From: Phoronis australis
Lineage: Eukaryota > Animalia > Phoronida
Reading direction: 5' to 3'
Assembly: GCA_002633005.1 (NCBI GenBank)
Contig: NMRA01000448.1
Location: forward strand, 62,001 to 126,000
Length of the DNA: 64,000 nucleotides
Shown: in pieces, positions 1-64,000 of the stretch
How positions within the stretch are numbered: position 1 is the stretch's first letter
Layout: each line of letters opens with the position of its first letter
The notes under the pieces: generated by a model
Databases searched by the model: none
Told to the model about the DNA's origin: nothing
The model's input: only the letters and a program-made list of their open reading frames with translations
Translations under genes and position numbers: made by a program

Positions 1-258
1 AATACAAATGGGATACCACGAATAAAAAACTGATCTGCCTTTATAATCCATCACTGGGATTTCCAAAGGTTACACGTGAGAACTAGATCTAATGAGGACA
101 TTCCGGTGTTTTTGACCGAGCACAAATTGATAATGAGCTTTAAAAGCCTCAACACCTTGTTGATCAGTTGCTATAAATGAATCCGGCCCGGTCGTTGCCT
201 AAACTCTTCTGAGCACGAAAAGACATTATGGCGAACGAGTTAACCTGGGATGTTTTGT

Positions 259-342
259 TTAGCCCGTCCATGTACACAGTGGCAACAAGAGTAACAATAG
301 ATACAGTAGCCTCGTTCCGGCCTCCAGCGCGCAGCTGCTTTC
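259..342 (-). CDS. Candidate alternative terminal exon ESSCALEAGTRLLYLLLLLLPLCTWTG* (hydrophobic tail)
   Basis: Acceptor gttttacgatttacag|GAA. The phase-0 reading gives a C-terminal hydrophobic stretch, but other frames are also open for a while. Confidence 0.3.
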   Translation of the reverse strand, partial: ESSCALEAGTRLLYLLLLLLPLCTWTG

Positions 343-926
343 CTGTAAATCGTAAAACACAATCAAGTTCCCGACTGCACTGACTTCCATATTTCGAAAG
401 TCACGTGAGTTGACTAGTTTGATAGGGTTCGCATAAAAAGGCTGTAGAGAATACGTAAAACACAGTTTCTTGATTACTTTGTTATTATTCTGCATATAAA
501 ATGTCATTTTAAGTAACCTATGAGCAGAACTCGAAAACAAATGTGCAGTCAGTATAAGGTTTCAATCAGTGCTGTGTATTTGCTACGAGTTAAAACCAGT
601 GCAGTATAAACGGCAAGTGGAGTCGTAAAAGTGTCATCGCTACCGGGCGGACATCAGCGTGAAATTGAAAGTAGAAGACAGTTATTGCGTAGAAGAACCA
701 AGTTCTGCCCTTTATGGGTACAGTTATTTGACGCCATTATTATGACCTATCATAAATCAAAATACATGGGAGCCGTCTAGTCTCTGGTAGAAACTAGTTC
801 CGGTCTATACCGAGCACGTGATGGCTCACGCGCCTACTTTCATAACAAGGTGTAACCATGCAGTGAACCCGAATGTGAAGTCTGATCTGTGGGATTAGCT
901 GACTTTCGAAATAGCCGCGCCCTATT

Positions 927-1048
927 GAAATTCACTAACCCGCAAGACGGCGAGCAGGTGGAAAGCCGTTCAACGCCACCTACAAACCCCATGTAGTGCG
1001 GATGGGAGCTTTCAAACTACTGGTATAAACAGCGTTTTAACACCTTTC
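927..1048 (+). repeat. Dispersed repeat, homologous to 53461-53633
   Basis: gaaattca..cccgcaa..cgttca(a/g)cgccacctaca..cccatgta(g/a)tgcgga(t/c)ggga..gcgttttaacac is shared by both copies. Confidence 0.8.
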
Positions 1049-1375
1049 CCGCTATTGTAATACAGGCAAATTTTCACTGATGTACAGTGTTATGTACTAA
1101 TGTCTCACGAAAAAGGCAAACATTTTGAAATATCACTGAATGAACAAAGACATCATGTTCTGTACACTTCCCACTGGGAAGAAACTATCTGCGATAAAGC
1201 CAGTGTTTACGGCTTATAAAACGAGAGATTTTCGATCCCAGCCGGTGTCATAACGCTAAAATAAATAAGTGAACTTAAATTAATCAAAAAACGGGAGGAA
1301 ATCACAGTGTAATTTATTCCTCTGATTTTTAAATTAATGGGCCACTATGTAGTAATTGAATTTCTGTCCACCAAC

Positions 1376-1514
1376 ATGGGACGCACCACTGAAAAAAGTG
1401 GGGGCTAAATCCCCCCAGCCCCCCTGTGGTGCAGCGCCTACAGACCATGGGTGGCGCAGCGCTGAAAAAAGTGGGAGCAATATCCCCCCAGCCCCCTATG
1501 TTGCGCCGCCCATG
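1376..1514. repeat. Tandem pair of about 70-bp GC-rich mini-elements; the second has 15-bp TIRs
   Basis: ctgaaaaaagtggg..tccccccagccccct occurs twice. TIRs are catgggtggcgcagc / gttgcgccgcccatg. Confidence 0.7.
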
Positions 1515-4500
1515 ACCAACTCTGACTCGGGATCAATCGAAAGCTACTTTTGTGCTCTCATTTCTCTATAGAGCGCCAATATGAAAAGTTCCCTATTGAA
1601 TATGAATTCCCGCGGTTGTACTGAATTGTGAGTACATTTGGGACATCCTGTGTATTGTTATACAGCCACGTACCTAAATCTTCATATTGGTACATGAGAA
1701 ATACAGTTTTCGTGTATGAACCCTGTCTGCTCGTGCCGTAGCTAAGATCCTGGTTATAACTGGAGATATACTAATTGTTATCCTTGGCGTACTCGTGAGT
1801 AACTTATACATGTGGGTCGTGAAAACACCTCCACCACTCAGTAACAAAACGGAAATGTAAAGGTTATAGGAATTAGGTGACCGTCAGAAATTAGTACATA
1901 TGTTAGTCAAGGGCCCAATCATTGGCGGAACTCTTTCTTACCGTTGGTTTATTGTTTGTAAAAATATTTCAATATGAGCATTTATTGTAAAACAAGGAAG
2001 CGTATCATGCATTGTGCATATAATGTGTTCTACAGAAAATTAGTCTTGTTCTATTCATCGATTATTTTGTTTTATTCCAATAACCGGTAAAATACTATAC
2101 AAATTGTGATACATAGGACCTGAAATACAGAACTCCGTAAGATAGATACACGGAAAATTAACTCAAAAGAGCATGAAATTTTGACACTGAAATTTTGTCA
2201 TAACCTTATGATAGTGATGGGATCATGTTCATCTCAAGTTCTAGCGGTTGCAACGAGGGTTGTCTTAAAACGGTCATACGCTATTTAACAGGCGACTGGC
2301 ACAAATGTAACTATTTCAATTGTCTGTGTGTACACAAAATTTTGTTTGTCTTAAACTCGGCAAGCGTATCTTTAACTATAATTGCACGACAGTGTTTTCA
2401 CAACTTCGTACAATAAGAGTCCAGGCGTTACATAAATCAAACACTCACTCAGCCATAACTTAATCGAACTAATTGGTGGTTGATATTTACCCACGCTATC
2501 CAACACAGTTCGTTCATTATTTCAAAAATCCAGACCTATTTTTCTCTTGCGTCGCTATGTGACAATCACGTGATGTGGAATCAATGATCAAGTGCGTGAT
2601 AGCATCTGTAACCAGTGAGGCAATGTTCCGAAGGTTCATTTGCTTTCTAAGTCATAGTCCATCGATTTTTCACTTAAAAAGTGTGTCTGCCATTAAAAAA
2701 TAAAACGGCTTTCGTTTCTACTTGATCGTCATTTTCTGATTTCATTGCGTTAGAAATATATGTGCAGAATCCACATTTTACGGTATTGACTGCGGGTACG
2801 TTGTAATTTTGTACCGCAGGGTGCATTGCCTAATAGCAGGCATAACAGCGACACCTTTCGATCGGTTGTTGAGCTACAAGACTGCCAGTAAATCCTTTGC
2901 TCCAACCATTAAATCGTGGGTTGCATTCCGTCGACTCAGCTGGATCAACCAGCACTCTGGTACCCGCGTTAAATAATAATCCACCACTGGTACCATGTAC
3001 GCTGACGAGAATTCTAATTAGCGGATTTTGGCGTGGTCGACTTCGACATGATAAGACCCTGGCAAATGGATGGTGTATTTTTATTCTTGGATCAGAGACC
3101 CCTGTCCGTCCATTACCCAAACGAAAATATTTCCCTTAGAAACATCAATGGTCTCCGAAGAACAGTTTTTGGAAGTCAAAAAATCCATCAGGCTTAAAAA
3201 ATGCGTAAGGGGATTTCACTTGCAGTAAACTATTGCATTAAAATGTTTTCTAGTGTAAATATATTCTGAGTAGTCTTATTGGAAAATAAGAAAGAAAATG
3301 GGATCGTTTCATATCATGAACCTGGAGGCTGTTAACTTCATTTTGAAAAACTAGCCGATTTTAAAAAATGGCTCTTATGTCCGAGGCTATTCATTTGTCA
3401 CCGATGGGATGTTTCCAGCGGTAACAGGTGATTTATACCCGAGTTCGATGCTCGCGCGTAATTCTCTGTTTTCCTTAAAGGCCTAATATGGTGCCAAAAT
3501 GACTATTTTTATATCTAAAATACGTATTTTGATGAAAAACACCAACACACGGTGTCCTAGCATACCCCACTCATTACCCCACTCATTAATTAAGTAGGCT
3601 TTTTACAATACACCAGCCCCATCAGGAACCTCATTTAGCGCCAAAAAACTTGAGATGGTGCTTGCACCAATCGAAGTCTATGACATCATCGTTACAACGA
3701 ATTTGCCTTTCACCGTGTTGCCATTGTATTGGAAACAGCCATGACTGGCAGTTTAATTTAGTGCAAAATACGTGGAAAATCGGGGAAATACATTAATTGT
3801 TCATTTCATGTCAATTCATATTAAGATTGATCAAAATCATAACCTTTAGAATTTTTTATTCAATTATTTAGCACATATTCCCGCATGGGAGTCCCCAGGA
3901 GGGTGACTGGGGTCGCCGAAACAGTCGGAAAAAACGCTTCGTCTAAATAGTTATCAGTAAATTTTCACAATGTTTATTATAAAGTGTAGTTTGCTTGATA
4001 CAAAAACTTTCATGTTAGGAGCTTTGCATTCATGTCTTCTTGAAGCCGAAGGTGTGAACGCAGCGCGATTCCAATCCGAGCCGCTGTCGAGTGTGTATCC
4101 CGTACTGGAATCGGCGACAATAGGCCGTTTAATTTGGTGCAAAATACGTGAACGTTACAACACATATTAGCTTGATCTTTTCGTACAAAGCAATTATGTT
4201 CAAGTTCATCGAAAAATTTATATTAGAAACTTAATTTTCAAAATAATTCGTCTTGAAATCATGCAAACCCGTAGTCGCCTCCATTTTGACTTGGTCAACC
4301 TCAAAATTTTGAAAACACAACGTTGCGAGTTTCTGTAATAAATTAAAACTATGAAGCAAAGTCTGGATTGCATAAAAACATACCGAATTATAAAGATATG
4401 TAATCAACTGAACGTTTTAAATTCAATCAAAAATAAATTCCGATATGGGACGCCAGTATCAGAATTCCGTTAGGCCTACGGGAACGACCCAAATCAAAAT

Positions 4501-4799
4501 ATTCCGATTTGGGCCGTATTCCCAATACGCCGGGCCGGAACAGTAACACGAAACGTCGAAGTGTGAACTGCAGATCTTAATCGTAAGCAGCAAGCTAGCT
4601 GTTTGAAGACTATCGCCAAAATACAGGTAGGTATCATTGTGAATTGAGCTCCGTTAGACCACGAAATTTCATACAGGCCGGTGTATGAGTTCTGTTAGTC
4701 ACCTCGTCGTGAAACTTATATCGCATTGCCAACGACCGACGGGGAGACAATTCCGACACTCACCTTGTCCGTTGTCAGCCGCTTAAATGAAAAACAATC

Positions 4800-5230
4800 T
4801 AATAAACGTCATTTTCTACCATAATTTTCCGCCTTTTGAGTTTTGTAACAAAGAAAGTCTGTCGCCATTTTGAAAGTAGTACACTCGTGACACGCGCACG
4901 CGCCGTCCCAAGACATCTCTTGGGACAAGATGACAGCTTCGCAGCAGCGCAGTTTGATCTAAAACTCGGTTTGCTAGTCTTAAAAATGGTAAAAACTTGT
5001 AAAGAAATCAAACCAGATCCGACAATTTGTTGTGACATGCCTACATAACCTCGTGGCAGCAAAGAACAGCTGATAGAGGAATAAACGGGGGAAAAGAAAC
5101 TGTCCAGGTCAGGTGACGTAATCGTCGAAAGCCGACTCACAAGAGAGCACTTCAATTTCAGCAGTAGATGAGCGGCAGAACGCCAATTTTTCCAACACGG
5201 CTAAATAATTTGGTTTACTCGAAGAAGAAC
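4800..5230 (+). pseudogene. Decayed THAP-like coding segment, homologous to 44390-44700 (minus)
   Basis: FYHNFP..RH..DDSF..LKLGLLVLKMVKTCKEIKPDPTICCD, with clear nucleotide similarity to the 44.4-44.7 kb copy. Confidence 0.55.
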
Positions 5231-5334
5231 TGGTAACTTTTAATGGCACTACTTTTGCGTCAGATTTTATTTAGTCATTTTTACCCACATAGGCGCAAAG
5301 CTGTAGATTTTGTGTACAGCATTGCACAGCTAGT

Positions 5335-5500
5335 CCTACGAGCACAGATCTTGCTGATCGGGAATTTTGTCGCCAGTCCTTGTCCGGCGTGGATACGAAT
5401 CTATTCCAGGCATGGCACAGGACGGGATCGGTGGGAAGTTGTTCAAATGAATGCTATTGCCGCTGACATTGCTACACCCGTACACCACCCAACGCGACAT
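5335..5500 (-). pseudogene. Decayed THAP domain
   Basis: MSRWVVYGCSNVSGNSIHLNNFP / DPVLCHAWNRFVST.DKDW / DLCS*. Confidence 0.75.
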
Positions 5501-5644
5501 TTTAGCCCAGAGATCAGTAAGTACAGAACATCTAAGAAATGGCACTCAGCCGTTACGCAGTGTGGTTTCCGAGTAATTCTTGGTCACGATGATGTCATGC
5601 GAATCACTTTACGCTGATTGGTTGAGATTTTTTCTGGGGCGCTC

Positions 5645-5830
5645 GAAGGGGCTACGAATTATAAGCGGTGTAATTTGCGTCACAATTAATTACTTTCTGT
5701 GGTATGCAAGAACCAAAAACAATATTTTTATGAACAATACATACATTTCTGGTGTCAAAAAGGTGTCTTAGCCTCTGGATGTTGTCTTGAAAGAAAATAT
5801 ATGTTGAGTCTGAGACTCTGAGACTCGACA
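5645..5830 (-). pseudogene. Fragment resembling the post-THAP region of Kolobok-type transposases
   Basis: STYIFFQDNIQRL..VC..FGSCI..INCDANYTAYNS*P. Single C>T changes restore CxxxH..SQP. A weak THAP-like remnant lies upstream at about 6570-6780. Confidence 0.5.
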
Positions 5831-7134
5831 CCATCAACTTGGTTTGTTTTGAAAATTGAAAACAATTCTCGTCCTGGTCATTGTCGGTTTCCACACACGG
5901 TCTCGTTCAGTGGAACATGAATCTCATGCAGAGGCAATTTGCCGTGTTTCAAATGATTTTTTCTAAATGTGAAGTGAACATAAATAGCACACAAAAGAGG
6001 GCAGGATGGCTAATGAGTGGCAAATTAAATTGTCTTAAAATCATTCTTTATGGACATAAAATACAACAAAGCATCAACTAATTAAATGCCCAGAGTGTTG
6101 TCAACTAAAGCCACAACAGTAGACGGATATCTGCCCAGCCGAAGCTCAGTCCTAAACATCTCAGGGACACAGTAACGGTCGACTGACTAACGATTTACAA
6201 CACAGGGTAATCAGGAAATTGCGTAGAGCAGTCTGATGCGCAACTGGATAATATCTTTCAGTGCTTAAGTATCCAATGACAAGAAAATGCTACTGGTAAG
6301 CACTAGTTTTCCACAATTCTTTCCAGAAGAAATTTTCGTTTTTACACAATATGCGATTTTACATCTTCGTAGAAGTAGAATTATATCCACATTGTTGTTT
6401 TTGTTACATTTATGTGATACTGAAAGCAGCCTCGTTTATTTTAGTGGAAAGAGAGTTCCCGTTCTGTTCCCATAACAGCTAGTGCGGCTTATCGACAAGC
6501 GTTGTAAATTTACATAGGATATTTTAAGACACGTCACGAGCAGATTTTGTCGTCTCAGTTCAGTGACCAGGGACTGTGCACTTCTCTAGCTTCGGCATAA
6601 TTATTTTGTTTGCTAGGATTTCTAGTAGCCACCTTCGCGTGCGAATACATAGATTTTGTGTTCTTAAAGCGGCTTCGAAAACATTGACAATGAAACACCA
6701 ACTGAAACTTTAACCTTCGTGATGCGAGTAAGATATATAGCAAACCACTTTTGGTCCTTCGTATTCATGCTACGTGTTTTGTATCTCAGACTCATAACAA
6801 ACAATATACATACAGAATAAATATTTTTGACTCGGTTAAAATGGCATAAATGACGAGAAAGTGTTTTTTTTTTGAGATCGCCACCAAAGCGAAGTCGAAC
6901 TTTTGGTTTCAGGTGTCGCTCCGACACTTTGCTGTCCAATGTAAAAACTAAGGCATTCAGTAAAAGAATTGACCTATTGCCAGGATTATGGCTGACGGCT
7001 TGACTGACCAATCAGAACGAAACATTCTTGACACACCTCCGTCTGCGTTTCCAAGCCGCCATTTTACCAGATAAAGTACATGGTGTCGTATAAAACTTAT
7101 TTTAGTCTATAACTCAAGAAATTGTGCGTTAAGA

Positions 7135-7375
7135 ATGGTGAAACGGTGTTGATATGGCGTGTGCAATTCCGACAGCCGTTATGCAGCTCGAGTAGAATAT
7201 TCCATCATATTTTAACATCTCCTAAGCCGAAAGGTGATGTCGAAAGGTGTTAAGTGTGGATTTAGCTCAGAACTGTGTGAACTGCCACACGAGCAGCTGA
7301 ACTTGGCAATGTTGCTTGATCGAAGTTTAAACACACTAATATATTTGTTCCAAGACACGCACTTTTCAGTTTGGT
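7135..7375 (+). pseudogene. Decayed THAP zinc-finger domain
   Basis: MVKRC*YGVCNSDSRYAARV..SPKPKGDVERC*VWI..LC.LPHEQLN..YICSK..HF across frameshifts, showing the C2CH signature with the P and W landmarks. Confidence 0.8.
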
Positions 7376-8223
7376 GGCTAACGTGTAGGCCTATCTGATT
7401 TTGACTCCTGAGTTTCACTCGTCTGGCCGTCTTTGTCTCGGTACCTACTGCTGGATCTCAGCACTAGTCTAGCGGCAGTCCCCGGAAAATGTTGTTTTTA
7501 AGGACACTTTATTTCGACCTAATGTACATCGTTTTGTTTCGTAGCAGAGGTAGGATTTTGTTATTCATATACCCGTAGGCTGGCGTTCAACTGAACTTCT
7601 CTCCAAAATTGAGCGATTCGATTGGCACAGGGAGGGCCACTGGATTCAGTTATTAAAATGGCCTTGTTCGAGCTGTTGTCACGAAAAAATAAACAGTTAG
7701 CGAGAGTTCATTTTTAAGTTGTTCAAACATGATATTTAGATTTATGAAGCGTTAAAAATGATATATTAGAGTTATTTTTGTAAATAGCCATTTTTGCCAC
7801 TACACCCTCTTTTGTAACCACACCACAGCTTAGTGATCATGCTACGTTTAAAATTAACTGGAAGCTACCTTTACGCAATGAAACTACAAAAAATGCGAAG
7901 TTCATCAGAAGGTAGGCCTAACTTAAATGTGTTAATGGTGCAAAATTTACGGCCACTGAATTTCATGCATTAAATTGAGTTGGACACAGCCTGAGACCTA
8001 CCGGAGCTAAGTGCTTGCTTAGGACAAGATGATTGTGTACTCGAACTATGAACCTGAGTTTTTTAATCAGAATATTTCGTTTGAAGATTAGAAAAGCGTA
8101 AATAATGTTATCGACTCGACCTACTTTACTTGCGGAGTCCCACCAGTTGTGACTTACTTTTCATTCGGCGGAATTAAGCAGACGACAGAATAAAAATAGC
8201 GGTGAATCTCATGAACACCCCGA

Positions 8224-8600
8224 ACATCATCACCGTTTTACATCATCGTCGCCACCACCATCATCACCATCACCACCTTTTCCTAACATCATCGCCAGCA
8301 TTGTCACGACCGCTATCGACATCGTCATCTCTCATCATAATCTTTGTTTCCATTACCATTATCGTCATCACCAGCACCTCCGCCACCATCAACATCAGAA
8401 TTTTTTATTATCGTCGTCATTACCAGCACGATTATTACCATCATCATCGCCACCTTTCAACATCATCACCCTCATCTTTCATCATCGTCGTCATTTTTCA
8501 TCATTGTCATCTTCCACCATCGTCGTCATCTTTCATCATCGTCGTCATCTTTGATCATTATCGTCAACTTTCATCACCCTCATCACCACCACTGCCGCAA
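8224..8600. repeat. Degenerate (CAT/CAC/CGT)n microsatellite
   Basis: Direct reading. Confidence 0.92.
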
Positions 8601-9659
8601 TAACTCCAGCGCTTTCATTACCACAAAGATTATCACTTAACAAACCATTCGAAGATAGAAAGATGCCTTTGATTCGCGACATATACTTACGCTAGGTACA
8701 TTTAATCATAACTTTGGCGAAATTGCACCAACTAAGCACAATTAGGCACCTGAGTCACAGAGAAATTACAGGAAAGTGTTGACTGGTTGATCAACGGCAA
8801 ATACGCTGTAACTAAGCGAACATGATGAACGTCCTTGACTTCCATGATGTCTCAAACATATTTTGTTTCAAGGGTAGGTTCCAGGTCACCCTTTTTCATT
8901 TTTCATTTTTAGTAAGTTCCTTTCGCCTATCCAAGTGCATGTACTTTAGAATAACCGCACTCGGAGGTTTACTCGTAGTGTGCGCTTAAACTGTAACGAA
9001 AATTCTCCGACCAATAACTTCCACGAGAGGATGGACTGAAGGAACTGACAAGAAATAACAACAAATTCAAAGCAACAACCGAACGAATTTCAGCGTCTGA
9101 AGAAGGACAAAACTTTCCAATTGACTTGTACATATTATGTTAGTTAGTAACACTGTGGCCGTGCCTTATAAGGTGATTTTTGTTAAAAGAAGAGAACCCC
9201 ATAACCAAGGTAGGATGTAGATTTGCGTGATACACACTTTGTTTGTTGATATGTTTACGAACAGCTTGAAACGACATGTACAAAGCTGTCGAATAGTCTA
9301 TCGGTCATCGAAAGCAACACGGCCAGCAGTCATAAGTATGTCATCTGATGAGATCACTTCATTTTAGTAATACTTCAAGCAGTCACAAAGTCAGTTTAAT
9401 GCACATACGAACAAAGTGGTAGTATCTATCCAAAATCATCTGCCGCGTTACCGAGAAGACGATCGCCTGCGCCACACTTCCTGCTCTGGGATGCGCACGC
9501 AGACTACTCGCATGAAAATTGTTAGCAACAAGTTACACATCAGCTGAAACACTTTACTTGGTGCTGCACAGCTGAACAGTCTGCTAAGAGACTGGGATGT
9601 ATGAAAAAATACCATTGCGCCTAGTAGAATAGACTGCGCTTAAACGGGCGAAACGGTGT

Positions 9660-9698
9660 TCAAATTACTGTTACGGCAATTTGCCGAGTGCACCCTTT
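9660..9698 (-). CDS. Candidate terminal exon KGCTRQIAVTVI*
   Basis: Strong polypyrimidine acceptor tttctttgtttttatacag|AAA. Phase 0 matches the 10654 donor. Confidence 0.45.
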   Translation of the reverse strand, partial: KGCTRQIAVTVI

Positions 9699-10653
9699 CT
9701 GTATAAAAACAAAGAAATACTATCTGCACAGATTTGTGTGTTCATTTGCTTCTTTATGATCGATTCAATATCAGCTCAACCGGCCAAATGCCTTCGGCGC
9801 AGTTTTTGAAGACACGGATGTGGTCTGATCATTTTACGGCTAATCGAATCACTAGAAGAAAGGCCACAAGGCAGATGTTTTATATTATTGTGAACGGATT
9901 AAAAAGCAAGCAGAGGAACAGAACATAAAGGCGTGCGTGCTTAAAGTTCACCAGGGAAGCATTACAGTACCACTGAGATACAGTTTTAGAATAGTTCTCA
10001 GCAAAACTATTATATGTGTTTTTTTGTATTTTAACTGTAAGCTGTAATTATTTTGAAATTAAATTTGTAATATCATCAGCTTCAGAACTCATTTTTACAA
10101 GATGTTAACGAAAATGTACAGGTGACCACGACAAGCTTCTTGCACGGCACCCATGTTGTCACCCGCTCTTACGGTGCTTGTTATACAAGTAAGGAGTAAC
10201 GAATTCTGAAATGGATTCACCTTAAACTACATGTCGGAACCCTAGACCACCTATTGCCTAATATTCGTTAATCCTTCCTCCTAATTATGTTTTTTCAGTT
10301 TAAGTTCATACCGGTAATACTCCCACGCAAATATGAGGTGATCGATGGACAATAAAACTTATGGCTCGGTTTGAATTGCATGAAGTCAACAGATCACATT
10401 TGGAAGACATCTTATGTGAGTCCACTCGCAGAAGATAATTCAGTTAGTGGAATAATTAGCAGGCAACTGCAATGCCTTTCATGCAGGAGCTATGTCGTCC
10501 CTCAGGTAGCGTTGTATCGATGTATTTATTAACGTTGTGGGAGCCATCAATCTCAAAATCAGGGTGTTCACCTAATCGAGTCATTGCATTAGTAGGAGCG
10601 TCAATCGATTGTAGCACGATCTTCAAGGAAGTGCACAAAAGTAAATTTCTTAC

Positions 10654-10703
10654 CTTTTTCTGTAAATTTTCTGCTTTTCTTGACTGTTCCATTAGACTTG
10701 TAA
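10654..10703 (-). CDS. 50-nt internal exon (V)TSLMEQSRKAENLQKK, phase 1 to phase 0
   Basis: Acceptor gattttccag|TT and donor AAG|gtaaga. Phase is compatible with all upstream phase-1 donors. Confidence 0.65.
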
Positions 10704-11664
10704 CTGGAAAATCACGAAGAAAAATGCACTGGATGTAATCTGATCAAAATTATATTTTATAGTGGCCATCTGCATTTAATTAACCACGCAAAGTTAACGA
10801 ACATGAAACCTATTAATCGATGTTACAGCGTCCAGCGACACCGTCCGGCAGAAATACCTCGCGCATGTGTTACGTTTACGAGAGAGTTGTGCCTCCTGTG
10901 CGTACAGATAACTACTAGTGGGGGAGTGCTGATTTCTAAACGCTCCTTGCCGTCCTCAAGACGTCTCCTGTATCGCCTCATTGCCGCCCATTTGACAAAA
11001 AATCATGATTTGTAACACAACTGTGTTGGAAAAGTGAAAAAGTGTTGCGTGGGTTTAACATAATTCCGTCATTTACTTCGTACAACCCAACACTAGTGCG
11101 TTGTCTTCCTTACCGGTCAGATTATCTCCACATGGAACTACCTGCCGTATGCTCCGGTGAAAAAATCATGAATATATTTATAATATCGGGCATAAAAACC
11201 AATGCTGAGCCACTATTTCTGGCTTCGATAAACTATTCTGCTTCCCCATCTCGAAATTGCCCCTGTGTCAGAACTATCTTTAATATGACATGTCGTATGA
11301 GATGTAAGTTATAATTATGATTTTGCTATCAGACCCCCAGCACTCTCAGGATCTGTGTTTTTCACTCGTTAGTTACCAAGAGACACTATACATAGTGGTG
11401 TACATGTGCACAAAGAAAGAGTTCCCTCGAAGAGTCGGTGCACACCTGTCGAAAATGTTTACGGCTATCCGCCGAGCATCATGGCGCGTGGTCTCTCGTA
11501 CAAATAGCAGTCCGATGTGGTGTCTAAAACACTTAAATTGGACCGAGGTTGGTCAGTTTTCTTATTGCCCTTACTAACCATTGCTCTGTACCTTGAAAAG
11601 GAGTAACAGTAAGTAATGCAAATCAGGCTGGCAAAATATTGAATAATATTGTTGCGTCAGTCAC

Positions 11665-11992
11665 CTTTTTGAACGTTGAACTTCAAACTTAGAAAACCTT
11701 TGTTCTTTCCAGAAACCAGTAACAGATGCTGGTTCCTATGTTCTTGGTACCAATAGCTGCGCAAGCTGTTAGCAAAGAAGAACGTTGAATTAGGTGGGTA
11801 CAAAATGTTTACAAAGCCTGAATAATGTAGGGGACTCCGGATTTTTATCGTTTGGTACCCGCGGTAGACTATAATCTTCCTGTGGTTACGCGAAGATGCT
11901 TTCGTCAATTCTGGTTGGTGGATTTCGACTTGGTCGACTTCGGTATTGTTGGACCGCTGCGATTGGAAAATGTATTTCTTTTGTAGAATCAT
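11665..11992 (-). CDS. Candidate alternative first coding exon MILQKKYIFQSQRSNN..KFNVQK-G
   Basis: 109 open codons ending at AAAG|gtgact (phase 1, weaker donor). Confidence 0.35.
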
Positions 11993-12626
11993 AATCTTTC
12001 TAGTCCAGAAACGAAATGAAAATAGTACAAACAATATGTCTTAGAAAATATCACTGGTTTCATCTAAAACAGCGTAGGCCTATTGGTTTGAGTAGCCTTT
12101 GGTTGAAATATTCCAAACATTTCTCACACTAAAGGACCTTTCACAAGGACACAAAGTTTCTTGAAATTCGTCTCCAAAGCCTTGCCGAATATAACTTCTG
12201 CACAGTCAAGAACGTTTCAAGGACTAAGGTGACGTTCACACTTCAAAAATGCCTGGTGGAGTGATGAAAACACCTTACACTCACTACGTTGAGACGGTAC
12301 GTGTACATGTAGGTCAGCAGCCTAAAACTACATTTTAGTCCTTTTCACTCTCGGACCCCGCTCAGTTTTGATGCAAAATATTTCCTTTCTACAAATGAAG
12401 AAAAATAAATCTTTTTGTCGGATTGCATATAAAGTGTTTTGACTCGCGCACGTTTTGCGATAGGTCGTGCAAGGAGCTACTTTTCCCGACTAAAAGCAGT
12501 CTACTCGTAGAACCTTTGTAAGTGGTTTTGATAAATTTCGGGTAAACGGGTTTTCAAGCCAAAAATATAAAATGTGGTTCTGGTCATATTGAGACTGCTC
12601 GCTGACTAAAAGAAAAACCTGCTCAC

Positions 12627-12720
12627 CAGCATCAATTCCAGACACGGAGTTCTGTTTCTTTTTTGTTTCTTTAAAAGTTATGCACGTAGGTAAGGGCAAG
12701 CAAGGCGTGAAACGCGCCAT
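12627..12720 (-). CDS. Candidate alternative first exon MARFTPCLPLPTCITFKETKKKQNSVSGIDA-G
   Basis: gtcATGG context and donor GCTG|gtgagc in phase 1. Confidence 0.45.
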
Positions 12721-13799
12721 GACTTGTCAAGCGAAGCATACATTTAAATGATGCACTGTTCAAAAATTCCGCTGGTCTTGCTTTGATCACCCCATTTCCA
12801 TCAGCCGTTTAATAGTGGTTGCTAGTATGGCGGCGCAAAATACCGCATAATTTGCCGCGAATTTTGTGACTTGCATTTGTGTTTCTATTAGGTATACTGC
12901 GTTACTTTATCACGCTTAACTCCGATTCGTGTCTTTTTGTGCCGCCGGCCAGCCGTTTTTATCACCCTCCACCGTGAGTGTAGCAATCTTCGGTCGGGGC
13001 TGACCCACCCAAGCTGTTTCCACCGGCGTGTTTTGCGTCTCACTTTTTTTTCAAGACGGTAAAGACATTCTTGCAAACGTGAAAACAAACTATTATTTAT
13101 TCTTAAGTAGCTTTCCGCTGCGTCCATTTGGTAATATCGCCACCTATGAGCAGTGACATTGTTGGAAATGACGCTAACCTAGACCATGTAGTCAGTCACG
13201 GATTTTTATTCTGTGCCTCAGTTTATAAAAAGAATCCGACTTTCGTCTCAGTTTTGAGAACTAATTATCGATCTTGTTTATTTGGTTCAATCGCAGGGTC
13301 ACGTGTCATGAACTAATAACTGAGAAACTTTGGCAGGTGATCGTGCGTCCTTTTACGATGTTGGTATTCAAGTACGATGCAAAAGAGAATGAAAACACAA
13401 CGTTGACAAATTATAGAGTATGATACTACTTTCTAAATTGCAGTCTACAGGGGTACGACTTGCACGTGCGCGCAGTTCGCGAAATGCCTCGTTGCCAGTT
13501 GGCAACATTGTAGGTTATCATACCACTTCCATGTTTGGTGTCGCCAATAGGGAATGAAAAGAGGACTTTTTGAGCAAAGGCACGATTTCCGCCTCCCCAA
13601 CCGCTCCCCATCTTCATCACCCACCAAACCTGTTTTCAGTCGAGTAAAAATTGCATCATCTTTGCCCATCTCGGGTGGATTTTCCTTTTTAAGGAAGTGT
13701 ACAATTACAAGAAAATTTCGCACCACCAACTCGATTTTCAAAAAACTACATACACGAACCAACTATGGTTTCGTGGTCTAATATGTATATCGATTGTAA

Positions 13800-13945
13800 T
13801 TATATTCTGAAAAGCAACATTGACGAAAAAAGATTGGGGTCACCTCAGTTTATGAAACTGGAGGCTGTCGGTTTAAATTTGAAAAACGTGCCAAGTTTAG
13901 TAAATTACTATTTTCAAGTTTGAGGTAATGAGTATGCAGCCGATA
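13800..13945 (+). repeat. Dispersed repeat, homologous to about 3260-3400
   Basis: tatattctga..atgaa(a/c)ctggaggctgt..tttgaaaaac is shared by both copies. Confidence 0.65.
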
Positions 13946-16900
13946 GAGGGCGCTTTGTTAGTCGTTACCATAGGTTCTGCGGCGGGAACCAGCACAGAAT
14001 TATTCATGTTCAATGAATTTAGTGAAGTAGGTTGTAACTACTTTTTTCGATAAAAAGGGAATCTAGCTTATGACGTGCTTAATTACTTTAACCAGAAAAG
14101 AGCTCATGAGAGTACGAGTCCAGCTAGAACTACCAAACAACATGTCGTGGAAATAAGTATTTTTTACATATATCCACGCATTGTATATTTTGACTATAAA
14201 CTTGCATAGTTACATATGTTTCTTAACTTTTTAGTGTGACGTTTGTTTTCATATTTACAAAATTAACGTCGACAATATTTCTGATAGGAAGCAATTCTGG
14301 CGAAGGCCGTTACACAAACGACACAATACTAAAAAATTAATTTCATTTTCAACTACATTTAAGTCACAGCAAATGCGCACCCTTTGGATCTAAGTAAGAT
14401 AATGCACGCTGGTGTTGGCTTGCAGAGTAAATGGGAGTAAGTCGGCAATAAAAGTACGCCCCCTACCGTCAAACTCTCAAATTATTTCCACGATTATTGC
14501 TAACTATTACGTAAACTCATTTCCGGGTTGCGCAATCGCTATCTAGACGCAGAAAGGGAGTTTCACTTGAATCTATTGCCTCGTTAATCAATTTCACTAC
14601 ATTGACATTCATGTAACACATGCAGATTCCATGCTGACCAACATCGCCCATATGCAGGCGTTGTAGCGACTCGGCATAATGAGAAGAATTCGCGTGTAAG
14701 GCCAGGGCAGAACATCATGTATAGCCTCGCTTGAACCTCCTGTGCGTCTGACTGTATTTTCGATTTGTAGGAAGCCGCCAGCTTCCTGCAAGCCAAAAAT
14801 GCAGTCACATTCCTGACTGTGCAGCTACTAAGAACTAACACCAGCGTATACGAGTATCATAGCAGTCATACTAGACGACTAACGGACCTATTCTGGCTCA
14901 TGAATGGTCATAGAGATGACGTCTAGTGACTTGGTAGGCCTCCCAAGAAGGACACACACTGGTCCCTTCACAAAAACTGCTTCCTTTTGTCAAAGTTCAA
15001 ATCTTTTCTTTCGATAGGTGGTTTGTTTCGTGCGATCTTCAATGTATTTCTTTTCCCATTAACTGCTTTTTTGTTTGACAACTCACGAAAGGCAAAGTTG
15101 CAGGTAGTTGACAGTCTGCAGCATCTGCTTGGTACAATGTATCGAATTCATCTGCACACTCGTCGCGTATTTTTGTAGCCTCAAAATTAGAAGGTGTTTG
15201 ACACCAGCGCGTGTGTGAACTTCAATCATTGCAGCAAGACATGCGGAGAATATCTTCGTTGCCGTTTTGATTGAAATTCGCACATGTACAGATATGAAAG
15301 ACATCCGAGGAATAACTTGTGGTAACGAAAACACCCGAAAAGTTCCGCATGGGAAGGAAGACAATGCATAAAGTATATCGAATATACAGTCGAACTCCCA
15401 GTGGTTTACCTTGGATTACCCTGACCAACCTCATGTAATAGATGCTACGAGAGTCGCGTTTTAACTTTTTAATGGTGTACGAGCTAAATCTTTTCTCGAA
15501 ACATTTTACTCAGTTAACAGTGATAACAAGCTAACGAAGCGCAGGGTAACTTTGGCGTTTCCATCTAATCTACATTTGGTACATTTTGTTGGTTTGACCG
15601 TTGAAAAATGTATACAAGCTGTGAAGCTAGATTGTCATTAAAGGTTGTCTAAAGCTGTTTAATTACACCTAAATCCGTGAATAAAACGCATGAACCTTAT
15701 CACTGCGTGAAAGTTCAATGAAATGTTGGTTGGTATTTCGAGCAAAATACACTTCACAAAACGTAGGTAACTATGGTAGTCTTTGCAATAGATCATCTTC
15801 AGGACCTAGCATCGTATTGACAGCTGAAAAAGGTGGAACCAAACGAGATATCCGCCCTAAACATTTAGCAGACGCGTCTGGCACAGTTACACAGATGCCC
15901 ATGATTTATTTGCGATATGTCCTAAGGCAGCCGAGTGTTGGTCAGTTTTTTGAAGATCATAAAATTTTATGATGTTTTCACTTATTTATGCCAAGCCACG
16001 TTTATGTTTGCTCACATACAGACACACTCAGTGAGTGACGTGATGTACTGCCGAAACACGCTACACATGGTGAATTTTGCAACATGCAGAAAAAAAGACA
16101 GTTCGAATTACTTGAAAACGTGTCGGTACAAAGTACTACGCGTGTTCATTTAAAACAAACATTTTCCGAGTATATGTGAAGTGAGAAACAATTTAACCGT
16201 TGTCATGAATATTTGGATGTTTAGTGTGGTCAGGATCAATAGAATTTGCCTTGTCCCACGGCTCCGCACTACATATTAAGATTTTGCGATTAGAAGTTCA
16301 TTTCTTGGCAGAACGATTCCCTCTGGATATTGCTGCGTTTGTGTTTTTGATTTTAGTCCGCAGTCACTCGCAAAAGGCAACAAACCGATAGGTTAAACCA
16401 AAATTCTGAATTGCATACAAAAAAGCAACGAGAAGAAAGTAATTTTCAAATTCAGAAATTGTTTAATATTTTTACTTTTTACATTCATCTGTAAAGTGCA
16501 CAAAACCTCAGATTTTTAGCAGAGTATTAAAAGTCTGCTTTAGTATCAGACTGCCTAGATTCGAAACTGTGAACGTTATTCGACTCGGCTTCTAATGGTA
16601 CATATAGTTTAGTAGCCGATTAATATACTCAAGATGGTTGTAAACATGTCTCGAACACCTGTGGTAAATCAAGTCTATTTAAGTTTAATGTGTGGCACGC
16701 TAAAACATTTTTCTGAACTGAGGATTTCGGTAAAAATGGGAAATACGAAATAAATTTTCAAGTCACGTGATGCGTGTGTAAGTCAAAAACTTTTAATGAA
16801 CAAACTTTGCAGAAGCGAAGGTTATGCAAGCGTTCAAGAGAAGATTCGGTATACGTTTTCGCTATGGAATCTAACAATCGTGTGTGCATTGGGACATCCA

Positions 16901-17163
16901 GTGAACACTGCTTCTTTCAATTTCAGACGAACTGATGAATTTGTAGGAATGAATAACATTGTGTATTCAAAATCTAACTGTGGTAACCTAGAGTTGATGC
17001 AATTTGTATTAGTCTCCAAATACGAAACAGCCTCCGCGTAAATGACATGAATTTCCCATACGCAAGTCATTCCTACTTAAAAGTAGAATTCGTCGTTCAT
17101 TTCATTTCTTCTGCATGAAAATGAATTGCAAAAATGCGTTCTAAACTAAACTAACAGACATAC

Positions 17164-19065
17164 CTGCAGAATTAAGATGTTCCCCTGCAAGACCAGACGG
17201 TTGCCATGGAATCGGTGACATTGTAGTGGATGATTTGAGTACGCCATCTCGGTCCTCCTTGTTTTCAAATTCGTCCGAATTCTCGTGCTCGACTTCCGAC
17301 TCTTCCACAATCGTTTCATGTTCGATACTGCCGCGGCCGTGCGAATAGCCAGCTTGTGTAGGTGCATTCATGGCCGTGCTATACAGCAAGTTATCCAAAC
17401 GTTTCAGCGGCGGATCGAATACCACGCGGGTTTTAGAAACATTATCGTCTGCGAGTATGGCTGACTGGTCAACATCTTTTATGTATTCAGATCTCCGGCT
17501 GATTTCACGCACTTCGTAATTACTACCGTCCTCCTCAAGGGAAGATAAACTCTCTTTTCCACTCAAGAAATGATTTTCTTTCAACTGGGCGGCCCTTGGC
17601 AGTCCGAACTGCGCTGCTCTTTTAGCGGATCGAACGCTGAGAATCTCACATTGAATGCCAACGTCGTGCTGCCACGGAAACCTCGCGGGCTCCTGCAGCC
17701 CGGTTATATCGTATTTACGCAAAATCTCTCTGGTCACCTGCACACTACCTACCGAAAAGTCCACCACACTCCCGTTGTGATCGTCTGCTGAATCACTAAG
17801 CACAGTGGACATAGATCGGTTTGATCTGTCGTCTGCTTCCTGAAGACTGCCCTCAAAGGGCGACTTATTGCCACCACTTCCCTTATGAGAAGGCTTATCT
17901 TCGTGGGTCATTTTATAAAAATTGTTGTTTACATTCCGCGTTCCGTTGTCCAAGTAGCCTCCTTTGCCAGCTCCGCTGCGCATTTTTCTTCTGGACAGCA
18001 TCTCTGCGGTCATGTTTTGTTGCGAGTTTGCTATTTTGTCATCAACACTTGTCAAACCAGATAATTCGCTTGACAAGCCCTTTGATCGAATAACTGCTTG
18101 ATTGAAGTCGTTATGGTTATGATCTCGTCCAATCTCATACCTACTATCGTCGAAGGATAATTCGTGAATTGTTAAATTAGCAACGTCGTCTACTGGATAG
18201 TCCGTCACTTCTGTTGCGGCTTCGTTGAAATCTGACTCGTCCGTTTGTGAACTAGCAATCGAAATTTTATGAGATTTTCTTTTGCTGTCCGTCGAAGATC
18301 TCGATGTCAACTGACTGCTTGTGCTACTGTTTGAGGCCTGTGATAACTTTCTCTCATCGATTTGCTGGTTATCGCTTTGATTCGATTGACTATTAACGTA
18401 TGCTTCAATGTGATTTGATTGATTGAGACAGCCAGATGAAAACGTCACGTGGTAATCGAAGTCGTCATTGTATCCATAACTGGCATAATCTTCAACCGAG
18501 AAATTGTCTTTAGTAGAAGAATCGCTGTTTTTTCTGACATTTGCGTTACTTATGTATGGCAGTCCTTGCCTTCTTTGTTTTTGAACAATGTCTTCCTTGT
18601 GATTATCGTTACCACTAAATTTTCTCCTTGTTTCTACGGAGTCACGATATCCATTTGATAGTGTTGAGAATTCGCTGTCATAAGAATATATGTCCCGTGT
18701 TCTCTCGCGCTCTGATTCTCTTGAAGTGCCATCGTTCCTTTCACTTTTGCTTATTTTTTTCCGTGGTATCGGGACGGGTTTATTTTCTGATGACGGCTGA
18801 ATGGCACCGACTTTACGACTTCCGTTGACGTCGCTGTCTCCCAAACTGGCGGATTGTGGTGGTCTTGTAGTCGAAATCTTATGACCGTAGCTTTTGTCAC
18901 TTCCGGCTGGTGAAGATTTTCGCGAAGATAGCTCAGACTGACTGTTAATAACCCTTACTATTTCCGTTTGCGTGTCGTCATTTTCATCTTCCTGGGAAGT
19001 GGCTAATTTGAAAACATCGTCATCATAAAAGTCGGTCGTTCGAGTCTTTTCCTTTGTGTATGATC
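17164..19065 (-). CDS. Large internal coding exon (634 codons, phase 1-1) of an unidentified Ser/Asp/Asn-rich intrinsically disordered protein
   Basis: Lies within the 667-aa ORF, by far the longest in the window. Acceptor atatttacag|GA at 19065 and donor GCAG|gtatgt at 17164. Length 1902 nt is frame-preserving. Confidence 0.85.
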
Positions 19066-19556
19066 CTGTAAATATCGCCATAATTAAATGCAATGGAAAT
19101 GGGAATGATGATAATTTACAAAATATCCAATGTGTATTTGACACTATTTTGGTAGATGGTGTTTTTTAAAAAAATGCTCCCCAGCGTACGGGTATTTGGA
19201 CAAAAATTACATCATTAACATGGGGGCATTCCACATGATGGAACAACATTGGATCAGAGGAGTTTTCAATAAAATGTGACTCTCAGACGGAAGTCTCATG
19301 GAACTCATATATTACTTACCGCTTTCTACCTGTACTTAATCATTCCTAAGGGAGGTATGACACACTCAAGTTGTGCAAGCAATGATATGATGAACAAAAA
19401 ATATGAACAGTTGAAAGATGAATACAGAATATTGATTTTGTACATTAAACGATACCATACCTAGACCTAATCAGTCATGTTAGAAGTTTATGTCTATCTA
19501 ATTAATTTTCAGAGACTATTATTTTCGAAATCTCTTGACAGTTCCAGAAAGAAATA

Positions 19557-19646
19557 GGGATGGGGGAACGGAGGGAGAAGGGGAGGGAGAGAGGTTGAGG
19601 CGGAGGGAGGGACGAAGGGAGGGAGGGAAGGAGGGAGTCAGGGGGG
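19557..19646 (+). repeat. Polypurine (GGGA)n tract
   Basis: Direct reading, with many G3 runs. Confidence 0.85.
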
Positions 19647-19809
19647 TTAGCTCACAAAGTATTTGAATGAACTTTTTATGCTAGGTTCAAATCGTCCATC
19701 TTTTCCCAAGAAACGGATGGCACTTAAGTTTTTTGTCAATGCGTTCCTTCGTACTGCTAATTTACAAAACTATTAGCCATACATACAATAATCCCCAGCT
19801 CTCACTCAC

Positions 19810-20008
19810 CAGCGGTGTTATGAGCTGTATGAAGCAAAATTTTTGTTGGCACCCGCATTGACGAGACTTTGTACCGGTTCATTAAAGTATTATGTGTTTG
19901 TACCGCGTAGACGTCGATTGAAACATCATGACCATGGCTATCGGCTAGGCCTTTTCCGATCGGATATTTATCTCGTAGAAAACCACATTTATAGGTTTGC
20001 ACAATGTT
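19810..20008 (-). CDS. Candidate internal exon NIVQTYKCGFLRDKYP..HTAHNTA-G, phase 0 to 1
   Basis: Acceptor gtcttgatttag|AAC, open frame of 66 codons, consensus donor GCTG|gtgagt. Would splice in frame to 19065. Confidence 0.45.
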
Positions 20009-21411
20009 CTAAATCAAGACATCCATCAAATTGCAAAGAAATACTAACAGTATCTCTCACAAACTGTTTTTATGCTTTTAAAACTGCATCTGCATTGCTT
20101 TTATACCCTCGATAATTTCCGAAACGTGTGACACAGGTAATCAAGAAATGCAGTCACGAAAAGTGAAAAGTAATTTCGCCGCAGGCCTTTGTAACAGTAC
20201 ATAAGATGCACTCAGCGTGTAGAGGACTCTAACTCATGAACGTGAATCACTGAACAATTCTCTGCTAAATATTCCAAAAATGACACTAAATTAACGAGGC
20301 TATAACCCCACCTTGCATCACAAAAAGAACTTTTGATTCAGAACACTTACCGTTATCAAATTGATCTCAATGTATTCGTTAGTGAAATTGGAGATGATCT
20401 CAGGACTTCAAAAGAACTGACCATTGCTTGAGACTATGCTATACAAGTTGTCTTGTCACAGCGTATCATTTTATGTGTCGAGTATGGTCTCAAGGAATAA
20501 CGGAACGTCAGTTCTTAGTAAAATCAGAAATCATTTCTCGTTTAGGTACAGAACAAGTCGAGACGAATTTTTGTAACGCTAAGTGCCAAAAGTCCGCTTC
20601 TTGGGGAATAATAGCCACATAAAGTGTTTTGATTACCAGTTACGTACACTAGTAAGCGTATAACAGCTAGACACTTAATCTGTCTGAAAATAAGTATTTA
20701 TATGAAGATAATCAGGAACGCATCGATTGTCTAGGTACACAGTTTAAGTAATGCATGTAGTTAGTTTAACATAAAGCGATCCTGTGCTGAGAAACGGCCG
20801 TCAAATTTTGATTGTTAAGGATAGGAAAATTTTGGATAACTTCGTATCCCCTGAACATCATTCCTAAGAAATTGATGATTGGATTCATAGAAAGTGAAAG
20901 TTTCAGGTTCTGTGCTTTATGCACCGTTTTGAGGAATTATTTTCAAAAGGTTTTCGCATGAAGAACTAATTTCATGTAAACGCTGATTAAAGGTGAATTA
21001 AAACGAAAATGGAACGGTAATTTAGAAAACTGTAACAGAAATTTTTAGATTCCATCTTGAACATTTGTATCAGATGAAAATTGGTCATAGAACTGATTCG
21101 TTAGTTTTGCTATCAGTGTATCTTTCTGTTTCCTTAAAAATTGACCCAATTGATGACAGATTGGTAAAAAGTAAAAATCAAAGTGTACAATCATTTTACT
21201 TTCAAAAAATACTGACGGGTTTAGATATACCCCCAGACCCGCTGGACGATCAAGTCCTACATAGTCTAATGCTCGCAGCAGAAGTTAGCACATTCGGGTG
21301 TAGTGTTATATCGAATGCTACGTGTTAACATTCCTAATCATCTCTAGGAAATCGAATATTTCGGTACATCACGAATTATATGCAAACAGAATGCAGTTTA
21401 CTATCACTTAC

Positions 21412-21438
21412 CCTGTCAATGGGAATGAATACGGTCAT
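21412..21438 (-). CDS. Candidate first coding exon MTVFIPIDR
   Basis: ATG followed by donor AGG|gtaagt. Phase 0 matches the 20008 acceptor. Very short. Confidence 0.3.
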
Positions 21439-22674
21439 TGTTTTGCTTCATCTATTGTTGGTTTTCATAGATCATTAAATCCCGTTTTTAAATAGTACGA
21501 ACACGAACAAGAAGAAATTTCCCAGCATGGAAAAGGTCACGTTTCACAAAACAATGAGCAAACGTGTTTAAATTCTCAATATGGAGAAAAACGGGGCAAA
21601 CGACGATAAATTAGGCAGTAGCTTCTCAAGGTCAACCGGCCTCGTTCTTAAAAATTTATATCAAACTCTCAACCGTGAGACGAGTCACTTTCATTGGTAA
21701 TTTGTCGGCGATTCAGTGCAAAATCGCCTATTACATAAAGGTTGTAACATGTGAAATGTAAAGCCTCCAAGGCAATCCACTCCTCGTGTTTGCTGCGGCC
21801 TCTTTCATTCGCTTATGAGACGTTCAGAGCTCAAGTTATAATGATCATATACATACTTAGTAAGCAAGTGCGTCATGATTAAGGCACTCAGCAAAAATCC
21901 TCTCACAAACTGCTTATTAAAAACAAAGGGTGTGAATCCTGAAAACAATACAAGCTAAACACTTATTGATTGACCGTATACTTAATTACCTAAATGTGTC
22001 AATGCTAATTAAACATTTGTTAATTAGTGGACCATGAACATCAATCAATTTTATGTGCTAAATTAGTAGTAAAACCTACTTGGTTCACTTTTTGAAATCG
22101 TTTTTAATCCGCGACTGCCGAGCATTACAGCATGTACTTCAGATAAGTACGGATGAATATAAGGGTTTCTTTCTCTCGACACTCGTCCGTCCCGCTGCAT
22201 TCTCCGTATAATTACGAATATACCGATGTGTAGGTTAGGTAACAATATATTCTGTAATACGATGTATGTTGCACAATCCAATTTTGCTATTGATTTTAGT
22301 TTTTATTTAGATAGGGACACGTTTTGTTAGTTTCGCTGAAAGGGTGTGAAAAGTTGATTTGTATGTGCATAATGTCCCGTATTAGGAATCTGTGACAAGA
22401 AGACGGCATTCTCAACGCGGACAATTCCCCGTTTACTTTTACAATAACGATACATTGAATATCGTGCTGACAATTACCCTCCAAAGTCGAATGCAACGTC
22501 TCCCACCGACGGCAGTGTAGAGCAATTTCAACGAAAATCTGAATTAGGTATGAACATTTCCAAAAGTATATCAATATTTACAGTTGCTATAGTAACGATG
22601 ATAGTAATGGGAAGGCAAAGAAAAATAATGAATCAAAGATGGGGAAGACGAAAAGAGGCAAGAAAGGGAACAAA

Positions 22675-22675
<1 letters not shown>

Positions 22676-22722
<47 letters not shown>

Positions 22723-23050
22723 GTGATGGTGATGATGGTGATGGTGATGGTGAGGATGATGGTGATGGTGATGATGATGATTGTGATGGTGATGGTGATG
22801 GTGATGATGATGGTGATGGTGATGATGATGGTGATGGTGATGGTGATGATGATGGTGATGGTGATGGTGGTGATGGTGATGGTGGTGGTGATGACCATGA
22901 TGGTGATGATCATGGTGATGATGACGATGATGACGATGACGATGGTGATGATGGAGGTGGTGGTGGTGGTGGTGGTGAAGATGACGATGATAATGGTGAT
23001 GTTGGTGATGATGTTGATTATGATTATGATTACGAAGACGACGATGATGA
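22676..23050. repeat. (GAT/GGT)n trinucleotide microsatellite
   Basis: Direct reading. It is the source of the poly-Met/His/Ile ORFs. Confidence 0.97.
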
Positions 23051-23784
23051 TCCAATCACATTTATATCATTTGACAAAATTACCTGCTCCGTTTCATACC
23101 ATTTGTTGGGCTAGCATGCCAATGCTCAAAGATTTAATCGGTGATTTGATGCTCTGGCTTCACCTTAAACACCACTCAACCGAGGCTTCCAAAGCTAGAC
23201 AAGCTTATGACCACGATCCAATGACTGAGACATGCGACATCAACTTCAATGCTCACTCTCTTGGCAGTGCAACAAAACACATGCGAAGACTGGATTGATT
23301 ATACACGAATGAGAAATCACATGACGACACGGACAGCGCTCAACGAAAGACACTGGCGCTCCAGAAATAGCCTATTAAACTTTTTTCGTCAAAAAGGTGA
23401 CTGTAACTCAATTCCCTAATTCATCAAATTATTGACTTATTTATCAAATTAATTAAGATCATTCGAAAATGTGACGCTCATATCGTGAAGAATTGTTTTT
23501 TTTTTAATTATTGATGGTGGATATATATCAATTATAAAAAGTTTGGCCTTCATTTGATCATCTTATTTGTTCTCATACACGCCAGGAAAATATAAAAAGA
23601 GATTAAAGCGTAGCAGATAAGGAAGTATTGCGCCTATTAATCAAATTTGTTATCACCTAATATTCACTTTACATCATAACTTTGGCAGTAATTAGCAAAG
23701 TAGCTATCGCAGCATAACCAACACAATTCATCATTTATGAGTACAGAAAAAAGCGGAATAACTCGGTTGGAAGGGCTGATTGCT

Positions 23785-24047
23785 TCCTGGGGGGCCTCTA
23801 CTTCAGGAGGTATTAGTAGAAAGGTGCCGCCAACTCGAATGGATATTTTGCCCTCTCAGGTATCGTCTCGGGTGAGGATTTTGGTCTTTCGGTATTGCCA
23901 CGAGTAGGTAAATAAAAAAGTGGAGTTGGGGGAAAGTCATCATTGGTCTCGGGTGCTCATTTTACCCGTTGTCGGGTATAGCGTTGGTCTGGATTTTGAA
24001 TGCGCGACCGTACTGTTAACCGATTGTGCGGAAGAACCCCCCCAGGG
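23785..24047. mobile_element. MITE with CC(T)GGGGGG..CCCCCCAGGG ends (CMC/EnSpm-like by inference)
   Basis: Inverted G-run/C-run termini and recurring tc(g)ggta(t) internal motifs. Confidence 0.55.
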
Positions 24048-24827
24048 AACTACTTTCATTCCTCCCCACACATGGGAAGAGCCAAAAAAAGCTTCATTTT
24101 ATACGGCTTGTGACGAACTGCAAGTGTTTAGCATATTATTTATTCATACGCCATCCGTTTAACAACCTGAAAGGCATGCTTCGTCTAAAAAGAACATAAA
24201 AATAGGCGATATACGGCCAAAGGGTTGAACTCAGCGCTGTGCAAAGCGATTTCATAGGCCAAGTAGTCGAGCGAATTTCGAATGTTTTGACAAGAACGGA
24301 CGGTAGCAGTCATAACAGACAAACACAATAACAAGGTTATTTTAAGATCAGCACTGTGATACCTATCCGTTTTGTTATGATCTTTAGGTTATTGAATCGT
24401 AACCCTTATCGAATTTCAAGGACTGCATTTGTTCAAATGATGTGATCTTAGGTAAGAGACGGTCAGTTACAACGCCACTGGTTCATTTTGAAAAGCCTGG
24501 GGGCAATGGTCGATGTAATTATTTGTCTAGTAAATTGACACTACATTTTCAGAACAGTCAACGAACACTTAACAGTTAAGTAGCAACAGTATAGCAATTT
24601 CATCAATCCCAACTCCTAACATTTCATTCCACATCATTACCAAATCTGAGGATCTTCTTTTAGTCATAAAAGGGGACAAGTTATACATTCACTTCCGATG
24701 ACACATACTGGCTACAGTAGGCCTTCCGTTCTTTGTTCTGTGTTCTCGCGGTGACGTAATGCGGTGACGTAATGTGGCACTAAAAGAATCACGGATCAAC
24801 GAATGAGTGTTTTCTTCTATTATTTAA

Positions 24828-25291
24828 AGCGTTCCTACAATGGGTTTTTGCACTTTTTGAGGTTTTCGACCGTGTATAATAATTTTATAACACAAAATCT
24901 AACTAAACAAATAGTGTACTGAGTGTAGTGTCATAATCGTGTCCGACGCACGAACTTGCGCATTTTCTGGGCGATCTTAGGGACCTTTGGAAGACCAAAA
25001 TTGAAATATTGTCTACACGATTAATATTACTACATCCTTCGCACAAGCAAATTTTCACGAAACTCTGTCGAACTCAGTTTTCGAGACCGCTACGACTGGC
25101 TGGCTTAGAACAGCACAATGGCGGAGACCGGATCCACTCAGTAGTATGACGTCACACAAAAATTACATATTTTTTAATTTTTGTTATTATTTCTTGATCA
25201 AGAGTACACCTATTGAAGAACGTATACTTATAGTATCATGCCAAAATTGTTGGTAACCGAATTCGAGCATTTAGGACATGGTGTGAAAGGT
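24828..25291 (-). mobile_element. TTAA-flanked Kolobok-like non-autonomous element retaining a promoter and a decayed THAP domain (24885-25058)
   Basis: TTAA at 24824-27 and 25292-95, weak TIRs. Minus strand reads TGACGTCA, then CGCCAT, then VKICLCEGCSNINRVDNISILVF / PKVPKIAQKMRKFVRRTR / YTICLVRF. Confidence 0.65.
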
Positions 25292-27831
25292 TTAAGAGTT
25301 GCTGGGACTATCTGGTCCAATACATCTAAAAATAACAAGAGCCCGTTCACGGAAGACTTTAAGTCAGCCCTCCCTCTCTCACTGCCGTTTTCACCTCCAG
25401 CGCCCCCCCCGCACGTCACCACCACTTAGGATACCGGTATTCACAACTTTCACCATGCATCTTCTAGTCTTTACCTATTTCGCCTTTGAAGCTACAAATT
25501 ATTAAAGGCATATGATAACCCTCCCCCACCTGCCCTTGGGAAACGTCAACTTAAGTCGGACTAGGATTAAAAATTAAAACCCTAGAATCAAATTGAACTT
25601 GATAATACAAAAAAAAGATTCTTTGTGTACTAATCATCCCGTCAGGCGGTCGCAGTTTGCTTTAGTATAATTAGCCGTTGCTGAATCTAACAATGCAAGA
25701 TTACGTACACAGTACTTGTATCAAATACTTATCGAACCCATGTTATGACTTCTAAAGTCTCTTCGAACGTTTTGATGTGCCTTGCTCATGTTCGTTCAAC
25801 GTCTATTTTTATCACTTAAATCGTAACACAGGTTATGTAAAAATCTTTTCAAGATGATGTGGCTTTTTCGATGCAGTCTGCTGCATGTGTGATTAAACGC
25901 TATCAAGCACTCAAGCGCCTTTGTCGCGTGTGTGAATGGTAAAACCGCCTAAGCTTAGAAAAATGTTAGTGCACTTTCCTTTAAATACACGTACAAAGGT
26001 ACAAAAGGCGATTAACTGAACTGATCGCAGGCGCAAGCCGCAGTCGGGTCGAAATCGCAGGTGCTGAGTTGTGTCAACCCGTGCTTCGTTGACTGCGTCT
26101 GAATAGGTTCGGTAAAAAGAGAAAAGTTTCACTCGGATTGTATACTTAAAACGACGAAAATCTCAGTGAACTCACCGTTCTTACTGAATTGACCACGACA
26201 AGTCAAACCCTGTATAATTTTCCTTCGTGCTATCAATCTGCTAAGATGCAGTAAAGCTTTCTTGTGTTATTAACTGTAATTTATGTCAAAATATGGCTTA
26301 GAAGGGAGTTATTAAATTTGAAGATTCAATTTTACTGGGAAAGTCTACAATTCGAGTGATGTCCTTTGTGAAATTTCCCCTAAGTGCTGTGGATATCGGC
26401 ACTCGAAGGAAAATTCTGGGTAAAATGTGCTTTGTAATGAATACGACCAGTGTTGTGATGATTTCAGATAGCAAACGTAACTAAATTCAGCGAAATGGTA
26501 TATGCGGTCAATTTGCCAGTGTCATTGTTGAATATACTGCCCGACCATGTCCTGCTGTCAAATATGACTTTCTTAACAGGCCTGTTTGTTTTGAGTAACG
26601 TATTGGTGTTCATATCATTTGCCTGGATTAACATTTGTTGCAATAAAACACCGGGAATTCCCCTGTCGGTCACACTGTTTCGACGACTGAAACTAATCGG
26701 CCGTGACAAAAAATAACTTCAAGGGCCTGTTCTGAAACAAGAACGAGTTGCCTAATAAGTGGCTTGTATGAAAACTTAGTAAATCATTTAAATTAGTTCG
26801 TTGGCAACTAGCACGTGCTCTAATGCTTTATTGCTTATATTGTGGTCCCACTTTAAATACAGTTTCAGTACTTACTTACTTTAACTGAAAATATTTATCA
26901 GAGTAAGAATCTTTTTATTACGATAAGCAGACTAAATCAAGTATTGTTTTTGGAGGAAGATGCGGATCTCTTTCCTTAAGAATCTTCGGTGGATATACAC
27001 CTCATGGAATCGTACCATTCACGTTCACGTGGCTGTTGAAGAAGCACAGTTTAACACGTAACAGGTGACACGTGCTGGAGGTCATTGTCTCGTAAAATTG
27101 TAATGAATCATGTCGAAGAGGGCACGGAATGGGTTTTACTAATTGTCGGTCGTAGAATGTGATGTGTAATTATTTAACTTAGAACATTTCAGGTTTCATC
27201 GCCCTAGAGCAGTAACATGTCGGATTGCGGAGACTGTTTACTCTATTCTGATCAGACGTGCACCACACAAAATGTACAGGTATGTCCTAAGGCCTAAAAG
27301 TTATACGACACCAGCATGAAATAACTACGCAACAAATTTTCTCACCCACAGAAAGAAATAACTACACATACCTTTGTATGCTAGATATGAATGTGGAATC
27401 CTTTTTAAACCATCACGGTGAATTTACTCCATGGATCTATCTAGACGAGTGCTTGACAATCGGGCCATCAGGCAACAGTATTTAATGACTACACGATCTC
27501 ACCAAGCACGGTTTTGAATGACTACAGAATGCTTCTGAACACCCCCGTGCAATAAAGGTTCCGTTTCTATTGCTTTTCAGCTGCGTTATACATACATGTT
27601 ATCGTTTCAGCGAACAAACGTTAGTAAATATGCGCCGTGTACATAAACAATTTTGTCAATGCCGATTCGACTATACACGTATGGGGCCAGTTTTTTATGT
27701 GGGTTAGATAACCGATTTATTCACGAAACATGTTATATTGTCCCTCAGTTATAACTTCAAGCATAATTTTGGTATCGGATACATAATTCACGCGTAATCA
27801 CCATCAGGAACACCTCCCTCGGCTATTTGCG

Positions 27832-27993
27832 TAGCCTCAAATTTCCCTTCGGAGGTGAACGTTATTTTGCGCACGTGCGGACTTCAGTTGTACGGCAAGT
27901 CATGTGACTTTCTAACTGGAGAACGCTTGGCCACATGACTTAAGTTTGCACATGCGCTTATAACATTCATCTCCGAAGGGAAATTTGAGACTA
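27832..27993. mobile_element. 162-bp foldback MITE with TAG..CTA termini (Academ-like)
   Basis: tagcctcaaatttcccttcggaggtgaacgttat.. vs ..ataacattcatctccgaagggaaatttgagacta, about 55-bp arms. A related end starts at 28033. Confidence 0.75.
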
Positions 27994-30900
27994 AGAAAAA
28001 ACCTTGGTCTAACTTCTCCTCAGTTTTGTAACTAGTTTCAAATTTCCATTTCTGTGAGATGTGTGTAACGTGCGTATTTGAAGCGCTTTTTGTGTCATCG
28101 CGTTTCTATGGAGTATAATTTTGAGATCGGATATGTAGTTCACGGGTCATCAATTGATTAAATTTCATTTGCTCATTGAGCAGTAATCATTTTAAAGGAT
28201 TATTACCTCAAGAGTATTATGTTGAAATGGTCCACAATAATGCATATATAAAGTTTCACACGGTAGTCTCGTTGTTATTTCAATGGCAGAACACACTGTT
28301 GACGTCATCGACGGGTATTCAGTGGCACCCGGATAAAATTTCACCTGCATTTCTGGTCAGAGTTAATCTTTTGGAATTGATTTTAGAGAAAGTACAAGCC
28401 TTTTCCACGAAATACAAATGTGTCAAGCGCACTTTGCGACACCAACGTGCTCGGAAAACATGGCGCTTCCTACAGATGTTGACAAAACACCATGACCGAC
28501 ATACATACCGACACACAAACACAATGGTTGTAAACGTGCACAGTCAAAACAGTATCACTGACCAGTAGACATCTCGAAACGTTGATTTTCAAGCTCCGAA
28601 TCGCTAAGCGGTCATCCTCGGAGAATCGTTTCCATACAAATGTGGGCTCAGATACTGGTAGTTGCCGAATCAACTTGAGAAATGCACGAGAGCAATTTTA
28701 TTAATTAGGAAAATTGTTTTACCCTTAGAGACGCTTCAGAACTGTTGACACGAGAGTCATAATACCACAACTGCGGGAACCCTTTATGTGACAAATGGAA
28801 AGTCCGAATTTAGGGAAATTAACGAGTCATCTGTTGGAAGCGCGGACAATAAATGTCAGGCAGTTGGACAATGCGTTATCACGCATGGTCACCAAGTGGT
28901 CCACTTTACAATTTCTGGCGTCCCACTACATGTGTTGTTCATAAAGAAAGAAACGTGGCATGGCATGAAAAACATGTTAAATGCGTTTTGATCATTTTAG
29001 GTTTCATATTGACAAGTGACTGTACTCAGCACAACTAAAATGACCTGCGCAGTTGATCTATCGCATTTAACGGTTCAGTGTGATGATCATCAGACAGGGG
29101 GAGCCACACGATCACTCATGGGTCAAACTGGTTAGTGTTAATCATATGGGCACGGTCGCCCATAATTCGCTTGCAGACCCAGATAGATAACCCTAGTATT
29201 CACTTTATGCACGTGTGCTAACGTTGGGTTGTCTTTTACCCGTTCTTTGCAAACTTCTTTTCAATCAACGTTAAAAGAAAATTAGACTATGATTTAACCT
29301 CGTACCATATCCTAAAAGTCGTTAGAACACTTAAATATTTGCAGGAAAATGCTCTGTAACCGTAGTCAACAGTTTGGAATGATTTCCTTGCTAAACACGC
29401 GATCGTGATCAACGTTTCGGGCGAGATGATCGACAGCTGCGGGTAAAGACCATTGATCACGACTAAAAGCACAGAATGACGATCGTATTGCAACTTGAAT
29501 CTCTCGCAGGCTAGCTCTGACCGAAGCAGTTTTGGGTCAATGAAATCATAAAGGTGGGTTAGTTCCTTTTAAATTGAATGCAGGACAACTTTTCTCATTT
29601 TTTAGGGGATACTCGCTATTTCAAAACATGTCTCACCGTAGCTATTGCTCATGTAAGCACAAATGCCTTTACTTCCGCAGATAGGCGTGTGGCCCAAATA
29701 CACACAGATATGGTTGCCAATGTTAATTAATTCATCAAAATGAGGCCACAGTCTGATGACCCCGGCGTGTCATGTTTATGTTTAGAAAGTGAAAGCTAAA
29801 CGCATACACTGTTTTTGTTGAGTTGCCCTTTCTTCATATAACACAAAAGATAAGAAGATTTATATTGGTCTTGTTTTGTGAGCGATCAGTAAATATAACG
29901 AGGTAGTGTATTTTGTTGTGTTGGAATTGTTAGACTTAGAAGTCTAATTTGAAATGATGTTGACTCAAAGTGCAAAATTGTACGCTTTGACAGTATGGGG
30001 ACGCCGGATGATGGAACCCCCTTTGAAAAAGGATCGATCGACAATCAGTATCACACGCATATGTTGTGAGTAACCCCTGTCCTCCCCCAACCTCTTCCCC
30101 TCCGTTCCTCCTTGCCTAATTCGTCATCTACGCATGCGCTGTGGTGAATCGTTAAAGGGGTAATAAACCGGCGCATTCTGTTAAGGAAACGGCTTTTGAT
30201 TTATGCCACTTATGGTTGTAAAATCGATCTCCTCTTGCTCCTTACTGGAATAAGAAATGATTTCTACAGATATTTATTGTTTCAGAGCAGACCCGTTATG
30301 TTGCTTGTCGCGATGGGTTAGTTGGAGTGGCCCAGGTAATATGTCCATCTGGGAAATTCCAGGCATTTTATTCCAACCAATTCCAATTCAGAACGCGATA
30401 ATGTTATTAACGCAGGAACATGATTTAGAGCCACTTTAACTAAAAAGTGCACTGTGCTGCTACTTTAAACAGGGCTTTGTTGAAAACAGTGTTCAGTTTC
30501 GCTACACAGTCAATAGAACATTACAGACAACCAAGCAATGCCTGGCGAAAGGAAAATAACCTGAAATGCTCACGTCATCTTAGTGTGAGTTTTCGATGAC
30601 CGTCAACAGACGGCGAACACAAAATACATGAAAACTTCTGTTTGACTGCGTGTCAAAAGTCAATAACACATTTATGTTGCTCTCGACTTCGTTTTTAATT
30701 TAGACAGGATGACCGGGCAGTCCTTTCATCTCAGAACATCAGATGTGTTTTTGATTTTCACAGTAGAATGTGAGAGATGTTTATAGCAAATTGGGAATAG
30801 CAAAATCTGCGATAAAATCACGTCACGTTGCCATATATCATTGTTCCTTTGAAATAAACCGCAAAAAGTGTAGAATGGGTCTTTATCTGCTTCTTTTTTA

Positions 30901-32245
30901 TGACATTCGTCGGTTTTTTGTTAAGCTCTTGAGTTTAAAAACACAAGTTCGGCGCAACGACACCAACAGAACAGCGAACGCAAATTAGCAATAACACTCT
31001 TTCAGTGCTCCTACCTGTTACGCAAAAGATAGACATGGCTTACGACTCATCAGAGGAATTCACGGCAAACTAATTTCAAATCTTTTCCGTCCTGTTGCAA
31101 CTTGATGTTTGGATTACTGCTGACGTTACAGTGTAAATCAATGGGTGAACTTGTACAAGCTAACTCAACATCTGTTGACAACTGAATGAGAACACGCACA
31201 AGTATTCGATTAACGGCTACCATATGCCATAAAAAGTGCAGATTTGTACCAATCAATTACATAATGCGCACAAAACCTCTTGTTATGACGTCTTTATATC
31301 AGAAATAGCCATTGACTATGAAAATCATACTGGGTTCAAGAAAATGAATTTTAATAGTCTAATTTTAATGTTGATACATTTGTCAATTGCGGTTGTATAA
31401 ACTCAACTAATCCAAATTGATCATTTAATAATGACTGCTGTTTCCGTTTAAATTTGACTGGTATAACGGCATTTTTCATTTGAACCTGGGTTCCTAGTTT
31501 CAATCATTCCCGGTAAACTCCTCTCGTTGGTTGTGACATACGGACCCAGGGCAGCGTTGCTACCAGGAATTACTATCAGAAGCGCACTGACTACTCACTC
31601 AATCACGTTGCAGCTCCGTGTCGACAGTTCACTTTTTCCTCAGACTTTCTACACGAATAAGGTCAAAATGATAACAGAAATATAAAAGGCCGCATATAAA
31701 CAAAGCGTGTAGATTTCTGTGTATACACACAACATTCTACACGAAACCATACATGATGTAGGTTACAACCTGGTGTGAACTCGAAATTATTTTTGATAGA
31801 AAATCACCTTTTATTTTATCCTGTGTTTGAATATATTATGATTTACACAGATCTGTGTCTAGTCCAAGTTGTCATTTGATGATCTAGAGATTGCAGTTAC
31901 TCGTTTAAAGCTTGAAATTTCGATCTTAGACTTGAACTTATAGCCTTAATGGGGTCATTAAGGACTAACAGGGATTAGACAGTCACTCAGGTAAACCAGA
32001 ATGTACTCGAACACAGATTAATAAACATTAATTTTGAGCTCGCACAATAGTAGAGCGGAAAGATTTATTTCGAGTTCAAAGATTAGACCTCGGGCCCAGG
32101 TCAGCCTGGATTATTCACAAAACAATATCTTTATACAAGTACTACGGGTTAGACGATTATTCTGGCAGGGGTGCGCATGGTATGCGTGTCGAAGTGATAG
32201 TTCTACCGGGAAAATCAATCATAGCATATCAGTACTATCAATAAA

Positions 32246-32377
32246 GTATATATACATATTATACATACGTATATATACATATGTATATGTGTATTTGGGT
32301 AGCAGACCTTCTTTTATACATGTTTCATTGGTATATATACATATACATATACATATGTATACATACAAATGTATATT
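32246..32377. repeat. (TA)/(CATATA) low-complexity tract
   Basis: Direct reading. Confidence 0.85.
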
Positions 32378-35010
32378 TCAAATTTTCTTAACACTGTAAT
32401 GTAAAGCACTTTTTGAAACTGTTGTTCTTTAGAATATAAAACGTCATTCAACAAAGTTAACCATTTACGAACACATGTCAATTTTTTTCGACCCAAATAC
32501 AACGGACCCAACACAGAGAATGACCTTAAGTCTATAAAGAAAGCACATTTCCCAATTCAGTGGGACTGTAACAATTTGTAGTTTCTTTACCGAATATTTA
32601 TACACAGGTCAAGCTGGAAAATTCGGCAAATATAGTGAAATGTACAAAGCTAGATCCATGAATTCTGTTTGAAAATTAAAAAGGAGTCGAAAAACATGCA
32701 TGCCCACATAAGGCAGTCCTCACGAGTGACTGTAGCTATTCACAGAGATTACAATCAAATCTATGAATTACTTAAGCCAATCATTTGCGAACATTTGAGA
32801 ACAACGATTGGCCCATAGAATACTTTTAGAAAACCTTTGTACACACTGCTCAGCTGAGCGCCAACTGGCGGGAAAGCGCGGATTCGCCCCACTATAGTTT
32901 CCCATTTCCAAACTATGCCGTGTGTGTATTGAAAACATTTACCTGGTCATGTTTTGAGATCATACTATAAATACATCAAGATTTATAGCTCGAGGCCATG
33001 CTATCGTGTCGTGACACATTAAAAACATATTACACGTAGTTAAGTAAATGCAATGGTATTTATGTTAGCTACATACTCCTCGCTTCCCCGTTATCAAAGT
33101 TGGCAAGCTAAATCTGTCGACAAACGCTGGCAATACTGCACACTGGTACCCAAGTACCGATGCATGTCGATAGTAATAGCAGTAAAATACCGATAACAGA
33201 AGTAACGGTTTCCTTATTGGTTCTTGGCAAATTTGCCTATATAAAATATATTCAAAGCCAACAAATTCGTCAATTTATATTGGGTCGAGGCCTGACGCCA
33301 TAAAAATGACATGGCAAAAGGCACAATTTAATGCCTTGAATTTCACATCTTTAAAAATTTGACAAAATGGCCCATAGCTTTTACGGGAACGTTCAAAATG
33401 GTCGCGATTGACGTGATTGTACAAAACGAAATACGTTAGAGAGGGAGGGTCCAAGCTTCCAGCTTGTGCGCAATTTTGATGCATAAAAAAGCGAAGCAAA
33501 GAAAGAATTTCAACGTTTTTCTTATTTCCTCACGTATTGAAAACATGACGCGAAACAACCAACAGAACCAATGCCGCCTCTGATGGGTCCTTTCGTAGTG
33601 TCTGATCATCGTTCGTGTAAATTCTGATTGATAGAAACATCAAAGTTTTTGTACACTTGCGGTAATGGGGAGGTCTACTTTTAAACGAAATCCTTTTGGT
33701 GTATTTGGAGTATTAACATACTCGCCATTAGCGCAGGAACTTGTGCGCTTGTCGTATGAGTTACCATAGTGCAAGAAATGATGTATTATCACGTTTATCC
33801 GTTTGATCGGTCTTTAACCTGTAATAACGCTGGATTCACTTTTAAAACATAACTCATTGCTCGTCTGTTTATATCCAACCTTTTCCGAAATGTCGATTAA
33901 AACTTCAAACACACTCCAGCGCTGAAACCAATGTCGAAAGTGAGCGGGTCAAGAAGAGGTTGCTTCTATATTCCAAAACACCAGTTGGGTTATTACTATA
34001 TTATCCCACGTCTAAGTCAGGTTGACGTCTAAAGTGAGATAGAAATTTTGTAACATATCCTCGTATGATAAATTCCAGCAAATTCACAATCGACTACCCC
34101 ACGTTACGTTTTGGTACTAAAGATCAGTTTTGAACTACGACGAACAACAAATACCAGTACTAAGAACATTTAGTTAAGTTATGTGTGGTTAGACCATACC
34201 TAGGATACAAACATAGTCAAGTTTTTAAAGATTAATTAGCGATGATGGCTTCAAAACGTCAATCTCTCAACCAAATGGGCACTCAAGCATTCACAATGCC
34301 GGTTCTACGGCGAGGCTTCGGGGGTTTTACCACCCTCCTCAATAAACGACCTCTAACTGTGACAAAAACTCTTTTTCTGTAGTTAATTTTTTAATGATGA
34401 GGAACAACGACGGATTCAGAATGTCGCGAGGGGGATCTCGGAACACAGTTTCCAAACTAAAAGCGGTCACAATGTCTCTAAAAAATACATTCTGTTGGCA
34501 TTGTTATTCTAGTTCCAGGAGGTGTTCGAGGAATCAGTGAATCTCCCGTCGACAAAATCGTGAATCCACCATCGATTAACAGTTCTGACAGTCCCCCCAC
34601 TTCACCCCACTAGATCAGAATCTCAGTATACACAGCACTTAGCGTTCTTCCATAAATTGTCTAGTTGTTTGTTGGAACACATACCCTAAATCATGAGGTT
34701 AATTGTCATGTCGACATTGTGCAAACGTAAAGGTGTGAAGCGCAAACTTTATCAGCTGAACAAGAATTCTTAGCTAAACTTAACACGAGCGCCAATGTGG
34801 CAGAAGAGCGTTTGATTGTATGGAAAGTAAATATAACTCAAGGTGTCATAGTTTGAGTTTACAAATAGACACCAAACAAGCAGACTCTTCGCTTTCTTGG
34901 ATTGTGATACCATGATCAATTTCAACCTTCTCCGCCTTGATTGCTTTAGGTTACCACACAACACGCCTTTTGCCTGCAGGGCCGTAGGAAGCGGGGAACT
35001 ATCAGGCTCA

Positions 35011-35408
35011 CCGGGATTTTCCGTAGATAAGCCTATGGGCGTGTATTCGGAAAATGAAAAATTTCAGACGTTTTAGTAACACCAAATAAACGCCCGGGCG
35101 TCATAGGTTTCCAGACTTCGAGATTTTTTAAAATGTGTTTTTAAATTTTATGTTAATAAATAAATGCGTAGTTCGTCAGCACTTTTTTATAAATGATAAA
35201 TGCTCCACAAAACTGAATTTGTGACTTAAAGTTGACGCTTAGTGGGCTTCTGAGAGGAAATTTTCCAAATAAACGCCCCGCTATCTGGACACTTGACACC
35301 AGAAGTTGTAACATCAAATCAACGCCCACGGGCGTTTATTCGGCATAATTTTCCAAACAAATGCCCATGGGCGTTTCATCGGGTGAGCTTATCTACGAAA
35401 CTCCCCGG
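35011..35408. mobile_element. pogo/Tc1-mariner-type MITE
   Basis: TIR ccgggattttccgtagataagc / gcttatctacgaaactccccgg followed by TA. Repeated internal aataaacgccc(N)gggcgtttatt palindromes. Confidence 0.7.
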
Positions 35409-36077
35409 TATGAATGGATCGCAGCCTGGCAAAATTTTTAATGACCAGTGCTGGCAACTGAAAAGTTTGTGGGTAAAAGTGGTATAGAGGAGAACGGCGT
35501 GAGAAGTAGAGAATATGTTTATATTCATACGAGGCTGTCTAACAATTACCAAAATGAGATAAAACGCATGACCTCATGTGAGACTAGCGGTTTCTGGGCT
35601 TAACTCCAGTTATTGTACATTAGACTTTTCGTAATAAACATTAAAAAATATGAGACCATGTCGCTGTATTCTGGTACCGTGGAGACTCGGCTGTATTCGG
35701 TAGAAGAGTAGTAACGTACAATATAAATACCTAAGATTAACCACAGCCACCGCAAACTTCTGATGTGACAAACATGTGAAGACAGATGCATTTAACAATA
35801 TATGAAACATGGCCCAAAGGTGTTGTAGGGCTTTTGTACTGTTCAACGGCCGTAAAGAGAAATTAGGTAATGTCGCGTACACCTTGATATAAAGGCGAAT
35901 GCCCTATATAAGTTGTATTAAAACATAGAAGGAAACTTGAACACTGTTGCATATGACTTGAGTTTGTGGAAATTACGTCTGAACTAAGTGGTGAGGATGC
36001 CGACCATGTGTTTGGTAGCTCCATCTAGGGTACATAATGGATGTTACAGTAATTATTTGTTAAGATAAGAAGGTTTA

Positions 36078-36260
36078 TTTACAGGAGAATGCCACCCAAA
36101 AACCAACCTATTTTGTATGAATTTAGATCGAACAGTTCCACTCGATAACAGCAAGTACAGTTCTTTTACTCGACACCTGACGGCATACGGAGGTGTTGAA
36201 ATTAACCAATGACGTCAGAGGTTCGAACGCAATCTGTTCAGCAGTTCACAACATGCTTAC
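36078..36260. mobile_element. Possible Kolobok-like terminus
   Basis: (tt)tacaggagaatgccacccaaaa resembles TTAAAGG..CACCC ends and is followed by CCAAT-TGACGTCA. The other end was not found. Confidence 0.3.
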
Positions 36261-37129
36261 TGGTGTCGGCTTATCGCTTGAATTTATCGTTTTACACCAA
36301 TAAACCATCAAAATTTAATGTAAAACCTTACAAATACATCGAGTTATTGAACAAACGTGTTGTTTTATTTCGCTGTTACTGATTTATAGGTATTTGAATG
36401 TACCGTAGTCTACCAAGTTCGGTACTGGTCAATTTACCAAGGTCGGTCGCGGGAGTTTGGGGTCTGTTCGGTGATAAATTCGGATTATTCGTCCATGAAA
36501 TACAGACAAGAGAACATAGCTTTGTGTTGTAATTTTAGACTTGGAATTTTTTTAGTTCTAAACATACAAAACGCTGGTTTTTCCCCGCCAGTGGCTCGGA
36601 AACCGATCGGGCCCGTCGCGGCCGGCGGCTGAAGACAACACGAAAATAAACCAGCCTAAGTTGGAAACTAAACTTCCAGTCACGAGAAGACTATACTAGT
36701 GAGCCAAAGAAATAATGTGTACGTACTTATTTTGGTGAATTAGCCGCGAAACTGCAAATCTACTTGCTAGATCGTCGGGAGCCGCGAAGTCATAACCGTC
36801 TGGGCAAAAGCTGTACAGTAACAATGATTCGAATAATGTATATGAATATCTAAATAAAGATTCCCCTAACACCTGCCCATAGGATATAAAATTGAGTTAT
36901 TGTTTCACAACAGCTTTCTCTCAGCAAAAACACTGAATTAGCATGCGCTCACACGACCTCGGTGCCCGGTCAATTTGTTTATTGCATCTGATCCCGGGTA
37001 ACGCAGTGATTTATTCATTGCTGTTAAGTACATTTTAGGAAGCTTACTGGTTTTACTTTGTGAAATTTTGTCGGAAGCTTCTGTCAGTTTACAAGTGTTT
37101 GAAAAAACTATAACTCATACGGTGCTTAC

Positions 37130-37163
37130 TGCGGAGGGATATTCGTGTAAATAGAGTCTCCAT
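37130..37163 (-). CDS. Candidate alternative first exon METLFTRISLR
   Basis: caacATGG context and donor GCA|gtaagc in phase 1. A second phase 1-1 micro-exon may lie at 37048-37080. Confidence 0.3.
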
Positions 37164-38194
37164 GTTGTAATATCGTGATCATTGCAGTGTTGCCAAATGC
37201 ATGTACAAGTAGTCCTTCCCGAATACCGGGCCATTGGCCCCACTCGAAGCTTGTGTACAATGCTGTCCATTTGTTAGACACTTTACAAGTTGGTTCGTGA
37301 TGTAGTGTTGGTCATTAATTTATGCTTAAATAATTATCTCAAGTTGTTTTAAGGCCAACAAAGTTCGACAGTTGCACGGAGAGCGGCAACAGGGACCTCA
37401 ATAAATTTCTCACGCTGGATAAGTTTTTATATGTTTGGCCAACACAACTTAAAACATTACGTCGATTAAACCATGTATTCTACTTCCTCCAAAAAGACGA
37501 TTTTTATTCAGGACGAGACTCTTGATAAAAGTGTCACACGCCTCAAAAATTACCTATTTCCCCGAGCAGTTACTTTAAAGATGTCTAAAAGTTCTGTACC
37601 GATGTTCTATGAATTTTCATTGGATGTACGTAAAAGTAAAACGACTGTCTCTTTCAATGTGACATACTGACACAAATTTTGAATTTGCATGCTGCAACGT
37701 CGGCTAAGGTCACACTGATAAAATACTTCACCCGAATCTTTTCAACCAAACATCAAAGATTTGCTGAAAAAACACAAACTAATTTTTCTACCCGTAGACC
37801 TATTTATTGATTTCTTTCGAACATCTGTTTCCAATTTTATAGCGAAATATTGGATTGGGATTTATTTAATTGCAAATTCCTTTCTATCATGTGGGCAATC
37901 ATTTAAAATTTGAATCGTAATGTAAACTAAAAAAGAAAATAACGATTAGCGGAATATAAAAAGCACAATAATATGCATGGTAATTTAGCTCACTGACCGT
38001 GCTCGTCAACGCATATCACTTTTTCACAATCCAAAAACTTTCCAATTTTCACTGCTGTCGCTATCGCAACGGCAAAATCACTTTCAAGAAGAGAACATAG
38101 AACCGATTTCCATTATATGAATTCTGGCATAGAAATGGTAGTGCAATTTGCTTCTGTTTTCAGTGATTACGAGTAACACACTAACAGTCTGACG

Positions 38195-38431
38195 CGAACA
38201 ACACGAAAAACACATGTACATGCACACAAACGCGGCTCGACTGTGCACCGTGTTGGTCGGTCATTGAGTCGTGTTAGTGAGTCCGGGTACTAATTTCCCG
38301 AGTTGTGCACTAAGCCGTGTTCTGCGAGTCCGGCGCCGTTGGCGACCGGTGAGCACCGTTTGTGAGTCGATGAACTGAGTTGGGTCCGTAAGCCATGTTT
38401 ATGTAAGTGTGTGCGGCAGTCGTGTTGTTCG
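38195..38431. mobile_element. CpG-rich MITE-like element
   Basis: Perfect 12-bp inverted repeat cgaacaacacga / tcgtgttgttcg, weaker similarity further inward, recurring gagtc motifs. No TSD seen. Confidence 0.45.
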
Positions 38432-41400
38432 GAAAGAAATAACAAGTCGCATAATAATTGAAAATCTCCGTCATAAAACGCTACAGCCTTTTCATTGGAC
38501 GATCCCCCAAGCTTCCAAGTAGTCAGTTGAGTAAGCGTACACAGTTGACTTTGCTTTTCATGGTTATAAAAGTACTATGTGCAGCGGCACACGGATGATA
38601 AGGTATAGAAACAAACGAAGGAGTAAGGTTGCAGACTTCACGTATACAGCATCAGCGGAAGCAACCCCTCCCCCCCTACGGTCAGAACCAAGAAAACGCA
38701 GTCGACACGTCGGTTTTTGGAGGCGTCAAGGATTTTTCCCTACTAGATACTAATGGTTAGATCCCCTTTACGGCATCATAGATCCACCCGTGTACGCCAG
38801 GACTTTTCTGACTCATGAAGGCAAATAAAAGAATATTATGTTGAAGATTCAAAGATTCGTTACTCAGTGACTTCTGATTGCAAATTACTTTACCAGGTCA
38901 GTCACGGTTAGGGTGATGTAGACGATATAGACATCCATACTTTATGAACAGCAAAAAAGCATGTTTCGCTAAAGCAATGTTCAAATTCTTATACAGCATT
39001 CGATATAGACTCGTGTAACACTGACAGAAGACGTATCAAACGTAGTGAAGCAATTCGATATATGTATAAGACATCGATTAGGAATGAGACTAGACAAGAC
39101 ATGGTTTTACATTAATTTTCTTCTTTTTTGAACTGCGATGACAACGAGATACAACCCATATATCCCTTGGAATTTTCTTTTCCTAAATGACTTCGGGCAG
39201 TGAATTAAGTAGGATCAGTGTAACTGACCTTTCGTAGTGTATCACAGGCCTCAAAAGACCAAGTTCTTATCCTAGTTGTCATCTGTTTTAAGTGTGAATG
39301 GGTATTATTTTGGTGTCTATATGTGCCTTTATTCACGTATGGTTTCACATGCAATTGACACTCTGCGGTCAAATATAGAGATAGTTAACAGGTGATGACG
39401 ACATAATGTATGCCCAGGTGTGGATGGTCAATCTGCTTGTTAAAGACGCATATACCACTGCATTGGACAGAATTTAGGGGAAATGAAAACGCCGAGTAGT
39501 CTGTTTAGACTTATTCGGGAAGCGGAACCATAGGATCACCCCCAGTATTCATTGCAGTGTCCCGCCCGTTAAACTGTTGAAGGCACTCTGCTTTACGATA
39601 CATAGCCAATCATGGAGACATTACTTAGACAACGCCCGATCAAAAATTCACACAGAAGACAGTCTCATAACCCAAAGACTCCTCTCCTTTGCCATAACCA
39701 GTAAGGCTACCCGATGAGATTCAGCGAACCCAATTCTCAACAGTGTAATATTTTCGCAGCCACAGGATAGGGTTAATAAGGAATGGTGATTGTATTTTTA
39801 ATTTTAATGATGTTAATTAGTTCCAACAAAACATCCATGATTGCGGAGTCCCCCCCCCCCCTCCCCATTTAGAGATTACCAATATTTAGAATAAGATAAT
39901 TTCGGCGGGACAAAACTCTGTCATAAGAATTCGCGAATAATTTTGGAATTGTGAGACAAACGTTGTTAATCCCCACTCAAACAGCAATGAATTTTACTGA
40001 GTGCTTCTTCAAACAGTATCCACAAAACGCCCTACCAAGTTCTCTATAGTACGGTTCATACAAAAATATGTATGTCCAACACTTCATACTAGACACCCCT
40101 TCGGAATAAGAGCAAACAGAAATAAATAATGCGAATATTTCTGAGACGCCCTTACAAGAAAGCACGTTTACCTTTACACAGCCAATGTGTATTAGACGTA
40201 TTATCGGGACCAGGAAAGACACGCGACGAAACTTCCTCAAAATGTAAGAACATGTGGCTCTCGGTGTCTTAATCTTTGCTTTTCACAAAATGAGGTTATT
40301 GAAAGAAGACTAGTGAATCTTTTTATCGATGGCCAGTTGATAGACACCTTCTGTTAAAATCGTGACAGCGAGTAAATAAGCCATCAATTATGACTGGCTT
40401 CTGGGTAAATCTTTGTAGTGTACGGCGGTTATGGTTTTTATCACTCATTTTGCGATACAAAATGCACATCAATGTTCTTACATTGTTAAAAACACTACTC
40501 TACATACAAGTCACACAAAAGAGAACTGTGACATTCGAGTAATTTCAGCGTCTCGTGCAACATAAAATAGCCTGTACATTACCTTCGCTGGCTCGCCTTG
40601 ACTGGCTTGATATAAACGATGATACCCTCACTAACAAATTCATTGTCGCTGCTTCTGTTTTTTCGCGAGGCAACTCATCCGTTTTCTATTGTCATGCATT
40701 TTTCCGTCGGAAAGGAGCAACTCCTAACTGACGTACGTAACGAGACGATCAGCTCCAATCGCTGCCACACCAACGAAAGAGTTCCTCCAATTATGACTAT
40801 TTTCTAACGTTCACTAATGAGTTTATGGAATTTGAAGTGAGTGTAACTTCGTGTGTATCCTGCGGCTATGCAACATCGGAAGATCCTTGATACACTTTGA
40901 GCAGTCCGCTGATGATAGACTATGATAACACCAAAACAAACAATATATGACCATCAGAAAAGGAAGGGTTCACGTCACGCATGACCGACTTGGAATAATT
41001 CCCATTTTGTAATACACAAGGCTGCACCTGACAGTATGAAAATAAACAACCAAGAAAATTAAATTCAATTTGTCGATAGCAGAGCGAACTGGCGGAAAAC
41101 GTGTGATCTTTAGTCAAAACACGAACATCTTTCTGGCTCTCACGTATAGCTAATTTGGCGTAAAGTGCGTTGTTTTCAAGAGAATAAAGTCGGTCACAAC
41201 TGCATGTGTTTACGCAACGTTACACAATGAAACGTTCTAATCAATGCAAACCCGACAGCTTGCATCCCACTGTTCAACTGGCCTAGATCAGTACATGATA
41301 ACGTTATTAGCATTTACCCGGCAACGTTCAAAATTATTCCAATCAAATTCATGCTCTTTTAGCTGCTGTAAGTTCTGTCTGTGATCTAATACTGATTTTG

Positions 41401-44180
41401 AATCCCAGCCCAAGGGCACCCGCTCTCCACAGTCGCTACATGATTAATTCAGCCGAAAAGAGCGAAGTGAAGTACCGTGACTAAGTTTTGGGACACATGA
41501 TACTATAAAGTCTTTCATCCGAAAGACAGAACGTGGAGTAAATTTGAGAATGCCGGTGAGAGAACTTATTGCATAAACATTTATAAACATGCCCCCAGTT
41601 AACGAGGAAGGCAAAGCCTTGCCTACTTCAAATGCTTTTACAGAAGGGTCGATTTTCCACTCAATTGCAGCCATATTCTTCTTGTTTGCAAGTATTTCAC
41701 AATATGTGGCCGCAGAGATAACATCATAACAAAGATTTGCATTGCCTTCCAGATGTGTATACGCCCAGTTGAATGCACAGGTATTTAGCTCGGAAAATGT
41801 TTTACAATATCGCGATTATGAAATGAATGAAGCTTACGTGTGCATTGCAAATGCCTTTGGTAAAGGCGAGGTTAAGAGCATGTTTGTCGGACGATTGACA
41901 TTCCTAGTGTCAATGAGTGCATTGGGCCCAATGGATTCGTATACAGAAACACGAGCGTTGCACAGGTTATCGTCAATTTCGATGTTATATTATTATATTA
42001 TTCCTAGAATGAAAAGCTAGCCTCATAGCCATGCCTCGTCATAAGCCACGTTAGGACTTCGACAATGAAAACAACATCACGTGAGTGAACGCGGGACACC
42101 AGCGTTCAAGAAGGGTAGAGAAGAAACGGTCCAATCATAACCACTCAGCTAAGTTTAGCTCCTAATCAACAATTTTCATGTTAGGCTGCGGGCGCGACCA
42201 ATGTGCACTCCCAAAACATTAAAATTTAGGGGTAGGCCAGGCTTGGGGTATATTTAGGTAGGTGTTGCATGTAGGCTAAGTGAATGTGGTTTGTTTGTAT
42301 TTGTGAACATGTTGAGAATGAAAAAAGACCACTTTCTCGGCTGTAGCTGCACTCTTCTTCAAGATGGCGGCCCCCTGTAGCAATTGTCCATTGCTCGGTA
42401 GCGATTGATAAACTGGGTGCGATTTCAGGTAGCCCTCAAACAAATCAAATTAGAAAAAAAATAGTTGGTTGACAGTACTTTTGGACCACATTTTTGGAAT
42501 CGGCAGAAAATTTTCTTTCAGAATCTAATGTTGGCTTTAGTCGAGCATCGGCAGGGAAGTGGTGGTGTTGGGGTTGAAAAAGGCCGATTTTGCGGGGGTA
42601 TTTGGCCCTTTTTTCTTAGTCTACCTTACTTTTCAGTAGGAGTGAAGGGGTAAAAAAATTAAGAGAGAATTAATTTTCTGTGCTCATCTGTAGGGCCTAT
42701 GATGTGAAATGACTCGAAACTTTTCGTTTTTTGCATACAGTTTTTGACAGAGTGAAGAAAGGGTGACGAGTCCATTGACATGTATTCTGATAGGCAAGCC
42801 CCTGTGAGAACTGTTCTGTGCCCCCCTACAGCAAATATCCTCTAGCCTAACAACGCAATACCTCGATATCCGGTAAAGATTATGGACAACCTGAGACAAT
42901 AGCAAGACTCTGGGTCTCTTTTCCCAGACACCCTCGACCCTCTCTGTCGCCTTCCGGTCGCAAGTCTTTGTTTTCCCTTCTCGAGGCGATACCTGGAAGT
43001 AACGCGGATGCCAAGACGGAATCCTACATTACGTGAAACTCACGATTCAAACGGAGAATCCCACGATCTCTTTTTCTAGTCCATGAGACGAGAGTGCTAT
43101 CCTAAGAATGATGAATAGTTTTGTTGTGAATTAGTGATCTTCACGACAGTGATGGGAATGCGCTCCTGGGGAGCTACAGGCAAATATCTCAAACTCGGCG
43201 AGAGGGCGCTGTAGTTTTTCAGGACGCGCCAGTAAACTAGACAATTTGTCTATTGCTTAAGGTGTTTAAAATCACTAAAGTCACATCAAGAACACAAAGA
43301 ATAACCTACCATTCGATCAGTTGTCAAATTAGAAGAAAACACGCAAACACTATGTGACGATATGTTTATATCTCGAGTTACTCATACGAGCGTTTATTGG
43401 TCGAAATCTATTACATAGAATCGGAACAACTAATCACAACTTTCGTCATCTTCCATTGTAAATAGTGTGAAGTCATCAAATATTGCTACTAGTTTTCCCT
43501 AGTTTATGGTATAATGAAGAACGGCGAGGCGTTCCATTTGTGGTAGTTAGACAAGTGAGTGTTTGGCCATGCTGTGACTTTTTCACTTTCTCGCAGGGCA
43601 TCACAGAAGCGCGGCCGATATGGTACAAGTTTGCGCAAGATACTCGCGTATTGGCGGACATGACACAGTGGAGCCGGTTACGTTCACACCTCCCACCCAT
43701 GTCCGTGGAGCTTAGAAATTTTCAATTGAAGTCGTTTTTCTTCTATTTTCTTGTTTTTGGGATGATTTAATTCATGGTATGCAGTGCTATAAATGAAAGT
43801 TTGATGATGCTGACAATGTAGTCACTGGTCGTAACAACTGAGGTAAATGGTGGTTTTAGTACTTTAAGGGGTTTCACGTAGACGGTCGTCAATTAAAGTA
43901 GAAATCAAACCGGGATAAGTCGGGCGAATACCAGTAACCGACAATCATGGTGACGGGCAATTTGAATCAAGTCATACCCTGTTCCATTTCACTCCACGGT
44001 GGAACCTGAGTGTAATACATATATCAATCAGTCGAAATGATAAAAACAAGGGATGAGACAGAGTGTTTAGAACAGCCCTGACTAGTCGTGATTCAAGTAG
44101 ATCTCGTGTAAATCTAAATTCAACTGAAGCCAGACCGCGGTCGGAGACACTCTGAACTTTTCTCATTAAACTATCACCTG

Positions 44181-45421
44181 CAGGGCGTTCCATCGATACG
44201 GGAACCCCGGTTAAAACAGATACCCCGCAATCGAAAACAGACTCCCGCACCTTCAAACAGCTAACCAGCCCGAAAAAACACGAATCCCAGCCTTTAAAAC
44301 AGGAACCTTGGGGATCTGACAGGACACCCGGGGACCGAAACACCACTCCCGCACATACTGTCCAACACTGTTTGGTGAAAAATAAATCTTCCTTCTTGAA
44401 ATAGTTGTTGTCATGCGTTACTTTACTATATGAGAATTTTAGACAACTTACGACGGATTTGCGTTCTACGCAATTCTGCTGCTAAGTTGTGGTGCGATCT
44501 CATGCGTCGGCTTTCGTCGCCACGAAATATTGCGTCACCTATTGGTCATTTTCTTTTTCCCCCCAATGCTTCAACCAACTGTAATTCTTCCACGAGGTTG
44601 TTTACATTGATGTCACAACAAATTATCGGAAGTGGTTTCATGTCGTTACAAAGTTTTTAGTATTTTAATACCAGTAAACCGAGTTTCAGGACACATTTGG
44701 AAGCAGTATTCCGTCAAGAAAGAGCGTGAATGCGCTGAGTTCAGAAACTCCGTTTCTACATTCCGTTTTAATGATTGACGAGCACTTGGAGTACACTTTT
44801 TTGAGGCCAAGAACTGTGAAATTGGTGAAAGTGCAGGTCTTTTGAGTGAATAATTCTCGCGGTCCATTTCAAAATGCGGAAATTGATTGCTGGAGGAAAT
44901 ATTGTACTCTTGACGAGTAAATCGACGAACCCTAAAATGTGCCCAGCTTTAAAGTAATTTAAAAGCATTAATCAACAATGGCACGGAAAGTCGAAATAAC
45001 ATTTTTGTTGTCCATTTTTGAACATAGTTTTGGAGAAACTATTGAATAATCTGAAATTAACTAAATATTCACCGAGATGACATCGTGTTGAGAGTATAGA
45101 TTATGTTGAAATTCGCCCACAGATATGTTGCACGAGTTTTACAATATAATATAAGTTCCGTTTTATTACTGACAATGTTTAACAAACAAATGCAGAAAAC
45201 AACAGAAAAGTACTTGAAGATGCTTCAAGGCTACTGACAACGGTCTCAGAAATTTTGAAAAATTGTCCGGTTGCTCGGCTATCCGATCCGTGGGGTTCCT
45301 GTTTTAAAGGTCAGGCTTTGTGTTTTTCGGGCTGGTTGGCTGTTTTGAAGCAACGAGAGTCTGTTCTCGACTCCGGGATATCTGTTTTACACCGGGGTTT
45401 CTCTTTCGATGTAACATCCTG
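44181..45421. mobile_element. Non-autonomous DNA transposon with CAGG termini, about 130-bp TIRs, a 5-bp TSD (ACCTG) and an internal THAP remnant; hAT5-like
   Basis: cagggcgttccatcga.. vs ..tcgatgtaacatcctg. Arms 44181-44310 and 45290-45421. ACCTG at 44176-80 and 45422-26. Minus-strand KDLHFHQF..HSRSFLTEYCF..MKPLPIICCD. Confidence 0.75.
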
Positions 45422-48400
45422 ACCTGGCAACTTGGAAATTCTCCATGAAAATACATGTGACCAAGATGGCCAATCTCACAATGCGATATTGTAAACGTAG
45501 CTATCAAGTTACCATTACTGGAGATTTCTACTGGTTCACCGTTGTGCACAACAACCAATGAAGTAGGGAACTGTGAATCAAAGGCATAGTGTTATCGCCA
45601 GCTGTTACTGAAATAATCATATATCCCGTGACTGAAAGTCTGAATATATTCCGCTTTAATTCGGAACTGCAAAAATTCTACTTTCGTTCTTGAGCGTATT
45701 CAGAAAATTTCACAGTGGTACCGATGTCAGCGAAGAACTCCTAAACACACCTGGTCACCTCTCATGCTGAGTCCGATTTCTTAAAAAAGATCGTGTAATA
45801 AACAGCGACCTTACTTTAGGATCTACGCAATCCTTCTGTCCGTAAGTAACTACAAAAGAGTTTACTTAAGATCCCAATAAGCTGTTGATATTACTTGATA
45901 GGATAAACACTACAACACATCTTCTGGGTGAATTGCAATTTCGATGAAGAGGCTGCGTCTTTCACATTTCTTCAGGGATGGTTCTCGTGTTCAGGGAATA
46001 CCACAAACATTTTGATTGGAGTTCAGTAATGTATAAAAAGTATTACTATAGCGTCATTGAAATCAGATGCCCTCAGTATCTTGCTGCGTTCGAACGCATA
46101 ACACCAGAAATGCCTTTCACTCTCCAGTGGCTGTTGCCATTCGCCACCATGAATCATTCTATGAATAGTAAAAACCTGGAAGAGCCCCGTTTAGTTGTAA
46201 TTGCATTAAAAACAGAGAGTCGTTAGAAACGCGTAATTTTCAAAATGCTCACATCTTCGTTACTGAAGTAGTTTAATTGCCTATTTTGATTTATTCATTT
46301 GAAGATCGTCTAAGTCCCTGTTGGTTGTGGAATGAATAACGTGCACATCCTCTAATTGAGAGTAATTTACAAAAGCTCAGGATTTCGTTTTAAAAATGTT
46401 AATAGTTGATTTATAGACTGCTTAACGTTTTACGACTCTCGTTATTTCGTACGCGTGCATTGCAGCAACTGTTCGTAACATTTGGAAAATAGCGTCAAAA
46501 GACGCACTTGCTGACGGCATTCCTGCAGCCAATTTGAATTTCTGTCAACCGGAAACCTCACCCGAGCGAGTGAGCGAGCGACGCTAGCGAAATTAGCGTT
46601 ACAATGTCGCGCGAAGAGCCGGCCACATTGGGTGCAAAAAGTTTACCACGTAAGCTAAACAATGATTGACTAAAAAGACATGTTGTTGTGCTTGGTTTAC
46701 AGGCGAGAAGGTCTACGTTTTACGGTGAACTGGCGTTTAATTATATGTCAAAATTATGACAAGCAGCTCACAGACTGAACCAAATTGGTAGTTCCTGTAG
46801 CGTTGTGTGACAGATTAACTTATCTATGAATATGAAATCCGATGTTTCTTACCTGTCATATTCAGTACATGGCCAATAAATTTATTATTTTACGCAAATG
46901 TTTTTGTAATCGACACATAATACGTAATGCAACCATTTCCTTGTTTTAACAAATGAATGAAAATGCCGTTTATGTTTAAAGGAAGTAAACCAAATTGTCC
47001 CGGTCAAATCAAAATGTGTACGCTGTGTCTGGTTCAAGCAACTTGTGATGTCCACATTGTACGCGTGTGACGAGTGTACCGACACGGGCGTCGCGTGTTC
47101 GAAAATCGAAATGGAGCTTGTTCCATTTCTGCCACGTCACCTTGCGTTAATGCATCGCTTGAACTAAACGCACCCAATAAATTTCGATTTTACCGAAACG
47201 ACGTTGTTTACATCCTTTGACATGGCTTGCGTGCACATTCATCCAAGTGGCTGTGAGCTGTTGAAATCATCGTCCATAACATGTTTCAGTCTTTCATAAA
47301 GCGATGTATAGTTCAGAAGCGTGAGTATGGAATTTGAACATCGAGTTTGGTGGTTTCTAGTTCGAGACTGGGCCGCGGTTAGAGGCGCGGCCATGGAATC
47401 GTTTCCACGCCCTGGGCTTGTTTCCGTTATGCTCGTCGATAGCATTTGTATAATACACGACTCATTCATAGACAACCTTACCAACGTTCAGTTACATCGG
47501 CTTTTTGGTGGTAACAATGTGGCAAAATAATTGAAAATAAATAATGCATTGTCGTCTATAGGATATGTTTTCCCTCTATCGTTGTCGATTCCATGGGTGA
47601 TTTGATGGCGATAGTAAGTTGTTTACCAAAGAAAACCTCAAAACAAACACTAGAGAAGCCTGCAGCGACACTATAAAATAAAGAGTTGAGTAAACACCTT
47701 TAGGCGGTCCCTGGAGGCTGGAAGTGAAATACACACACGATTACACAACATGTATTGTTCTGAATGGTTTGAAACTTAGCTCGACTGCTCCGATATGTCC
47801 TGAGGTTACGCTGGACACAATAACGAACAGCCTCCCGGTATATGGATATTCAGCAATGCACAGAAATATTTCAATACATCATTTCCGTCTCAACTTTTTA
47901 TCGTGAACCGTAGAAATATGTTTTTCGATTTGTTAGTTTTTGGTTGAAATCCTGTTAACGACAGTTTCAGAACATTTTAAGACTCTTGCAAGACAGACTT
48001 TCTGTTACAGAAATACCAAGCCTTCAAATCCATACACTCGTTTTGCAAAGGCATGGCAAAAGTATTACTAGTGATGCATATTAACCAGACAAAAATTACC
48101 TTCAAAAATCTTACCTTTAGAATATCAATATTTTTCCCTATAATGTAGTTTAGTTCTCTTAAGTTTATTTGTATAAGGTCTCTGGCCTTGAGAACAATTA
48201 ACAATCACCTTATAAAAGCCACATTTTTACGCTCGGTTAACGCATTTATAAGTTTTTCTCTTTTCCGATGTACAAAATATACATAATTACTTAATTACCG
48301 ATATATCTGTAACGCTAACTGTAGTATGAAAGGATTAGTGTTGAGTCGGGTGCTTCCGTTTCACCCCTCTTAACGTAACCAGAGGTCGTTACATATTTTG

Positions 48401-49640
48401 CATAGTAACATTTCATCATCGACAAGGCTACAGGTCAACCACAGTTTACCGTGAAATTCTATTTTTTCGTGCCTACCCACATCCACTTGAAACTATGGAT
48501 GGAACAACGAATACCGAGTAAGTGCTCGAATGTACAGAAGTAATGCGGTAACGAGAACTATGACGATTATACGTTCAAAGTGATACAGTCTTAAAAGTAC
48601 AGTGGTGTTTTGTATAATACTCAACGTCTCGCTTGTGGCACAGTCTTTGCGAGAAGACGTGTAAAAACAAGACTTTCTGGAAATCTACTCTTCAAAGCAA
48701 AGTAATGGTAAAAACATCTTCATTTTAAAGAAAGAAGACCAAGTAGAAAAGTGTGAAAGCTCAAAATGCAGTAAACAGTTCTGTCTATCACGATGACTTA
48801 CAAGAGAAAAGAAATTTTCCCGCAACAGAAAAAGAAATTACAAACCTTTCTGGGTTTTCCACACAGAAAACAACGCTTTCCATTTCGCACCCGGCATCTT
48901 GTATCGCCCAAAGCTGAATGACGACTTAATCTAGTTACTTTAGTTAAAGTGAAGTCTTGTTTGCCCGCGACGGCATATGCAATACTCAGCACGATTGGCT
49001 TTGACCGTTCATTGCCTGACTCACAACATTTTTCAGGTAAAGTACACTATGGTGCATGATCTATAACAGCAAATCCAGGTCAGGAACATTGAATTTTCAC
49101 CAACGTATTTTGACCAATACAACTGGATGTGCGTATCCAAATTAGCGACCATTAAGCTATTTTTGTCCGAATTCTCCGTAACCAATTACTTTATCCTTTT
49201 CCGATTGCAGTTGCTGTCAATTGAAATACCTATGCGAACTGTTCTTTAAAGCAAGTGGCTTATATCAAGACATACTTGAGCCAGTTGGTAAAATGTGCAA
49301 AACACCTGGTCAAACGTGTTCAGTAATATCCTACGAATTGATGCATTGTTCCGAAGACAGACTCGTCTTGACTGATCCTATTCCGTTGGCAGCGTAGTGC
49401 TGCGCATGAATACAAAGTGGTCAATACCAATCCAACAGAACCGAAGGCGGTGTTACGTCATAAGATCTTTTCAGGTGAATTTGTCAGAAGATCATGTTTT
49501 CGTTTAATTCCAGCGACATGGCTTCTAAAATGTTACGTTTTGACACGCAGGTAGAATAAGAGAATCAAACAAAAATGACATACTGGGAAAAAAATACTGA
49601 ACTGTTATTTTAAACCCTAAATGCACACCAATAAAACGCC

Positions 49641-50196
49641 CGTGGTTAGCTGTCCTCGTTATATGTCGTCGTGCGCATCGAAGCATATATAAAATAAGGG
49701 AAAATGGACAATTACTGGTTTTATAGTTGATTAACAATCTCGTTTTCGGAAGAGGCAGTTTGTGCTTTAAAGTGGCATGGACCGCGAAAACTCGTGAAAA
49801 ATACGTTTTACACGATCCCTAACCAAAGTACCTTCCGTCAACCTTTACTAAAAAGTTATTCACTTCCCCCTGAGAAGGAATTTCCAGAAAAAATGACCCA
49901 ATTCATGATTTTTGAAAGAAGTACGAAGAAAAGCTTGTATGGTAACCACCTATACCTGCCTATCTTCCTTTCACTTATTATAAATGCGCGCATGCGCTCA
50001 GTCATTCGGCAAACGAACAGCTGATTCAGTGTCAAGAGTGTTGTGGAGTGAATACTTTGCCACCCNCGTGGTTAGCTGTCCTCGTTATATGTCGTCGTGC
50101 GCATCGAAGCATATATAAAATAAGGGAAAATGGACAATTACTGGTTTTATAATTGATTAACAATCTCGTTTTCGGAAGAGGCAATTTGTGCTTTAA
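49641..50196 (+). repeat. 130-bp direct duplication (49641-49770 and 50067-50196)
   Basis: Identical except for 2 substitutions. The second copy starts right after the N at 50066. Confidence 0.95.
49771..50065. mobile_element. Probable left end of a Kolobok-like element inserted at TTAA, ending at an N
   Basis: TTAA|AGTGGCATGGACCGCGAAAA.. begins exactly where the 130-bp duplicated flank ends. Confidence 0.55.
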
Positions 50197-53100
50197 GTTC
50201 ACGCTTTAACCTTGGCGGGTACTAGGTAAGGATTGGGTTACCTGCAAGTTCTTCATAAGTGAAATAAAATAAGGCTGTGCTACTATTCAACATGATGAAA
50301 CTTGGTGATAAAAATGTTGGGCATTCGAATCCTTATGTGCCTAGAAACATTATTCGTGGGCGCCTCGACATTCAGTTACTGCCAGAAGGGATTGAATATA
50401 TTTAACCCAAGGAAAACAAGCATTTATTCAGAAGCGCGCATCCATGAAGCATATTTACAAACACTTTTCAGTTGGATGACTTGGGACATTTAAGTCTAGA
50501 CAATCGCGTTTTGACTTTTTGCAAGATGTTGACGTCTGAACAATACAAGCCACTCGAGTAAGATTACATTACAGCTTCAAGGTTTATTTCTAAATCCGAC
50601 CATCACCTCGAGTCACAATAGCAGCAAATTGAGTTTTACCTTGTTTATTCAGAGAACTGATAATATGCACAATAAAGTCACGATACATTCAATCTACGGT
50701 AACCCGACTAAGCAGCCTCGGTATACTTTTCAAGTAAAACGTGCATTAGGAAAGGGGATCACTGTCCCAGAGTTGAACTCCGCTTATAATAAAATGCTCA
50801 TTGTGGAATTTGAAATGAGACTTCAAACATTTTTTAGTAAAGCGGCGTTCAATATCGCTTTTCATGACATGACGATCGCATACTTGGCCATTCACAATGT
50901 AAAGAGAGTCGAATTTGTATCATTCGTGAAAACTCAGAAGTACTTATAAAATTTTCTTGGTGTATCCCGTATGACCAAGTAGCCAATCTCTATGTAAATT
51001 TGCTTTCCTAAACCAGTTATCCTCTTGTAAATATGTTCTATACCAGCACCTCACCATGTCGCACCATGAAATATGAAGCTAAATCGGGCCTGGCAATGCC
51101 TAAGGCATTCACGTTTTCAAATGCTAATCCCTATGCAGCTCCATTAAGTATCAAAACCGCCGCCTTATTCACAGGCTGGGTTTTTTTGGACTGGAAAACT
51201 GTATTGGCGCAAGGCAATCCCATCCCACCTCGATAGGTATACTCCCACCGTAGCCTCGCCAGGACCCAAACTACGTCGTTTCATTGCACCAGCACATTCC
51301 ATATAAACCGTGTAAAAGATTGGTGTGGAGTGCAATTCAATTGTTTTATTAAAACTGTCGCATTCACACGACATTAGATCGCAAACTGGATCAGCATGAA
51401 TCACTTAGCGCGTAAGCAATAGCGAATGTACAAACGACGTGGAATGCCTGCTGATCACCCGAATACACGCTATTGTGCAAGCGCATTGAAAGATGATCCA
51501 TTTCCGTCCTGCCCCAGTTGAGTTTAGGCGTGTAGTTGACACTGGAGCAAATGCTTGAATGTAATTCGCTCTACCTATCGAACCGGTGTCAAAAACTGGC
51601 CGCCGCGGTGTCACTTTCTCCGTGGGCACGCACACACGCACATACTCACTACTGAGATCACTCACTATCCCAGTAATGCATGTAGCTAGAGGGTCGGGGG
51701 TTTATCTCCACAGGCGGCACATCGAGGGGGCACTGGCGACTTCGGGCACTGGCGATGAAGTCACTTATCGGTGTTAACCAGCTAGGCAATAGCAAATAGG
51801 CGACTCCGCGAAATTCAGTAGCGGCGCGAGGTTAAAATTGGTCGTGACAACACCGTACGGAGGAGAGCACACACACACACAACGGGGTAACAAACGACCG
51901 CGGGATGACACAAGCAACCAGGGGTTGGTGAGAGGGGGCCGCTATCTTTCGTCCCGGACGAGGTTCCTTTACACCACTGACCCTCGCCTCCGGCCTGGCG
52001 ATCGTTGTTGGCAAAATCTCCGGTCAACCCGCCAGGTACTTACATGAGTCCTGAATTTTGACAACAAGTTTGACACCCGTTATTCAATGGGGAAAATGGC
52101 ACCCAAAATGTGGCCCCCTATGACTATTACCCTTTTTGGTTGGCCTTTCCACTTGGAAATACAATCGAAAACAGAGCCCCCTGCATGTCAACAGGCCTAA
52201 GAACCCATCCCCGTCTGTCTTTTTATTACCTTATTCTTGTGACGTAGTAAGTCCACAGCGCTGTAAGCTGCATTTCGCTCTATTTTAGTGAAAATGAAAA
52301 TCGAAATAAGTCATTCATTCTCTCAAAATAAGTCTCGTCAGGAATATTCCTTACCGTGGCAGGGTTCAATTTCCGCTACCAACAAGAACCTTCCAATCAC
52401 TGGCCACTAAAACATGCTTCAGAGTTTATTGGGGTTGGTTAACCAAAATAGCTGAAATGGCGCATGTACCCATTGCCTGTGACTTGAGTTGCCGGCTTAT
52501 GAGCAACAGTTCAAGATCGGTTGAGCTTGGAAATGTTTAAAACCCAAAAGCTCTTCAGTTAAGAATTGGCAGCTAAACAGCAACGAAATGTAGCTTTAAT
52601 AGTCCCTAGAAGTTTCCACGATTATGGTGCAAAAACAGTACTATCACACCCAAGACACGTCTGTCTCTGCATGTCATTCAGATTGGACATTTCGATGGGG
52701 ATCACGAATGTTATTGACTTACAACGTATCCTTGTGAATGAAGAAGTTGACTGAAACCACCTTGCCTCTGGGTAGGGGTAGCTGCCGCATTTAATAACGG
52801 GGAAAGTCCCATAGACGCTGGGTGTATAAGAGTGATTTGATAAGACATAACATTGCAAATTTGCTTTACAATTCGTAGCAATCTCGTAACCAGTCTATGG
52901 AAATTTCAATAAACAAGTACAAATTGTATCAAGCAAACGGTTCCTGTAAGGAATAATACAACTGCTTAGGTTTTCATTCGAATTTCATTTCCATAAGATC
53001 TACAGGTGATTTTCACAGTTTCAGCTCGATAAAACGAACTCTATTTTCAATAAAAACCGTTCCTAAAAGACTTGGTGAATGACAGCACAATAGCCTATCG

Positions 53101-53460
53101 AAGGTAAAAACAGTGACACAGGGATATTCACATGGACTAAATTCATATTAGAAAATATAGTTCCAAGAAGTTCTATTCATAACAGAGAAAAGAAACTTTC
53201 CCACACGCGTGAAATCTTCTTTTTTGATTATTAAGTCAAACGTTTAGCGACTGAAAATCGTGATAAAGCAAATTTCGTAATTATTAAATTGATGTCTCTT
53301 TTTGTAGTATACACGCCCTTGACTGGTTAACATAGTTTTATGACACTATCATAAGTTATTCCAACGAGTACGAGAAGGCTTGCTACAAACCAGGTCCTTA
53401 AGAAAATTGAAAACACAAGAAATAGTAAATTACTGATTTTAGAAACAGTCGTGCGGTAAC

Positions 53461-53633
53461 GAAATTCAATATCCCGCAAAACGACGGTGGACAGGCGACG
53501 GCGGTGGACAGGCGACGGCGGTGGACAGGCGACGGCGATGGACAGGCGTTCAGCGCCACCTACAGATCCCATGTAATGCGGACGGGAAGTTTCAAAACCT
53601 ACTAATATACAAACGGCGTTTTAACACACTTTC
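53461..53633 (+). repeat. Dispersed repeat copy with an internal 17-bp minisatellite (GGTGGACAGGCGACGGC x3.7, 53486-53548)
   Basis: Direct reading of the sequence. Confidence 0.85.
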
Positions 53634-56455
53634 TGTATAATAACTTAGACGTCCACTACTGTGCGGTGGGGTGTACTAATGACTCACCCGTTAAGATTCA
53701 CTGCCCGACGCTAATCAAGACTTCGAATGTGATCGTCGAGAGAGACACTTGTCGATACAATCTGAACCCAGAGGACTGCTCATGGAAATTACATATGACT
53801 TTGCGCGGTGTAGGAATTCAAGAGGTGATCAGGACGTGGCGCTCAGAAGGGTCGTTTTTTACAACCAGTTTGCCTACGAAAGGGTGCCTTTTCCAACAAA
53901 ATTCCCCACAAAAAGATTCATTTCGGGACTCCACTAAAGGTTCCTTTCGTCAATGAATCTACAGATGCCATCTATAGGGTATTTTTAACTTTTTATGCGA
54001 AAGATGTACTTATTTTTGACAAAATGACATGTGTTCGTGTACTATTTCGTGTAAAAGTTCAGCTGTGCAAGAATACCTAGGTGAGGAAACCAGTAAGGTT
54101 TCTGGAGTGAAACCCTGGAACAGGGCGCTACATTCTTATGTTCAGTGGAAGAGTGGTCTACTTCCTCAGAGAGCAATGCCGAGTTTCACTAAAAGACTGA
54201 TCCAGAATGTTAACTACGCTTGTAGGTATTTACTTCTTTTTAAAAGCCTGCCTCCCGTTCAGTAACACTAAGACCTCGCTAAAAAGCAAGACTTCGCGAG
54301 ATTACGTGAGATATTGCCGTGTATTTCAAATAAGAACACGTGAATTTGACTAGGTTTTAGCTAGGTCCTGGCGTAGGTCCTAGCGTCTACTGAACGCACG
54401 CCTGGTCAAGTGTGTATGTTGGCCAGGCTATTATAAGTAGTGTTTCCAAACAAAAAAAGCAATGTCTTGTAATATGGATTATGATAAGTCCATTTTGGCT
54501 TCGGATAAATGTGTTTCATTTCTTCTGCTTCCAATAATATTTTTAGCGGATACGCGTAACATCGTCGATTTTTACAAGTTGTTCGTGAGTTCTAAGTGAG
54601 CCGACTCCTGGTCGAGCCGGTCTCGCCACCTGGTGAACGTGTATATAAGCGAAAAAGATGCAATAAATATCTCTAACATAATTAGCTATTCTGTCGCACA
54701 CTGGCAGCAACGAGAAATATGTGATGTGCAAAAATAGAGCAACATTGACTGAAAGTGGTAATCATAGCCATGTGTCTGGTAATACGTAAACATATTCCCA
54801 ACGTCTGTATTAATGTATTAACGTTGTGTTGGTAATAGCTGTTCAAATAAATATTCAATGTTGCGCGTCTTTACACATCTCTGATGCGTCTCCCGACTCT
54901 TAAAGTCCGCGACCCGCGCATTTTGACATTCTTTTTATTAAAAACATGAATTTAACCTAATGCGTCTGCAACCTTACAAGTTACATCAAGTGTTCTGCCT
55001 TTCGTCAGAAAACTAATAAAAGCATTTGTAACGTGAAGCCAGTGACGTCACCACCGCAACAAAACCCAAGGTTATAACTCAAGTTTATTACGCTTATCGC
55101 GTCATTAACACTCTACGCACAATGCCTCTTGTCTATAGTAACGGTACCAGCAGGTGGTAGATAAGTTTATGGAAGATCAAGATTGTAGGTTTCGTTTTAT
55201 AAAAGGTTTGCTTTTCAATTCACTGTTTTTTTCAGATATACTTTTAAACGCCGCGTACAATAAAGAATGAGGTTGAACCCGTGCCAAATAAGCCAATTTT
55301 TGGTATTTAACTGACAGTTCAATCAAATTATCAAATATTTGTTATTCACCTACAAAGTTTTCAACGATCTCATTGGCTAATATAACGTCACAAACTTGTC
55401 GGAATAAGTAACCGACAAAAATGGGCTCGCAAAATTTTCAGATTTTCTCTATTTGACAAAATTTCATGGGTCATAACTTCCGAATTAGATTTTATAGCCC
55501 AACTTTACAGGTTGCCTATTTTTTCTTGAGGAATAAAATTTGACGTATTGTCAGCTAATCACAATGGAGAACTATATTTGAAGCTCGTTTGGGTGCGATT
55601 CAAACTTATGAAGTTGCCAAAGTTGGTGCTGGGAAGACGGCAAAAGATCTTTGCAAATAAATGGATATTGGAAATAAAAGCTATCGTAAACGTCACTCAA
55701 TTACATGACCGTTTTTATTGAATTTTCATGAGCATCAGTAAATATAATACACCGCGTGGCCGCACATTTCTTCTTAAAAATCAAAGCAAACAAGGAAAAG
55801 ACGATTCTCTAAAAATCGTCAGTTAAATAATTCGAATTCAGTAACGTCGTGCGCTTTATCCAGCAGTATATACACTCACTCGTTTCTAACCATTTCTACA
55901 TGTAAATCAAATCAACTAAAACTATTTTACTAACTAATCAATGTTAATGCTTTCTTCCGCTCTTTCTGCTAAAGAGATTCCAACGACGAGGCAAGAGAGC
56001 TTTTATCAACCGTTGTTATTTGCAGAAGCTTTCGGTATATCTGTTAAGTTTAATAAGTTGTTTGACCTTCTGTTTTATTATATCAACAATACGTTATGTA
56101 ATTTATGTTTTTCTCATAAAAATGGTTACGCCTTGAAACTAGGCAAAACTGAGAGATTTGTCTCTGATATATACAACAGTAATGTGTTTCTAGATAAATG
56201 CATTTGTGGTAAAAATGAATTTCTTTACCATGTAACAAGGCCAGATATCACTCTGATATGCATACGTCATATGCATGTCATTCATTTACTGAACCAGAAC
56301 TGGGTTCCGCATACACAAGACATTAGCTTGCACTCGCTTGCAGCACATCTTCGCTTATGGAACGGAATCGGTGAATTTAATCCCACAATTCAACACTTAA
56401 ATCTCACCGACCAATCACTTCAGTGGCCACAATTTTGATGGCACTTGTAACCAAT

Positions 56456-56980
56456 GCCGCTTTCACATTAGGGGAACTTCGGTTTACTGAAGCTTCGGCA
56501 AAGAAACTTCGCTTACCCTTCCCACTAGACAGCGATATCAAAGTTATCGCTAGATGACGATTCAGTCAGGGCTTAATTCATTTGTACCTTCAAATGAATA
56601 CTGAGTAGTGGGTTCGAAGCTAATTGAAAATTGTTCTCCTGCCATTTACGAGTGTTTATGAAAATGACCAGTGTCATTCTTCATCAGATGTGCTTTCTTT
56701 TACTTATTTATGTGCCTCTATTGATGGTATAACAAAGACGTTTTGCTAGTCTCGCTTGATCGGATATCGTTGCCGCGACCTCTACCGAAAATTTCGATGA
56801 AGCTTCGCTCTAATCTATCACACTACACCGAAGTTTCGGTGAGTACCGAAGCTTAGTTTAAGTTTTTGAATCCTAGAATTTTAAGCGAAGTTTCGCTTGC
56901 AGTTTAATTAAGGGATTTAACCTTTCCCACTTAACAAAACTTCAGTAACATGGAAGTTTCGCCTCTAATGGGAGAGCGCC
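56456..56980. mobile_element. PIF/Harbinger-type non-autonomous element
   Basis: TIR gccgctttcacattagggg / cctctaatgggagagcgcc followed by TTA. Many subterminal gaa(a/g)cttcg and cgaagtttc motifs. Confidence 0.7.
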
Positions 56981-57523
56981 TTATGTTCCCAAGCATAATT
57001 GCGAAACATTCATTTTCAATCGCGAGGTCTCACGAGGTCTCGCGAGATCTTGCTTTTCTCTCAGTAAACTAGGTCTACGGAATGCTCTTCAGGATTTATC
57101 AGTAATTCCTATTTTTAACTAATATCATGTTGATAGATTGCTTTGTAGCAGTCCTAACACGTCCACGGACTGCTTTCCTGTAAATCACCCACCTCAGACA
57201 TTGCTTGTCTGTGATGTCTTGCAAAGTCAACGATTCTAAACATTTTTTGATGTTTATTTTCTCTTCCATTACCATCATTTCATATACAGATTAAGTATTA
57301 TACATGTAACCTTGAGATTTTTGTAATGAAAGAAGACCAAAATGACTACAGATCTCATTGTTGCAGTTTTCTAATCGAATTAGAAATCTCAGTTTAGGAA
57401 TCATTCTATAGCCGCGAGTTAATGGCGAGGTCACTCATTGCAGACCAAAGTTAGGGACTGGTGACAACGGTACCACCTGGACTTTCACATCAGTATTTAC
57501 CTGAAATTAATTAATATTCTCAC

Positions 57524-57641
57524 CTGAGGCTTCCGTTTGTAGAAAATCAATTTCCCGGTCGAATCGTGCCGCATTAAGATGGGTGTATGATTTGAGAACC
57601 ACTCGAAAAGATCGCTTTACTGAAACAATCCCAGAGCTCAT
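57524..57641 (-). CDS. Candidate alternative first exon MSSGIVSVKRSFRVVLKSYTHLNAARFDREIDFLQTEAS-G
   Basis: caacATG context with an in-frame upstream stop; donor TCAG|gtgaga in phase 1. Confidence 0.45.
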
Positions 57642-60600
57642 GTTGAAGTCCTTTGATAAGTCAAAACCTTCGCCAGAAGTCTACTCCTTGCACGGACTGG
57701 CATTGCAATCGAAGAGAAACCACGAAATCGATGTTTACACGACGTTGTAACGAGTCATTATCAAGGTATTAGCCACTTGGCGATAGCAATCTAGTCGACC
57801 GTTTGAACTCCGTATGTGCTGAAGTTATGTCGAGCTACTGTTAATCACAACGAGCTCTTAAGAGGATCTCGTCTCATTTCGCTATCCAGTTTTACGTAAT
57901 TTACGACTTCATGAAATTTGCACTGCGATCAGAACCCGTGCCTTAGCTTCATAACTCGAGGATTATTTAAATGATTTTCTCTTCGACACCGGATTACATA
58001 ACTTGACGTTAGTTGGTTGCGGGTTGAGTCAACTCTGGATTACCTAACAGTTTAATGTCTCTTTTTGGGATAATTACATGATATTTTTGCAAAGCGGACA
58101 CAATGACTTTCTTTAACTTAACACATTAACAAAAAATAAATAATTTGGTGTTTGAATTTTCCCTGTTACTCGTCTTATCTTGTTTTTAATAAAACTAGTA
58201 CTCTTGGTATTTTTTAAAAAGATTTTAAAAATAAATCTGTTTAAAAGATACATTTTCCAATTCCTCTTAAACATACTTTTTCCGCTTCATGTTAGTTAAA
58301 AGCTTCATCAAACGGTTATCAACGCAAGTTCGTTCAGTCGAATCGTAAGCCCAAATAATTGCGAATTCAGCACAACTCCAAATACTTTCAAACTTAACTG
58401 ACTTTAATACAATTTTTAGCTTAATTCTTATTTTTGGTGGTGCACCACCACTTAAAATGGTTACCGTAGTGAGCGATAGCTGACTCGTGCACCATGGATA
58501 CTAACTCAACTGCCGGCACATTTTACGAGCTTTCCATGGAAACCTCTCCCACTTTTTAAAGAAAATTAATAGTAAAATAAGGCAAAAAACAAACAGGGCT
58601 GAAAGTTACGAAATATTTACATTTTCGTGATGTCTTTCGACAAACGAAACACATCCTGTGTTCTGAATTGATGAATGTAAAGGAAATAGTATGTTCGGAA
58701 TGATTTTTCAGTGACTGTATCGCTCACATCCAGCTTCCGACTCCAATCAGGTGAGTTTGCGATAGAATAATGGTCAGGGTGGGCGTTAAGGATCACCCGA
58801 ACGCTACAACTGATTCGATGGAAAATTGCCTATCACGTAAGCATCGGGACTGGACCAGCGGAGCATCGCCCCATATATAATCAAGGCATAAGAAAAAGTC
58901 AAAGCAGACACATAAAGTGTATACAGTGCTGTGATTGCGCTTAACATTAACCTGGCTGAAAGTGCTTTGCCCTGTATATCATAATTAGTGCAGCATACAA
59001 AATTTTGTCATGAGTCGACATAGAAATGATTTTGCAAGGCAGCAAATCAGTGGATGAAATTTTAGGCAGGTAGCATCATTACGCCTAACCGTCTAATATA
59101 CGGAACGGGGAATTCTTTCCTACAAAGGAGCAAACATTAAAAGCTAAAATTTAATTAAACCACCCGGAAAAAAGAACGGGATAAACAGAAACATTTGATT
59201 ATTAATGAGCCTTTGAATGCAGTCGAACCATCAATCTTTTATTAACGACAGGGTGCCAACGGTATCTTAAGATTTTTAACGGCAGCTTAGAATCGGACAA
59301 CATAGAATCACGTGTTATCAGACTTACTCTTAATGAAAAAGGTCATAAAAACAACACAACGGATCACGACTTCTAAGATACCGTCAACATCGTAATCAGG
59401 TTGCGGATACGGGGCAATAACAAATTAAGGCGATTTGGTATAAAGGCAAAAATGGACATTAAATTTCTAAGCAATTGCAGTCATGTGTAGCGAAGTCCCA
59501 GTATGTACATATTTGTTTGGTGTGCCCAGATGATTAAATTGAAAAAAGTAATTGCATCGAAAGGATGAAGGTTTGAAGAACTTGAAGACCACTATTTGAG
59601 GATTACACAAATGGTAATAATAAAGAATCCCAATAGCATTAATCTTTTGAAGATCGTTATAAGAGAGCGTTGTTGTTAAAGAGAAAGTTGCTCGTAGTAG
59701 ACTCGCACACGTTTATCAGACAGTGGTGTATGTCTTTATTACTGCAGTGTGCTGATTAATGTGTTCAACGTACATGATCTGGCCAGCCTTCCACGGGAAT
59801 GAACTAGAGTTCAAGGTAACACGAATTAGATGTTAAAGATGCTATGTCTCATTAAAACCGTGAATATATAAATTTGTAGCAAGTGCCAACTAATGACTAA
59901 TCCTGTATCTCTGTGTTTACAAGTATAATCAGGAAAAGAAACAATTTGTAAATAAATTGCGATTCAAAGAAAAGCTTAACTGGTACCCTTAGTAATTTTA
60001 AATATTACGCAATCGTTATTTGATAGTAAATAAACAAATAATAAAAACTGTACCTTGTTTCGTTAGGGTAACGAATGAAATATTACCATACTCATTTACA
60101 TAAAAATAGTCTCGCAAAACGAGACTTTCGCGAGATTGTAATGATTACTGGTTTTCGGATGGTTTCCGCCACACTGGAGGACAATGGGTTGTTTATAAAT
60201 TAGTACTTCATTTGCATATTCACGATTTAATGAGACTGTACATCTTTAAAATTTCTTAGGGATAACCCTCAAACCCCCCGTCTAGTGCGCGCTTCCGGTT
60301 TCCTCAAGTATCTGCGCACATGCTTTTGGGAATAGCTTACAAATTACATACAAAGAATTACGGGTTTCAAGGCGTCTTTGGAACTTTTCAGTTAACCTTA
60401 AAAGGTTATGTATACCCTTATCGTCTGTCTGCTCGTCAAAAGCACTCACATGTCACGTTCAAAGAAAGTTGTTTGAGAAGATGTTTCGTTTAGTTTTGTT
60501 TTGCTTTATGATACGTTTGGTGAAGCTTTATCAATTGTAACAAAAAGAGTCTCTTAAAATATCATTAGTCGAGCAATTAGGAGGAGATTTCTCAGTTAAG

Positions 60601-60763
60601 AAAAACAACTGGTCCTGAAATTCGTAGACGCAATCTTGACCTGGGGTCGGTTCCAAAGACACGCAGGATTCTCGCAAGCTTTTTCGGTCAGAAAACCCTC
60701 TCTTATGGAATGGAAACTGTAAATTGTATCCAATAATTCAACACTGCAACATCACCTAGCAAT

Positions 60764-60827
60764 GCGGGCGTGCGTACGTGCGTGTATGTGTGTGTGCGTG
60801 TGCGCGTGCACGTGTGTGTGTATGTGT
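60764..60827. repeat. (GT)/(GCGT) microsatellite
   Basis: Direct reading. Confidence 0.85.
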
Positions 60828-60899
60828 AGTGAGAATATCATTACGTCTTTTGTCACGCTCATGGTGACGCTGCTCCCTCCAATTGCCAGCAAGACTGTG

Positions 60900-61350
60900 T
60901 TATATGAAGTGAATATCCACTGATTATCTCAGTGATGAACGTATTATAGAGGAAATTATGCAAGAGAATGTCAAAGTTATAAAATCGGGCGATAAACTTA
61001 AGGTCATTATCTACTGGCGGAACACAAAGTCGTGCAATCTAGTGATGAAAAACAGCCTAATCCCTGGGAAATTCCTACTTGTAGTTAAATGCGACGCTGT
61101 TTGGGAATTGAACTGTCCTCCGCTTGCCTGTAATCGTCTAATACTCATGCGAGCGTTATACTAGCCAGGCTGTGGTTATCTTCCTCTGGCAAAACATATA
61201 TGCACGACGACACCGACCCGGAATCCGTACAAGACCTTTTCCTACACTGACACGGTCGGAAAAGGAGATCCTTGATAATACTGATTTATTGGGTATATTG
61301 AGAATGGCACTAATAGGTTAATAATATTGGAGTATTCGCTTATAACTTGT
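60900..61350 (+). pseudogene. Decayed Penelope-like element fragment (RT C-terminal linker plus GIY-YIG endonuclease region)
   Basis: Translates, with stops and frameshifts, as ISTDYLSDERIIEEIMQENVKVIKSGDKLKVIIYWRNTKSCNLVMKNS..AVWELNCP..C..LTRSEKEILDNTDLL..NRLIILEYSLI. This follows the PLE pattern YKxDER..KLxIYYKNxKTxNLVMKN..VYEFxCP..LTR..NTxIL..RLxILEAL as I recall it. Confidence 0.75.
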
Positions 61351-62055
61351 GAAGTCTTGTGTTGAGCGAGCTGCTCACGAGGGTGCGCCACACGCTTACG
61401 CTGGATCTGTTTCCATTGTGTTTCTCATTGTGTCCGTATTCCAAGTATAATTGTTAATTAGCACGCTGAGGGGGTTGTTATTTTTTGTGACCAGTTGTAA
61501 TTGTTAGTCTAGTCTCATCATATTTCTGCCTGAAAATGAGACATGAACAATCGTGAAATATAACCTTCTTTTATTTATCACTGCAATGTCTCTCCATTCT
61601 TGCCGACGAATATGACGTAAGTTCAAGAGAGCATTCATAAAGCAATAAATAGTCAGCACAGTGCCTAGGCCTACAGAAGGAGCTGGTGACAAACTAATGC
61701 GTTTTTGCGTTCATGCAACTCTCGTGTGTCACAATTTTCAATGCAATGCAAACACAGATTCTGAAACCTAATCCCAGAAACCTGAAGCATGTTGACTTGC
61801 TTGAGGGAAAGTTGGCCGATATTTCAGGGCCATTCTTATAAGGTCGGGTACAACCTCCTTAAAGCATTGCTGATCTAATATTGCAAAACCCTTCTAGCCG
61901 TTATATGTAAAAACTCTTCACATTTACACCTGGTTGTGATGCAGGTGACTTGCCTTGTTTATGTCAATTAAGTTTTCAAAATCAATGATATCTGCTATTC
62001 TACTTATTAAAATCTCTTGGTCTATTTACACCGACCTCTTGTCTATTTACACTGT

Positions 62056-62097
62056 CACGACGTTTCGGTCGGTTTATTCTCCGGCCACCGTCAAGTG
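62056..62097 (-). ncRNA. Second hammerhead copy with a mutated core
   Basis: cac-TTGACGG-t-ggccgg(agaataaa)ccgacc-GAAACGTC-gtg: stem I intact, two invariant core bases changed. Confidence 0.6.
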
Positions 62098-62155
62098 TTC
62101 CCGCGTTCTTAGAAGAACGAGCACGGATATGTGGTACACTCATGGTGTGATTTTT

Positions 62156-62238
62156 TGTCCGAGGCAGGACTTGAACCCACGACTTCTGAAACTACAGATA
62201 ATTCGAGTCCAGCGCCTTAATCACTACACCACGGTGTC
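62156..62238 (-). pseudogene. tRNA-Ser(CGA)-like SINE head (Pol III A and B boxes), not a functional tRNA
   Basis: GACACCGTGGTGTAGTGATTAAGGCGCTGGACTCGAA..GTGGGTTCAAGTCCTGCC has an A box, a CTCGAAT anticodon loop and a B box. The acceptor and anticodon stems do not pair properly. Confidence 0.75.
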
Positions 62239-62362
62239 ATCCATTTTTTTCCACTCGAATTACCTGTAGTTTTAGAAGTCGTGGGTTCAAATCCTGCCTA
62301 GGAAAAAAATCACACCATGAGTGTACCACATATCCGTGCAAGTTCTTCTAAGAACGCGGGAA

Positions 62363-62404
62363 CACCTGACGATGGCCGGAGAATAGACCGATCGAAACGT
62401 CTTG
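62363..62404 (+). ncRNA. Minimal type-I hammerhead ribozyme motif of the PLE-associated kind
   Basis: cac-CTGACGA-t-ggccgg(agaataga)ccgatc-GAAA-CG-TC: intact catalytic core with a palindromic ACGT in place of stem III. Stem I has a mismatch in this copy. Confidence 0.7.
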
Positions 62405-63070
62405 ACAATGTAAACAGAAAAGAGGTCGGTGTAAAAAGACCAAGATATTTTAATAAAAGGTGTAACACGCCACCACCTCAAAGCGGTTTTTAGAAAGTCA
62501 TTATGCTATTCTACTACTTCAGCTGCTTATTTGGTGAAGTTTGTACTTCGAGTGATACTAATGTGAAATCGTGACGTCTCCACAGGTAAAGGAGAATTTT
62601 TCGAACTTGAAATAATAATAACAATGGCAATGACAATGACAATGATTTTACGCTGAAATGTATCATGGTTTACGTTGACTATAAGTGTCTAATCCGTTGT
62701 TGCAGATTCAGAGAACACAATTGAGTTCAAACTCAAAATTTCGAATTCGAGTTTAAAAGAGATGATTTCTGAAATATCACACGACAGATTTTAAAGTGCT
62801 CCATGAAGCCGTCTTCCATTAACTTCTGATTTGATCCTACTAATGAAATCGGTCTCAAAATGACCGGCCTCATTAAAAATGGCAATATCTCGCGAAGACT
62901 TGCGTGGTCTTGCGTCTTCGCGAAATTCTTCAGTCTACCGAATGCAGCCCTGATTCCGGGCTCATAAAATGTTTTTCGACCATTAAACTGATCATACCCC
63001 TTTATACAGTCTCGATGCATTCCATATCTTGCTTGTAGATTGCAGTCCGAATTTTTCGTGCAATTTCACG

Positions 63071-63120
63071 ATGACTCTAAATCCCATGACTCTAAATCGC
63101 ATGACTCTAAATCGCATGAC
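63071..63120. repeat. 15-bp tandem repeat ATGACTCTAAATCGC x3.3
   Basis: Direct reading. Confidence 0.9.
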
Positions 63121-63721
63121 AAGACGTCGGCTTTTGGCATGCAACTCACTTGAAATAGCCATGAAAGTTTCCCCCATGCCAAATGACGTCGTATGGATGT
63201 CGCAAGCTATTGTTTAACTTGCCAGATCCATGCGACGGCCTAAGGGCGTCGCATGGTTATAGCCTATGGGGTACTACCATTGTTTTCATTTGTTTCGTTT
63301 TGTTGGCTCTCGGATGCAGGTCGCGCGGATATCGTATCTTGGGCACACATCAGCCGGTTACTGATAAATGTTAACCATAATCTTTATCATAAGAAAGAAA
63401 AACAAAGTGAACAATGGATACGCCTATCTATCGGTCTCTATGCGACGAGGATGCGACCGAGTTTCACACAGTGTATCTTAACATGTATAGCTGTTATTGC
63501 TTCATTTCCTGAGACCATATTAACACCAAGCCGTCGACTGGTACGTAGAAGTCATAAAATTTTAGTGAACGTGTTGATTGCGTTTTATTTTAGTTTCCTT
63601 GGGATGTAAAAGTTGTTCATCCGTAATAATTCACGGGTCAAGAGAAGTCCCAACCCTCTCACTGATATGTTAACTGGCTAATCAGTATGTAAATGATAAC
63701 GATAATATCAATTCAACTTAC

Positions 63722-64000
63722 CTTCTACAACTGATTTTCGTGATTTCTCGCTGTCCGATTCACTGGCGCTTTTGAACGTAACATGCGCCTCCTTTTGACG
63801 GCTAAGCAAATGAGTCTTTTTATGTGGCTCTGATGGCACCGCAAGACTCGGAGCAAGATTGTTCCGAATTTCTTCTATTTCCTCGTAAGTGGAATCGGGC
63901 AGTATTTGTTGCGGAGAGTACTTCTCTCTACTACCTGTTGATGTATTGCTTGTGGCCTCGAAGCGTTCATACTCACGCATCAGTTTTGAGAAACTTTTCT
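63722..64000 (-). CDS. 3' part of a coding exon (..KSFSKLMREYERF..KSVVE-G) extending beyond the window; probably the same gene
   Basis: Frame is open to the window edge, composition is Ser/Glu/Lys-rich, and there is a consensus donor GAAG|gtaagt at 63722 (phase 1). Confidence 0.75.

Follow-up and report, generated by a model that had tools for sequence, protein, structure and literature searches.

What kind of element do the two arms lying head to head at 61993-62515 form, and which machinery put them there? The locus sits near the right end of the window, by which we mean the whole stretch of 64,000 nucleotides of Phoronis australis DNA that was analysed, and it reads in order as a 12-bp direct repeat, a minus arm, a plus arm and the repeat again. 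We think it probable that a Penelope-like element (PLE) mobilised this non-autonomous element, which has a tRNA head and is likely driven by Pol III. A preliminary description of the locus had proposed a non-autonomous element of PLE type, and the proposal was upheld: the family begins where the tRNA does, keeps its hammerhead, has two 3' ends and shows head-to-head junctions again and again.

The minus arm (62005-62252, minus strand) has a full tRNA head, a body and a decayed hammerhead; it lacks the tail and breaks off about 9 nt before the first 3' end of the family. The plus arm (62253-62503, plus strand) is 5'-truncated at the anticodon loop and contains a B box (62284-62294), the body, a hammerhead, the first 3' end and the tail. 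Over 204 aligned columns the arms are 92% alike, differing by 16 substitutions (9 transitions and 7 transversions) and one indel. Alignment confirmed both the arms and the repeat, that is, two head-to-head copies within one 12-bp direct repeat as first described, the minus copy with its complete head and the plus copy cut at the anticodon loop. The repeat, a target-site duplication (TSD) of sequence TGCTATTCTACT, was found at 61993-62004 and 62504-62515 (plus strand) and nowhere else in the 64-kb window, and the last base of its left copy can also be read as the end of the minus arm. Comparable random segment pairs had an exact 12-mer in common in 7 of 20,000 cases.

The element is about 290 nt long in total. 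Its two arms share a pLTR-like body of about 153 nt (62313-62465, plus strand), the start of which is equivalent to 62147 in the minus arm, and the distal body carries an internal duplication with a 21-bp period (62020-62052, minus strand; 12-nt copies at 62020-62031 and 62041-62052). GG and an A-run precede the head at the head-to-head junction (62244-62252, minus strand) and are absent from most family copies. No palindrome or microhomology was found at that junction. Folding z-scores of the element parts were weak (-0.2 to -1.8), and a match to the Rfam model MIR8007 (63 bits; gathering threshold 195) was dismissed as an effect of the long hairpin.

No second copy of the element was found elsewhere in the 64-kb window. 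To follow the family beyond it, public runs of the same organism were aligned to the element at 80% likeness, X1, X2 and X4 being DNA contigs and X5, X6 and X7 RNA reads. X1 may come from the very sample behind the window. The family was represented by 1,402 contigs in X1 and 222 in X4, and by 619 RNA reads in X5 and 511 in X6. In X1 most of the unique flank bins had a summed depth of about 30-50 (up to 160), against 3,000-106,000 in the arms, a measure of repetition and not of copy number. The element has the SINEBase feature of being short (<700 bp), non-autonomous and highly repeated. Head and body were found together within single contigs at other loci (X1, X4), and the whole 62095-62176 stretch was found in X1 and X2. 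Because single contigs at other loci carry both, the fusion of head and body is a family trait and not a chance neighbourhood. The right junction between element and TSD was likewise spanned by single contigs in two DNA samples (X1, X4); the left junction and the empty site were not found among the rows listed (15 of 57 joints).

The head itself is a degenerate tRNA-like sequence (62157-62238, minus strand) with a CGA loop, an A box at about 62220-62231 and a B box at 62167-62177. The tRNA-like head with A and B boxes that had been claimed stands, in degenerate form: both boxes are present and tRNA (RF00005) is the best Rfam match of 62150-62252, but at 17.3 bits (E 0.16) the match lies below the gathering threshold of 29. 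ARAGORN called no tRNA, either at its default or down to -ps80. The combined A and B box pattern, which was written after the site had been seen, matches only here in the 64 kb and in 0 of 60 shuffles. Weak as the Rfam match is, together with the boxes it gives the element the SINEBase feature of a Pol III-derived 5' head with internal promoter boxes. We tentatively take the head to be of tRNA-Ser origin from its CGA loop, presumably that of tRNA-Ser(CGA), and from a hairpin resembling a long variable arm.

Does this head drive the element, or is it a passenger? The alternative that survives best, though we consider it unlikely, is a non-autonomous PLE derivative made of captured DNA and a solo pLTR; its tRNA would be passive, and transcription would come from Pol II read-through or a pLTR promoter. 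PLE pLTRs are able to move unrelated DNA in trans (PMC3846280), the body of this family also follows other upstream sequences, nothing in the RNA reads points to a discrete small RNA, and depth is lower over the head than over the body. The tail contains a T-run, shorter in some copies, and 14 nt upstream of the first 3' end there is a T4 run, so that Pol III would have to read through. Against a passive tRNA, the family has its 5' end where the tRNA starts. Between 62239 and 62250 the RNA depth drops, from 32 to 5 in X5 and from 18 to 2 in X6, which indicates that the family begins at the tRNA 5' end. In addition, the family majority carries better A and B boxes than the local copy does, the majority letter accounting for more than 94% of X1 depth both at 62221 and at 62170. 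We regard a Pol III-driven element as the likelier reading of the head.

RNA reads were absent from the flanks, and the two strands were represented at similar levels overall, with a local strand excess at single loci. About 90% of the reads were under 95% alike to the local copy, and 82-83% continued into unrelated sequence. No common RNA starts or ends were listed in these standard paired RNA-seq data. The reads are most readily explained as host transcripts that contain other copies, and they are compatible with a Pol III RNA as well as with its absence. Among the transcribed copies is one in which the beginning of the body is internally duplicated in tandem (62320, 62140; 26 reads in X5 and 44 in X7). 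A strongly transcribed locus (X5 and X6; 44-62 reads, agreement 1.0) resembles 62354-62411, having the hammerhead region alone in common with the element, and has an altered hammerhead core and different flanks.

Various upstream sequences, including a probable endonuclease end, meet the body at its start (loose ends behind 62145-62148). In X6, 22-24 reads carried a different sequence joined to the body at 62147; on the minus strand its consensus translates as P-P-G-Y-N-V-S-stop and ends 5 nt before the body, where the tRNA would stand. Endonuclease domains in the supplement of PMC8557442 close with PYGLN (18), PLGLN (9) or PNGLN (1) or contain GYN (13). By comparison with these, the peptide looks like the C-terminal end of a GIY-YIG domain followed by its pLTR, a weak trace of an autonomous partner. 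This reading comes from one 30-letter consensus (agreement 0.64-0.67) in one RNA sample, and the motif was not among the loose ends listed for X1, X2 and X7. The motif was chosen after it had been seen; its chance over 48 loose ends and both strands is about 0.003, and it occurred in 0 of 200,000 30-mers of the window.

Other sequences stand at the same place. At 62147, 19 and 17 DNA contigs show a different upstream, an A-run followed by about 15 other letters, which is perhaps a second subfamily. Further upstreams joined to the body at 62145-62156 include an RNA locus that begins with letters like the end of a T arm and another containing CTGATGA. That several upstreams join the body at nearly one point suggests modular head swapping.

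A partner was also sought more widely. PGYN and the element motifs were absent from one supplement file of PMC8557442, and the family patterns yielded nothing in metagenome, viral and prokaryote-genome collections. The only match to the hammerhead pattern, on contig L001, was set aside: this is a GC-rich, bacterial-looking contig with only the core and part of stem II in common. At 1960-1994 (minus strand) L001 carries a hammerhead of its own, unrelated to ours and with a long stem III; it lies upstream of a gene and is followed by a 56-bp repeat that recurs at 517-572. PLE reverse transcriptase (RT) motifs gave nothing usable in viral contigs, and the contig that this motif search returned (L002) was rejected as a phage.

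Within the window, Pfam detected no RT or GIY-YIG domain in 123 of the 139 ORFs of at least 70 aa, the other 16 being of low complexity or overlapping a long ORF. A 674-codon open frame at 17141-19165 (minus strand) is serine- and charge-rich and probably a large exon; it had no Pfam match and no homologue in homologue searches. Several repeats accompany it in the window. Two inverted copies of about 128 bp (44181-44307 and 45294-45421), 81% alike, lie 1 kb from each other and could mark the termini of an old DNA transposon, and a 174-bp imperfect palindrome at 27826-27999 is MITE-like. A 135-bp direct repeat (49636-49770 and 50062-50196), 97% alike, has the window's single N near the start of its second copy and is possibly an assembly join. 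Old dispersed repeat pairs, 71-80% alike, lie at 4959-5187 and 44457-44689, at 946-1048 and 53531-53633, and at 56351-56415 and 60699-60763. About 0.6 kb to the right of the element are a 15-bp tandem repeat of 3.3 copies (63071-63120) and a hairpin with 21-bp arms (63221-63263).

The 3' side of the family is marked by two discrete ends. Loose ends before 62004 (68, 22, 56 and 29 records in X1, X4, X5 and X6) have 9 letters in common and then diverge, which places the first family 3' end at the equivalent of 62465. Those behind 62490 (22, 37 and 24 in X1, X5 and X6) have AGAAAGTCA in common before diverging, which places the second near 62500, and a smaller group extends about 10 letters further (2 contigs in X4 and 22 reads in X5). 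These break points were read from agreement between runs, the only agreement given being that of the overall consensus (0.48-0.67). The extra tail of 47 nt first attributed to the plus arm is thus made up differently, of 9 nt of ordinary family end and an optional tail of 35-38 nt (62466-62503, plus strand), AC-rich at its start, which lies between the two main ends. An AATAAA had also been counted as part of the element. It is a mutation private to the plus arm and was rejected as a poly(A) signal, the family reading T at 62457 (14,535 of 15,020 summed contig depth in X1; 1,742 of 1,776 in X4). A variant group at 62008-62010 (18 and 13 contigs in X1, 7 in X4) has a different terminal stretch of about 11 nt and is possibly a second subfamily or a related PLE.

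The two main ends are about 35 nt apart and non-repetitive, and no poly(A), simple-repeat or LINE-like tail was seen at the family ends among the loose ends of the public runs. What they produce is a one-sided tail of 30-40 nt from two 3' end positions. In PLEs the tail is tied to two internal reverse-transcription start sites (PMC11167929), and such a tail is a PLE signature (PMC11167929, PMC8557442).

We then asked how often the head-to-head arrangement occurs. At least eight joints from minus to plus arm were present among the 15 joints listed of 57, with arm lengths of 29 to 154 nt and no two alike; the remaining listed joints were four internal skips and three strand switches of indeterminate direction. 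Each of the eight was represented by one contig with 26-63 letters on its short side, and two of them also by 2-3 RNA reads. A further head-to-head junction was carried by 36 reads in X7. Depth at the locus's own junction was 369 (bin 62234-62264, X1). From the varied junctions and the low depth of this one, it follows that head-to-head pairs form repeatedly at insertion and that the palindrome is not an amplified MITE. PLE insertions show an inverted, 5'-truncated copy arrangement (PMC8557442, PMC3846280), and a solo inverted pLTR with a tail and an 8-10-bp TSD has been described (PMC3846280). Our family likewise has an inverted, 5'-truncated head-to-head copy with variable truncation, and the TSD encloses the whole unit.

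The two arms had been thought to have arrived in a single event, and this holds with a qualification. An identical 12-bp TSD beside an arm divergence of 7.8% has a probability of 0.38, and most of the 17 arm differences are private (4 to the minus arm and 10 to the plus arm), with 1 family polymorphism and 2 without a row. The polymorphism, shared at 62052/62408, accounts for 24% of depth. One insertion event followed by decay fits these data, but possibly with two template RNAs, since the difference at 62052/62408 is a family polymorphism. Fold-back self-priming was rejected for lack of a palindrome, and two separate priming events fit better because the junction has neither palindrome nor microhomology.

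The arm divergence of 7.8% and the one shared polymorphism would also suit an ordinary LINE-mobilised SINE with an acquired hammerhead, its arms being separate insertions or the product of an L1-type inversion. We consider this improbable. Both arms lie within one TSD, the 3' region of one recurs in the other, an outcome that an L1-type 5' inversion would not give, and the family has discrete 3' ends devoid of poly(A) or simple repeats and many other head-to-head junctions. A PLE-type insertion remains our preferred account of the locus.

The hammerhead points the same way. The plus arm contains a minimal type-I hammerhead (62363-62404, plus strand; core 62366-62372) with a predicted cut after 62401. 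It has a bulged U, a 6-bp stem II with one mismatch, GAAA, a palindromic ACGT and no loop III; stem I is 3 bp, and its first pair has been lost in the plus arm (62402). The reported CTGACGA core is intact there, but the minus-arm hammerhead (62056-62097, minus strand) is broken at C3 (62094) and A9 (62088). A minimal type-I descriptor, written after seeing the site, matched the window once, at 62366, the rate in shuffled sequence being 0.067 per 64 kb, and none of the Rfam hammerhead models matched the element. In X1 depth the family majority retains C3 (6,680 of 7,496) and A9 (3,752 of 4,106), both gone from the minus arm, and the closing G of stem I (1,863 of 2,547), gone from the plus arm. 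The loose-end consensus before 62095 has CTGACGA in four of four runs. Minimal hammerheads of PLEs have a bulged base after A9, a G-C pair opening a long stem II, a short stem I and a palindromic stem III without a loop (PMC4209133), and all these features recur in the element's hammerhead. Both local hammerheads are damaged, and we predict that activity of either is not likely; cofolding of two hammerhead copies did not yield the active dimer fold. At 62372-62386 an ATG coincides in part with A9 and the beginning of stem II; its frame stops after 4 codons, and the ORF of PAc starts at the same hammerhead position (PMC11167929).

A type-I hammerhead is also what a non-LTR retrozyme or an Sm-alpha-like satellite would carry, propagated as tandem arrays through self-cleaved circular RNA, and Sm-alpha too combines a tRNA-derived promoter with a hammerhead. 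We nevertheless hold this very improbable. The hammerhead here is of the minimal PLE type and not canonical (no loop III, and a stem I of 3 bp where the canonical form has a stem/loop III and a stem I of 6 bp), and the family 3' ends lie 64 and about 100 nt beyond the predicted cut, not at the cut. No head-to-tail joint was present among the 16 joints listed, in contigs that collapse arrays. The long inverted arms and the TSD would suit a MITE or a foldback DNA transposon whose terminal inverted repeats measure 204 bp, but this reading has next to no probability: MITE behaviour was not seen, with no fixed unit amplified with inverted repeats at both termini, the right end lying 47 nt beyond the inverted repeat, junction depth of 369 against 3,000-106,000 in the arms, and every other listed junction different.

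For the tRNA-headed, PLE-mobilised element we propose the following mechanism. A PLE protein would recognise the pLTR and tail RNA and cut AT-rich DNA on both strands, 12 nt apart, and each nick would prime reverse transcription from one or the other of two internal start sites. The tailed right arm would come from the distal site and its untailed left counterpart from the proximal one; the resulting cDNAs would be joined head to head, and repair would duplicate the 12-bp target. The hammerhead would be inherited pLTR cargo, probably dispensable for insertion, and both local copies would have decayed since. A PLE protein cuts and extends both DNA strands, and hammerhead mutants still insert (PMC11167929).

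Beyond the mechanism, we lean slightly towards a true Pol III SINE with a PLE partner, born when a tRNA-Ser gene replaced the ORF at the boundary between stop codon and pLTR. With the same slight leaning, the PLE would still be transcribed, and PLEs would form a third host class of Pol III parasites; the classes so far are LINEs for SINEs and LTR elements for TRIMp3 (PMC3531059, PMC10886601). SINEs are defined as LINE parasites (PMC3531059), and a tRNA-headed family using Penelope would widen that definition. If the reading is true, one tailed and one untailed arm record two-strand priming at two start sites, a step of PLE integration. It would also define how small an RNA can serve a PLE protein in trans, about 150 nt and the tail, and many SINEs of aquatic animals that are unknown or mis-filed, perhaps Sm-alpha among them, may have PLE partners. 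With thousands of short copies whose ends are readable, the origin of the inverted end and of the one-sided tail would be testable by counting, and the in vitro system of PMC11167929 offers a direct assay.

How does the element compare with known systems? What is new is likely the combination of known parts, a SINE-like 5' end with a 3' end like that of PLE insertions. No tRNA-headed, PLE-mobilised element was described in the full-text literature searched, a scope that lies outside subscription journals, Repbase and Dfam. With endonuclease-bearing PLEs (Penelope/Poseidon, Neptune and Hydra; PAc of Anolis; Pen2a and Pen3a of Adineta) the element has in common a minimal type-I hammerhead with a bulged base and a palindromic stem III, an inverted 5'-truncated head-to-head copy, a one-sided tail of 30-40 nt and a TSD near 10 bp (PMC3846280, PMC8557442, PMC11167929, PMC4209133). 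Unlike them it has no ORF, measures about 290 nt and bears a tRNA-derived head in place of the endonuclease end.

TRNA-derived SINEs, as characterised in SINEBase (PMC3531059), resemble the element in being under 700 bp, non-coding and highly repeated and in having a 5' tRNA-like head with A and B boxes. The element differs in lacking a simple-repeat or poly(A) tail, and its 3' part and insertion marks point to a PLE, whereas the SINE definition requires a partner LINE (PMC3531059). Because it lacks the simple-repeat tail of the SINEBase definition, we do not file the element as a SINE in the strict sense. Both the Sm-alpha and the Sj-alpha repeats of schistosomes likewise join a tRNA-derived promoter to a type-I hammerhead in a short, abundant repeat (PMC6765202, PMC2770079, PMC8490949). 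However, Sm-alpha is related to tRNA-Gln and has a canonical, active hammerhead in tandem repeats, and a PLE tail, inversion or partner is not reported in the sections of those papers considered here; in our element the hammerhead is minimal, the head has a CGA loop and the ends are of PLE type.

Non-coding relatives of PLEs form the other side of the comparison. MRC1 and Chlamys-N of Chlamydomonas (PMC8557442, PMC9977147) and the non-LTR retrozymes of animals (PMC7229834; bioRxiv 10.64898/2026.07.22.740005) are non-coding, contain PLE 3' or pLTR sequence and have a proposed or demonstrated dependence on PLE enzymes. A short non-autonomous Penelope has been described in Heliconius (PMC6685494). 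In contrast to our element, a tRNA or Pol III head is not described for MRC1, Chlamys-N or retrozymes in the sections considered, and retrozymes form head-to-tail arrays with mostly canonical hammerheads. The nearest parallel outside PLEs is TRIMp3 (Cassandra, Helenus and Ajax; PMC10886601), in which a Pol III small-RNA promoter likewise serves a non-autonomous retroelement that does not depend on LINEs. TRIMp3 depend on LTR retrotransposons, with LTRs, PBS and PPT, whereas the element described here appears to depend on a PLE.
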